NCBI GenBank assembly: GCA_040437565.1 | Contig: JBDOQK010000005.1 | Coordinates: 372,001-436,000, forward strand | Length of the DNA stretch: 64,000 bases | Reading direction: 5' to 3' | Source of the DNA: Albugo candida | Taxonomy: Eukaryota | In this document: piece by piece, positions 1 to 64,000 of the stretch | Numbering within the stretch: the first letter of the stretch is position 1 | How the letters are laid out: each line of letters begins with the position of its first letter | Position numbers and translations under genes: made by a program | Notes under the pieces: generated by a model | Database searches by the model: none | The model's input: only the letters and a program-made list of their open reading frames with translations | What the model was told of the DNA's origin: nothing

Positions 1-472
1 AACAGGTTCGAGTGTCATCATAATCAGTCAAATCAATATCGAAAACCAGTTCTCTCTGTTCTGCAATAAACTCATTCGGATTTACTTTTCCCTTATCCGC
101 AGGGGAGATCGAGAATACGGCTCCGATGTCGACTTTAGAAGGCAATTGTTTGAGCATTGCATTACGAAATTCTTGGTCATTCTGAAAAGTTTTATATCGT
201 ATATAGGTCCCGTTTTCCAATGTAAATGAGAATTCACGTCGCCTCAAGTATTCTTCACCTGGGAATCGATTTAGCATATTTACAAAGCAATAGGAGGCAG
301 GTATTACCGCCATCATACGAGAGCCATTTCGTAAGCAATTCATATGGAAACAACCGTTCTGAAAGCACAGCAGCATGAAAAACGTCAGATTTGAAGTATG
401 AGATGCCAATTTGCTATCCTTACCATAGTACACATGCAATAATTCCGGTGAAAACACTTCATCCTCATTCAT
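1..472 (-). CDS. PRI1: DNA primase small (catalytic) subunit, 5' part; continues beyond window start
   Basis: Hand translation of the minus strand with two short introns: MNEDEVFSPELLHVYY..RLFPYELLTKWLSY..EYLRRREFSFTLENGTYIRYKTF..PSKVDIGAVF..QRELVFDIDLTDYDDTRTC. REFSF and ELVFDID are eukaryotic primase motifs. The start codon lies next to a gap and is tentative. Confidence 0.9.
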   Translation of the reverse strand, partial: MNEDEVFSPELLHVYYGKDSKLASHTSNLTFFMLLCFQNGCFHMNCLRNGSRMMAVIPASYCFVNMLNRFPGEEYLRRREFSFTLENGTYIRYKTFQNDQEFRNAMLKQLPSKVDIGAVFSISPADKGKVNPNEFIAEQRELVFDIDLTDYDDTRTC

Positions 473-828
473 TTCGAGTTGAATTGATGCTACNNNNNNN
501 NNNNNNNNNNNNNNNNNNNNNNNNNNNNNNNNNNNNNNNNNNNNNNNNNNNNNNNNNNNNNNNNNNNNNNNNNNNNNNNNNNNNNNNNNNNNNTACCGCG
601 GCTCTTGCTACCAATCACATCCACTTCTTGAAACATCTAACTGCAATTCAAATTTTCTGTAACTCAAAATCATCATATACTTGTTAGAAAGCAGCCAAAG
701 AAACAGCGCGTGTTTTAGTCGCACGTTTGCATCCAACGAGAGCACTGCTTTACGATATCACTAAAACTATACCGATAACATCAACGTGAAAACTTCAAGC
801 GTGTATTTGATCGATTAAATTGCCCTGC

Positions 829-3375
829 ATGAATAGTAATCAAAGCTCCGGTCGTAAAAATAATAATAAGCCCGCAGCTCGCTTGACTCAATCCTTTGCT
901 CGTCCACCAAGTATCTCCTCTGCTCCGTTACTCCATCCACAGCGGTGGGTCAATAACGAAAGAAGTGATTTCACAGAAATGTCGGCGCATTCCATATCGT
1001 CGCCTGGCAGTCACTTTCCAGCAAAGCAAAAAGGTACAGCGCGACCGCTCTTCCCTCCACCACCGTTAAGATCATCTACTATATCATCTATTCAGCATTC
1101 AAGCCTTGCAAATAGCGTAACAAGAACGGATAATAGTTGTCAAAATCAAAATGGCTGGAAATGGAGCAATGGCTCAGCTTTTCTTCAAGAGAAAGCCACT
1201 CCTCCAGCTCCCATTCGATTTAACATCACCCGTCCAAATCTGCTGAATACATCTCGGTTGAATAAAGCGATCGCATCGTCTTCTCATGCATTCGCGACCA
1301 CACAACCACTTGCGAACTCCACTCAAGCACAAACCAAATGGCCAGAATCGCTCCAAGATTATGTGAAAAGAGCTTTTGCAAGATGCAAAGGAGCTACTGA
1401 TCAAGCTGTGACCCAGAATGCATTAAAAGAGCTGATTACAGAGGCTATCGCAAAAAATCACCTATGGACCAAGGATTGGATTTTCGAGCCGTTACCTCGT
1501 TTGGTATCTGATGGGAACAATGTTCAATCAAATGTANNNNNNNNNNNNNNNNNNNNNNNNNNNNNNNNNNNNNNNNNNNNNNNNNNNNNNNNNNNNNNNN
1601 NNNNNNNNNNNNNNNNNNNNNNNNNNNNNNNNNNNNAAAGCCACTCCTCCAGCTCCCATTCGATTTAACATCACCCGTCCAAATCTGCTGAATACATCTC
1701 GGTTGAATAAAGCGATCGCATCGTCTTCTCATGCATTCGCGACCACACAACCACTTGCGAACTCCACTCAAGCACAAACCAAATGGCCAGAATCGCTCCA
1801 AGATTATGTGAAAAGAGCTTTTGCAAGATGCAAAGGAGCTACTGATCAAGCTGTGACCCAGAATGCATTAAAAGAGCTGATTACAGAGGCTATCGCAAAA
1901 AATCACCTATGGACTAAGGATTGGATTTTCGAGCCGTTACCTCGTTTGGTATCTGATGGGAACAATGTTCAATCAAATGTAGATAAAAGCTCACCAGCTG
2001 CATGTACAGCGGCCATGAAGAAGTCACGTTTTCACCCAATTTCTACTCCTCTTTGCGCAAACTCTAGAACACCGACAATGGAACAAAGCTCAGCCATCCC
2101 GATTCTGAGTACTACGAATGAAAATTTACCAATCTCAATAGCACCAACAGTGAATTCTGTGATTACGAAAGGCAACAAAAGAAGAAAAAAGTAAGCGAGT
2201 CATGCTTTCCGTCCGTACCATCTTCCAACAGCACTCATTTTGTCTTTGCACGTAGAAACAATAAACAAAAGCAAGCTGTAGTAGCAAATCTTACACCAGA
2301 AGAAAGCATGCGTAAAACGCAACGGCAACAGCGGTTTTTGAAAGATCAAGTCGAAATTGCAAAGCAAAGAATTTACACATCAATGGAGACGAAACCATCA
2401 AGGGTTCTTAATGTTGAAGGTGATTTAGATTTAGAAGCCATGACGATTAAAGGAACTTGTCAGAAAGTAGAGAAGGAATATCTGCGACTCACATCACCAC
2501 CGCATCCATCAACCGTGCGTCCGGAAAATATATTGCGAAAAGCTTTGGATCTGATACAAACAAAATGGAAAGACGGATCTTGTGACTACATTTACGCATG
2601 CAGCCAACTCAAGTCAATACGCCAAGATTGCACGGTTAGATCTGCAAAGTGTTGCAGCCTATTAAAGTATGATCGTCATTTGTGACCAAATGCATTTTTC
2701 TAGGTCCAGCGCTTGAAGAATGCTTTCACTGTCAAAGTGTATGAGTCACATGCGCGAATTGCACTACAATCGGGTGATATCAATGAATTTAACCAGTGCC
2801 AAACTCAATTGCATGAGCTGTACGAAGAGGCAATTCCAGGAGAGGCAATTGAGTTTCTAGCATATCGGATTTTATATTGCATTTATGTTGGTCTACAAGC
2901 AAAAAAAGCAGATTCCAACACTGGTACGTTAGGTATGTATAATGTTCTGTGTTTGCTGTCTCCACAGCTGCGTCAAGACAAGGTCGTTGCACACGCATTG
3001 CATGTGCGTGAGGCCGTCGCCTCAAACGATTATCATCAATTCTTCAACCTCCATTCGGAGGCACCCAATATGTCTGGATACCTGATGAATGCTATGGTCA
3101 CAACAGTTCGATTACGTGCTCTACGTATTATGTGCAAAGCGTATGCTAGCTTCCTACATCTACCTGACATCTCATTCTTCTTTTTTAGATATAGGCCACA
3201 TCTCTGTCTGAACTTTATTAAGCGAGAATTCAGGTTACGTGGTCTTGAAGGCAGAAGATTTATTAAGGAGTGCGGCATTCTACTCGTAAATGATAAAACA
3301 GGCGAGAAGAAACTGGTGGACACAAAAAACTCGGAAATCGTCTCAGTTCTTAGCGATCAATCGTCCCTTATTTAG
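829..3375 (+). CDS. SAC3/GANP/THP3 (LENG8-like) PCI-domain mRNA export/processing factor, multi-exon
   Basis: WPESLQDYVKRAF; IKGTCQKVEKEYLRLTSPPHPSTVRP; QLKSIRQDCTV; VYESHARIALQSGDINEFNQCQTQL. GT-AG introns at ~2191-2255 and ~2635-2703. Contains an artefactual duplication around gap 1537-1636. Confidence 0.88.
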
Positions 3376-4103
3376 TGATGACACTAACTCAAAAACCGAA
3401 CAATTTTCGTCATTCTGCGATTTTGTTACAGTCAGTCAATTGCTATAACGTGAGTCATGACTCAAATTAGTCAAGCTTCAAGACTCGGCACGTGCAAGGA
3501 GGGACCCATGAATTTCACAGAAAGCTCCCAAACACTCAGGATTGTAACGGGGATAATTGAGTAAAGATTTATCAATCTGACTTATGAGTTTGCATGCGAG
3601 CAACTAGCACAATGTGACGTCAAGATTTGCTGATACGTTATTTGAAAGTGGGCTCTCGGGAATTGTTTGTAAGTCATGGCCCTAAGTTTTGGAAAAAATC
3701 CACTCGATTGCCGATTCCGAAATGAGCTCGTATCACATCGATGCATCTGCACGGCTCCTATTCTGACGCTCGAACAACCGGATACTTTGCGCATATACAG
3801 CTCCAATCTGCTGTTTCATCGATCAGTTCCTTNNNNNNNNNNNNNNNNNNNNNNNNNNNNNNNNNNNNNNNNNNNNNNNNNNNNNNNNNNNNNNNNNNNN
3901 NNNNNNNNNNNNNNNNNNNNNNNNNNNNNNNNAGTTTGCATGCGAGCAACTAGCACAATGTGACGTCAAGATTTGCTGATACGTTATTTGAAAGTGGGCT
4001 CTCGGGAATTGTTTGTAAGTCATGGCCCTAAGTTTTGGAAAAAATCCACTCGATTGCCGATTCCGAAATGAGCTCGTATCACATCGATGCATCTGCACGG
4101 CTC

Positions 4104-6167
4104 CTATTCTGACGCTCGAACAACCGGATACTTTGCGCATATACAGCTCCAATCTGCTGTTTCATCGATCAGTTCCTTCACTGTGCATACAACATCTGAT
4201 ATCGGAAGTCGCACTTGTTGACAGGAATCACGTTCTCGAAGAGTGACTGTTTCATCAGTAGAGGTTTCAAAATCAATAGTGACGTTGAATGGAATTCCAA
4301 GCTCATCTGCACGGGCATACTTCCGACCGATTGCGACACTCGAAGTATCAACCCGACACTCAACGCGGTTTTGTGCAAAAGCGCTCTCTAGGTGATGGGC
4401 GTAGGCATGTAGGCTTTCTTGAGTGCTAAGAGGAAGCACAGACACCTTGATAGGCGCAATGCAAGGTTTGAATGCCATAACCCCTCGTTTCTCATCGCCT
4501 TCGCGAATCGAGAAGCTATGTTCAAATACTGCCGTCAAGATACGCCCAATTCCAAAGGATGGCTCGATGACAGACGGGAAATATTTCTCTTCACACATCG
4601 TCACTTCCACCAGCTTAATCAGGATCATTTCTCTTGTGATGATAAATTGTTTCTCAGCACACTTGGATTTCAAGACAGCTTTACCATGAGTGCACAATTC
4701 TTGCTCAAAGGCTAGGGCTTGATCTGAATCGCTTCGCAATTCCTCCAATATTTCATTCACGCATGCGACATCAGACTTAAAAGTACGCCCAAGTAGTCCT
4801 TTGTTACTTTTGATGTCAATTATAAGACGCTTCTCAGGCTCTGGGTATCGGTGCGTGCCTACCAGCTCCACTTTACTTTTTTTCGAATGAACTGTCAAGT
4901 CGTAGCATGATCGATCTGCGTGGCCTGCACACTCTACCCAGCCAGAGACTAAGTGAACTTCAAGGTCCCAGCAATCGGAAGCATAATGCGACATCTCGGT
5001 ATCCAGATGCTGTCGAAATCGCACTCGTTCCATATCGAGACCAACTTTGACTGCAAACAGGCTAGTACGTGCCAAGTAGTAGGCCAAACTTTGATTTGCA
5101 ATTATTCCATTTGCAACTGCATGTTCGCAAGTGAGGTGGACAATCTTACCATCCGTGAGTTGATGCGCCTTTGTCAAAAGCGGTAAGACGGTGTTAGCAA
5201 TAAGATGGAATTTTGGATGATTCTTGTCTTTGGGATTCACAAAATACTCGATTTCTGCCTGCTGGAATTCCCGCACACGTAAAAGCCCTCCTCGTGGCGA
5301 AATTTCATTTCGGAAAGCATTCCCTATTTGAGCGCAGCCAAAAGGAATCCTGCCAGCGTTATATTCCAGCAAGCGTCTAAAATTTAGGAAAATTCCTTGC
5401 GCTGTTTCTGGCCGCAAATAACCTATTTGATTTCCTTCAGGACCAATCTGACACTGGAACATGAGATTGAACGGGATCGGGTCGCTCAGATCAGCACCTG
5501 TCCCGGGTGCTTTGATTTGGTACTCTTGGATGACGGCGCGAATTTCTTCCGGAGTGTATGATTCGGCTAATGAAGCAGTTAGGCGATGTTTTTCTTGCTC
5601 TTGCACACTCATCGTGGTATTGTTTTCGATCAGTTGGTGGACATGATCCTCGACGAGTTTGTCTGCTCGATAACATTCTCCGGACTTTAAGCATTTGACC
5701 ATGAGATCTGTAAAGCGATCGACATGACCCGATGTTTTCAGCACGATTTCCGGCATCAAATTAGTGCACTCTAATTCTAGTAAGCGGTCTTCGAAGACAA
5801 AATGGGAGCGCCATATTTCCAAAAAGTTTGCTTTGAGTGCACAAGCGGGTGGCCCGAAGTCGTAGAATCCACCGATACCTCCATAAATTTCAAACGAAGG
5901 AATGATAAACATTTTCCGAAGCAGCAAATCATCTAACACTTTTTTCTCAAATTTCGATAAGCCCATACTGGTAGACTTTTGTTGCTCTATTGTCTCGCGA
6001 TTGAGTTCAATTTTTAGTGCTTTGAGTGTATCCACTGCTGCTTTAATGTCGTCAGATCCACCACCATCTTGCTTAAGCTTTCTCACAAGTGCACCTTGGC
6101 GGGTCACTTGCGCACGAAGTGCGTCCAAATCTCTCTTTGGTGCGATTGATTCTCCTACGGATTCCAT
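4104..6167 (-). CDS. GARS: Glycine--tRNA ligase (eukaryotic alpha2 type) with N-terminal WHEP domain
   Basis: WHEP-like QGALVRKLKQ..IKAAVDTLKALK; YGGIGGFYDFGP; YLRPETAQGIFLNF; FRNEISPRGGLLRVREF; VIEPSFGIGRI; anticodon-domain GRKYARADELGIPF. Confidence 0.97.
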   Translation of the reverse strand: MESVGESIAPKRDLDALRAQVTRQGALVRKLKQDGGGSDDIKAAVDTLKALKIELNRETIEQQKSTSMGLSKFEKKVLDDLLLRKMFIIPSFEIYGGIGGFYDFGPPACALKANFLEIWRSHFVFEDRLLELECTNLMPEIVLKTSGHVDRFTDLMVKCLKSGECYRADKLVEDHVHQLIENNTTMSVQEQEKHRLTASLAESYTPEEIRAVIQEYQIKAPGTGADLSDPIPFNLMFQCQIGPEGNQIGYLRPETAQGIFLNFRRLLEYNAGRIPFGCAQIGNAFRNEISPRGGLLRVREFQQAEIEYFVNPKDKNHPKFHLIANTVLPLLTKAHQLTDGKIVHLTCEHAVANGIIANQSLAYYLARTSLFAVKVGLDMERVRFRQHLDTEMSHYASDCWDLEVHLVSGWVECAGHADRSCYDLTVHSKKSKVELVGTHRYPEPEKRLIIDIKSNKGLLGRTFKSDVACVNEILEELRSDSDQALAFEQELCTHGKAVLKSKCAEKQFIITREMILIKLVEVTMCEEKYFPSVIEPSFGIGRILTAVFEHSFSIREGDEKRGVMAFKPCIAPIKVSVLPLSTQESLHAYAHHLESAFAQNRVECRVDTSSVAIGRKYARADELGIPFNVTIDFETSTDETVTLRERDSCQQVRLPISDVVCTVKELIDETADWSCICAKYPVVRASE

Positions 6168-6365
6168 AAAAAATAGATTTCTAAACGTGAGGCGAGTATC
6201 ACTTGTGTACGTCTACACAAATGTAAAAGTGCGGCTACCACCCGAAGGCGTTTATCGATTCAACTTGGATGCTAAGATTGTGGCAATACATTTATTTAAT
6301 CGATATCGGCTACAAAAAGTGCTCTAATCCATTTCTCGTGTCGGAATGGTCTATCTACAGCCTCC

Positions 6366-7433
6366 TTATGATGACTCATGAAGTTTGGCATCGATATCTG
6401 CGGCGTGTAAGAGGATTCGCTGCACAACAAGACTGGAGACGGTGTCGAGTCCTTTTGTCAGAACATCCAAGTCTCTTTCACCTTGCCAGATTTGTATGGT
6501 TGCTTTCTTGATATAAAGATTGTTCTCTTCAAACTCATCCAAACCATCTCCTTCTACGTAGTGATTTTTTATATCGGCATGATCTTTGTCCAAAAATGGG
6601 ATCGCCGCAACCACTTTTAGAATCTACAAAGACATGGTGAGCCTCATTAAAATCCAACATTTGTAAGATGTGCAATCAATTCTACTTGCATCATTCAGAT
6701 CGTCGATCTCCTCTGTCGACAGTTTCTCGAAGACAGTTGCATTATGTTCGACGTTCGTTGATGTTGTTGAAATATTTCGGTCAGCAACTTCACTTTGTTC
6801 TCTTCCTTCTACATTATGCTGCTCGTCATACTCCATATTCACATCAACGATCGCATCTCTAGTCTTTGGCTTCCCCCAGCTTCCTTCTTCCCATTTGAAT
6901 GCCGACGGTAGATTACATTGTTTGAAAAAAGTACTCAGAGCTTCTTCTACAAGAGTGTGACACGCTCCACCTGTCATTCTGAGTTTTAACTTTACCTCTT
7001 GGAATGATCCCGGAGTTGTAGTCTTCAAGTAAAATGGTAGCACGAGATTTCGTGCGGAAGGGTACTCATGACTGCTCTGAATTGCACTTAAGATCCCCAT
7101 CAATTCTTTGTAGGATTCTTCATTCACGCGTTGCTGTTCGGGATACTGTCCAAATAAATCGGGATGTGTGCGTAGATATAATTTTCGTAAAGTTGACTTC
7201 AGCATGGGAACCTCCTCCAGGTTGTCCTTCTTCATTTTACGCAAATTCTTGCGTCGTAAGGCTCGTTCGCTCATCTTTGTTCGTACATTCATCTGCCAGC
7301 CATATGTAGCCGTAAGAAAGCGACTTCCATTTGCTATGCTTTTTCGGGTCTCCTGGACGTATGCATTTCCTATTTGATGTAATCGCAGACTGCAGAAGTT
7401 TCCGGTAAATTGCCTCAATGATCGAATGGTCAT
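6366..7433 (-). CDS. TCAIM/DUF4460-like protein, probably mitochondrial; 2 exons
   Basis: LRKLYLRTHPDLFGQYPEQQRVNEESYKEL resembles the DUF4460 J-like HPD motif. The R/S/T-rich N-terminus resembles a presequence. A GC-AG intron at 6624-6689 joins the ORF to 6366-6623. Confidence 0.7.
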
Positions 7434-9346
7434 AGGTTGAGAGGTTGACTTTTCCGAGATGTGCAATCTCGAGTAAGTACAGTATTATCTGCAGGAATCT
7501 CACCGAATGTATTGATTATTTTTCGCACCGCATCAAGTTCCTTTTCTTCAACCAAGTGGAATAGCTTGACAAAGAAAACGAATCGCCTAAAGCAGAGATT
7601 TAAGCACATATCCGCGTGAAGAACCACAAAATTCTCGTTGTGACTGTGATACAAATGAGCATACACGCGAAAAAGTCGTTTCATGACCGTGCAACATAAT
7701 TCCATAAAGCTTTTCTTCGCAATCTCATCATAGCGACCAATTTCAGGAAAAGTTGCTGGACCGGAAAATTCTTTCTTGACCCATGAGAGTGAACGCGAAA
7801 TGTACTGGCTTGCAGGCAGCGAGATAGGAGCTCTGGCACTGCTAAAGTGAGCGTTTTGTTGCTGAGGATCAGTCCATAAGTAAGTATAGCATGGCCCTGC
7901 GGACATTTTTGGACAATTTCGTGTGGTACAAAACTCCGAGATAGTGTCATACAATAAGCTGACATCGTCAGAAAAATCAGTGACATGTACAAATACCCAT
8001 TCATCCAAGCTATAGCCCTCGGGAAGTTGAACACACTCGATAACGTCGATACTATTCATCATGGAATGTTCAATCAGTTCGTGCGGTGCTTGCGTTTGTG
8101 TCCGATATGAAGATCCGTTTAGATCCTGAATACATTGAGATTCACCACGACCACTTTTTGGCATCACCGGTAAGGTATTGAGATTGACCTCCGTCTTTAA
8201 GAAAGTAGGTGGAGCCAGCGGATTGTGTGTGGTCGAACATATGTTGGTGACGACTGCTGTTCTTTCCTCAACATGGTATTGCTTTTCCTGCAACGCCATC
8301 TCCAACGTACCTCTGTGGTGTATCACGGCCGAATTTGGGGATAAGCTCCGATTTACACTAATAGTGCTGTAATGATGGTCAAAAGTATCTGTTTGGAGTC
8401 GTAGATGCACACAAAGCATTTGTTGCGCCGTCAAAAGCTTATGAAGAGCAACTCTGATAGAAATGTGATCATGGAAGAAGAGATTTCTTACCTTGCTTAT
8501 CCCCGGCTCGATCACACTGTTAACATCTTTTGTCAATATAATGGAAATGTCGGATCGAAGAGAGTCATCTAATGCTTCGTGACGAGCTAGAGCGGCCATA
8601 TACTTGATACGATTCTACCCATATAAGATAACACAAGGCGTTGCAGGGCAAATGATACAGTATACTCGATGTAAACGAGCTGTCTCGCATCGATTATCAC
8701 ACTTTATCTCGCCGATTTTCTTTTGATAACGATATATTCTGTCAAGTGCACTTTTACGATGCTCGTTTCGAAGCTACAAACTCAATCAAAAAATACAATG
8801 ATACAAGTAATCGGCTTGAATTGGACTGACTTTCAGAACTGGAATTTCCAAAAGCGTCGCCTGCAACGAGCCGATGACATTGTTCTGAATCTGAGATATC
8901 AATTGCTCTATACCATTTCGTCGTTCTTCAATCTAGATGTTTTGTTCAGAATATAATCAATGCGGGTAACTTGGTGCAATCCAGAGCATACCTCAACGAG
9001 TTCTATGTTTGACTCAGCGAGATCGAGCATGCGGCGAATATTACAGCTCGAATCAGTCATATCTATCTCAATCAAGAACATAGAATTTTTAATGGCGTAT
9101 GCCACGTGCTTGAATTCTAAGACTCTAACCCAATATGGCCTGGCAGTATTTTGACCAGTTCTGAATCATGCCACGAAGTCGTAACTCAAGACCATCCAGT
9201 TGTGTAATCAGCACCAAAACTCCAGACGCTTTATTCAATGACTCATTTCCATGATACTTTGAATCTAATTCTGAGTCGCTTGTCGATGTATTTTTTGATT
9301 CACTTGCGCATGCTGCCGCCGAGCCGTGCAGCAATTTTCGCAGCAT
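7430..9346 (-). CDS. MOB1/phocein-family kinase activator with an N-terminal BAR-like helical domain, multi-exon
   Basis: MOB core: VQLPEGYSLDEWVFVHVTDF, FCTTRNCPKMSAGP, KRLFRVYAHLYHSH. Upstream exons 9346-~9172, 9116-8992, 8932-8831 and 8773-8666 splice in frame into 8614. The last three introns are phase-0 GT-AG of 59, 57 and 51 nt. Confidence 0.75.
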
Positions 9347-9413
9347 CGACTTTGTGTCCCTAAAAGATCGATATTTTACCGGTACATACTGTCGATTTAG
9401 ACCTTTTGGTAGA

Positions 9414-12371
9414 ATGAGCATTCTTGGCCACAGAGCACGCAATACGCATGAGAGCGATGCACCAGAGAATTATGTCCCTGGTCTTGGCCGAGGCGCAGTT
9501 GGGTTTACGACGCGATCTGATATTGGCCCCGCACGAAACCCACTTGCACCCGAAGGACTAGCTGCAGCCGTTGCGGGAGCTGGCCCCTTCCCCCCCATTG
9601 CAATGGCTCGTGGGCGAGGACGTGGGATGGACGTCGCTCCCAATGATTTCTTGCTTCCCATCTCAGCAGGAAGAGGTTCCGGGACGGCAGGAATGGGAGG
9701 ATTTGGTCGAGAAACCGATGAGAATGAAGATTTCGGAGATTATAGTGAGAGTAATTATGATGAGTTCAGTGGGTACACTGGTACAGGTCTGTTTCAGGAT
9801 ACACCATATGATAAGGACGATGAAGAAGCTGATACCTTGTATGAAATGATCGACGAACGCATGGATTCGCGGCGAAAACGGAGACGAGAAATGAAAATAC
9901 TACAAGAAGTGAAGAAAGCCCGACAAGAACGCCCAAAAATTGCAGATCAATTTCTAGATCTAAAGGAGTCATTGAAAACAGTAAGTGACGAGCAGTGGGC
10001 CCAAATTCCTGACATTGGAGACCGATCATTGAAGCACAAAACCAATACGGCTATACAAATAAGAAATCAAATGTTTGTTCCGACACCAGACCATTTAATA
10101 GGATCAAGCGCTGGTCTTCACCTGAATAAGGATGTATCATCGGGGTCTATCACTCCATCTATTCTGGGAGGCATCGAAACACCAGGAACAAGCACCTCTG
10201 TGACAGGATTAGCAGAAGCTCGAGGAGCTGTACTTTCTCTGAAACTAGATAAAATGTCTGATTCGATAATGGGTCAGACTGTCGTCGATCCAAAAGGATA
10301 TCTGACCGACTTGAACTCTTTGAAAATAACAACTGACGTCGAAATTGGCGATATAAAAAAAGCTCGCTTATTGCTCCACTCTGTGACAACGACAAATCCT
10401 AAGCATGGACCTGGCTGGATTGCTGCGGCAAGACTTGAGGAAGTTGCGGGAAAGATTGTGCAAGCACGAAAATTGATACGTCAGGGATGCGAGTCTTGTT
10501 CCACTCAGGAAGATGTATGGTTAGAAGCAGCACGACTTCAGAGTCCAGAAAACGCAAAGGGTGTTTTGGCGAAAGCTATTCGTCATGTTCCAGCCTCGAC
10601 CAAAGTATGGCTTCAAGCAGCAAAGTTGGAGAATGATATCGACCTAAAAAAGCTCGTACTGAGGCGTGCCTTGGAATTTTTACCCACCTCTGTGAAGCTT
10701 TGGAAAGCATTGATTGAACTTGAAGATACGGAGGGAGCACGCTTGCTGCTCGGACGTGCTGTGGAATGTGTTCCACAATCAGTCGATCTTTGGCTTGCTC
10801 TGGCGCGACTAGAAACATATGAAAATGCAAAAATGACGCTCAATAAAGCTCGTTTTGCGGTCCCTAGCGATCCTATGATATGGATTACAGCCGCAAAACT
10901 AGAAGAGGCGCAAGGGAAATCTATTGAAATGATTGAGCGAATACTCCGAGCAGCAGTCAAGTCGTTAAAGAAGCATCAGGTAGAAATGAGTCGTGATTCA
11001 TGGTTGAAAGAAGCTGAAGCATGTGAGAAAGTGGGTGCTATTTTAACGTGCGGTGCAATCGTTCGTACGTGTTTGGACATTGGTGTTGAAGCCGACGATA
11101 GGAAACGAACATGGATGGATGACGCTGACACATGCATTACGCACAAGGCTTTGCATGCTGCAAAAGCTATCTACGCGCATGCTCTGAGTATATTTCCTGG
11201 TAAGAAGTCAATCTGGTTGCGTGCGATTGCACTTGAAAAGCAAATCATATCGGAGAGGCAAACATCCGATGCAAATTCGTGCTCCGATAAAGTGGATACA
11301 GCAGTAATCGGGCAACTACTTGATCAAGCAGTACGCTGTTGTCCGAACGCAGAAGTCTTGTGGCTCATGTCAGCAAAAGAAGCCTGGACAAATGGTTCTG
11401 TTGAGAACGCGCGGTTGATCTTACGTCAAGCATTCAGTGCGAATCCAAACAGCGAAGCGATCTGGCTCGCAGCAGTGAAACTTGAATGGGAAAACGATGA
11501 GATTGAGCTGGCTAGAGCACTTCTTGCTAAAGCTAGAGCACACGCACCTTCCGCCCAAGTCTGGATGAAATCTATTTTACTCGAACGTGAGGTAGGCACT
11601 GCACGTTTGGAGGAAGAAAAACTCCTGAAAGAAGGTGTATCAAGATTTCCAGATTCACCAAAGTTGCATATGATGGCTGGGCAATTTTATGAGCATAGTG
11701 ACCCACCTGACTACACTGAAGCAAAACGGAGATATCGAACAGGAATTCAGCAATGTCCAAAATGCATGCATTTGTGGATTCTATCGAGTCGACTGGAAGA
11801 AAAAGTGACCGGCGTGACAAAGGCAAGATCCGTATTAGAACTTGCACGTCTAAAATCTCCGAAGAACGATGTATTGTGGCTGGAGTCCATACGCTTGGAA
11901 GCCCGTGTTGGAAATAGCAAAGGTCAAAATATGCTATTGTCCAAAGCGCTTCAGGAATGTCCAGACTCTGGGATTTTGCTGGCAGAATCAATCGAAATTG
12001 CGGCAAGGCCTCATCAAAAACGAGCTTCATTTGCTGCACTGAAACGAAAAGACAACGATCCTTCAGTGTGCTTGGCAGTTGCTAAACTTTTTTGGCAGGA
12101 ACGAAAGTACACCAAAGCTCGGAAGTGGCTCGAAAGAACAGTTCAACTTCAATCAGAATTTGGTGATGGTTGGGCATATTACTATTTGTTTGAAACAAAG
12201 CACGGAATTACAACAAATGCTCCCGAAAAAATACTGAGAAGGTGCATCGAGGCTGAACCCAAATACGGAGAACACTGGACACAATTTTCCAAGCAGACCG
12301 AGCATCGACGGAAGCCGATAGCGGATATTATAAAGCTTGTTAGTTCACGTATACCTCACCCACATATATGA
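9414..12371 (+). CDS. PRP6: Pre-mRNA splicing factor PRP6 (U5 102-kDa HAT/TPR protein)
   Basis: APENYVPGLGRGAVGFTTRSDIGPAR; QTVVDPKGYLTDL; IGDIKKARLLL..TNPKHGPGWIAAARLEE; HAT repeats; AEPKYGEHW. ATG at 9414. Confidence 0.97.
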   Translation: MSILGHRARNTHESDAPENYVPGLGRGAVGFTTRSDIGPARNPLAPEGLAAAVAGAGPFPPIAMARGRGRGMDVAPNDFLLPISAGRGSGTAGMGGFGRETDENEDFGDYSESNYDEFSGYTGTGLFQDTPYDKDDEEADTLYEMIDERMDSRRKRRREMKILQEVKKARQERPKIADQFLDLKESLKTVSDEQWAQIPDIGDRSLKHKTNTAIQIRNQMFVPTPDHLIGSSAGLHLNKDVSSGSITPSILGGIETPGTSTSVTGLAEARGAVLSLKLDKMSDSIMGQTVVDPKGYLTDLNSLKITTDVEIGDIKKARLLLHSVTTTNPKHGPGWIAAARLEEVAGKIVQARKLIRQGCESCSTQEDVWLEAARLQSPENAKGVLAKAIRHVPASTKVWLQAAKLENDIDLKKLVLRRALEFLPTSVKLWKALIELEDTEGARLLLGRAVECVPQSVDLWLALARLETYENAKMTLNKARFAVPSDPMIWITAAKLEEAQGKSIEMIERILRAAVKSLKKHQVEMSRDSWLKEAEACEKVGAILTCGAIVRTCLDIGVEADDRKRTWMDDADTCITHKALHAAKAIYAHALSIFPGKKSIWLRAIALEKQIISERQTSDANSCSDKVDTAVIGQLLDQAVRCCPNAEVLWLMSAKEAWTNGSVENARLILRQAFSANPNSEAIWLAAVKLEWENDEIELARALLAKARAHAPSAQVWMKSILLEREVGTARLEEEKLLKEGVSRFPDSPKLHMMAGQFYEHSDPPDYTEAKRRYRTGIQQCPKCMHLWILSSRLEEKVTGVTKARSVLELARLKSPKNDVLWLESIRLEARVGNSKGQNMLLSKALQECPDSGILLAESIEIAARPHQKRASFAALKRKDNDPSVCLAVAKLFWQERKYTKARKWLERTVQLQSEFGDGWAYYYLFETKHGITTNAPEKILRRCIEAEPKYGEHWTQFSKQTEHRRKPIADIIKLVSSRIPHPHI

Positions 12372-12628
12372 ACATTGAGCTGATCCGGCTGGTTTATTAA
12401 GTCGATGTTATTTTCTACCATGCAATGTGATCCGCGAATACTGGAGCCATTTATTCTATAAGCCATTTTAGATCTCATGGGTCCTTACATCAACGAGACA
12501 TAGCAGGAGAAAGCATAGTCTAACGCTAGAAAAGGTTTGAAGCATGTATTCAATTATAAAAGCATAAGAAGGGCTTCGGTGTACCGCTATTAAGGAACTA
12601 AGCGATAACATTTTTTTCCCGTTTTCCT

Positions 12629-13132
12629 TCACTTATTCAGCAGAAATCTTTTAGAGGAACACAATTTATAGCAAGAACCTCCAGCATGTTTCGGTGAATC
12701 AGCGGAATCATCCTGTTGCTCGGTTTTAACAGGCACCTGAACCACGTGCTTATCCTGCGGCTTGGTTTCATCAGGCTTACTAACCACGTGTTTATCTTTC
12801 GGCTTGGCATCACCAGGCTCACGATCCTCACTTTCAGAATCAGTTTCATCATGAATTACGTAACGAGTAATAGGCTGCTTTGGCCGGTGTCCCAACCCAT
12901 AATCATCTACCCTGTAAACAGTGTGGATAGTATAAGAATTGCCGTTATCAGACTCCATTAATATACGATTTTGGCTCGGAACCTCGATGTGATTAAAGAT
13001 CGTTCTGGGCTGCAATTCCACTCCGTCCAAAGTTGTTCCCATTTCTTCCCGTCCTTCCCTTTCTCGCAGCATTGCTCCGTGTGATGAGGCCACAAGTACC
13101 AACGCATTCGCAACCAAGATGTGAGTTTTCAT
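12629..13132 (-). CDS. Small secreted protein (candidate effector), paralogue 1
   Basis: Signal-peptide-like MKTHILVANALVLVASSHG, followed by a charged low-complexity region with the repeat KPKDKHVV/KPQDKHVV. The N-terminal ~60 aa align by eye with the gene at 19459. Confidence 0.75.
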   Translation of the reverse strand: MKTHILVANALVLVASSHGAMLREREGREEMGTTLDGVELQPRTIFNHIEVPSQNRILMESDNGNSYTIHTVYRVDDYGLGHRPKQPITRYVIHDETDSESEDREPGDAKPKDKHVVSKPDETKPQDKHVVQVPVKTEQQDDSADSPKHAGGSCYKLCSSKRFLLNK

Positions 13133-13150
13133 CGTGATTTGAATTTAAGG

Positions 13151-13199
13151 ATAGTCGAGGGATGAGTCTGACTTATGATATGAGGAAAATAAGAATGAG
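13151..13199 (-). promoter_or_regulatory. Oomycete INR/FPR-like core promoter of secreted paralogue 1
   Basis: Minus strand CTCATTCTTATTTT, then AAGTCAGACTCATCCCTCGACTA, which is homologous to AAGTGAGTCTCATTCCTCAATTA upstream of paralogue 2. Confidence 0.5.
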
Positions 13200-13997
13200 A
13201 CGAATTACAGAACGCCAGAATATCGATATGGCTATTATGATCGCAGAACTACATTCTTAGAGACACGCAGATGAGATGAATTTTTGGCCTAGTTCCAAGT
13301 GACCAAAACTCGTTGATTCATTACGTTTGGCGAGTTTTAAAAACGTAAAGTGGTATACACATATAAAACAGAACCGGATCAGATCGGCGTGCGTGATTCT
13401 ATATGCTACATTGATAGTTTAGACCCTTAGACGACTGTAGATTAGGGTGATCATGCTCGTGAACTTGTGGCGTTTGTCGAGTTTCGGAAATTTGAAGCAG
13501 CATGCAAGCTTGAATCAGAAGAGGCATCACTGTTGCGTGCGTGATTACGACGTGCTAACTACAGGAAGGAAGTCCAGCGGGCAGAAATAGTACACGACGC
13601 CTCATTTGTGTGTATTTATTTTCGAGGACTCTGACACGATGTTGATTAGGATGATACTCAAGGCTCATAATGCCAAGAAGTAAGAATCCGAAAATTAGGC
13701 AGGGAAGCGATCTTCTAGCTCGCCTCTCGATGATCATACCAATCCGATACTTCACAGTGCTGCGAAATGACTCAGTTCGCGAGGACAAAAACGCTCTTGG
13801 TGTTATTATAGCCAATCATATCAAGCTTGCCACTTCCAAGCCGACTGGATCATTCCATCTCAAACGTATATCATTGGTCGAATAGAGGGTTTACGTTCTG
13901 AGAGTGTTCACAGTATCAATGAGCGAGGTTGATATTCTATAGAGCACAAGATTCGTTTGCGCAATGCAGTCAGTAGTTCGGTAGATTGTGTTGTGTG

Positions 13998-15040
13998 ATG
14001 ACAATAAAGGCGTTCTTATTCTACTGTATTACTTCTACCTGCATCTAATCTTTGACGGATATTTCATTTGTACGCTATCGGCTCGACATTATGATAACTA
14101 TGGGGAAATCTGTCTGCTCACAACTCGTGGGATCGCGCCTGATCAAAGAAGCTATCAGCTGGTCTCTATAGCAGGTAAGTCCGTCCTGCATGCTCAACAG
14201 CTCATGTACTCCTAAATATGTTTGTTACCACAGTATTCTATCACTATGTCACAACGTGCTCGTCAAAAACACTACGAAAGCACAGCATACCTTGTCTGTA
14301 AGTTTGTATGTACACTCGTCGTCGGCTAGCATTTTTGGTTTATGAAACGTCTTTATAGTGTCGCACGGATGCGTAGATTCAATCCCATCCATTCTTGAAA
14401 AATTCCAATCTATTCGAGCTAGATCCACGTTTGTGTCTCAAAGCCTGGACGTACTCTGGATTTTATGAACATGGCTCGGTAGTATGGCAAGAATCGAGAA
14501 TACTTCTTGTCTCAAGGTATATCTATGAGTCAGGTGGACATTATGCACTTGGAACAAATTAAAACGAGGGATATAAGCAAACTTTACTCCAAACTACTAC
14601 TGCGTTGTATCGTAGCAGTGTCAAATAACACATTGAATCTGCGGATCACGATGATGGAAGCTGCAGATACAAAAAAGCGTGCATTAGGTCGTTGTAAGTT
14701 ATCCGAGTTCAAATGGAAAAGCAAAATCCTTGTCGCACTTTTATGCTGTACCGCTGAGCTGCTTGATGAAATTTTAGTTCAGAGAATGATACAAGGCTAT
14801 AAAGACTTGTTCGACATGACTGCAAATTCTTTTCATTTCAATAAGATGTCGATTTAGTGGCAGTAAGAGTATACAGGGCTATATATACGCAACTCACAAA
14901 CTTTCCCTTTCACCAGTCCTTCGTCATATTTCAATCTCCGTCAAAAATTGACAAAGAAACGCGAACTAATGCAGACCAGCATATATTGTACTCAACGGCT
15001 CTTGAACTTTATTCTCCTGCGTGAAACTCTGCGAAGAATG
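13998..15040 (+). pseudogene. Possible degenerate CCG/CHxC-type secreted effector
   Basis: Hydrophobic start MTIKAFLFYCITSTCI* broken by a stop/frameshift, then GEICLLTTRG (CxxCxxxxxG lacking the first Cys), then broken protein-like ORFs such as 14507-14857. Confidence 0.3.
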
Positions 15041-15197
15041 TATCAGATTGGAAGACACGAACGGAACACATTTGTTGCTTGGACATGCCGTGAGATATGA
15101 ATCCTTTTCACTCGATGTTTGCCTTTACCTGATGTAATCCAAAAGTTATGATAGTGCAACCTAGACATTTGGTACGGCATGTCTCTACTGATCGTAT

Positions 15198-15472
15198 AAT
15201 AGAGCGAATCATTCAAGCAGCAGTTAAGGCCTTGAAAAGGCATTCGATAGAGTTGAGTCGGGACTCATGATTGAAAGAAGCTTCAGCATGTGAAAAGTGG
15301 ATGCTATTTCAACGTGCGGTGCGACTATTGGTACGTGTTTGGACATTGGTGTCGAAGCTGAAGATATGAAACGAATATGGATGGATGCTGCTGACACATG
15401 TACTACATACAATGCTTTACAAGATACAAAAGCTATATAAGCGAACGCTCTGAGTATTTTTCTTGGCAAGAA
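15198..15472 (+). pseudogene. Degenerate internal PRP6 fragment (copy of ~10929-11206)
   Basis: Colinear with PRP6, e.g. gtacgtgtttggacattggtgt and atggatggatg..gctgacacatg. TGG>TGA at 15268, TAC>TAA at 15438 and a 1-nt deletion. Confidence 0.9.
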
Positions 15473-17210
15473 TGACCTACTTGCCAGGAATCTCCGACAT
15501 GGAGTCCAGCATTGAATTTCAGACAGATCGGTTTGCCGACTGCAAGGTCTAGAGAGTTTACAAGACTCACTTCTTTGAGTCTTATAAACTGTCTAGAGAA
15601 GTTTGCAGCTCTTAGAGGAAGGTGATAGTGAAACAGACAGAACGAGCCAAGAATTAGTCAGGTGATACTCTATATTTTCTCTGCTACATCACAGCGTTAA
15701 TGCTCGAGACGAGCGATTTTGGGGTTTGGTTAACCAACGATCTCTCTAGCTCACTCATGCGTTGGCATATGATCTCCATCGTACAATGGATGACATCGTT
15801 TTTTCAAATATCATAGACGTTCATCGATTGAATGATTGCATCACAAGTCGCTTTATCGCTAGCCTACGTATAAGTTGAGCTTACGGGAGATGCAACGCGA
15901 GAAAATGCATGAAGAAAGCCAAAAAGACCGGAAGCAATCGCAACATCGGTCTTCGAGGATTGTGATGGTAGCAAAATTCATGATTTAGTGTGCTGGAAGC
16001 CTACTCAAGAACGTTGCTACTTTCCTTTTCTTTTGGTTGAAATTCAATAGAACTCTTTCTATGAAGATTCAGCAAAAGCTGTTGGTAAAGCTGGACAAAC
16101 AAACGAGTGCGTTAGGCTAAGATGCAAAGGAACAGCATATGGCTACTTGAGGAAGAATCGGTACAGCGCTCGAACACGCAAACGGCTATCAGATCACCTG
16201 AGTAACCTGTCACAGCTGTCGATAACTGTCGCATGAATCTGATGCCAAACTGCATCGCTGAACACTCGGCATCGTCAAGAACTTGACAACTTTGGTCAGG
16301 AACAAAAACAATGTTGAGCGCAGTGAATATCATGTGGTAATCGCCGCAAATTTCATTTTTAAAGAAATAGCTCTCTAAGCATAGCGCGTAAGACTTTGCG
16401 CATCGGAAGGGAAATGTATCCATACAGCTAAATCAAGGATCACACAAAAAATACAATGTATTGAGGCAAGTTTTCGTAAATGATGGAAAAAAGTATTGAG
16501 CGTTTGCATGACAGTTTCTTGGGAAAATCTTAACGACCACTGTGGCTTGTGTCCCATAGTGTAAGGCTAGTCAGCTGAAATAGATCAAACATGGACCTAG
16601 GTGCAGTTAGTTGCGCGCACACCACAAATGGATGAATTGCATTGCTCGAAACAAAGTAGTGCTGGGCTCTAGTATAATATGGTGAAAGCAGATGCCTCAT
16701 GTAGATCGTATTTACTTGGTTCCACATCCGCCAATGAGACAGAATCTATTGGCACGAGTTGGTGTAGGTAAGAGACTGTAGCATCTGTTCAGCTAAAATA
16801 GTAAGGATCGGGTCAAACAGAGCTGTGTAAGGATGTCACGGAACGTCGCACACGGAAAAATACCTTGCTAGCCAATTAACGAAAACGACATTTAAAGGAT
16901 CCGAGACAACAACAAAAAACAAATTCATTGTATGCGAGTTGTGCAAGCCTTACACGAGCATGCCATACATGCATACAACAACGTTACGCCCTTGTGGGAG
17001 ATTGGAGAGTTTCTGACACCATGTACAGTCGCCAAAGACTTTAGCAAGTACTATCGAGATCGGCTCTTGAAATTGCGAGGGTATTATCTCCCACTGCTCG
17101 AGCAAGTAAGTTTAATGCTATGCAGTTTTCGTGATGTCGGGTCATTGCCATTAAATAGCCTACGACTGCAATGCCAGTCAGAGATCTATAGTACGGAAAA
17201 AAGAAGGGAG

Positions 17211-17905
17211 CCGCTATGGCCGCTATGGCCGCAGACATTAATACTACGGCCACAGACAAAACTACTACGGCCACAGACAATTGATCTAACCAACCACTTC
17301 TCAATTTGCCGGCTACTAAGTAACCCGCCAATTTAGTAAAAACAACTCGCAAAAACTACTTTTTCAACTCTTTTTTCTCGAAAAGAATGGTTCAAGTCGA
17401 CATATCGACACAACCCAGGGTGCTAGCGTCCACTTGTAGTGACGTGGCAACCCTCATGAGTCACCCTGTTTTGGGTGATTGCATGATTGTTGATGAGTCA
17501 TCNNNNNNNNNNNNNNNNNNNNNNNNNNNNNNNNNNNNNNNNNNNNNNNNNNNNNNNNNNNNNNNNNNNNNNNNNNNNNNNNNNNNNNNNNNNNNNNNNN
17601 NNCAAACCACGGTACTTTTGGACCATTTTTACAACTTTACAACTTTACAACTTTACAGCATTTACAAGCTGGACACAGTCTCGTATTAAGGGTGCTGAGG
17701 CTACTACGATACGAGATTATCAACGAGACGACACATTATCATCTCTCACAGGTATTTCACAAAACGTTTTTTAGATGTATATATGTTATTTAAGATAGCC
17801 TAGGCAACTAGAGAAGTCAGTTAGTCTAATTCTAGTAATATAGACACCTTCAACTGATCTAACCAACCACAGCTCACAAAATTTAATTGTTGCTAAGTAC
17901 GCTAG
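17211..17905. repeat. Cluster of short tandem and direct repeats, possibly a mobile-element relic
   Basis: ccgctatgg x2; actacggccacagacaa x2; about 4 copies of tttacaac near 17628-17665; 16-bp direct repeat tgatctaaccaaccac at 17282 and 17855 with diverged continuation (ctaagta..gccaat). Confidence 0.55.
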
Positions 17906-19408
17906 CCAATCAGGTCACTTGCCTACTTTGTACACGAGCTCATTCTGTTTCTTACGGTGATTTTGTTATATTGCTCTAGCGTAGGTACGGTTTTTACCTG
18001 ATATCTGTATATGGTAGGTTAATAGTGGACACTAAAGATGAGGATGTTGGGAAGGTGGCTGTTGCTGTTGAGAAAAATAAAAAATCGTTTTTTAAGAAAC
18101 TATTTATTTTTTGCTGATATTATTTCTATTTTTAGAATTAAAAGTATTTAGAAGTATAAGTAAAAGAGCATGGCTTCGCGCCGGTAGCCATTGGACATCG
18201 AGCTTTTTCTAGCTGTCATTGCGAAACTTTAGTGATTGGAACAAACACGTAGGAAGAAAGGAATATTATAAACTAACCTGTTCGAATACTTTCCAGAGGG
18301 CGTAATATGAGATCTTCCGGTTGAAAATATGCTGAAAAATGTCACCACGTGGGGTCGGCTGAGCGAAAGGTACAATTTTTGGAATAAGAACACGCTTTTT
18401 GTCCCAACACCTTTTTCTACATTTTTCAGCATTGGTGTCAATAATCGGACTGGTGGCATGTCCAAAGCATAGAATAAGCTCTTAAAAAGAATATTTCTCA
18501 TGTCCGGACACTAGGTCAACAAAAGCCGACCTCGGAGAGCATTATATGCACTGCCATTAAAGAATCTTCTGATGATTGCGCGCATACGAGACCTGAGGAA
18601 GGATGGTTTTAGGTGCACAAAAATGTTCTTCCCGCAGTGACACGTCGAATCACGATGACAGTGAGCTTTTCGAAACCGGTAAATGGTCAGCAACCTGGCC
18701 GGTAATATATGAATATTTCANNNNNNNNNNNNNNNNNNNNNNNNNNNNNNNNNNNNNNNNNNNNNNNNNNNNNNNNNNNNNNNNNNNNNNNNNNNNNNNN
18801 NNNNNNNNNNNNNNNNNNNNACGAGACCTGAGGAAGGATGGTTTTAGGTGCACAAAAATGTTCTTCCCGCAGTGACACGTCGAATCACGATGACAGTGAG
18901 CTTTTCGAAACCGGTAAATGGTCAGCAACCTGGCCGGTAATATATGAATATTTCAGTCCCACAATCATTAGGTTCTTTTGAATCCCTCCTCAAAAGTACT
19001 AGGGATATCATCATTGCAATTATTTGTGCGTGCAATCGAGTATGTGTGGGTTTGTTATGCTGTAGCGATGGTTGTTTAAGGTTGACAGCAGCCTAGTCGT
19101 TGAACGTGCGGTTATGATCGAATGGCGTCGGACAAGGCAACACATACTCAATTCACAACCTTGTTGATCAAGATGAATTTTTCCTGGTTTAATTGCTTGT
19201 TGTGGATAGGGTCGATCTTTTATCTGAATATGTATACTCATCAAGTTGACAAAAGTGTAGGATTCACAAATACTGGCAACTTTGAACAAGGCCGACAAGC
19301 TCTTTCTGGTCGCGTGCGTTCTAAGAGAATCTAATTCTGAACAGAAAGACTACATCAATATTTAAGCTTTATCAGCACCGAGTCTTCTGTTCCATTTCTG
19401 TGTTGTGC

Positions 19409-19431
19409 AAGTGAGTCTCATTCCTCAATTA
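19409..19431 (+). promoter_or_regulatory. Oomycete INR/FPR core promoter of secreted paralogue 2
   Basis: CTCATTCCTCAATT at 19417-19430, about 30 nt before the ATG, matches the oomycete YCATTYYNCAWTT consensus. Confidence 0.6.
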
Positions 19432-19458
19432 CTCTGTCGAATGGATAGCTCGAGTACG

Positions 19459-19989
19459 ATGAAAGCTTACCTCTCTATTGCGAATATGTTGATACTCGTG
19501 ACCGCATTATATGGAGCAATACTGCGAGAAGCTGGTGAAGGGAAAAAGGACACGAGATTCTCCTTATGCGGAGGGAATATGGACATCAATACGAACTTGA
19601 ACAAGATCAGTCAGGTTCCTGGTCGGGATCGCGAATTGATGTTGCCCAGGAGTGGCTCAAGTTCCGGTAACGAACGTGCATTTGAATCGGAAACTGTAAC
19701 GCCCTCGAAAAGACTTAAAATCTCGAAAGCATCGTCGGGCGCTGCTGTAGCTCTAGCGCAGACAAGGAATAATGAAGGCAAGAATCCGCACGATGCTAGT
19801 CAAAATGCTCCAAGTGGCAATGAAGGCGGCAAGTCTTGTGTTGATGGGTAAGATTACTGTATATCGCAACAATTTATATCAAATAACAATCGTCCTCGCT
19901 CATACAGACAGAAAAAGGAATGTGGGGCGCTTCATAATTCTGTTTCCGAACCTGATTATGACGCTGATTGTGAATCTGATAGAATTTAA
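19459..19989 (+). CDS. Small secreted protein (candidate effector), paralogue 2; probably 2 exons
   Basis: Signal-peptide-like MKAYLSIANMLILVTALYG-AILRE. Unspliced it stops at 19851. A GT-AG intron at 19848-19907 (gtaaga..catacag) extends it to ..DGQKKECGALHNSVSEPDYDADCESDRI*. Confidence 0.72.
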
Positions 19990-20659
19990 ACACAGATTAG
20001 CCAGCAGGTTAAAATTGCACGACAAAAGTCGGGCGAGAGTAATAAAGCCTCCATAGATGCTAAGCAATAAAGCAAAATAGCAAGCGAGCTTTTGGTATTC
20101 TCTCACCCTCTTGATAGTATTCACTCACCTCCCAAATCATTGGCTTAAATTCATCGCTCATCACTAATTAATTCGCTAAAATTCATCACTTATGACGCGC
20201 GGTGACTCACTTTCAACTACACCCCGGTACAAACACACTATGAAATTGAAGTCAACTTATTAACCATATCGCTCAGCACATACACCATAAAGTATGCTAT
20301 AGGACCTAAAGAATAAAGAAACAACTGTCTAGAATAGTAAAAAAAGCTGTTTTTAATATTAAAAATAACAACCTTAACTTTTTCTCTGTGAGTATTCGCG
20401 ATTATAAGAGATTAGCTGATTAATCTAAAAAGCTGAGAACCTGAAGGTTTTTTCCTTCTGAGTGAATTGAGTGGTAGTAGTTGTTACAAGTGAGTATATA
20501 TTGATTTCCGTCTAATGTCAATTTGAGTGTAATTTTAGCCAATGAATCAGGGGATGAGNNNNNNNNNNNNNNNNNNNNNNNNNNNNNNNNNNNNNNNNNN
20601 NNNNNNNNNNNNNNNNNNNNNNNNNNNNNNNNNNNNNNNNNNNNNNNNNNNNNNNNNNG

Positions 20660-21390
20660 GTCGGAACTGACAAGCTTCGCAGTATGTGCTGTCAGTTTCG
20701 ATGCTTGCTTTGCTTGCAATTGTTGTCCATATTAACCGTACTTGGATTCGGCCTCTATCCATTCTTTGATATGGTTCCCAAGACACTTGCTGTAATTCCG
20801 TGCTTTGGTTCAAGCAGATATAGTACAGTAATAAGATGCCCAAGCACTAGCAAACTCTAGTTGATTTCCTACTTTGAGACACATGCAAATTTTGGTGTCA
20901 AAGACGTTCAGCAACTATTACGCGCACTTAGAAGACCATCGCCTCTCCCATCTAATGCAGCGAACAAAGCTCATTCTGTGAACTTTCCCTGTATAACACC
21001 TCGAAAAAATATCATGTTAGGCCTCGAGTCGCTAGGCTAGAAAGCCCACGTCGAAAGTGACAAAATAGACTAATGTCCACACGATTAAGAAATCTCTAAT
21101 GTCTCGATAATCAGTCTGAAACTGCGTCACGATCGCATCAATGGATGTTGCTTTTGTCATGCGAATACCTTCTCCTCTTATCGGCTCAGATGAAGTCCAC
21201 AGATGCATGCTTTTCGGACTGCCAAATCTCAGTCATATTTGTTCTGTCTAGCTTCGGAGTAGTCGGTTTGATTAATATTTTTGTTAAATGTCCGAGCAAT
21301 CATATGCACTTTTGAGAGACTGAAGATCTACTTATACCGTCTCTCGGAACCTGTTCATCTACAAAGCATGCAGTACCAACTTCACGACTA
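20660..21390 (-). pseudogene. Heavily decayed inverted copy of the PRP6 3' region (~11580-12350)
   Basis: The reverse complement shares blocks with PRP6: caaagcacggaattaca, aagcttgt.agttc, tgcatatgat, gcatgcat.tgtgga, cgtga.gt.gg.actgca. Many indels and stops. Confidence 0.8.
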
Positions 21391-22008
21391 GTCCTGCTTG
21401 CATGAGGGATTTGGCTCTGTGTTGTTATGCTGGATGAAAATTAGCCGGTTAAGATCACAATAAAGTACCAACCTTCTGTTGAAGAAATATCTCGTACCCC
21501 TGCAAGCAAAGAGACTGTATTCTATAGAAACATGAGCAATGGATGCCTCATCAGTGATAGTCGACGAGTTTGGGCAGAGGAGATCAGATCACGCTGAAGT
21601 TTTTATCAGCTTCGACTCTAAAAGACATATCACAAAATTCCACTTTCATGCGGATGCAATACAATAGACAATGAGTGCTAACCATCAATCATTAAGCGCA
21701 GGTGAATATTCGATAAACTCTATGGGAGAAGGCTGAAAAGACACTTCGAGATGGTTCCTTTCGTTGTGACAGCAACGTTTACCAGTCCCACCATTGTATC
21801 GATAATAGCTTTGAGTTCTCTTCTTTTCATCAATGATATTCTGTTTTGGAGCTGCTAACATACTCACTAAATTCTGATTCGTGAATCAGTATCAGACGAC
21901 GGGTGTCGCTATCGTACCGTAACACACAATTTCTCCTCCATTCTTGGCTATTTTAACTGACAGTAAAAAAGAACACGACAGGTGGAAGCGATCGACGCTG
22001 ACTTGAGG

Positions 22009-22900
22009 ATGGAAAATGACCACACGACGCCAACTAACGACCAACTAATCATAACAGAGTCGGCAGAAACTGTGTATGAATGGAGAAAGATGATTCATCA
22101 GAGTATAAGAGGACAATTGGTTCGAGGAATCATGTATGAATTATACCGAATTTCAGGAAAGCGAAATTTAAAACGTCTACAACAATGCGCTACTCGCGTG
22201 GAGATGATTATTTGGAGGAAGAGCTCAACAGAGGTATGCTAACATAGCGTCTGTTTTATGCTTAATGGAATGATTGAGTCGATATTAGGCAGAGTATCGT
22301 GAACGCATCGAGCGAAAAGTCGTATCTTTGCGTCAGCAAGCATCTATGTATACGTATACAACTAAAGCACGAGCCTTAAATGTATCACACGGGATGAGTC
22401 AAAAAAAGTCTCATGCTTATAGCTACAAAACAAATGTCACTTCTTCTAGCGACGATGTTCTACTATCGAGGACTGATTTGGATTCGGAAGCTTCCTGCAC
22501 TGCGCATTGGGATTCCGAAGAGCAGGATGAAGCGTATTTTCAACGACTTTCAAAAATGAGGGAACAGTACCGGGATACAGTTGCATTGGTCTATCGCGAG
22601 CTATGCCGGGTTAATTCGGTTATTGGAAACTCGATGCATTTTCCAAATCACGAACCTAGCAAGCTGTGCGATTTCATATTAAATCTGAGGAAGATCAAAT
22701 ATCTGCTGGAACAGCGTCAAGATGAAATGTGTGGATTGATACCCGTCACAAAAAGAAATTTGGAATACTTGGATGCAGTGGAATCGCACATTGAGCGAAA
22801 AATTCTGCCTATTTTACAGCGATTATGCCATACTTACTCAACAATATTGCGTCCGTTACTAGGCGTACGTTCACACACGCGTTATCGGCGTAGACTGTAA
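22009..22900 (+). CDS. KIX-domain (MED15-like) protein, 2 exons
   Basis: EWRKMIHQSIRGQLVRGIMYEL..LQQCATRVEMIIWRKSSTE|AEYRERIERKV resembles the plant-type Med15 KIX domain. DEAYFQRLSKMREQY..LDAVESHIERKI resembles the Med15 central helical block. Intron 22234-22288. Confidence 0.6.
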
Positions 22901-23374
22901 CAGTTCTACAAGATGGCGCTAGTGTCTATAATCTGTATAGAATGCTGAAGAATATCATGTCCTTATGTTGCCCATTTATCTTGCTGTACTTTTTTGCAAC
23001 ACACCATGGTTTCCCAACGATTCCGCACTCTATAAAATGTGCAATTATCCAACACATATGTTGCCACGAACGCATTACTACCTCCGCATTGCTTATCGGC
23101 TTGGAAATGCAGTTGTTGGCGCTAAATGCATTGAAGTCACTCTAGTATGGCTAATTTGCATCTTGTAGCAAGAGCGAACGCTGTTCATAACTACGACGTG
23201 TCAGGCATGTATCTGCATTCAAGTTCGCGATTATCGCACAGTCTCGTCCTGCAGACATTTTTTCATGTCTGTAAACCGGTTTCTTTTGATTTGCGTCTCA
23301 CTATAATTACCAACGATTATACATGATCCGAACTTGTCGTACTTTGCGAACATCAAACGGTCCTTCAGCTAACC

Positions 23375-25369
23375 ATGCGAGCTTTGAGATGGAAAAGCTT
23401 GCTTTCGTGTTTCTTCATTACAATCTCAGTGGCTTTCGATTGGCGAAAAGTAGTTGATCAGGCGCATACGTCAGTGCAGAATGCGATGGACTGGGCCGGT
23501 TATCACTCCGGCTTAGCAGGTAAGGGAACTTCATGCCATGATCTCGTGCTTTGCAATAATAGTATGAACTATTCGTCAAGAACAATGCAGCTATGTAGAA
23601 AAACCTTCTACAGCTGCTAAAAATCATCTCCTGGAACACATCATTGCCCAAGACTTGGCTGTCGAATCGATTATTGCGGCTATAGAAGCTTGGGAATTCA
23701 CGTATCTTGCTCATGCTTCCATCTTAAAGCTATTGAGAGTTAATTTTTCTATATAGGCGTCCAACAGCAAAAGATCGAATTCCGCTTGTACTTGCATTCA
23801 CTGGGCCCACGGGTACTGGCAAGACGGAGACATCCTATGTGTTGGCTCGCAGTATTTTCAAGCACACTCGAAAGTTGTACAAAAGCGATAAGAAAGTCGC
23901 CTCCGGACTGCTGATGATTCGGTCGGTTAACCTTGGCACCAGCATGCAACAGCTTAGATTGTCTGATAGAGGCGAAGACTTTAGTGATAACTTCACCAAT
24001 CCTGTGACGGCGTACCATCGTCTGATCAAATCAATGTTTGTTTGGCACAAGAAGACCCGTACGATTTCATTTTATTTGATTTTGCATGTAGGATCGTCGA
24101 TCATTTGATCCATTGCTCCGGTAAAGCCATAGTCGTATTTGATGAAGTTCAAAAAGTTATCCCACATACATTGGATGGTGTAACGCACTCGTTTGAGACA
24201 TCGATGTTTTCAATTCTTTGACGACTCGTTTCGATTAGTGCTGATGGAAGCGATGAGTAGTTCTGCTAAGCTCTCGTACACTGTTGGTGGCGTCACAAGC
24301 ACACTGGATACTAGCAATGTGACTTCATGAAATATAGATTTTGACTGAATAAAGACTTTCAAATTCTAGGTCATATTCATCCTCATCTCTGATATCGGAG
24401 TCTCTCAGATGATGGATGTGATACGAAAATATCCCTCGCGCAATGAAGTATCTGCTCTTAAGCTCGAACAAACTGTAAAAGCCGCTCTGGATGCTCAGTG
24501 GAACCGACTTGAGTTCGGCAAGATAGTGAATAAGGTATGCATACAACTTTTTTTGGCAAAAGTTATTCAAAGAGCAAGATCTTGCACAGGTTATTTCATT
24601 TCTTCCATTGCAACAGCCGGATATTCAGAGTATTATCGCGTCCAAGCTCGACATAATGGACCGCACTTATCGTGGAAAACGATGGCATCGACTTTGGATC
24701 GATGTAAGCCATCCGCTAAACGTTTTTCTANNNNNNNNNNNNNNNNNNNNNNNNNNNNNNNNNNNNNNNNNNNNNNNNNNNNNNNNNNNNNNNNNNNNNN
24801 NNNNNNNNNNNNNNNNNNNNNNNNNNNNNNCATTTCTTCCATTGCAACAGCCGGATATTCAGAGTATTATCGCGTCCAAGCTCGACATAATGGACCGCAC
24901 TTATCGTGGAAAACGATGGCATCGACTTTGGATCGATGTAAGCCATCCGCTAAACGTTTTTCTACAATTTTTGACCCCTTCTGCATAGCCATCTTTGGCT
25001 CAACGTTTATCCTTGCTAGATTCCATCCATTACGAGCAGCGGAAACTGACAGTCAATGGTGAGACAGCAGCAATTCAATTATATGCAAAATATGGTGCGA
25101 GAAATGTTGAAAATGGTCCCCTTCAACAGCTCAAGTCAAAGCTGTTTCGGTTTCTTCGGCCATGGAACCCAGGTCTTGAATCGTTTGAATCAGCAACTGT
25201 TCAATACTGATTTCTGCTTCAACTTCTAGAGGCTGAAGTACAAATCACGATAGATATCGAAACGAATGTTATCAGTATCATATCTTGTTCTGCGGATATA
25301 AACGGAAAACACAATACAGGACTCATTCCTGTGGAATGTGTCACGCGATGGAAAGGCATGATCGAATGA
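23375..25369 (+). CDS. Torsin-like/ClpB-D2-type AAA+ ATPase with N-terminal signal peptide, multi-exon
   Basis: Signal MRALRWKSLLSCFFITISVA; PLVLAFTGPTGTGKT (Walker A, ~23803); IVVFDEVQK (Walker B); IFILISDIG; FLPL; YGARNV (sensor 2). Artefactual duplication at gap 24731. Confidence 0.72.
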
Positions 25370-25594
25370 CTTCACATTCTTACAATAAAGAATAGATCCT
25401 GAGTAAAATATAATCCACTTACTTGATTATAGAAGAAATACATCTTATTGGTGAAAATCAAATCACATTGCNNNNNNNNNNNNNNNNNNNNNNNNNNNNN
25501 NNNNNNNNNNNNNNNNNNNNNNNNNNNNNNNNNNNNNNNNNNNNNNNNNNNNNNNNNNNNNNNNNNNNNNNGCTCCTGATCTCGAAAGTAAAAG

Positions 25595-27133
25595 ATGAGT
25601 GCTTTGCAAATGGCAGACGACGAGCAGGAAGTGCTTGAGCCAGAGATTCTGTTGATGTCTAATGAAGAACTACGACAGCGTATTCGTCTCATGGATAATG
25701 ATATTCGTATAATGAGAAGTGACATGCAACGCATTGACCACGAATCCAATTCCCAGCGTGAGCGGATAAAAGAAAATAATGAAAAAGTGAAAATGAATAA
25801 ACAGCTACCATATCTGGTCGGAAACGTGGTAGAAATTTTGGAATTGTCTGATGATGAAGGAGACGAAAACATGTTAGACTCTTCTCACGCGGGTGACGGC
25901 ACTTTGGGTGATAAGAAGGTGACAAGTGCCGTCATGAAAACTTCGACGCGTCAAACGGTCTTCCTACCGATCCCTGGGCTTGTGAGTTCGGAAGAACTCG
26001 TACCCAACGATCTTGTTGGAACGAATAAAGATTCGTACTTGATTCTTGAGAAGCTACCCGTTGAATACGATTCGAGAGTGAAGGCAATGGAAGTAGACGA
26101 GAAGCCGACGGAAGAATACAGCGACATTGGAGGGCTGGATAAGCAAATTCAAGAACTAGTCGAGGCTGTTGTGCTTCCGATGACTCACAAGGAAAAATTT
26201 GATGCACTTGGTATCACACCACCTAAAGGAGTGCTTTTACATGGTCCGCCTGGTACAGGAAAGACCTTGCTGGCAAGAGCATGCGCGAAGCAGACAGATG
26301 CGATCTTTTTGAAAATAGCGGCTCCCCAATTAGTACAAATGTTCATTGGTGACGGCGCAAAGGTTTGTTTTCGAGAAGCATGGAAGTAAATCACATTTTT
26401 GAGTCGTCCTTTTAGCTTGTTCGTGATGCGTTTGCTCTGGCAAAGGAAAAATGTGAAGATGGTAAACGTGGTGGTGCAATTATTTTTATTGACGAGGCAT
26501 GACGACTATTTATGCGTTACTAGAGTGCGCATTCAGTGTATTTTTTTTCTGTAGTTGGATGCAATTGGCACGAAGCGATTTGGTGGGGATCAATCGGGTG
26601 ATCGAGAAGTACAGAGAACCATGCTTGAACTTTTGAGCCAGCTAGATGGTTTCACCAGTAACACCAAAATCAAAGTGATTGCAGCCACTAATCGGCCTGA
26701 TGTACTTGACCCCGCATTACTACGCTCTGGACGACTCGATCGCAAGGTAAGTGAAACATAAACATCTAGCGTACTTGTTCATCTTCTAACCTATCCCCTC
26801 GACAAAGATTGAGCTACCTCATCCAACAGAAGAAGCACGAGGTCGAATTTTACAAATACATTCGAGGAAAATGAATGTCGATCTTGATGACACCAACTTT
26901 GATGAGCTTGCACGTTGCACGGACGACTTTAATGGTGCGCAATTAAAAGCGGTACGTTAGCATATTAATGCAATCATTGTTATAGCTTGCTCAGAAGATT
27001 CGTACAGGTCTGCGTCGAAGCTGGAATGCTCGCCTTACGGCATGATTCGAATGTGATAAAACATGAGGACTTTATGGAAGGAATTTCTGTCGTTTCCGCG
27101 AAGAAGAAGACAAATTTGCAATATTTCGCTTAA
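25595..27133 (+). CDS. RPT5: 26S proteasome AAA-ATPase subunit RPT5 (6A/PSMC3)
   Basis: [63 protein letters not shown]-terminal [10 protein letters not shown]. Four introns. Confidence 0.96.
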
Positions 27134-27290
27134 AGCGCAAAGCTCCAAGCTCATAACTCTAAGTCAATAGCAATTTGTTTTAAATCTCGTTTTGTATTTC
27201 GTGTGGTAAACTTTAGGTAAAAGAAACCACTAAGTCACAGTTTGGCTCCCAGATTATGTCTGGTGACACACAACTTTGAAGCGTACATTG

Positions 27291-27792
27291 ATGGCCGCCC
27301 GCAACATTATTCGGTTCCTGAAGTCGGCTAAAATCTCTTTTTCAGAGCTTGATAATAACGCAGCTGGGGCCTGGTATGTGTACATCTAACGAGTTCGTAA
27401 TACGGTGACATCAATTTTTGAGTGCAGTGAGTTTTATCGCCATATGACAGCAAGGAAGGTACTTATTTTAGCGTTCAGTTCGTGCACTAAATTGCTTACA
27501 TACTCGCGAAGACGCATGCTATCAATCAAAAATGCAAAGTTCTTTTCGAGCCAGTTCTTTCTGGAACAATACCAACAATCGACCTCCAATTCAGTTAGTC
27601 CATACGCTTTGCACGCATGTTTAGACGTGCATTCATGCATCAACTCACTTTATTGATATGTTAGTTGACGATGAAAAGCGTACTCTCGAAGCCAAAAATA
27701 AAAAAATCAACGACATATTTGAAGAAGTGGAAAGCTATTGTATGCGTATTGAGACACAATATGAGATAGAGGGCAAGTCGATTGAGCCATGA
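27291..27792 (+). CDS. Mitochondrial ribosomal protein mL53-like; 4 short exons, absent from the ORF track
   Basis: Spliced: MAARNIIRFLKSAKISFSELDNNAAGACEFYRHMTARKTHAINQKCKVLFEPVLSGTIPTIDLQFIDDEKRTLEAKNKKINDIFEEVESYCMRIETQYEIEGKSIEP*. All introns are GT-AG and the pattern resembles mL53. Confidence 0.65.
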
Positions 27793-27832
27793 TGAATAAG
27801 ATCACTGGAATTTCGCTCGAAATATGTTGGAC

Positions 27833-28370
27833 TTACCCCAAGTCCGCGTTTTGTATCTCTTTCTCCAAATCAAAGTCAAGCTGCTTGACGTATTCGGGGC
27901 CAAAACTATTCAAACGCTTCTGTGTAAATAAAAGCATTCCTTTACGACACGAATCAATTGAACCTTCTCAAAGTGAAATACGTCATCAGTCGCGCATGTA
28001 AATGTCAAAAAGCCTAAACGCACCAAATACGCGCACAACTTGTATTCGAATGTCGTGTCGTAAGCCTGAAGTAAACATTGCCATCGTGCTTTCTAGTAGC
28101 TTTGTATGGATTCGCTCACATCGTAAGACCGCTAAACCTGTTTCTTGTCTATGATAAATGACTGCGAGAGTACTTAGATGGGCAACATTGTAAAGTACTG
28201 CCGTTACCTTTGCAAGACCATTGCAACAAACCCGCATGGAGGTCACCGAATAGTACTCTCACCGATTCCTTCAAAAGTTCTGTTATATCTTTTCCTCCTG
28301 GGATACTCATTGCAATCTTTCCTTCGGCATCGATTTGGAGCAGTAAGTATCGCTGTTTTCGGCGTACCAT
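27833..28370 (-). CDS. POP5: RNase P/MRP subunit POP5 (Rpp14/Pop5 family), 3 exons
   Basis: MVRRKQRYLL; ESVRVLFGD; TGLAVLRCER; QVVRVF|GSIDSCRK. Confidence 0.8.
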
Positions 28371-31005
28371 TGGCGCGAGTTCGATTTGAGTTGATACTGA
28401 ATCTTACCAGTATTTAAATGTCAATAAGGTGTGATTTGATATCATAGCTACGACAATTTCAATGCTGCCAAAATTCTCGATTGGCAAGCCAGGCAGTGAT
28501 ACAATGTGTCGCTGGTGAAAAGTCTTTATTTGATGGGTGAACTCTATAGGACAGCAAGTAGTAGGTGGGTCGATGTGCAAGACCATCATCGCTAAGAAAA
28601 TACAATGCATACATCTTAGAACCCTGAAAATAGGCGTGCAGTTAAAATCAAAACAGACCGACCGTATCATCAACTTGGGATGTGCCTCATAAACGACAAG
28701 AATGTGTTGTTTAGGATTATTATGTTACCAATCTGTCGAAGACTCTTTGTACATGGCGTTAGCTGATAGTGCATTGCAATGCAAGGCATAAAATGAAGAA
28801 TATCATAAATACTTGGAAGACATAGCGATAGTCCGTCTCTCATTCTCGTTCACGTAAACAAAGAGCGTTTTTTTATTGTCGTAAAACAAAAACGAGATTC
28901 GAAACATGACCACTTGCGCAGCAAAGAAGCAGAGGCCTTCGAATAGCTCAGATCATTACAGCTTATTTCAATATCTCGTGTAAACATTATTTTGGTTGGA
29001 TGACCACTTCGATGCATTCGCTGAGTACACACCTGACCACACAGCAAGCTTTCTAATCTACCTTGTGCAAGACTTCGTTTTTTAGCTAACACAGCTACTT
29101 GACACCCCGTGAAGAGCGCACGCGCCGATGACAGCATCAAAACATTGACTTTCCTTCCGCAATGGTTGACTATCTCTCCATATCGTCGTGAGGAAACGTA
29201 TAAATGAGAATAAGTGGAAACCGAATGACTAAAGCGCATACGTCACAGAGCTGAGTGGGCAACAGCAATGTCACTATTACAAAGCTGCAACCATGTGGTT
29301 CTTACTCACTGAATTACAGTACTGCTTTACGAAATTGCTAATCGTACTTCCTTGCGCTGGGCAATGGTCGCATGCAGACCTACCTTAAATAAATCTCGGA
29401 ATATTTATTGCGAAAGTGTAAGGAGCTCGTAGACATATTCTTTCCCGGTGAAGAGCTCAACTCATCGGAGAAAGAACCGTTGCTGGACCGAGTTCATATG
29501 TAAGCTACCCACTAATTGCGCATCCGCTCAAAGATCGCTGCCATCACTTCTAGCTCTATCTAATCCAGCACAAGTTCAAGATCGATAGAAGGGAGAAGTA
29601 TAGTTTTCACAATACGTCTCGTAATAATCGTTTGATTCCCGAAGATTGAATAAGTATTCTTACGGGTGGTGCATTGCTTGTCTCGAAACTGTTCCGCAGG
29701 TGCAAATGTAGCACCAGATCACACCTCCATGGAACTTCGACATCTTCAGTAACATCTACACTCAATCTCGAACGTGTCGAGTTGCATTTAATGCTCCAGA
29801 TACCACCAGCAGAACCAACCTTCATCCTAATGGTTCGCAACCCGAGAATGTGTTGTGCGCTCGGTCTCCGCGCGGACGAGTAGAAGCAAATCACCATCCG
29901 ATTTCAGGTGACCACACAGTTCATAAGACGGAAGGGAAATTCGCGGGTTGTGTAGTAGTTATGACTTATCCTACCGACAGCGACAATGCACTTCATCTGG
30001 AGCGATCGAGGGGTCGTTATTGTTCGACCAAAGAATTCGCAACTTAGACAATTCCATCCTTCCTGTATGTGATACCTAATTGGGGGATCTTGGATCTGGT
30101 CTGCTAGATGGTTCGGCATAGAAAATATAATTTGATTGCAAGGCAACGGGACGTGCGTGCGACCATGCTACGAGTTTCAATTTGATGGCTGCATACAGTG
30201 TATGGGAAAAATCAAGTTTGGATACAGTTATGAGTTGATGTTTTCGTACTATGCCGAGTTTCTCGAACACACTAACCATCAACTTGTATGAGGGTCCTGT
30301 GTACGTTTATCTCGAGGCACATGCGTCAATTATGAGCGAATGGCTTGCGTAATGCGCCTACGAAATGGATTTTACTTTCGAATACTTTTTCAATGTTTAT
30401 GAGACGGTAAGCGCGAAGATCAAGTTTTTGCGACATGACTTTGCATAATAAGCTGTCAAAAAGGTCGAACTAGTCTGATCGGGACATAAAATAGTGACGT
30501 ACATACGTGATTGGATCGCAAATTGATTACAACTCGTGAACCAATGCACCAACTCGATAGCATAATTACCACAAAGAGAATGCAACCGCAGATCGGACAC
30601 AAAACCAGCAGAAATAACTTCCTGAAGAGCGCTTGACATCTAGTTCTGTTTTGCTGAGATGCACACATGTCATTTTTACCCTTCGAACTTCTCTTGGCAG
30701 CAGAGTCAGGTCAAGTAGCTGTTGGCGCAGGGGTCTCCAATTTGTGCTTGAGAAAAGGGCTAAATCCTCGATCCACCTCGAGATAATGCCATCGTGCTGT
30801 ATATACTATGATAATTTCAATCAGTTTCAGTATTCGACAAACGACTTCTGCTCTTTTAGTTGACCATACTTGTTTCCCTATAGATCGAAACACAGCTAAA
30901 ACCACGAGTACCGGACATTTTTATGCTTGATGGTCATTGGCCGTTGCTCAGATACTGGTTTACTCACCAGCAGAAATCGGTTTCCTAGCTGCAGCTGTTG
31001 GGAGC

Positions 31006-32852
31006 ATGTGCAGCATGATCTCGGGACGATTCCCAATGACTCGCGAACACACCGTTTTGTTGTCTAAAGTACTGAATATACACCGGATTTGGTATTCCAA
31101 ATTAATTCCATCTCCGAAAACCACCGCACTCACAGATATGTTACGCGATCTAAAAGCAAGTGAGCATTATGATTTGATTGTTATTGGGAGTGGTCCAGCA
31201 GGTCAGAAATGCGCCATCGATAGCGCCAAACATGGTAAAAGCGTTGCAATAATCGATAAAAATGAAATGCATGGTGGTGTCTGCGTTCACACTGGCACAG
31301 TTCCCTCAAAGGTGCGTATTGATTATATATCTCTGCTTGATGAAGATCGCTTACATGCCAATCCTGCAAGACTTTTAGAGAGGCGATATTGCATCTGACA
31401 GCGCATCGGCATCGTAATTTTTACACCGGATTATCCTCACCGAAAAAACGGTTTGGAATTGAAGACATATTGACGCGTGTGCGAAAAGTTGAGAATGCAG
31501 AGACCGATATCACCCGGCATCAACTTGTTCGAAATAATGTGGAGCTTATAAATGGAACAGCAAGATTTCTTCCGGATCCTTCCAAAAAGATGGTAGCTTT
31601 ACTATCGAATAGCTCATTTGAGACAGCAACGGATGGAAATCGCCATTTTCGAGCTAATATTTGTCAACGGCAAGTTTTATTATCGATCTTCTGGATGACA
31701 TTAACCAAAGCTTTTGTAGAATTCTGACCGCTGACAAATTCCTGATCGCTGTGGGAACCCGACCTGCTCGTCGTGATGACATCGTGTTTGATGGACAGAT
31801 GATCTTCGATAGCGATCAAATTTTATGGGGTGGCGTCAAATCGGTACCAAAGCGATTGATCGTTGTCGGTGCAGGTGTGATCGGCATGGAATATGCGTCA
31901 ATGATGAGTATCATCCCTGGAGCGCAGGTAACTGTAATTGACGGCCGTAAAGAGATACTGGAAATGGCAGACAGAGAAGTCGTAGAAGCTTTGACATATG
32001 CCATGCGTCAGACGGGATCACGCTTCTATATGGAAGAGACGATCAAATGTGTTGAGCTATCCAACAAAGATGAAGTAATCATACATCTAAATAGCGGGAA
32101 AACTATTGTCGGCGATGGACTCCTTTATACTGTTGGACGACAAGGTAATACCGAGGGACTTGATTTATCAGCAATTGGTCTACAGACAGACAAGCGAGGG
32201 CTTATCAAAGTCAATGAAAATTTTCAAACTTCTGTTCCACACATGTAAACCCACGAATAACCACCGAGATCGAAAATGACATGATTCTTCGTTTCGTAGA
32301 TACGCGGCTGGAGATTGTACTGGTTTTCCCGCACTAGCCTCAACCTCAATGGAGCAAGGTCGCCTGGCTTCCGTCCACATGCGAACTTCCATGCCGACTA
32401 ATACTTCAGGCCATGCTGAACCAACCGACCCACAACACATGCGCACTCGTATGCGATCCGGTGATTTCTTTCCCTTTGGCATATACACTGTTCCAGAAAT
32501 ATCTATGGTGGGCAAAAATGAGTATCAGTTGACGAAAGAAGGAATCGCTTATGAAGTGGGTGTCGCCCGCTATGAAGAATTGGCAAAAGGCCAGATGCTA
32601 GGAGGTGTTCCGGGATTCCTTAAGATAATATTCTGCCCAACTACACTAAATATTTTGGGGGTTCACGCGATTGGAGAAGGCGCGACCGAGATAATTCACA
32701 TTGGTCAAGTGGTTATGTCAACTGGCGGAACACTAGAATACTTTCGGAATGCCGTGTTCAATTACCCTACCTTGGCGGAAGCTTACCGTGTTGCTGCTTT
32801 GCATGGGTTAAGTAAGGTTGAATGTCTACGATTCACACAGGCGGTGATGTAA
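31006..32852 (+). CDS. sthA: Soluble pyridine nucleotide transhydrogenase (SthA/UdhA type), 4 exons
   Basis: YDLIVIGSGPAG; GGVCVHTGTVPSK|TFREA (CxxxGT, second Cys replaced as in Sth); LASTSMEQGR; GIYTVPEISMVG; EIIHIGQ; VFNYPTLAEAYRVAALHG. Start codon tentative. Confidence 0.9.
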
Positions 32853-33033
32853 AAAGCTTCATGCGATCGCGCGTACTTATTCTCTTTGTTGCCTTTCTAT
32901 AAATAATTCCATAAGCTGAATTTTACCCAATCCGAGGATTTGATTGACTCGCCTTATTGCTTGCAACGGAAGAGAAAGTTGTCCTTCTCCTCGCTCGATT
33001 CGAGGTTTAGTGGGCATCATTCAGCAATATATA

Positions 33034-35005
33034 ATGCGAAATTCACCGAATTATCATGTGGAAGAAGGATGTAATGCAGCAGATAATGTCAACTCAAACA
33101 CATCGATCTCAACCACGTACGATACGTGGAACACGCCAAGCAATCAAGAAGGCAGCTCCAAAAGGTCAAGTTCACGAACAATGAAAGAAGAAGAGAGATC
33201 AATTTTGAATGGATCTTTCGATATGAACACACGCTTGGAAAAGTTCCCTCTTGACGGTCAGATTGCAGATGAGAATGAGGTGGAGAAGCAATCGCAGTTG
33301 GATGAGGAAGCTTTCGCTGATAATGATTTATCCAAAGACTTGATGCACGGGATTAATTCATTCTGGGCAATCATACTACCAATCACTATAACTATCACAG
33401 TAGCGAGGTACAAAAAATATGCAATTTGGGTGTCTGAGATGATAAAAGGTTTTTCTCAGCATTGTAGTGGTCAACTTTAGGAACGAAGATATGAAGGAGT
33501 CTATGAAGTATGTCCTTACATGAAAATGCAACTGGATAGGATGTTAAAATGATGCTGTGGCCACATAGGAGCTATTTGGTATACGGAGATGCTGAGCAGA
33601 ATTCTGGGTCGTCGATTTTCGGACGATCATTGATCAATGCCGTTGTACTAATAGGTGCAATTGCAATATTGACATTCGGAATGGTGCTCTTGTACAAATA
33701 CAATTGTACTAAGGTATATCTGTATTTAATACTAGAACGTGACTTATACCTAATACTCGAATGAGCAGTTCCTGGCAGGCTACATTATGTTTGCTGTAGT
33801 CTCAATATTAAGTTTTGTTGGTGGTCAGTTGATGGACACAATACTCCAAGCACAAAGTGGTTGGATTGTGGACTGGCCCTCATTCATCTTCATCATGGTC
33901 AATTTAGGCTTAGTGGGAGTGGTTGCAATTTTTTACCAAAAAGGTGTTCCGAAGGCGATCCAAGGGGCATATCTAGTACTTTCAAGTGTTATTCTTGCAT
34001 GGCAATTCTCAATGTGGCCCGAGGTATGTTCTCTATTATCGCGCTTGGATAATTTGACTAGGTATGTTTTTGAACAGTGGACGACTTGGATTTTCTGTTT
34101 TTCATTTGCATGCTACGATCTCTGTGCCGTGCTGACACCATGCGGTCCTTTGAAATGTTTGATCAATTTGATACAAGATAAACAGACACCCCTTCCCGGC
34201 CTACTTTATGAGGCTGATGTGGCGGATAGAGTACGACACAGTCTAACAGATCCTCATGTGGAAGATGGGCAACAACAATCATCGGCCAATGCAGCCAGAA
34301 AGCCAACTCGATCTCATTCTAATGCATCCTCCGAAGCTCAGCGTCCACCATTGACTGTGGAAGAATCCGATTTCTCGCCTTATCATTGCGACACCATGGA
34401 AAATCTTGTGCAATTGCTCAAGCTATTCTATCAGACCTTCAGCGCAAAGGATTTGTGGAAGGTTGATCAAGTTGCAGAAAAGTTTTTTGAATCGCAGGAT
34501 CGGTTATGGATGCTGATATATCATAAATATAATGTATGCTCTTGTGTCGTGGGGACCCTTTGTCCGGTACAAGAACGCGCAGAAGCGAAGAAGCGTTCGG
34601 AGAATGAAGTGCATGACGATAAGGAAGGTACATTACCGGCAAATCTTCCTCTTGGATTCCCACTGATGATCGGTCCGTTGTAGCGAACACCATCAAATTG
34701 GGCTTGGGAGACTTTATATTTTACAGCGTCTTGGTTGGACGTGCTGCCATTTACGATTTTTCGACCTTTGTGGTCTGCTTCCTCAGTGTGTTACTGGTAA
34801 GATATCGAAAACCGTTACCGAAGCTGATTGTTGATCTTCCTATATGTAGGGGCTGGGAGGTACATTATTCCTGCTTTCAGTTCTCCACAAAGCACTCCCG
34901 GCGTTACCAATTTCGATCTTTTTGGCGATTCTTGTGTACTTTTGGACACGTTACGTATACGTGGACTTTGGTGACTTTCTTTTTATGCGCGGTGTTTTAA
35001 TTTGA
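33034..35005 (+). CDS. Presenilin (A22A intramembrane aspartyl protease), multi-exon
   Basis: YDLCAVLTPCGPL; IKLGLGDFIFYSVLVGRAA; ALPALPISI; multiple TM segments; PE|WTTW. Confidence 0.93.
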
Positions 35006-35431
35006 GTTTCATCGTGAAGCCAATGCATTCTGGATAGGTTAGGGATATTCAATGTACTGATTAGATATAAGGTTACAATACTTAAGTTTTTTATCATCCA
35101 ATATGAGTCGAAATGTCGAAATGGGTGGGTATAAGTACGGTCTACTTTGACCCATACTCTCTAAATTTGATATCTGCGATTGCAAATTCGTGCCCGAAAA
35201 GTAGTGACGCGACGGAGAGCTAACTGTGCACGCAGCAAACTACACAAGATAAAGGTCGAATTTAGGTAAAATAGTGTATTGACCTGATCCACAGTCATAC
35301 CATGCGAATTTACAAGAGCTCATGAAGAATTAATCCCCTACGATAGAAATACTTCGAAGAAAGTCGACGAAAAGAGATCTGGAAGGCACGAGCAAAGCGA
35401 TAAGATTGGTTTCGTGATCAGAGTATTGGTT

Positions 35432-37615
35432 ATGTCAGACGCGTCCAAACTAGGGTACTTGAAACATATTTCCTTACGGATACCTCAATATTTCAATAAA
35501 TTGCTAAATTTGATTGATTCTTTTCCCTCATGCCGTTTAGAAAAATATTTATTGGTGGCCTGTCTTATGAGACTACAGATGGTATCCTCAATGATGCTAT
35601 CATCGTGTGCTTCGTACACATAGAATCATGTTACTTGCGTCAATAGACAAGCTGAGGACTTATTTTGGCGCTTTCGGCTCAGTCACGGATGCAGTTGTCA
35701 TGAAGGATCCAATTTCTCGAAGATCCCGTGGATTTGGCTTCATTACATACGCGGATCCTGCATGTGTGGATAGAGCGTTGGCGCAACCGAGTCATGTATT
35801 AGATAGTCGACGTGTACGCTATACTTCTTTTCACTTCGCAAAATCTAAGCTGTGGTTAAATTTTCCAGGTTGAGGCAAAGCGTGCAGTTCCACGAGCAGA
35901 TAGTTCTCGTGAGGTCACCAGCACGACAATCAAGCCTACTGGCCCCATTGTACTCCCAACGCTTAATACTACTTCTGCGGGTGGAGGAGCGACAAAGAAA
36001 ATTTTCGTCGGCGGTCTTCACTATGAGACCAAAGATGGTATGTAAAGATTCCTTGCAGTAGAATACATTTTTATCGTCACATTCTGAGTAGCAGAATTCA
36101 AGAAATATTTTCAGAAGTACGGCAAAGTCGTATCAGCAGAAGTAATGTTCAATCGAGAAACCAACAAATCAAGAGGATTTGGCTTTGTGGTTTTTGAAAA
36201 TGAGCAAAGTGTGGACCTGATTCTGAATGAAAGAGACCATATGATTGACGGAAAATTGGTACCAAACTTTTCAATTTTTCATTCAGACGGTCTAACGAGC
36301 CACCGTGTTTGTCTGATAGGTTGAAGTGAAGCGTGCAGTTCCTCGGACAGATGTACCTCCTATCCGAGCGATCCCATCACGGGGAGCACCATCAAGCGGG
36401 ACGGGTTCTGTAGAAAGCAACGAAGATGCTAATGTGAACTTAGTGAAAAGTGCCTCAGGCACTACTAATGCGGTTGTGCAGCCAGCTACAATGATCAAGT
36501 CGAGCTCATCCTCAGTTCCAACAGCCAATTTATTACCAAATGGGATCCTTGGAGGATATGCTGCAGCAGTTCGGTATGGTGGCCGCGGAATACCTCGAGA
36601 TTCACATTCAGCATCCTTTCTCAGTCCGACCTCTGTGTCGGCGCTTGAAGGAGGAGAATTTCTAGAGCCTTCTTCGATTGTTTCATCACCTCATCAACCC
36701 TCAACGAGTCAGTTATCTTCGAATTTCTCTCTAGGTGGTGTAGCTGAAGCTCTCAATAGCCTCAATATCAAGGAAGAAACCTCACCGCGGACGTCCAAAG
36801 CATCCTCTGATGAGTCTTGCGACAAATTGCCTGAGTCGTATTCTAATGAATCCGTGTTTGAGGGATTCAAGAACTCGTTACCTTCCTCCCTTTCCACGCA
36901 ATGGCACATCCCATCCAGCGTAGCTCCTTCGGTTCGATCACCACCACCAGCCAATGGGCACTTGGGTTCAAATGACTTGGAGCAACCTTCGTTTTTGAAT
37001 TCAGGATTATCAGATAGTAACAGTCATTTCCCATGGCAATCATCGTCATGGCAGCACGCATCCTGGGGCGTGATACCTCCAGCTCCATCCGACGATCAAA
37101 TCGACCCTCAAAATCCTCGATCTCCATCCACAGCATTACCTTCTATCGGTAACCCTCCTAATACAACTACATCATCGCTTTTCTCCATGTTTTCTTCGAC
37201 CGCGGACGTATGGCCTCGATCGCAGCAGCTTGGAGATGCGAATGGAAGTTCCGATTGTGCGGGTTTCGGTGGAATGATGGGAATGAATTTGAACCTTGAT
37301 TCTACCAGTAGTACGTTTGAAGAGAGCTTGGGTATCGGCGCAAAATTGGCCACGAATCCTTTGGCTTCCCCTGCATTATCCGGTATATTCTCTCAAGATT
37401 CGTCTGATGTAGAAGTTCGGTCAAATGGAGCGCTTTCAAACTTGGACAATATGATAGGAAGAAGTTTATGCACCCAGGAAGGTAACTCAGGGTCGAGGAT
37501 GTCAAAGCAGTTTTATTATATGGATCAGGATCGCAGTCGCGGCTCGAGCTCTAGTTTAGGAACAAAGTTGCAGGAGTCGGCGCCATTCTCGTTTCAGGAT
37601 GAGCATTCTAGGTAA
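35432..37615 (+). CDS. Two-RRM RNA-binding protein (Musashi/DAZAP1/Hrp1/hnRNP A1-like) with Ser-rich tail
   Basis: KIFIGGLSYETT; MKDPISRRSRGFGFITY; KIFVGGLHYET; NKSRGFGFVVF; VEVKRAVPR. Several GT-AG introns. Confidence 0.9.
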
Positions 37616-37807
37616 AGAACACCTAAAATAAGGACGGCTCTAGAAACTTTTCAACTTCCGATAACGATACCAATCGAAAGCTTTTAACCAATTGAACCTG
37701 ATCATTCGCTATGTTCTTACTGTATTTTATCCAATCTATGAAGCAATAACACACGGTATGATCCAATGGGTTGAAAGACAAAAAAATCGCAATAAATTCT
37801 TGGAAAA

Positions 37808-40442
37808 ATGGATGAAGCTTCGAGTCGCAATGAGAATTACTTGCGTCGTACATTTTGCCAGATTCCTTTCTCTAAAATCAAGAGAAATGCAGAAAGAAGT
37901 GATTTGTGTCTCGATAAACTAATAACCTTTTTGGAGCATAAAGCAAAAGCGGATCGGCTTGCCAACGAAGAATTAGGAAATTTGCTCCATCCTAATGAGA
38001 CATCACCGGATTCAAAGCTGGAGGAATTTGAGGAATATGGTACAAGTATCAGAAAAGCAATCATTGAATTAAAATCGTATGTCGAAATGAACTGTTATCA
38101 GCATTTGCTGCTTGCCAAAGTACTTGAAGATCAGGTTGCGCTACCTCTTCGAAAACTGCAAGATCATGCAAAGTCGTACAGGAAGACACTTCAGCGTGAA
38201 ATCGCAAGCGTGAGTGAAAATTACACCGAATCTTATCGAGTAATGATGCAGGTAGCAATACGTTTGATACTTGGGGGAAGTGTACTTGCTGGATGACATA
38301 CGACTCTTAGGCGAATGAAGAGATGGGAAGAATCGAGAGAGAATTACACGAAGCGATAGATCGTCAACAGAAAGCGTTCAACGTATGTCTCACTTAATTT
38401 TTCCGGTTTAATTCGGTAATGGTGCCTGTAATAGTGCGGAGGGATTCCAGCATTTGAGTTGCAAAGGTTAGCAATGCGGGTTTCCAAGTGTAAAGAAATG
38501 CATGAAATAGCAAAATCAGAACACTTGCAGTATAAAAGAGCATTGTTCGGCCGTATTGTCGCCAGAGATGAGATGGGAATGNNNNNNNNNNNNNNNNNNN
38601 NNNNNNNNNNNNNNNNNNNNNNNNNNNNNNNNNNNNNNNNNNNNNNNNNNNNNNNNNNNNNNNNNNNNNNNNNNNNNNNNNAAGTCGTACAGGAAGACAC
38701 TTCAGCGTGAAATCGCAAGCGTGAGTGAAAATTACACCGAATCTTATCGAGTAATGATGCAGGTAGCAATACGTTTGATACTTGGGGGAAGTGTACTTGC
38801 TGGATGACATACGACTCTTAGGCGAATGAAGAGATGGGAAGAATCGAGAGAGAATTACACGAAGCGATAGATCGTCAACAGAAAGCGTTCAACGTATGTC
38901 TCACTTAATTTTTCCGGTTTAATTCGGTAATGGTGCCTGTAATAGTGCGGAGGGATTCCAGCATTTGAGTTGCAAAGGTTAGCAATGCGGGTTTCCAAGT
39001 GTAAAGAAATGCATGAAATAGCAAAATCAGAACACTTGCAGTATAAAAGAGCATTGTTCGGCCGTATTGTCGCCAGAGATGAGATGGGAATGGCAGTAGC
39101 GGTGGCATATCAAAGGAATGAGGAAGAGAGAATGGATCAAATAAAATCGAGCTTGGAGCGATTTGTTCATGTAGAAACAGAACGCATGAAAGCTGCTCAG
39201 GTGCAACTTGAGTCACTAAAAATTCATGTTGAGAACATCAATCAGGATGAGGATATTCAACTTCTGATACATGTACTTCAAGCTTAGGCTCATCAAGTCA
39301 AATCTACATACTGAGCATGGCGTTTCATGTGTTATGTAGAACCATTCCAATCCAGATAATATGCATTTCCAAGGGAGAGCCTTGTCGATTCTGGATTGGA
39401 AGCGACTTCGAAAACAGACAGATTCCGACGAAGATTCCAATTCGGATGATGAAAGCATCGGAAAGACCAATGAAGAATGCTGTAAAGAAAACGATATCAG
39501 CGATTTTGCTGTTTCAGAGGAAGAAGCAAGAAAAAAACATCAGACCCCTACGTCTGTGAATCCCGTTGCGATGGGTGAAGCCTTGAGATCTTTTTTCGAA
39601 GCCAACCCGCCAGATTTGGAGCAAGCTTGCTCTACTATTGAAGCCATGTGCATGCGGAAGCGTGGTCGTACTAGCTTTGTCAAATGCTTGAGTCATCAGC
39701 GAGGCTTTGAGACGAGGATAAAAACGGAGCATGCGTTTGATGCAATGGTGAGATGCTTCAACGCTTTTTTACAAAGATGCATGCATCAAAATCATGTTCG
39801 AGCAGCTAAAACAGCGATTATCCTTGCTGAGACGTTTTATATTGCCAAGCAAGATCTCTTGAGTGCAAACATGGAAGGGATGACAAGCTCGATGGATTCT
39901 GTCCAAGTATCTGATGCAGCCGCTTCCCGCTCGGAACCTGTGGAATCTCCCCGTATCAATCGAGTATATCTTCAGGTCAAAATCAAGCAGCATCCTATTT
40001 GGAAAAGTCCAAAGGTAAAAGCGCTCGACTTTCTTGCTACCTCTCGATCTTCTCACATGACGATCATAGTTTTGGGAGAAAGCCTTATTACTCGCGATCG
40101 GAGAAGAACTGCAACGATCATCTCCGTCCATTCCCTGGGAGTGTCTCCCAAGCGGCATCCCGAAAAGTGAAAGTATGTTGTGCTCTGTTTTCGAATAAAA
40201 TCTCACCCAATACATCGATCCCAATTTTAGATGTGTATACCCGGGAAGAAGCTGTTTCTCACGTCCATAATATCATATTCGGGCAACTTGGCTCTTTCAC
40301 ATTGAGCATGCTGGAATTCGGTGTTCCCTTGGCCCAAATCGAGTCGTTTATTGAGACAATGTGCGATGCAAACGAGCTAACCGAAGAACAGCGTTTTCAG
40401 TTGCGCAAAAGCTTAAGAGAAATTAGAATCGCTTTACAATAA
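37808..40442 (+). CDS. F-BAR-like plus SBF2/MADD-C-like domain protein, multi-exon
   Basis: N-terminal F-BAR-like helices (FLEHKAKAD..YGTSIRKAIIELK..HLLLAKVLEDQVALPL; YQRNEEERMDQIKSSLERF). C-terminal GRTSFVKCL, AETFY, YLQVKIKQHPIW..FWE and IFGQLGSFTLSMLEFG. Artefactual duplication at gap 38582. Confidence 0.65.
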
Positions 40443-40470
40443 CAGATATCCAACTTTCGAGGATACTATC

Positions 40471-41885
40471 TCAATTCAGAAGCTCGATGATCATGGCTCC
40501 GGCTCCACCGCCTCCATTACAGATGGAAGCACATCCAATCGTTGCATCCTTTTGTCGCAATATATGGATCAGTGATCCAACAACACGAACACCCGACATG
40601 CCAATCGGATGGCCGATAGCAACAGCACCGCCATTTACATTCACTCGACTATGATCAAGATCCATTAACCTCATGTTAGCTAATGGAACTACTGAGAAAG
40701 CTTCATTTATTTCGTGATATTCGATATCGTCCAGCTGCAAGCCAGCTCGATGAAGAGCCACAGGAATGGCTTTCGACGGCGCAATCGTGAATTCATCGGG
40801 CTTTTGGGCAGCATCACCGAATCCAAGAATTCTCGCAAGTGGCTTCAAATTCATTTCTCTAGCTTTATGAGCCGACATGAGGACCATTGATGCGGCACCA
40901 TCGTTCAAAGGTGACGCATTCGCTGCTGTTACCGTGCCATCTTTCGTAAAAGCTGGTCGTAGCTTTGGAATTCTTTCAGGATTGGTATTGAAAGGCTCTT
41001 CGTCTCTAGCATAAACTTTTGGATCGCCTTTACGCTGTGAAATTGAAACTGGAACGATCTCAGCGTCGAATAATCCCTGCTCATTGGCTTTGATTGCCCT
41101 CGCATAAGACTCAATAGCATAAGCATCTTGATCCTCACGACTAAAGTTAAAGTTTCTCGCGCAAATTTCTCCACAAATTCCCTGCAAAAAAATAAGAATA
41201 ACGAGATTGCATGCTCCGATCGACATTTTGTACCATGTGTTGATTGTCGTAAGGATCCCACAGTCCATCATGAATGACCCCATCGATGAGCTGAGAATAT
41301 AAAATATAAGCTCGAGTATATTGCAATAAAAATACGTGGCACCTGGCCGTTCCCCAAACGATAACCTCGACGAGCTTTTGCCAAATAAAATGGAACATTT
41401 GACATGCTTTCAAAACCGCCGGCAAGAACTACTTCTTGTGAGCCACACTGGATAGTTTGTGCCGAAATGGCAATAGCTTTCATTCCAGAAGCGCATACTT
41501 TATTGATCGTGGTGCACGGAATTCGCTCTGGGAAGTTAGCCTTAAGAATCGATTGACGTGCAGGAGCTTGACCGATGCCCGCGCTAACAACGTTTCCGAT
41601 AAAAGCCTCCTGAATATCGTTTGGTGAGATTCCTGCTCGTTTCACAGATTCTCTGTTCGCGATGACACCAAGTTCCGGCCCAGAAAGATCTTGGAAAGCT
41701 CCATTAAGCGTTCCGATTGGTGTGCGCGCGTAGCTGACAATCACGACGTCCTACACCAAGCGTGATGATAATCATTTTATTATAGACAGCGTAAGTACCT
41801 TTTCATTTCTGATTCTGGTCGAGAGGGCTCTACAGACATGCGAACATTTGCCCGAGGAGTAAACTTGCTTTAGGATCTTGAACAT
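40471..41885 (-). CDS. Acetyl-CoA acetyltransferase (thiolase), probably mitochondrial
   Basis: [56 protein letters not shown]; presequence-like MFKILKQ..RALSTR. Confidence 0.95.
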
Positions 41886-41952
41886 GTTCTTAACCGTTGA
41901 GTGAAGGTAAATTAATGTATGAATGTGACGCGAATGTTGTGCCGCCTGGAAT

Positions 41953-43519
41953 ATGGTGCTCGAGCATGTCCTTGCAAACCGATCGGATGGAGTCGCATTT
42001 CCGTCAATTTTTGACTTATTTATGCAAGAAAAGTTGAATAAAAGCATGCGATCGGCTTTCTTATATATTCTGAAAGTGCTCAGCGATACGTATCCGTCGA
42101 ATAATTCTCTCACACGGCTTCTTTTGTACTCTGAAGAAGCTTATGCTGTCAGCAAGCTCTTATTGGAAAGATACTGTCTAGAATTGCACGACAGCACCTT
42201 ATCAGAGCATTTTTATGGAATGAAACGCGTTATTGCTTGTGTCCCTAAAGAAAAAAACCAATCATTTTCTTCGCTCAACAGTGAAAGAAGAAAGAAGGCA
42301 ATTCTCTTTGTGGTAGGTGCATCATTGACGACCAAGGTTGTAAAGTTGACCTCATGTATCATCACTCTAGGCGTTATTTCCTTATATGAAGGCAAAATTA
42401 GATCAATTTTATGAAAGATGTAAACAGCCAGAGAACATTGAAAGAAGGACTGCACGCATTGACGACGAGCGAAGCGATTCCACAAGCACTGTATGCGTCA
42501 AGACTATACTATTTTTTAAAACATGGTTCCAGTTGCAAGAATGGAATCGGCATAAACGAATCTATCAGCGGCTATATCCGCTTGTCCATTTTTGCCTTGA
42601 GAGTACTTATGTACTGTATCAGGTGCGTTCAATCAAGCTGAAGTAATATTTTCACGTGGTCAATCTGCTTGATTATGTAGTGGCTGTATCTGCTTGGGAA
42701 TACACGGTATTTCTCGCCGCTATTGCACAGTTTGGGAATCGTTCTTGTGGCTCGTACGCCACAAGATCAAGTAAGAAACCTGTTCAAAGCGTATGATATA
42801 ACTATNNNNNNNNNNNNNNNNNNNNNNNNNNNNNNNNNNNNNNNNNNNNNNNNNNNNNNNNNNNNNNNNNNNNNNNNNNNNNNNNNNNNNNNNNNNNNNN
42901 NNNNNTTGGGAATACACGGTATTTCTCGCCGCTATTGCACAGTTTGGGAATCGTTCTTGTGGCTCGTACGCCACAAGATCAAGTAAGAAACCTGTTCAAA
43001 GCGTATGATATAACTATGTCTACGGTGTAGGCAGCTTATGAGAAGATACGAAGAGACTATCGTATACAAATCCTCGCAAAGCTTAGTGATGGTGGTCCGT
43101 GGAAGCAGGTTTCACGAATTTTGTATCGATTGATATGGACTCTGGCAGATCATTTTTACGTATCCGTGATGCTCGGACTTGCTGGATATAAAATGCTTGA
43201 GTGGATACACTCCGAAGAAGGCGCAGCAGCAAGCACATCGGCTCGAATTGGGAGCGATGGACCAGTTCCTCCACCACCACTTGCACCGCCTCTTACTGGT
43301 CCAACAGCCCATTTGGCTCTCTTACATCCATCCTTGTGCTCCTTGTGTCTGAAAACTCGCACCAATCCGGCAGCATCGAGCTCAGGACATGTTTTCTGCT
43401 ATCCGTGCATTTATGAATATGTTAAACGACATCAAAAGTGCCCACTCACAAACATCAAGTGCGACATTTCAACAATTATCAAGGTTTACGATGAAACACC
43501 GCACTTGGCGTTTGAGTGA
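41953..43519 (+). CDS. PEX12: Peroxin PEX12 (RING), multi-exon
   Basis: PSIFDL; LSEHFYGMKR; WLYLLGNTRYFSP; KMLEW; PVPPPP; CSLCLKTRTNPAA..SGHVFCYPCI..CPLT. Confidence 0.9.
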
Positions 43520-43680
43520 TGCTGTTGTAAGCGTATTAAGTGCAAGTGAAAAGTGTTATGGTTGCTATTGAATCAATTCTCTCTATTCAAAAGACATGAA
43601 GCTAAATATGCAAGCAATGGACATTGACCACAGCCGACAAGTCTCTTGCAAGTTGACAACACTTGCGAGGATGTGGCTGT

Positions 43681-44853
43681 TCACTTTTTACGAAAGATTG
43701 TCGATTTAACACCGAAAGAATTGTTTCCACCAGATCTGGGCCCACCACGATCATTGAATAGGACTAGGATGACACTCATATTGTCACGACTTCCTTTAAC
43801 CAAGCACTCGTTGATAAGCTCTTCACAAATGTCTTGTGCTGAGGATTTTGTTCCTTGTCGAGTTTTTTTCTGTACAAACTTTCGAATCTGCTCATTGGTC
43901 ATGACGTCGTAAATTCCATCACACGCCAAGAACAAAAACTCATCGTCGGCAGACCGTCGGTGCAAGCGTATACACGGTTCAGCCGTTACCAATTGTTGAT
44001 GTGGTTTCATGGCCGCATTTCGTTTAAACCAGAAGTCACCAAAGCTACGAGACACAGCGACGCCACCACAGACACGCCCACGAAATACAGTTCCACCGGC
44101 ACTCAAGATTCGCTGCTTTTCAAAATCAACATCCGGTTTATGATCCATAGAAAGCTGAATCATATCAATACATTTTGTGTTGCTGAGAATACATCGCGAA
44201 TCTCCTATAAAATGCGTCAGTATAGCCCGCATTTGATCTAGTAATTGTCTGCATACCAACATTCGCCACAACGATATCTGTTGGTGTGATGATTGCTACT
44301 AAACCTGTTGATCCAACCTCATCACACACTGGACCAATTTCCGGATTTTCCCGCAGAGCCTCATCCGTGCTGATAAAAGCTTTGCATAATGCAACTGTGA
44401 GCGATTCCGAGGTCTACAAACAATAGAGTATTTAAGAGATGTGGCTAATCAAGTCGACAATTAGCACCTGAGGATCATTTTTGAATTCTTTGGTTCCGAA
44501 AAGCTCTTTAAGAATTGTGTTCGCACTGTACACGGCCGAACATGAAGATTGTATACTCTGCATACATATGAATACTTACGCTGCCTTTGACACTGCTGAG
44601 CCTCCATGACCATCAAATACACCGACACAGCAAGTTTCCGGTATGGAAGGATGCAATGAAGGCTGGATGATTTCTACATCCTGCGCGAATTCTTGTCACT
44701 TTTGAACGTTCAAATGATAAAACAAAAAAAGATGTTACATACTTCCATTGTTTCACGCCATCCTTGCATACAAGAGGTTGCAATGGTCATGTTGTTCGCG
44801 CAGATCGTTGATGACTTTTTCGTAACATTAGGCTCTGAAAGGAAGCGCGACAT
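43681..44853 (-). CDS. Protein phosphatase 2C (PPM1A-like), multi-exon
   Basis: MQGWRETME|D; GVFDGHGG; NVGDSR; DHKP; AVSRSFGD; LFLACDGIYDV; GSRDNMSVILV. Confidence 0.93.
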
Positions 44854-45333
44854 CAAAAATCGTGTTATACGGAAAAAAGAACTGTACGTATGTATACCAA
44901 AAAGTGAAGTTTTATTATCTGTCAATGAGGTCCTGTCCGATTTCATCCAGTACTGTCACTGTTATAACATAACTTTATGCTGTATAGAAAAGCTCACGAA
45001 TTTTAAGGACAGACAATTTCGTGCTAAATGCTGCACTAACGATCGAAAAAACGACAAATTGAACGACAAAGAGACAAACTTTTGGCAAATACGATTCAGT
45101 CCCAACGGTGTGTTTTTGGCGTTGTATATATACGCGAGCACCATTTAGCATCCTTTTAGCACCAAGCATGAAAATTGGTGCTGTAGGCTGTATCTCACGC
45201 ATGGTTGTGAATATAGTTCCTTGTAAGGTATGAACTCATGCATCTATATTTATTGGATAGCACGCAGCTAAGTGAAAATCTCTCTCGTTTCTATAACGAC
45301 CGAGTCAGCAACGATATCACATATGTTTGCACA

Positions 45334-46581
45334 TCACATATTGATCATCGCGCTGATACTTTTGATCGCGACCTTGTGACTTTGGCAATGTATTAGGTAG
45401 ACGTCAGTAATCCGTGTCTTCGCTAGCGGGGCGCCAAACAAATGATCTCGTTCCTCTCGAGGTGTCTCAAAAGAATATACGAGTTGAGCTTGTGGTTCTA
45501 AGAATTCGTCTTCGAATTTTTGGTACAATTTTGTTCGAATCGCATATTTATCAATTTGTGTCCGCGCTTTCTCCTTTTTCTTCCCTTCCTCAAGGCTGCA
45601 TGTTGTCAGTACAAGAAAGTAATCAAAGTCAAAAATGTTTTGTCCGCCTTGGTCTGAATTTGTTATGGCCCATTCAATATCTTCATGCAATGCCGAATGT
45701 AAGGCCGGAANNNNNNNNNNNNNNNNNNNNNNNNNNNNNNNNNNNNNNNNNNNNNNNNNNNNNNNNNNNNNNNNNNNNNNNNNNNNNNNNNNNNNNNNNN
45801 NNNNNNNNNNTTGGTACAATTTTGTTCGAATCGCATATTTATCAATTTGTGTCCGCGCTTTCTCCTTTTTCTTCCCTTCCTCAAGGCTGCATGTTGTCAG
45901 TACAAGAAAGTAATCAAAGTCAAAAATGTTTTGTCCGCCTTGGTCTGAATTTGTTATGGCCCATTCAATATCTTCATGCAATGCCGAATGTAAGGCCGGA
46001 ATAAGCTGGTATGGAAGATTGTATAAACGTTCGTTCATAAGGAGCCCAACTCTTTTCGTCTCAAAGATCTCCTCAAATTCGTCCTTTTGGTCCAGCGGAC
46101 AATGCTTTCGCACATAACTTAGCAGTTGTTGAATGCATTTTTTATCCTCGTAATGATGCAAATTCAGTGCTGTGATGAATCCATATGCATCGGGCTCGCC
46201 GGCGACACACACTACTGTTCCAACCTCTACTTGATTCACGATGATATCAGCCATTTCTGCCGTGTCAAAAGACAAAGATGCTGATAGGAAGGATGACAAA
46301 AGCTGCTTGATACTCTGAAATTGGGATTGATTTGGATCAGAAAAAACAAATTCGACATGGACAGAATTTTCACTGTCAAGGTTTCCTTTGTTTTCTTCAG
46401 CTTCACCAGTAGGCTCTTTCTTACGTGCTAGACTTAAAACTTCGCTCTCAGAATCATCCTCACTGCTTTTGTCGTCGCTTTTATCCTCCATCAACGAATC
46501 ATCTGATTTTGTACTGTATTGACGCTCATTTTCGGCCTCATCCTCGCTTCGCTTCCTTTTCGAATTGGAAGCGCATCGCAT
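45334..46581 (-). CDS. BCP1/BCCIP-family protein
   Basis: VHVEFVFSDP; ADIIVNQVEVGTVV; AYGFITALNL; VGLLMNERLYNLPYQLIPAL; FDYFLVL. Internal duplication at gap 45711 is artefactual. Confidence 0.88.
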   Translation of the reverse strand: MRCASNSKRKRSEDEAENERQYSTKSDDSLMEDKSDDKSSEDDSESEVLSLARKKEPTGEAEENKGNLDSENSVHVEFVFSDPNQSQFQSIKQLLSSFLSASLSFDTAEMADIIVNQVEVGTVVCVAGEPDAYGFITALNLHHYEDKKCIQQLLSYVRKHCPLDQKDEFEEIFETKRVGLLMNERLYNLPYQLIPALHSALHEDIEWAITNSDQGGQNIFDFDYFLVLTTCSLEEGKKKEKARTQIDKYAIRTKLYQXXXXXXXXXXXXXXXXXXXXXXXXXXXXXXXXXXPALHSALHEDIEWAITNSDQGGQNIFDFDYFLVLTTCSLEEGKKKEKARTQIDKYAIRTKLYQKFEDEFLEPQAQLVYSFETPREERDHLFGAPLAKTRITDVYLIHCQSHKVAIKSISAMINM

Positions 46582-47019
46582 ACTTAAATTGATTGGCGAG
46601 AATTTATGTCAGGTCTACTAATTGAACGCGAAGGAAGGAAGTTCACAAATTGAACATGTTCATGGCCAATGGGTCCTCGTAATCTCGATTGTGTATGATT
46701 AATTCGATACAAGATTGTCTCTTTAGGTATGGTGGCGCAAAATCGGAGATCTGGCTCATCTCATATTTTTCTACCGCAAGCGTTGCGTACGGACATAAAA
46801 AATGAAACAATGTTTGAGGACAATGCGTTAGTTTGTAGCACTTAATGCGACTCTTGCCAGCAACCGGCTATGTGAAATAGTTGAGTTGTACTCGAAGGTT
46901 ACCCGATTATCTATATGCTTCGTACTAACGTACGCTATGCAACTCAATAATCCTGGTATTATCTGTTCACAATGAATTCTCCGTCTATATGCTGTGGTGA
47001 GGCAAGCAAACAAACCAAT

Positions 47020-47809
47020 CTATTGTCGCAGGAATTCTTCTCTCCAGTTGGCCAAGATCTCACGTAGCTGACCTTCCCAATTTAAAATTGCATCTTTGGC
47101 ATCTCGCGCATGTGCCGAGCATTCTTCCGTAGATACCGTCACTTCATAATCCTCGCCGTTCATGTCATCAAAATCATGGATTTCAACATGACCTTTCACT
47201 TCATCGAATCCTTCCGAGTCATCCTGTCGAGTCGATTTCCATTCGAATTTGACAGAAATATCGAACCCACATCGCTTCACTCCACGACTGTAAACAAGCT
47301 AACACGAGAAATTCACCACATCAGTCAGCATGTCGATATAAATTGTAGTTAAGCAGAGCTTCGTGACCTTTGCTTCGCCGTCGCATCTTACAATGGAATC
47401 TACGACAAGTGATACGTTATACTTTGCGTCTTCAAATCTGAAGGAATCGCGAAGGTACTCCTTCAAGCGATCGCATGCCCAAGCAGATTTGTCTTTTTCC
47501 TCCCTTCAGTTGACCAGACAATCGCATTAGGTTTGTCGAATGCGAGGTAGATCAAGCAAACAACGTACCATGTACCCGCAGTATTCCAAGCGGATGTTCC
47601 CTGTTTACTCCCTTCCGCTGGCTCTATATCGATCTTGTTGTCAATCCGCAAAGGGGTAAAGTCCTAGCAAAGACCGATAAAATGTCTATTTCGGTCGATT
47701 TATTGTAGGGCTGATCGATCACCTGCGAAGTTTTTGCAATCGATTTCATCCATCCGTGATATCCTTCATGAAGCTTCTTTGCGGCTGGCAATTCGTCATC
47801 GCTTCCCAT
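47020..47809 (-). CDS. Aha1 N-terminal-domain protein (Hsp90 ATPase activator-like), multi-exon
   Basis: SAWNTAGTW|EEKDKSAWACDRL; CDGEA; SRGVKRCGFDISVKFEW; GHVEIHDF. Confidence 0.8.
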
Positions 47810-48128
47810 TGGTTCTTGATAGTTTTAACAAATCAGTGGATACAGTTTTCCAGTGTTCCAGAAGCTTTTCGATCGAAACTTTTGGCACTTTGGTCAAACG
47901 GTACAAAGAGAATTTTAAAATTAAATCGTCATTACTAGAGTTCAAATAATGATTTTACCAAAATCGTTCTAATGAGCTAAATGCGCAATATTTTTCCAAT
48001 GGATGAGTTTTCGGTCCGTCATTCGAATGGGTAGTGTACATAGCTCGCCGAAGCGAAGAACGTCGCGTGTGATGTCACCTATAAAGCTATACTATTGAAC
48101 TTTAATGTCTATCGCTATTACAAGCTGC

Positions 48129-51100
48129 TCACTCTTGTACCGACTCTTCAGATTTCATTCTTAAACTCGAAATAAGCGATAAGATATGTACTGCAGTACC
48201 CCAAATATTACGATGCTTCTGGGGATGTGATTTATGCAATATTTCTTCGAGAGGCTTAACGACCGCATCCGAAAGCGAATTTCGTTCCGAGATAAACTTC
48301 TCATGTGATGACAGCATGCTTGTGAGCTGTGATTCCACCAAAAGCAAGGATGCTTTCACCAGGGCGCGCTCGTATAAATCTGGTTTGGTGTCCTTGATAT
48401 CGACAAAAAAACCTTCGGAGCACTGCGATACATTGGACATCCAAATTTCGATGCACAGCATGCCGAAATGACTACCCGAAATCTCCTGAAGCGCGCTACT
48501 TGACGACGCTCTCAAGCTTCCCTCAAAAGCCTCTACTATCTCTTTGCAAATATCATTAGAGACTGCAAAGGGATGTTTGTACTTGTCTATGATTTCCTTC
48601 AGCTGAGCAGCTTTGAAAGGCGCAATATCGTCTGACCAAGCCGAGGTCAGCGTAGTTTGTATCCGACGTGCCAAGCTGAACGAGTACATAGGCTTTCTCA
48701 TTCCACTTTCCTGGTACATTAAGTGATAATGAGCGATTGAAGAGGTGGCTAGCCAATGCGGAAGCAGTCCCAGCGTTGCAGTTGTGATCTGATCTTCCAC
48801 GGTACACTCCAGAAATGTTGTAATTTGGTTTGGCTCACTTCCCCAGTAAGTATCAGTAATATGGTGATGATCTGAAAACAACGAAGCACATCGTGATTTG
48901 CTAAGTATACTTACTGCATGAAGCAAGATATCGCACATTCTGAACCGCTGTGTCAAGGGTATCGCGATAGCGGGATGACTCGAAAACGCTGGTGGGCAGC
49001 ATAGAACCACACGGAAAATCGATCGTTGATGTGGGGTCCAATGGTCCGGACATTTTACCATCACCAGATCATGTAGAATCTGTATGGGTGGCGAATTATT
49101 GGACAGTATATTAGGAACACTCAATATTGACAACAGTAGCTTGTGCGTCGCTAAGCGAACAGAAGTGTTCGAGCAATGGTTCAATAGAGCCACTGCAACC
49201 CAAATGATTTGGGGGCATAAAGCCAATTTCGATGCCGGTATACCAGAGACCATGGAATCTAACGTGGAGAGGCATTCCATGACAAGCGCCTTACTTGAAG
49301 CACGTAGTAGCGTAAGGCTCATATCTGGCGGATTATTAGAGACATTTATCTGTTGATTTTCGCAAAGTACAAATTGATCCAGTGACTTGTGAAGCAACTC
49401 CAAAATCGTAAGCACCATTTTTGCTTCAAATGGACGTCGTAACATTCTTTGCATCCGAAGAGCAAACTGCGTCGCTTGTTTGACCTGTAATTGCGTAGAT
49501 TCGCTATTCCTCACGCTAATTATCTCACGCGTGGTCTGAATGACTTGATTCATGCAAATTTGATTCCAAATTAATTGCGTGTGCATCGGAATGACCGCAA
49601 CCAAAGAACGTATGAGCTGATCAAATCGATGATCAAAAGCGTTCAAGCCTTGGCCCTTCGCGTCACATCGGTCACTAATCAAAATTTGAAGCGATTGTAG
49701 CCAGTTACTCTGGGACCTCATCAAATGGCGAAGCACTAGCAGACATTCTTGCAGTATCGTTTCGCAATTATTGCTTAAACTATCGCCTCCGAAATCGCTG
49801 GATTCGTGATTTTGTAAGTTGCAAAAATCGGATAAAGTTGCTTTGCGGCTTCGAGGCTTTTTGGTTTGCGATGTTACTGGGTAAGCATCTGATCCGAAAG
49901 TAGTAGCATTCTGCATTATCTTTTGATCCGATTGTAAGATGAAAAACAAGACGCCAATTATCGAATGCAACAAGAACACTCCAAATTCCACTTCCACAGT
50001 GAGCTCACCAGAAGTAAAATCCGCAAAAAAACAATTGTTGTTAACAGTCATCAGTCTGATCAAGGCCACAGCATCGTCAAATATACCAAAAAGTTCTGGT
50101 TGTTCGGGTATATTATCACTTTCGTGTTGCCAAGACTTGGTCTGCCTAACTTGAACTATTGAGATTAGACCGATCATGACATTCTTTGCATTATCTTCCA
50201 CCCGTCCAAGCCAAGCGACAAGTTCTCTGCCTATGGGAAACTCGTCCACATTTCGAGAACGTTCAAATAGAAACTGTAGAACGATAATTAAATTGCTTGA
50301 AAACTCCGCTCCCGTCCCATTCATTCGCTTAGGAAAAGCAAGGGATTGCCACAAGTCCTGAAGTTCTTTGACAAAGACTGTGCCCAGCTGTAGTGTTACC
50401 TGAAGAAAGAGCCGTAATAACACTCCTTGTCTCGCCTGTTGCTTCATAGCGATACAATTAGCCCAACATGGCAAAGCATTGAGTAACTTTCGCTGCTGGC
50501 AGGAGTCGCAACACAGTATAAATTTACCGATTGCACGGCACATATCATACGCATTTTTTTCTCCGAAAGCGTCACAAAGGAGCGCTGAGATACTTCTTGT
50601 CTCGGTACAAGAAACTATGTGACTAATCGATGAATCGACATGTAACGTTGCTGCTGAGCTTGACGCGTGAAAAAGTCCTACAGACCTTTGATGTTGTATC
50701 AGGAAATCCGCCATGTTCCAAGCTTGCTGCCGTATAATCCAATTATGCTGATCTCCTGCGTGTAGTATACAGGCAACTTTTATTACGCAATGCGTGTCAT
50801 CTGATGATGAGAAAAACTCTGGATCGTTCTCTGTTTCAGGCTCAGAATTGTTTGGCACAATCATTTGTGATAGTCTTGTCAAGGTATAGAAATACTCTAT
50901 TGCAATCGCATAAGCTTGACTTGAAGCTTTGTCAAATAACGGGGATGCTGAGTAGAGGCACTTTTTTGTCGCACTATTTAGTATGTGATTTGCCTTTGAA
51001 TGAACTGTGACCAGTTTTTGAAGCATGTAATGGCAAAACCATCCCTGCTGGGAGCAATCATAGAAATGACACGCTTGGTCCGCGAAACATTGGTCGATTA

Positions 51101-54100
51101 TCTCTAAAAGCTTGAGAAGATTTTCCGATCCCAACATATTGTCCCCGATCAGCTTCCTGACTCGTTTCTGATTGCTTACCATTCGAGCAAGAGACATGAT
51201 AACCCACTCTTGAGTCAAAGCACCCAGAATATCTATTTTGTTGCCAAGGCGCACGGAACAGCTGCTATAGCTGGTTGGGGTATTAGCGTCGTGAAGTTGA
51301 TTCTCTTCCAATCTGACATCTAAAACTATCCAAGATAGATAGAGTCGAATATTCTGGCCGTCTTCTATTGTTGAATCAACCCATGTTTGTACGATATAAT
51401 TATCTTGATCTTTATCAGAAGCTTTGTCTTGTGACTCGTTCATTGGAAGTCGTTTACTATCTTGATGCTGTGCAATAGAGTCTCCGGCATTTCGGTGGCT
51501 GCATGCTGACAGCTTTGTGAGCACGGAAAAGCAGCCTTGATAATCTAATGATACTTCCGATTTGCTTGGTCCATGGTCGACTGCAAGTCGGTCCTCGATT
51601 TGAAGCAAGGATGACAAAATCGCACAAAAGTCCTGTCTTATCATGGACCGAAGGCAGTGAAATTCGGCGGTGTCATTACTCTCCTCTTCTAAATGAGGCG
51701 GGGGGATATCGTGCAGCCTCTCACAACATTGTGCCAGAAGAGTTGAGTAACGATCTCGAAGTTGTGAGCTCCACATTTCTTTGACCACAATCCATTCTTT
51801 CGGGCTACATAATAACTTTACGAGACGAATAATTATAAGGCGAAACGTTCGTATAAGAGCCCACCGCAAGCGGAGTTGTTTTTTAGTAAGGTCCTCAGTA
51901 TCTAAACTTGTTCCTTCCCGGTCATGTCCTTTTCTGCGGGTCGACTGTCTCTGATTGCCTAACGGTGCTGCGTTCGTGGCGCCTGATGTACCGCCATCAA
52001 ATCGTGTATCAAATGCCGGCAATGCTTCTGCCTCAACTTCAACAAGACAGTCAAGAACTCTGTGCGTGAGCGGTATACTAACGTTTCCAAGAGCCAAAAT
52101 CGCCACTCTTTGTATTCTCGCGCTGTCGCTCTTCAATACCTGACAGAGTTCTCTTATGCAAATAACTTGACAATGCATCGTTTCACCACTATCTGCATGA
52201 TCCTGATTGCCTGCACTATATGTGTCCACATCCTGAGTGTCGTAATTGCAGTCTACTCTCAACGCGTTCGTCGTCGCTAGCAAGACGATATTTCCCCAGT
52301 ACCTGACCTTATCGTCTCCTAGTTTATTTACGATTTGAGTTGAGCTCAAACTCTCATCCTTGAGCATCGTGGATACTCTGACAAAAAAGCCATGAAAATG
52401 ATCCCAAATAATCGATGAGATGGCTGGCTTCACAAGACCAAACAGTGCGAAAATATGTCCCATATATTGAGATATGACAAAGTAGGGAATTTGACTGCCT
52501 AAATCGCGTAAAAGGTGCTCATAGTTGTTTGAAGAAACTACAAAGCGACTTAAATTGCAGAAAAATTCGTTGGTTGGAATCGGATCCAAAAGTACTTGAT
52601 AAATGCTTGTTTTATCCCTGGTGCTCCACGTGCAAAATTGTATCTGGGCAATTAGTCTAAGAAGCTTTAGCGTAGATCTTCGCAATTCGACACAATCGGC
52701 CATGAGTAGGAAGACTCCAAGTGCTTCAATGCGGTCGAATGAACTTGAGAGGGAAAAATGGTCGGTCTTACTTTGATGTCGGGTGAAAAAAGACATGAAA
52801 TTTGTGTCTTCCAGCAGTTTCACAAGTAAAAGGACCAAAGAATGTGCAGCATGTGCATTCAAAAAGAGATCTGCTGTCAAATATCCAGATAATTCCTCGA
52901 CCAATACTTGGTATAGCACTCCTAAGACAGTAACTATTTTCTCCGATGATGTGACCGAGCAAATTTCCTTGGAAATGGTGCATACTGCACTACTAGCTTC
53001 CGTTCGAACAAAGGCGTTTTGATTACAAGTTGCACGGACGAGAATCTGAACCCACACTCTCTGAGCAATACGCGTCTCCCGATACAAACTTGTAAAACAC
53101 TGGATCGTTGTACAGAACAATTTATATCCTAGCTCCAAGGCTCCTACCTTGTTTTTGGAATTTGTGACATACAGACCATAGTGCTCGATTGTGTGTCGTA
53201 AGGGTTCAGACACCTGCTGCCCTCCCAAAGTGTTGTACGAATTGTTTCCGCAATGGGTGCTGCAATCCATCAAAATTTGATCTACTTTACCGGTAAAACT
53301 AGCCTGGCAAATCTTGTGAGCGTTCGCAAGCGCACGCTTTTCTAGCATTCCTGCCCATAGTAAGGGTTGAATGATGGTGTCTTCAGAAATTCGATCTGTG
53401 TATTGCCAAGACGGCGAATGCATGATTTTGTGATATGAGTGTAGGCTCTGGAGCCCAATAAGTCTTCTCTCGTCAAGTGGATTTATCGATTCGGCTACAA
53501 GCCGGTGGACATGTTCACCCGCACCTTGATAGCAAATTATCGCACACGACATCTGCGCAAGAATCGAGAAGCTTTCGTGATTCAAAGTAGTGCCTCTCCA
53601 TACTCCATCACATAGCCAACATTGCATTCGGTTAAGGCACTCTATGCACTCCTTCTCAAAAGCTGGTTGATCCAAAATGATACTTCGCTGGAGAACCTGA
53701 ACAAACAGCATCCCAGTGCTCCTTATCAGTACTGCGGGATCGGAAATCGCTTCAGCATTTTTTTCATGAAAATCATACTCCCAACTTGAAAAGCTGGCTG
53801 ATGGGTCTGAGCTTGCAAATGTCCGCAACTGGATGCGTGTAATCTGATTGAAGTCTTCGTTACAAAATCGTTCAAAGACATTGTTAGGTGCTAGACACAT
53901 CACTGCTGCGCGCAGAGCCCAAGCTGGGCCTTGCAAAAGCCTTTTCTTTTTTGATAATCTTAACCCAATTGCGTTTGAACAGTGCTGCCTTGCAAGAGAA
54001 TGCAAATCAAGCAGACACACACACCACTCAGATACGTTCGCTGATACATTAAATATAGCTTTGCAATACCACAACGTTATTTGTCGGTGATTTGAAGTTT

Positions 54101-55100
54101 GGCAGTACCACTTATAAAGCTTTTGAGAAAGCGTTTGTGATTCATTTTCCAGAATTCTTGAGAGTAATCGCAGTGCAGCAAGTCGAACAAGATAGCAGTG
54201 CGATTTCAATGTTAGGCTCTGCAAATCACGCAAGAAACTCGCAACTCTTTTCACTTTCCCAGCTACTCTTGGTCCATATTCTGGTCGCTGTGCATCGAGT
54301 GCCCAGCAATCGTTGACAAGAAATGGATCGAAATTGATGCTCGAAAAACACTGAATCATGTAGCACAATAGGTATGAATCACAAGTCTGCACAGTATTCA
54401 ACAGTGGCTTCAATTGTGCACCTGAAAAGGTCTGTAAACTACAGCCAAAAGTTCCATTTATGGACTGATAAAAGCGATCGTGTATCAGTTGTACTGAAAA
54501 CTGGGAAACGTAGCCAAGAACTTTTTTCCACATAAGAGCAATGTTATCAAGCAATCTCTCATTCTGTGTATCTTTGTATCCTGTCCGATCAACAAGCATC
54601 GATCGTGATGCTTTGACGCTAAACAGTCGATTAAATGGGCTACTTTTTGATCTACACCGTGCTTGACAGCGCTTTATCATGTCGTAATGAATGCAAAATA
54701 CTCGGAAACAGGTATCAATGATTGCCTTCAGCATACCTGTTGACCAAAAATCGCTAGTTTCCATCGTTTCAACAGAGGTACTAACGTCATGGTGTCTTTG
54801 ACCTACATAGGATTCGAAGTAAGCGATCAAAACCTCCGCCACGATATATTTGGCAATGTGAGTTTCATGTAGTGAAGGTTTCGATTTCCCTGCATGTACG
54901 CTCCACTCCAATAGAAGAAGAATTCCATTTTGCCGCTGTTGTTTGCTCATATTCATCAAAATGGTAAGAACTTGATCCAAGGCTTGACGAATATTATCAC
55001 ATCGAGGAGGAATCAGCTCATGAGCATGATTTGCAGTCAATACTTGCAATTGATGCAGTAGGAGATCTTGGATATGGAGCTCCACTTGTGATGTACTCAT
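48129..55100 (-). CDS. Furry/MOR2/TAO3-like large ARM/HEAT cell-morphogenesis protein (divergent)
   Basis: 2323-aa Leu-rich helical ORF. ERRLIGLQSL, AILALGN, LNALPCW, ELQDLWQSLA and PQIIWVAVALL resemble MOR2-PAG1 blocks. Confidence 0.65.
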   Translation of the reverse strand: MSTSQVELHIQDLLLHQLQVLTANHAHELIPPRCDNIRQALDQVLTILMNMSKQQRQNGILLLLEWSVHAGKSKPSLHETHIAKYIVAEVLIAYFESYVGQRHHDVSTSVETMETSDFWSTGMLKAIIDTCFRVFCIHYDMIKRCQARCRSKSSPFNRLFSVKASRSMLVDRTGYKDTQNERLLDNIALMWKKVLGYVSQFSVQLIHDRFYQSINGTFGCSLQTFSGAQLKPLLNTVQTCDSYLLCYMIQCFSSINFDPFLVNDCWALDAQRPEYGPRVAGKVKRVASFLRDLQSLTLKSHCYLVRLAALRLLSRILENESQTLSQKLYKWYCQTSNHRQITLWYCKAIFNVSANVSEWCVCLLDLHSLARQHCSNAIGLRLSKKKRLLQGPAWALRAAVMCLAPNNVFERFCNEDFNQITRIQLRTFASSDPSASFSSWEYDFHEKNAEAISDPAVLIRSTGMLFVQVLQRSIILDQPAFEKECIECLNRMQCWLCDGVWRGTTLNHESFSILAQMSCAIICYQGAGEHVHRLVAESINPLDERRLIGLQSLHSYHKIMHSPSWQYTDRISEDTIIQPLLWAGMLEKRALANAHKICQASFTGKVDQILMDCSTHCGNNSYNTLGGQQVSEPLRHTIEHYGLYVTNSKNKVGALELGYKLFCTTIQCFTSLYRETRIAQRVWVQILVRATCNQNAFVRTEASSAVCTISKEICSVTSSEKIVTVLGVLYQVLVEELSGYLTADLFLNAHAAHSLVLLLVKLLEDTNFMSFFTRHQSKTDHFSLSSSFDRIEALGVFLLMADCVELRRSTLKLLRLIAQIQFCTWSTRDKTSIYQVLLDPIPTNEFFCNLSRFVVSSNNYEHLLRDLGSQIPYFVISQYMGHIFALFGLVKPAISSIIWDHFHGFFVRVSTMLKDESLSSTQIVNKLGDDKVRYWGNIVLLATTNALRVDCNYDTQDVDTYSAGNQDHADSGETMHCQVICIRELCQVLKSDSARIQRVAILALGNVSIPLTHRVLDCLVEVEAEALPAFDTRFDGGTSGATNAAPLGNQRQSTRRKGHDREGTSLDTEDLTKKQLRLRWALIRTFRLIIIRLVKLLCSPKEWIVVKEMWSSQLRDRYSTLLAQCCERLHDIPPPHLEEESNDTAEFHCLRSMIRQDFCAILSSLLQIEDRLAVDHGPSKSEVSLDYQGCFSVLTKLSACSHRNAGDSIAQHQDSKRLPMNESQDKASDKDQDNYIVQTWVDSTIEDGQNIRLYLSWIVLDVRLEENQLHDANTPTSYSSCSVRLGNKIDILGALTQEWVIMSLARMVSNQKRVRKLIGDNMLGSENLLKLLEIIDQCFADQACHFYDCSQQGWFCHYMLQKLVTVHSKANHILNSATKKCLYSASPLFDKASSQAYAIAIEYFYTLTRLSQMIVPNNSEPETENDPEFFSSSDDTHCVIKVACILHAGDQHNWIIRQQAWNMADFLIQHQRSVGLFHASSSAATLHVDSSISHIVSCTETRSISALLCDAFGEKNAYDMCRAIGKFILCCDSCQQRKLLNALPCWANCIAMKQQARQGVLLRLFLQVTLQLGTVFVKELQDLWQSLAFPKRMNGTGAEFSSNLIIVLQFLFERSRNVDEFPIGRELVAWLGRVEDNAKNVMIGLISIVQVRQTKSWQHESDNIPEQPELFGIFDDAVALIRLMTVNNNCFFADFTSGELTVEVEFGVFLLHSIIGVLFFILQSDQKIMQNATTFGSDAYPVTSQTKKPRSRKATLSDFCNLQNHESSDFGGDSLSNNCETILQECLLVLRHLMRSQSNWLQSLQILISDRCDAKGQGLNAFDHRFDQLIRSLVAVIPMHTQLIWNQICMNQVIQTTREIISVRNSESTQLQVKQATQFALRMQRMLRRPFEAKMVLTILELLHKSLDQFVLCENQQINVSNNPPDMSLTLLRASSKALVMECLSTLDSMVSGIPASKLALCPQIIWVAVALLNHCSNTSVRLATHKLLLSILSVPNILSNNSPPIQILHDLVMVKCPDHWTPHQRSIFRVVLCCPPAFSSHPAIAIPLTQRFRMCDILLHAVSILSKSRCASLFSDHHHITDTYWGSEPNQITTFLECTVEDQITTATLGLLPHWLATSSIAHYHLMYQESGMRKPMYSFSLARRIQTTLTSAWSDDIAPFKAAQLKEIIDKYKHPFAVSNDICKEIVEAFEGSLRASSSSALQEISGSHFGMLCIEIWMSNVSQCSEGFFVDIKDTKPDLYERALVKASLLLVESQLTSMLSSHEKFISERNSLSDAVVKPLEEILHKSHPQKHRNIWGTAVHILSLISSLRMKSEESVQE

Positions 55101-55595
55101 CCAAAGGGATCAATTGATCGCTTCCGACCAGTTTGTGGATAGATGGTGGCAGCCTCCTATTTTTAGTTCTGTTTACTGCCTTCCGAGCCGACAGGTACTA
55201 AAAAAAACACGAGCTTCGACGTTGACAATAGTCGTGAGCAGACAATACCGGTCGGTTCAGATAAGTGGCGCTAGTTGTCATGTCGATATCAAGAAGAGGT
55301 CTGAGAAAAAAACGTCAACTCCAACAAACGAAAGCCCTTATCGAGTTGTATTGTCTATCTCCGTATAATCCATCGACAAGGCTGCATCAATAGGTTTTCG
55401 AATTTCGACTGTGAGACACTACTGGATCCTCCGAGTGCTTCCCATCAGATACGATATAAGGAATCGTGATCTCAGAATCTTTTACATCGACTCTATTCCA
55501 GGTCGGTGGCATTTTCTCAGCGCAATGTACTACGCGAGCCATTGAACTCAAGTAAGCACATCAATAAAGCCTGGTGGAACTCTCGTCTTCCCAAG

Positions 55596-58500
55596 TCAAA
55601 ACGTGAGATATTTTCGCATCAGATATCGAGCGAGATCATTTGCTCCGCTACACAGAGAGAAGAAAACTTCAGGCATTTTCGAAATGGGTGCAGCCCGAGA
55701 CGCTTACCTCTGTTTGTAGATCAAAGACAAGTTATACGCGGTCTCTCTGGCAAGATCGTATTCAGCTGGTATCTGTTTTGCCTCCTCGCATGTGCGTAAA
55801 ACGCGTTCGTACATTGCAATGGCTAGATGAAATAATCCCAATTGGTGATGTGCACGTCCCAAATTGTACCAACATTCCAGTCGCCGGTAGATTGTATCAA
55901 TTCCGCTGGGAGTATTTCCATTTTCATCACTTTCTGCAGTCCGAATTTTCTGATATTGTTGAAGCAGTGCAAAAGCTTTGGCCACCGTGTGCTGTCTATC
56001 CTTGATAGTCCGCTGCATGGACGCTGCAAGAAATGCCATACCAAGACAGAATAGCACCAGAGGATTCTCTTTATCGTGTTGGTATGCTAACGTGAATTCT
56101 CCCGCCATCAATGAGATGTCCCAGTAGGAGGACTGGTGACCAGCTAATATAATTGCCGGATAATTCGTTGCTTCGTGCTTGAGCACTTTGGCCAAAAATT
56201 TCTGGTGGAAGGAAAATGTGCCAGCGATTGTTATCACTCGACCGAACAGATTCCAATAGGCGAGGTTGTTTGAATCTTCAAGGATGTTGAGTCGTGCGCA
56301 ATCGTACGCCATCCGGTGTTCACCAAACTCCAATGCAATGGTTAATGCAAGAAAACGCAACTCAAAGCGATTATCGGGCTCAAGAACTTTGTCAGATGCA
56401 TTCACGTCTGTGAGAAGCTCAATCGCGGCAGTGTGCTTTTCACATTCGGTGAGTGCTTTTGCCGTCCCGACTGCCAATTCGTGAAAAGCTGCTTCTCCGA
56501 TCACACGTGATACGATTAGTTGTTGTGAAACTCTCAGCGAAATACCTTCCACCGAATCACGTTGTTTGCTGTCTGTCATATCAATTATATATTTCGACTT
56601 CAAATGCTCACCCCGTACCGATGAAATATGTGATGTTGTCGAGTTTTGATGCTTTTGTCTTTTAAGGACGAGTGGAGCCTGATTGAGAGAGGTCATGATA
56701 ATAGGCACACCCACGTTACAGAGTGCGTCCGGATCGCCGAGAGCATACTTCAAATGGCCCCACTCAACGAGAAGTTTTAGTCGAATCCGATTGTCCATGG
56801 CGTCTACGCTCAGTGAAGGTTCCTCCTCTGCTTCTCCATTATTGAACTCTTCATCTTCATCATTCATTTCGGAATCTTCATCATCATCTTTTGTGATTTC
56901 ATCTTCATCCTCTGCATCGGACAAACCTTTTTTGTCACTTCCATAACGAGACTTCTGCTTCCAGTACGGGCAGACTGCAGACTTTAAAACTTCGGGTAAC
57001 CATTGCTCGATCATGTGTAAACCTCTATTCTCCTCTTTCAACTCACGTGCAATAACTACACCTTGGAGCACGATGGCCGGGCTAACTAAAAGACCATCCG
57101 TTTCGTACTGATACGCAATCGCTTTTTCATAATATTCCAAAGCAATATTTTTCATCCCAAGTCGAGCATTGCACTCGGCGTATCGAAGAAAAATGTCGTC
57201 TTTCCATAAGTTTTCGTGTGGCAGCAGTAATTTCAGAATGTTGAGAGCTTCGACATCGTTACCACTTGATGCAATGTACGCCTCAGCGACATCCACAAAA
57301 AGATCCATGTACGATTCCACATCCTGGGAATATCTAAGTACAAACCATATGTTGAGTTTAGTTCTAATTGCGGGAACAACGCTTACAGTTTGGTGAAGAT
57401 GCTTTCTGCCGTCTCGATTTCATCCATGAACAAATGACAAATGCCATACTTGATGACGATGTCGAGCGGTATATCAGAGCTTTCCACGATATTTTGTTCA
57501 GTTTGACTCGATGTTGCTGATTTTCGAGCATGGAAATCATCGATTAATTGTACAGCATCTTGATACTGTTTTAAAGTGATATAGAGATCAGCCAGCANNN
57601 NNNNNNNNNNNNNNNNNNNNNNNNNNNNNNNNNNNNNNNNNNNNNNNNNNNNNNNNNNNNNNNNNNNNNNNNNNNNNNNNNNNNNNNNNNNNNNNNNGGA
57701 AATCATCGATTAATTGTACAGCATCTTGATACTGTTTTAAAGTGATATAGAGATCAGCCAGCATGTTTATTGCATTTGACTCAGATTGTTGTGCATCGGC
57801 GATCGTAGGGTCTGCAGTAGCTTTCTCGATACATGTTTTGAGTGCATCGATGGCTTCGTCATTTTTTCCAGCCGCGTGATAAGCTTCAGCAACTTGCATC
57901 CACATGGAAAAATCATTTGGAAACTATGCGAAATGAAAAAGTAGTGTTTGAGAATAGAAAAGAGATGACAGACCGCTTCCATACCAGCAAAGCCAATTTC
58001 TTGTACGCGACTGCAAGCTTGCGCTCATGCCCCTGCTGCTGACACATTTCTATGTAGTTGTAAACCGCATCCTTATCCTTTGGATTTGCTTTGCATGCAC
58101 TACAAAACCAGTCAGCATTGTATAATTTTGACGCTATTTTCTTACCTCTTGAAGCAGAAAAGTGCTTGCTGCATATTTTTTTCTTCTTTAGCAATGTGAC
58201 CCACATGCTTCCACAATTCTGCATCGCCCGGTGTCAATGTACAAGCTATTAGAAAAAACTGCAATGCTTTTGCTTTGTTATTCCGATCTTCATAAATAAC
58301 TCCAAGAGTATGGTAAGGATCCGGAATTGTTGGCGCTTTTTTAATAAAGTCTTTGAGCATCACTATTGCTTGATCATATTGATGTGATGCATACATCATG
58401 TTGGCCTCGCCCAACATTGCCGACAGCTCTGGTGATAATTTACTGGGAACCACGCTGGATCGACGATTGGATACTCTTTTTTTACGTCGGTGCTTTCTTT

Positions 58501-58848
58501 TAGCTCGAGATGCTCCCCAGAGCTAGCATGGGTTGATTGGTATGAATTTGACCATCATCAAAGCAAATAAGGCACGTTTACCTGACGCTCGACATCTGAA
58601 TCATCTTCCTCATCATCATCGTCTTCTTCTTCTTCTTCATAGCTTGAGTCTTCATTGGATTCATGAGCACTTTCACTAGCTGTTTCCATCTCGATATCGC
58701 TGTGCTGGTCCGAATTTGCGATCGTTTCTTTTCGCGCTGCTCCCATCGAATCCCTACCTCCATTTACAATGCAATAATTTTGATCCTGAGTGTCTTGTAG
58801 CAAATCATCTTCATTCAGTGCAGCTTTCAGCAGCGATTGAAACGACAT
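55596..58848 (-). CDS. Transcription factor IIIC TPR subunit (Tfc4/GTF3C3), multi-exon
   Basis: Acidic N-terminus; LSPELSAMLGEANMMYA; PDPYHTLGVIYED; ECWYNLGRAHHQLGLFHLAIAMYERVL; ETAYNLSLIYKQ|SGANDLARYLMRKYLTF*. Confidence 0.9.
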
Positions 58849-58926
58849 GCGAAGACCTGATCGATTGGCTAGCGGTTCCGAACTTTGCAATTTGCATCGA
58901 ACTTTTCATTCAACGAGACGACAAAG

Positions 58927-59916
58927 ATGATGTCCATCGATAAACCTACAGACAATCACATGGAGATCGACAATATGGAGGATAATACATTAAGCGGAGA
59001 GTATTTTTACAGAAGCAGGTTTACAAATCGTCTTTCCATGTCAAACAAGCAAAACGAGCTCTCGTGGAACGAAGTGAAAGACATCCTGAATGATGTGGAG
59101 AATCTGTACCTCCAAGACGCGCAAAGAGATTCACAGCAGATTCAAAAACTCGTCCGTAATCAAAATCAGATAGAAGAAACTTGTTCCAAAAAGCAAAATG
59201 AATCAAAGATACGCTTACAAGGTTTGATTTGCATCGCAAAGTGTCTCGGTCACTGATGTAATTGCAATTCTGTAGAGCTTTTGAGTCAAGTGCAGCAAAG
59301 TGAGGAAGAAAATAACAAAGCAAATGCACATGCAGAATATATCCGTAATAAGATTCAAGAAATCGACAACGGCAAACGAAAACTTATGGCACAGTTAGCT
59401 GGCATTCAGTCAGACGAACAATATCCTTTTCCATTATGCTTCAATATTAGGAATTATTATTTGGTATCTTCTGATTCCTTAACCATGTTGATTCTTGATC
59501 TTTATGTCAGCTCAGGAACACCAAGCAAATCTTTTAACAAAGTATGAAGAAGCCCGAAAAGAAATTCTCAGCTATTGCGAATTGCATCAAGCAGATATCC
59601 CACGAGCTAAGTCAGTGTGTCGACATGAAGCGGAGGCAATTTGTACTACCTGAGCTTTTTTAGGCATCAGCTGAGTCTATATGCTTCTATAACTGGCATC
59701 AAATGGACCCTCACAGCGCCAATTGTCGGTGGTGGTACGTGAAGGGCTAAGTTGATTCTTGAATCTCTGACGCAAATTTATTCAGAGATTTATGCTCCAT
59801 CGAGACAAAACATGTTCCATTTTGAGTTCAATATCGATGACGACGAATTCGAAGCAGCAAACGCAATTTGGGATAAAATTGATGATCTCTTTGACGATGG
59901 GGATCACGATCTGTAA
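58927..59916 (+). CDS. SPC24: Kinetochore NDC80-complex subunit SPC24-like, 5 exons (start may be 59038)
   Basis: Coiled coil, then IPRAK|HQLSLYASITGIKW..G|EI..FEAANAIWDKI, which resembles the SPC24 RWD C-terminus. Includes a U12-type intron starting at 59421. Confidence 0.7.
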
Positions 59917-60140
59917 CATAGAGNNNNNNNNNNNNNNNNNNNNNNNNNNNNNNNNNNNNNNNNNNNNNNNNNNNNNNNNNNNNNNNNNNNNNNNNNNNNN
60001 NNNNNNNNNNNNNNNNNNNNNNNAGAGACTAGAGTACATGTAAAAGTTTAATTGCAATGCACACAAAATTAGGCGCTCGAACACTTGCTCGTGATTGCTT
60101 GTGTAAGCTGCAAGCGTTTAATCCATTTTGAGTTGCTGCA

Positions 60141-61946
60141 ATGAATAATGCGGATGGGAATCAATGGCAACAGATGTTACGAGATTCGTCGGTGAGAAGT
60201 AAAATGCCATTTGTCAATTTCATCATAGTAGGGGACCCAGGAACGGGCAAAGAGTCATTATTGGCACGAATGAGTGCTGCCAGTCGAGCAACTTCGTCCA
60301 ATTCGGAAAATTGGAATGCGAACAAGCAGAATGGAGTTTCAACCTCTTACAGGGACGCTCAAATGTCAAATTCGCTGCAAAAATCCGATGCATTGCTTAA
60401 ATTCACAGCAATTCCGATCTCTGATAAACACGCAGCAGTTGAAGCAGGTAAACTGGGAAAGCGATGAGTGCACCTTTAATGAATGATAAATGGCGTTGAT
60501 ATAGACGACTGTGTAGCGATGATAAATGCATGGAGCTTGAATGATCTCAACTTACACGAATTGCTGCAAATTGCTATTCAACCCAGCACTATTGAATTTG
60601 TTTGTGTTTACAAACTATGAATCGATGCAAGTTGTCATATTTCCTCTTTAGAGCGTGGTCGCAGTCGCTGTAGATTTGTCAAGCCCGTGGTTGATGCAAA
60701 AGTCTATAGAAAAGTGGACTTCGGCGCTTGAAGGCGCCATCTTGCAGCAAATGAGTCAGATAGATCCACAAAAGCGAAACACTTTGTATCAATCAGTAAA
60801 AAATCACCTATTGGACTACGAAGAGCCGGTAAGATACTTGCAACTTACTTCTGGTCGCACTGACTCGTTATGTTTACGGTGACAGTGCTTGGAAGGTCAG
60901 GCTTTCAGGGCACACGGTATTGCGGAGAAGTCTTCACGGAAAGAATTTGTATGGAGATTGAAAGGACAAAGGTGGCAATGTCTCTAATATTTATCGTGTA
61001 GATGGAAGAAGGAATTTTGGACAAAAATCTTGGAATTCCGTTTATCATCATCGTGACGAAAAGTGATGTAAGTAATCCGAACGTGGTCAATTATCCTGGA
61101 CTCATTGAGTGTTTTTGACCTAGTTACGGCCAGAAAGCTCACTACAAGTGGACTATTTGGAGTACTCTATTCGCATGTTTGCCATCCGATGCATGTCTTA
61201 TTTCGCAATTGTGTCAATTCGGGCTCAAATACAAGGCTAATAATTCTCTGATGTTGCAAAGATAGATGGCGCGGCAGTCTTTTACACCTCCGCTAAGACT
61301 GAGAGCAACATTGCACTCCTTCAAAAATACATAATGCACCGAGCGTTCCCGGCACAATTTCCGTTTATTGAGGCACCTCAGGTAAGCTGAAGAGTTTGCA
61401 AATGAGTATCAATTACAAACATGTTTTGAAAAGCTGATTGAACGCGGAGCAATCTTTTCTCCTTCGGGATATGATTCAGTGTCGCTCATCAATCAGAGTT
61501 TGGTGGGATCACACCCTCGATGGCAGCCCGACACTCCATTTGAAAAAATCATTCCAGACCCGAGTTCGTCTACAATTGGCCTCGAGAAAGAAGACTACAG
61601 CACGTCAACATCGAACATCTCTGATGTACAAGTTGAACAACATGAAGCTTGGCTGGAGAGACTGGAGCGGGCTGCAGGAGCTGGTCTGGAAGATTTACAA
61701 AAGCAGAGTGTTGAGGCCAGTAAGAAAGCAGAAGCAGCTTCCTTAGCTCGACGTACTGCAGCAGAAAGGCGAAAACGAGAAGACAAGGTACTTTGGCAAA
61801 TTGCTGTGAACATTTGCAGCCAATATTTCGTTTTGTAGGATGTGAGCTCCAAACATTTGGCAAACTTTTTCAACAATCTGCTTAGCCGGCCAGAAAAGTC
61901 CAAAAGTGCGCGCTCATTTGGAGGTGACACCAAGAATTCAGGATAA
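60141..61946 (+). CDS. Cytoplasmic dynein light intermediate chain, multi-exon
   Basis: IVGDPGTGKESL; AVDLSSPW; NLGIPFIIIVTKSD; YGAAVFYTSAK; IFSPSGYDS; LANFFNNLL. Confidence 0.88.
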
Positions 61947-62098
61947 AAGTGTCCTTCAGTACGCGTTCATTTGCATCGAGGCAAGAACTGACGAGATTTG
62001 ATACATTTTTTCGATAGAAATTGTGAGATTTTGATATCACGTTAACGCACTTTCATTTGTAATTTGTATTCACATTTCTAACACCAGTAACACTGGAC

Positions 62099-63238
62099 AT
62101 GCTGCGGATTTTCACGCTCAATGTTTACTTCGACAGCGTCGCTATGACCTTACGCATGCGAGCAATTGGAAAGTGTGTTGAGAGACTTCGACCTGGCGTA
62201 ATTGGATTCCAAGAAGTTACAAGCGAATCGTTGGCGATGTTGAAGAAACAACCATGGAGTTGCTATTATGATTGCAGTGCAGATTGCATCGCACCTTTCG
62301 ATAAACCATATTTTGTAGTACTATTTACTGCTCTTCCTATGCTTTCAATTGAGACGTATCCTTTCAAAGAAACAAAAATGGGAAGAGAATTGATTTGCAT
62401 GCATCTTCGGGTTTCTGAGACTCAAACACTTTTTGTCGGGACAACGCACTTGGAAAGTCTCAAACAGAATGGAAGCATTCGCGTAAAACAGCTACAAGAA
62501 TGTTTTACAATTCTCGAGCGTCATGTGGAAAATCAGACAGCTGCAAAGCAGAAGATCCGATCGTTGACAGATTTCAAGCAGTCTCAATCTCGCTCTAACT
62601 GTTTAGGGGCAGTCCTGATGGGCGATTTTAATCTCTTTCCTGAGGATACCAGGTATCTGGATCCAATGGGACATTCCCCGTTAGTACTCGAGCCTGCACG
62701 ATCTAATAGAGCGCTTTGTCGCGTTTGCAATACCAAAATCGACAAAAATGAGCTACGCGTTGGAAAATCACAGGAAGAAGCGAGGGATAAAAGGGAAATG
62801 ATGCATTGGTACCATCCTCATTGTTTTCAGAAGCAAGCTACCAAGACGGAGAAAATCAAAGTTGAGCAATTGCTTCAAAATTTCGTCCCCATTCAGGTGG
62901 AGAGCAAGGAGACAGGAAAAAAGCGATCGATTGATTCCTTGGATCGTGAAATGATTGGTATTCCGACGGGATGGATTGATTGCTGGCTATGCGGAAAAAA
63001 TGGAACGGAGAAGAATGGATTCACTTTTGATGGCCGCGTTAATAAATTGATACCCAATCCTTCCTATCAAAGTCGTTTCGATCGGATTTACTTTTATAAA
63101 GGAGCAAGATATGGTGATGGAGCTGATATGATTGAACGTGTTGATATAATCGGAAAAGAACCTATCGCGGAAAAAACGTGGATGTCTGATCATTTTGGAC
63201 TGCTTTCTACTTTTCGATTTAGTTTGGACGATGATTAG
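62099..63238 (+). CDS. TDP2-like EEP phosphodiesterase with an inserted PARP-type zinc finger
   Basis: FTLNVYFD; GFQEVT; MGREL; TTHLESL; MGDFN; WIDCW..GFTFD..N..RFDRI; SDHFGL. Insert EPARSNRALCRVC..IDKNELRVG..WYHPHCF. Confidence 0.88.
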   Translation: MLRIFTLNVYFDSVAMTLRMRAIGKCVERLRPGVIGFQEVTSESLAMLKKQPWSCYYDCSADCIAPFDKPYFVVLFTALPMLSIETYPFKETKMGRELICMHLRVSETQTLFVGTTHLESLKQNGSIRVKQLQECFTILERHVENQTAAKQKIRSLTDFKQSQSRSNCLGAVLMGDFNLFPEDTRYLDPMGHSPLVLEPARSNRALCRVCNTKIDKNELRVGKSQEEARDKREMMHWYHPHCFQKQATKTEKIKVEQLLQNFVPIQVESKETGKKRSIDSLDREMIGIPTGWIDCWLCGKNGTEKNGFTFDGRVNKLIPNPSYQSRFDRIYFYKGARYGDGADMIERVDIIGKEPIAEKTWMSDHFGLLSTFRFSLDDD

Positions 63239-63380
63239 GCTCATACAAGAGGCGACAGAGTGCACGTTCGAAAAGTGCAGAGTTACCACCGTATCACCGT
63301 TTCATTCTGTTGGGCGGGAAGGTTCAGCACCGGTAAATTACGGTACTTGTCGGCAATTGACACAATAGCCGTCCGCACCG

Positions 63381-64000
63381 ATGAGATCGCTGTGTTGCTT
63401 TCGGCGACATCAACGGGACTCTACGGGGAAGCGGTACCGTGAGCAATTGAATAAAGTAAAAGAAGTTTTTCCAGGAACATCCTACGTGTGCTTACTGGAT
63501 GGAGAAAATGGAAATGTCATGTAAGTGGCTCTCAATAATAGATCGAGGAAACGAAATCGCTAACGTCACTTGNNNNNNNNNNNNNNNNNNNNNNNNNNNN
63601 NNNNNNNNNNNNNNNNNNNNNNNNNNNNNNNNNNNNNNNNNNNNNNNNNNNNNNNNNNNNNNNNNNNNNNNNGTTGCTTTCGGCGACATCAACGGGACTC
63701 TACGGGGAAGCGGTACCGTGAGCAATTGAATAAAGTAAAAGAAGTTTTTCCAGGAACATCTTACGTGTGCTTACTGGATGGAGAAAATGGAAATGTCATG
63801 TAAGTGGCTCTCAATAATAGATCGAGGAAACGAAATCGCTAACGTCACTTGATTTAGTGCTCACTCAGAGGAAAATAATCCAAACACAGAAGAATTTGCG
63901 CGATTTGTGCGTATGTTACGCAAAGCAGCGATGCAATTCGGTGCGTGCTAGTGCTTTGCGTTTCCCATCGTCGTTTTGTTCCCGAGCAAATATCGTGCTG
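63381..64000 (+). CDS. Roadblock/LAMTOR-like small protein, 5' part (runs off window)
   Basis: After removing the gap duplication it splices to MRSLCCFRRHQRDSTGKRYREQLNKVKEVFPGTSYVCLLDGENGNVI|AHSEENNPNTEEFARFVRMLRKAAMQF, a roadblock-like helix-strand-strand-helix pattern. Confidence 0.45.

What the first reader, a model, noticed from the sequence alone, without database searches (positions are those of the whole stretch)
7430..9346. Hidden exons fuse a BAR-like domain to a MOB kinase activator
Seen: four short upstream exons, which look like unrelated ORFs in the track, splice in frame into the MOB ORF. Introns 8933-8991, 8774-8830 and 8615-8665 are all phase-0 GT-AG. The joined text ..QIQNNVIGSLQATLLEIPVLK-LRNEHRKSALDRIYRYQKKIGEIK..ARLHRNRIKYMAALARHEALDDSLRSDI..VIEPGISK..LLTAQQ follows the amphiphysin/Rvs BAR helix 2-3 pattern. 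The MOB Zn ligands (C,C,H,H) are intact. Known: MOB proteins are normally single-domain NDR/LATS kinase co-activators. Inference: this MOB is targeted to curved membranes, an architecture I do not recognise. The exon 1 donor is ambiguous.
Basis: partly seen in the sequence, partly recalled or inferred. Interest (0 to 1): 0.72.

Follow-up and report, generated by a model that had tools for sequence, protein, structure and literature searches.

The report
BAR domain fused to MOB kinase activator
This oomycete gene joins a membrane-curvature (BAR) type domain to a MOB1-type kinase co-activator in one protein, a combination conserved across oomycetes but so far labelled only as an ordinary MOB1.

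Summary
On the minus strand, 9346..7430 is one six-exon gene with five GT-AG introns and a 542-aa product. Every exon junction aligns without a gap to the Albugo laibachii orthologue (333 of 531 positions identical) and to Phytophthora, Pythium and Thraustotheca orthologues. An unspliced read-through aligned to that orthologue opens gaps exactly over the three disputed introns.

RNA contigs show introns 9063-9129 (new; it settles the "ambiguous exon 1 donor") and 8933-8991 spliced out. The same contigs run unspliced through 8774-8830, 8615-8665 and 8438-8491. This is unexplained.

The N-terminal ~200 aa is a divergent amphiphysin/BIN-type BAR domain:
- Pfam's BAR model misses it.
- An orthologue profile hits solved amphiphysin BAR domains (E 6e-7) and BAR-SH3 proteins in an exhaustive search.
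- An AlphaFold model of the A. laibachii orthologue is a three-helix bundle whose best structural match is BIN1 (Z 14.0, 190 residues).

The C-terminal domain is MOB1-class, with the zinc site intact. Dimerisation, membrane binding and kinase binding were not tested. Eight literature searches found no description of a BAR-MOB protein.

The parts
7430..9346 (-). Whole coding region of the BAR-MOB gene. Six exons, 542 aa, ATG at 9346-9344, TGA at 7432-7430.
   Evidence: The N-terminus beginning MLRK matches the start conserved in orthologues: M1 is invariant and L2, R3, K4 are nearly invariant.
9130..9346 (-). Exon 1 (coding part), aa 1-72 plus one base.
   Evidence: RNA contigs cover 9130-9248 only.
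9063..9129 (-). Intron 1, 67 nt, GT-AG, phase 1.
Evidence: Skipped in RNA contigs of runs X1 and X2 (table 5).
8992..9062 (-). Exon 2.
8933..8991 (-).
   Evidence: Skipped in RNA contigs of X1 and X2. X1 also holds the unspliced form.
8831..8932 (-). Exon 3, 34 aa.
   Evidence: 28 of 34 residues identical to the A. laibachii orthologue. In a 48-aa query running into the intron, homology stops at the donor: 80% identity over 73% of the query.
8774..8830 (-). Intron 3, 57 nt, GT-AG, phase 0. Holds in-frame TGA and TAG.
   Evidence: 19 of 19 in-frame residues are unaligned to the orthologue. Invariant K130|L131 flank the junction. NOT removed in the RNA contigs of X1 and X2.
8666..8773 (-). Exon 4, 36 aa.
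   Evidence: 24 of 36 identical to the orthologue.
8615..8665 (-). Intron 4, 51 nt, GT-AG, phase 0. Ends in an in-frame TAG.
   Evidence: 17 of 17 residues unaligned. Invariant R166|N167 flank the junction. NOT removed in the RNA contigs of X1 and X2.
8492..8614 (-). Exon 5, 41 aa.
8438..8491 (-). Intron 5, 54 nt, GT-AG, phase 0, no stop in frame.
   Evidence: If kept, it adds 18 aa that none of the 5 orthologues in that alignment has. 16 of 18 residues are unaligned. NOT removed in the contigs of X1 and X2. A 206-nt contig of RNA run X6 ends exactly at 8437, which is a weak hint only.
7430..8437 (-). Exon 6: end of the BAR domain, the linker, the MOB domain and the stop.
8348..9241 (-). BAR-like domain, aa ~36-237 (interrupted by the five introns).
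   Evidence: Helices 36-85, 91-156, 162-193 and 197-237 in models of the A. laibachii orthologue. Window numbering is the same up to about aa 318. Profile and fold matches to amphiphysin and BIN1.
8105..8347 (-). Linker of about 80 aa, poorly conserved, predicted disordered.
   Evidence: pLDDT below 50 for residues 233-321 of the orthologue model. Gappy columns in A1.
7532..8059 (-). Mob1/phocein domain (PF03637), MOB1 class.
   Evidence: Pfam E 2e-50, 171.6 bits against a cutoff of 27, ORF residues 186-361. Human MOB1A 5twg_A, E 2.6e-41.

Best explanation
Window 9346..7430 (minus strand) is a single six-exon gene of an Albugo-like oomycete. It encodes a 542-aa two-domain protein. From the N-terminus it has: a short conserved start (MLRK...); about 30 disordered residues; a divergent amphiphysin/BIN-type BAR domain (aa ~36-237, three long helices); a disordered linker of about 80 aa; and a MOB1-class Mob1/phocein domain with its zinc site. 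It is the orthologue of A. laibachii F0VZ30 and P. infestans PITG_01816. The fusion is conserved in all four oomycete orders sampled.

Shown here:
- One conserved reading frame across all junctions.
- Homology of the N-terminal domain to BAR domains, by profile and by predicted fold.
- An intact MOB1-like domain.

Inferred mechanism. The BAR part dimerises into the usual elongated dimer and sits on curved, acidic membranes. The flexible linkers then hold two MOB domains there. Each MOB domain binds and co-activates an NDR/LATS-family kinase, so kinase activity is localised to sites of membrane remodelling. Candidate sites are cytokinesis-like cleavage of sporangia, septation and tip growth.

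My confidence in the architecture and in BAR homology is about 0.9. My confidence in the membrane-recruitment mechanism is about 0.4.
For: Gene model:
- Five GT-AG introns give an open 542-aa frame.
- The alignment to orthologues is gap-free at every junction, with 333 of 531 positions identical to the A. laibachii protein.
- The window model keeps 15 of 15 invariant N-terminal residues and 64 of 71 invariant residues overall, taken from 16 orthologues.
- The unspliced read-through places gaps exactly on introns 3-5.
- Introns 1 and 2 are spliced in RNA contigs of X1 and X2.

Fusion is real elsewhere:
- Orthologues of 422-554 aa come from Phytophthora spp., Pythium oligandrum and Thraustotheca clavata.
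- Whole proteins lie on short contigs: 460 aa on 1668 nt, 525 aa on 1800 nt, and the 534-aa P. infestans protein on five contigs of 1889-2041 nt.

BAR homology:
- The profile of full-length orthologues hits amphiphysin 4atm_A at E 4.8e-7 and BIN1 at 2e-3.
- The N-terminal-only profile gives 6e-7, 2.7e-6 and 7e-3. Among the 6 sequences reported at E<=10, nothing else scores below 0.1.
- The exhaustive search of 1.84 billion representatives returned 31 hits at E<=1e-3. I scanned 15 of them with Pfam. Four carry Mob1_phocein and 5 carry BAR above Pfam's cutoff (64-97 bits); 4 of those 5 also have SH3, and one is named amphiphysin.
- hhalign against those BAR proteins gives probability 98.8 and E 6e-17 over 189 columns.
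- The protein atlas search returned BAR families for 10 of its 10 best hits with a family.

Fold (A. laibachii orthologue residues 1-231, pLDDT 79):
- Helices at 32-85, 91-156 and 162-230.
- All 7 Foldseek matches at E<=1e-3 are BAR domains.
- VIA-align's best match is BIN1 2fic_B: Z 14.0, rmsd 2.7 A, 190 of 201 residues.

MOB domain:
- Pfam 171.6 bits.
- C79, C84, H161, H166 and D63 are conserved in the alignment to human MOB1A. Their roles come from passages of PMC2684140 and PMC7096357.

Basic residues: the invariant residues of the BAR part are mostly basic (R136, K149, R163, R166, K170, R177) and flank the helix 2-3 hairpin. They align with the basic stretch of amphiphysin.
Against: - RNA contigs of two runs (X1, X2; one study) run unspliced through introns 3, 4 and 5, although the same X2 contig has introns 1 and 2 removed. 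Introns 3 and 4 hold in-frame stops. That RNA would encode only about 130 aa plus a short tail.
- Pfam's BAR model gives no hit at E<=10 in 0 of 7 full-length orthologues. It reaches only 19.8 bits, against a cutoff of 28.5, in one fragment.
- The BAR part of the window protein is near neutral: pI 7.67, with 26 K+R against 25 D+E.
- No confident N-terminal amphipathic helix is predicted. Residues 1-35 have pLDDT below 50.
- Both structure models are of the A. laibachii orthologue, not of the window's own protein.
- Long helical bundles give high structural scores easily. The tool's own note puts the caution line near Z 13.
- MOB1A E51 is Y here. I recall E51 as a kinase-contact residue, but no call verified that.
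- Dimerisation, lipid binding and kinase binding were not tested.
Confidence: 0.8

Rival explanations
1. The BAR-derived domain is real but no longer senses or binds curved membranes. It serves only as a dimerisation or protein-docking module, for example for a small GTPase as in arfaptin. The protein is then a dimeric MOB scaffold rather than a membrane adaptor.
For: The domain has near-neutral net charge, pI 7.67. No confident N-terminal amphipathic helix is predicted. Arfaptin, APPL1 and ACAP BAR domains score close to BIN1 in the fold search, Z 12.2-12.7 against 14.0. The sequence is too divergent for Pfam's BAR model.
Against: The residues that stay invariant across four oomycete orders are mainly basic and cluster at the helix 2-3 hairpin. 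They align to amphiphysin's basic stretch. The closest sequence relatives are membrane-binding amphiphysin/BIN-type BAR-SH3 proteins.
Confidence: 0.3
2. In this species the locus gives two products, or a mostly unproductive transcript. The RNA seen keeps introns 3-5, so translation from the first ATG stops inside intron 3, giving a BAR fragment of about 144 aa. The MOB part, if made, would start at an internal ATG at 8599. The fused protein would be absent, or a minor, regulated isoform.
For: A single X2 contig (2779 nt, depth 81.5) has introns 1-2 removed but runs uninterrupted from 8932 to 7300. The X1 contig 7490-8934 does the same. No spliced branch was reported at introns 3-5, whereas X1 shows both forms at intron 2. 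All three retained introns are multiples of 3. An ATG follows at 8599 in the MOB frame.
Against: Contigs keep the dominant path and cannot show that a spliced form is absent (tool text). The same contig also runs on into the next gene, so it is not one clean mRNA. The intron-coded residues have no counterpart in any orthologue, while the exon edges are invariant. All 15 invariant BAR residues are kept, which would not be expected for a dead 5' half. Both runs are from one study.
Confidence: 0.12
3. The upstream exons are a chance set of in-frame ORFs, or a separate unrelated small gene, and the resemblance to BAR is only that of any long helical region.
For: Pfam finds nothing in the four upstream ORF pieces. 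Helical bundles match many folds at Z 9-11.
Against: Orthologues in four oomycete orders carry the same N-terminal domain in the same protein as MOB. Profile E-values to amphiphysin of 6e-7 do not depend on fold. The exhaustive search returns bona fide BAR proteins.
Confidence: 0.02

Closest known systems
Amphiphysin / BIN1 / BIN2 / Rvs167-type BAR proteins (BAR followed by SH3)
   Same: An N-terminal three-helix domain of about 200 aa. Significant profile matches to amphiphysin and BIN1. Best structural matches are amphiphysin, BIN1 and BIN2. The FP/IP-x-(I/L)K motif and the following basic stretch align. The BAR domain is followed by a disordered linker and then a protein-binding domain.
   Different: The C-terminal partner is a MOB domain, not SH3. 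The sequence is below Pfam's BAR threshold. No confident N-terminal amphipathic helix is predicted. Dimerisation and membrane binding are untested.
Canonical MOB1 (human MOB1A/B, yeast Mob1)
   Same: Mob1_phocein domain at 171.6 bits. Closest solved relatives are MOB1A/B at E 2.6e-41, well ahead of yeast Mob1 and Mob2 at about 1e-27. With the orthologue profile, phocein scores only 1.8e-8. The zinc ligands, D63 and the KR..R motif (K153, R154, R157) are conserved.
   Different: Mob proteins are described as about 210-240 aa, in passages of PMC2684140. This one carries about 320 extra N-terminal residues, including a folded BAR domain. Position E51 is Y. The MOB1 N-terminal regulatory segment, with the threonines I recall as phosphosites, is not alignable.
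Database orthologues: A. laibachii F0VZ30 (CCA14045.1), P. infestans PITG_01816, P. nicotianae PPTG_00976, Pythium oligandrum TMW57185.1, Thraustotheca clavata OQR97112.1
   Same: The same two-domain protein. The A. laibachii protein shares 333 of 531 aligned positions with the window model.
   Different: They are named uncharacterized, Mob1/phocein family, 'Maintenance of ploidy protein mob1', 'MOB kinase activator-like 1' or 'Kinase A-anchor protein'. None of these names mentions BAR. PITG_01816 is listed as 'Kinase activator MOB1' in S3 Table of PMC9584435.
Mob1-Dbf2 acting on the F-BAR protein Hof1 in yeast cytokinesis
   Same: A functional link between the MOB/NDR kinase module and a BAR-superfamily membrane protein at the division site (abstract of PMC3639042 as listed).
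   Different: In yeast they are separate proteins in a kinase-substrate relation, and the BAR is of the F-BAR type. Here a classical BAR is covalently joined to the MOB subunit.

Membership tests
Pfam PF03114 BAR (curated model) | Score at or above the gathering cutoff of 28.5 bits. | tested here: not met
   No BAR hit at E<=10 in 0 of 7 full-length orthologues, and none in the window's exon pieces. The best result is 19.8 bits in the P. megakarya fragment P0047. I therefore do not file it as a PF03114 member by Pfam's own rule.
BAR-domain superfamily (amphiphysin/BIN/Rvs type), by homology | Statistically significant sequence relationship to proven BAR domains. | tested here: met
   The orthologue profile against PDB sequences gives amphiphysin 4atm_A at E 6e-7, 3sog_A at 2.7e-6 and BIN1 2fic_A at 7e-3. 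No non-BAR hit scores below 0.1. The exhaustive search returns proteins with Pfam BAR at 64-97 bits. hhalign gives probability 98.8, with the caveat that the target set was picked from hits of the same profile.
BAR-domain superfamily | An elongated antiparallel three-helix bundle of about 200 residues. | tested here: met
   The AlphaFold model of the A. laibachii orthologue has helices 32-85, 91-156 and 162-230 with a kink at 194-196, and pLDDT 79. All 7 Foldseek matches at E<=1e-3 are BAR domains, with TM 0.40-0.73. VIA-align gives BIN1 at Z 14.0, rmsd 2.7 A, 190 residues. This was tested on the orthologue, not on the window's own sequence.
BAR-domain superfamily | Homodimer forming a curved (crescent) module. 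| not tested
   The two-copy job for complex prediction was never accepted. The queue was full and the tool then became unavailable.
BAR-domain superfamily | A basic membrane-binding surface, and lipid binding or tubulation. | tested here: inconclusive
   Invariant basic residues R136, K149, R163, R166, K170 and R177 sit around the helix 2-3 hairpin. They align with amphiphysin's basic stretch. However, the domain as a whole is near neutral, pI 7.67. Lipid binding cannot be tested with these tools.
N-BAR subclass | An N-terminal amphipathic helix (H0) before helix 1. | tested here: inconclusive
   Residues 1-35 have pLDDT below 50. Only a 6-residue helix at 2-7 appears in the full-length model. 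The first four residues (M1, L2, R3, K4) are invariant or nearly invariant across 12 orthologues. The hydrophobic moment is highest for residues 1-11 (1.29) but drops after that.
Mob1/phocein family (PF03637), MOB1 class | Pfam score above the gathering cutoff. | tested here: met
   171.6 bits against a cutoff of 27, E 2e-50, covering profile positions 4-168 of 170.
Mob1/phocein family, MOB1 class | Tetrahedral zinc site: Cys79, Cys84, His161, His166 in human MOB1 numbering (passage of PMC2684140). | tested here: met
   All four residues are identical in the HMMER alignment to 5twg_A.
Mob1/phocein family, MOB1 class | Closer to MOB1 than to MOB2 or phocein. | tested here: met
   With the window ORF as query: MOB1A/B at E 2.6e-41 to 2.5e-39, yeast Mob1 at 1.7e-27, Mob2 at 7.9e-27. 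With the orthologue profile, phocein scores only 1.8e-8. No tree was built.
Mob1/phocein family, MOB1 class | Binding and co-activation of an NDR/LATS-family kinase. | not testable with these tools
   D63, needed for LATS1 binding per a passage of PMC7096357, is conserved. E55 and W56 are also conserved, and E51 is Y. The roles of E51, E55 and W56 are recalled, not taken from a call. No genome was held in which to look for the partner kinase.

The most novel reading that the evidence does not exclude
Oomycetes have hard-wired the MOB-NDR kinase module to membranes. A BAR dimer carries two MOB co-activators, so an NDR/LATS-type kinase is switched on only where membrane is being bent, for instance at the cleavage furrows that cut a multinucleate sporangium into zoospores. 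This would be a natural 'Rosetta-stone' fusion of two systems that in yeast meet only as kinase and substrate (Mob1-Dbf2 and the F-BAR protein Hof1). In addition, the selective retention of the three short in-frame introns seen in the RNA contigs would be a regulated switch that holds back the full-length protein, or makes a BAR-fragment decoy.
Probability: 0.25. Interest if true: 0.78.

Novelty: new variant of a known kind. Interest (0 to 1): 0.6.

Why it matters
MOB proteins are treated as small single-domain adaptors. Their location is set by partners and by phosphorylation. Here, a MOB1-class domain is permanently joined to a BAR domain and conserved across oomycetes, a group that includes major crop pathogens. 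That points to a direct, genetically testable route from membrane shape to NDR/LATS kinase signalling. It also gives a concrete candidate for the control of sporangial cleavage, septation or tip growth in these organisms.

There is a practical consequence too. This gene is currently read as 'the MOB1 orthologue' in expression studies; for example PITG_01816 appears as 'Kinase activator MOB1' in S3 Table of PMC9584435. That label hides half of the protein. The BAR half is invisible to Pfam, so domain-architecture surveys based on Pfam will have missed it.

Tried and rejected
- **Word-based search, N-terminal region.** I searched residues 1-190 of the 394-aa ORF. It produced 169 candidates and none at E<=0.01. 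This was a sensitivity limit of the word index, because the orthologue was found with the whole ORF.
- **Whole genome.** None is held for this window. I therefore could not search the same genome for an NDR/LATS kinase or for a canonical MOB1.
- **Earlier findings.** Two look-ups showed nothing.
- **Dimer prediction.** The complex-prediction job with two copies of the BAR part was never accepted and the tool was then declared unavailable. Dimerisation is untested.
- **Uncovered 5' region.** RNA contigs do not cover 9249-9387, which holds the ATG and the first 32 codons. A hole proves nothing, and the conserved start of the protein argues for the ATG at 9346.
- **Run X6.** This soil metatranscriptome run (share 0.07) gave one 206-nt contig, 8232-8437, ending exactly at the intron 5 acceptor. 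It is a weak hint only.
- **Run X12.** A joint 7915->8545 with 620 other letters between is a different sequence, not a splice.
- **Third word-based search.** I used the 48-aa ORF 8789-8932 with longer lengths, looking for this species' own spliced or unspliced products. It returned only the A. laibachii protein.
- **Stop-codon read-through or a variant genetic code.** I considered this as the reason for the single long frame and rejected it. Both TGA and TAG would need re-reading, the gene itself ends on TGA, and the residues around the stops have no counterpart in any orthologue.
- **A separate small upstream gene.** This was my first reading. I rejected it.
- **Literature.** Eight searches found no paper describing a BAR-MOB protein (plus the malformed). 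One search was swamped by 'bark' and 'de Bary'. The search on intron retention in oomycetes gave nothing I used.
Full report
**1. What is in the sequence.**

The region lies between two genes. Upstream is a divergently oriented PRP1/PRP6-like gene (plus strand, ORF 9255..12371; Pfam PRP1_N E 7e-48). Downstream on the same strand is a DUF4460 gene (ORF 6624..7484).

On the minus strand the 394-aa ORF 7430..8614 carries a Mob1_phocein domain (E 2e-50, 171.6 bits, residues 186-361). Upstream of it, the ORFs 8615..8773 and 8786..8932 are in the same frame as the MOB ORF. Only three stops separate them: TGA 8785-8783, TAG 8776-8774 and TAG 8617-8615. Each stop lies inside a short GT...AG segment.

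Three more introns complete the model: 8933-8991 (59 nt), 9063-9129 (67 nt) and 8438-8491 (54 nt). With all five removed, the frame is open from the ATG at 9346 to the TGA at 7432-7430 and gives 542 aa. In that script I first set the last intron two bases off. The GT and AG are at 8491-8490 and 8439-8438, and the product is unchanged.

**2. Is the spliced model real? Comparative evidence.**

A search with the MOB ORF gave 46 proteins at E<=1e-5 among 1453 candidates. The best is Albugo laibachii F0VZ30 (532 aa, 56% identity over 98% of the query). Next come Phytophthora proteins of 520-554 aa that cover 94-95% of the query.

The window's spliced model aligns to these with no gap at any of the five junctions, and 333 of 531 aligned positions are identical to the A. 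laibachii protein. In an alignment of 12 orthologues, invariant residues sit directly on both sides of two junctions, K130|L131 and R166|N167. Keeping the 54-nt intron would add 18 residues that none of the five orthologues in that alignment has.

I also ran a test that does not presuppose the introns. I aligned the unspliced single frame 8932..7433, with X at the three stops, to the A. laibachii protein. The aligner put 19 of 19, 17 of 17 and 16 of 18 intron-coded residues into gaps. Exons 3, 4, 5 and 6 aligned with 28/34, 24/36, 23/41 and 193/335 identities. A 48-aa query running from exon 3 into intron 3 matched that protein over only 73% of its length, which is the exon part. The window model keeps 15 of 15 residues that are invariant in the N-terminal domain of 16 orthologues, and 64 of 71 overall.

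Database proteins are themselves gene models, so I looked for support that does not rely on gene prediction. Several complete orthologues lie as continuous ORFs on short contigs:
- 460 aa on 1668 nt.
- 525 aa on 1800 nt.
- The 534-aa P. infestans protein on five contigs of 1889-2041 nt.

**3. RNA evidence.**

Twelve public runs hold the stretch or part of it. I laid four of them on 7300-9500.

In run X2, one contig (2779 nt, depth 81.5) skips 8933-8991 and 9063-9129. Both skipped stretches read CT..AC on the plus strand, which is GT..AG on the gene's strand. So the contig derives from RNA, and two introns are confirmed. Run X1 shows the same two joints, plus an unspliced copy of 8933-8991.

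However, the same X2 contig runs without a break from 8932 to 7300, and on for 956 more bases into the next gene. The X1 contig 7490-8934 is also unbroken. Introns 3, 4 and 5 are therefore present in these contigs.

Several caveats apply. Contigs keep the dominant path and cannot prove that a spliced form is absent. Both runs belong to one study. The X2 contig spans two genes and so is not a single clean mRNA.

Still, this is a real observation against the simple picture. In those samples the dominant RNA seems to retain three short introns, each a multiple of three in length. Two of them carry in-frame stops. I have no tested explanation. Regulated or inefficient splicing is the obvious candidate.

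A 206-nt contig of a soil metatranscriptome run (X6) ends exactly at 8437, the first exon base after intron 5. This is a weak hint of a branch point there.

**4. What the N-terminal domain is.**

Pfam finds nothing but Mob1_phocein in 7 of 7 full-length orthologues, even at E<=10. It finds nothing in the window's upstream ORF pieces either.

Profiles tell a different story:
- **Full-length orthologue profile against all PDB sequences.** Besides MOB1A (5e-74), it hits amphiphysin BAR 4atm_A (E 4.8e-7; profile 29-192 against chain 31-198), 3sog_A (1e-6) and BIN1 2fic_A (2e-3).
- **N-terminal-only profile.** I built it from seven orthologues, using typed parts that were checked as exact substrings. 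It gives 6e-7, 2.7e-6 and 7e-3 for the same three chains. The next hit, unrelated to BAR, is at 0.11. The alignment covers helix 1 to early helix 3, including the motif ...P-x-(I/L)-K... followed by a basic stretch.
- **Exhaustive HMMER search of 1.84 billion representatives.** The same profile gave only 31 proteins at E<=1e-3. I scanned 15 of these 31 with Pfam:
  - 4 carry Mob1_phocein (orthologues).
  - 5 carry BAR above Pfam's cutoff (64-97 bits). Four of those 5 also have SH3, one also has WW, and one is named amphiphysin in a mollusc.
  - 2 carry BAR below the cutoff.
  - 1 has SH3 with weak Vps5/Arfaptin hits.
  - 2 have nothing.
  - 1 has only low-complexity noise.
- **hhalign between the N-terminal profile and six of those hits.** Five of them carry Pfam BAR above the cutoff. 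It gives probability 98.8 and E 6e-17 over 189 columns. That set was chosen from hits of the same profile, so this is not independent evidence.
- **Protein atlas look-up with residues 40-232 of the A. laibachii protein.** BAR families (BIN3, Hob3) came first at 0.91. All ten of the best hits with a family were in the same family or clan. This is a lead only.

**5. Fold.**

I could not submit the window's own joined protein, so both models are of the A. laibachii orthologue.

The N-terminal 231 residues, modelled with the 7-sequence alignment, gave pLDDT 79.2. Helices run 32-85, 91-156, 162-193 and 197-230. Residues 1-35 are disordered.

Foldseek against the PDB gave 7 matches at E<=1e-3, all BAR domains: amphiphysin 4atm, BIN1 2fic, BRAP1/BIN2 4i1q, 3sog and a Galdieria BAR protein, with TM up to 0.64/0.73. 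Almost all of the first 50 rows belong to the BAR superfamily in the wide sense.

VIA-align, which does not depend on Foldseek, ranked BIN1 2fic_B first: Z 14.0, rmsd 2.7 A, 190 of 201 residues. Next came APPL1 (12.7), arfaptin (12.5), the Galdieria BAR protein (12.3) and AMPH-1 (12.2). The tool warns that helical bundles can reach about Z 13 without being related. The fold result alone would therefore be only suggestive. It carries weight because it agrees with the sequence-profile result.

The full-length model (16-sequence alignment, pLDDT 64.5, pTM 0.38) shows the same BAR helices (36-237), a disordered stretch at 233-321 and the MOB fold from 319 to 515. There is no confident contact between the domains.

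**6. The MOB domain.**

The window ORF aligns to human MOB1A (5twg_A, E 2.6e-41) over chain residues 25-212. C79, C84, H161 and H166 are identical. These are the zinc ligands named in a passage of PMC2684140. D63, which a passage of PMC7096357 describes as needed for LATS1 binding, is also kept. So are K153, R154 and R157, which I recall as the phosphopeptide-binding residues, though no call confirmed that. E51 is replaced by Y here, and by Y or C in orthologues. MOB1A/B score far above yeast Mob1 and Mob2, and above phocein. The domain is therefore MOB1-class.

**7. Distribution and what is in print.**

Named orthologues come from four orders:
- Albuginales: A. laibachii.
- Peronosporales: many Phytophthora species and Nothophytophthora.
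- Pythiales: Pythium oligandrum, [Pythium] brassicae and Globisporangium ultimum (a fragment).
- Saprolegniales: Thraustotheca clavata.

Outside the orthologue group, the exhaustive search found the N-terminal domain only in ordinary BAR proteins.

The public names are 'uncharacterized', 'Mob1/phocein family', 'Maintenance of ploidy protein mob1', 'MOB kinase activator-like 1' and 'Kinase A-anchor protein'.

Eight literature searches found no description of a BAR-MOB protein (plus the malformed). Individual papers add the following:
- A 2007 survey describes Mob proteins as about 210-240 aa. It mentions combinations with NB-ARC, F-box and kinase domains, but not BAR (passages of PMC2684140).
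- A 2020 review has no occurrence of 'oomycete', 'Phytophthora', 'Stramenopil' or 'BAR domain' (PMC7761452; term search only).
- PITG_01816 appears in S3 Table of PMC9584435 as 'Kinase activator MOB1'. It is higher in polyploid than in diploid P. infestans strains: log2 1.15, FDR 8e-4, RPKM 7.3 against 3.3. The main text counts 'MOB1 kinase regulators' among mitosis-related genes (passage).

I could not check whether InterPro's structure-based signatures already flag a BAR superfamily domain on these entries.

**8. How it most likely works.**

What is shown is a conserved two-domain protein: a BAR-homologous three-helix domain, a flexible linker and an intact MOB1-like domain.

The rest is inferred from what the two families are known to do. 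The BAR domain would dimerise and bind curved acidic membranes through its basic hairpin region. The residues invariant across the four orders are mostly basic (R136, K149, R163, R166, K170, R177) and lie around the helix 2-3 turn. Each MOB domain would bind and co-activate an NDR/LATS-family kinase. The result would be kinase activity confined to sites of membrane remodelling.

The yeast precedent is that Mob1-Dbf2 regulates the F-BAR protein Hof1 at cytokinesis (abstract of PMC3639042). That makes a cytokinesis-like role plausible, such as sporangial cleavage or septation.

Three points count against the membrane part: the near-neutral net charge of the domain (pI 7.67), the lack of a confident N-terminal amphipathic helix, and the complete absence of a dimer or lipid test.

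**9. Verdict.**

Two are seen spliced in RNA, and three are supported only by comparison and are seen unspliced in RNA contigs. The functional inference remains open.

This is a new variant of known kinds: a domain combination not described in the literature I could search. It is conserved across oomycetes and hidden from Pfam-based annotation. The proteins themselves are already in public databases.

Noticed in passing
window 8438-8830 (introns 3-5): In RNA contigs of runs X1 and X2, the two 5' introns (67 and 59 nt) are removed. The three introns downstream (57, 51 and 54 nt, all multiples of three, two with in-frame stops) are kept in the same contig. This could be selective intron retention or an assembly effect.
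   Followed up: partly
window 7430-7436, minus strand: The TGA stop of the BAR-MOB gene overlaps an ATG (ATGA) that is in frame with the downstream DUF4460 ORF 6624..7484. One RNA contig of X2 runs across both genes. The true start of the DUF4460 gene was not determined.
   Followed up: no
window 9346-9414: The start codon of the BAR-MOB gene (9346, minus strand) and the first ATG of the divergent PRP1/PRP6-like ORF (9414, plus strand) are only 67 nt apart. RNA contigs of the PRP6-like gene begin at 9388-9396. The shared promoter region is therefore extremely short.
   Followed up: no
window 48129-55109, minus strand: A 2326-aa open frame has no Pfam family at E<=1e-5. It is the largest ORF of the window and is unexplained.
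   Followed up: no
window 7880-7915 and 8545-8577, run X12: A 964-nt contig matches two short pieces of the gene at 90-95% likeness, with 620 other letters between them. A second run (X2) shares the same loose ends at 8545 and 8577. It is probably a related sequence from another organism or a paralogue.
   Followed up: no
orthologues P0005, P0016, P0018, P0022, P0025, P0026: Several database gene models of the orthologue in Phytophthora, Nothophytophthora and Pythium lack parts of the BAR region, or carry odd insertions at the positions of the window's introns. This suggests mis-predicted splice sites in those annotations.
   Followed up: no
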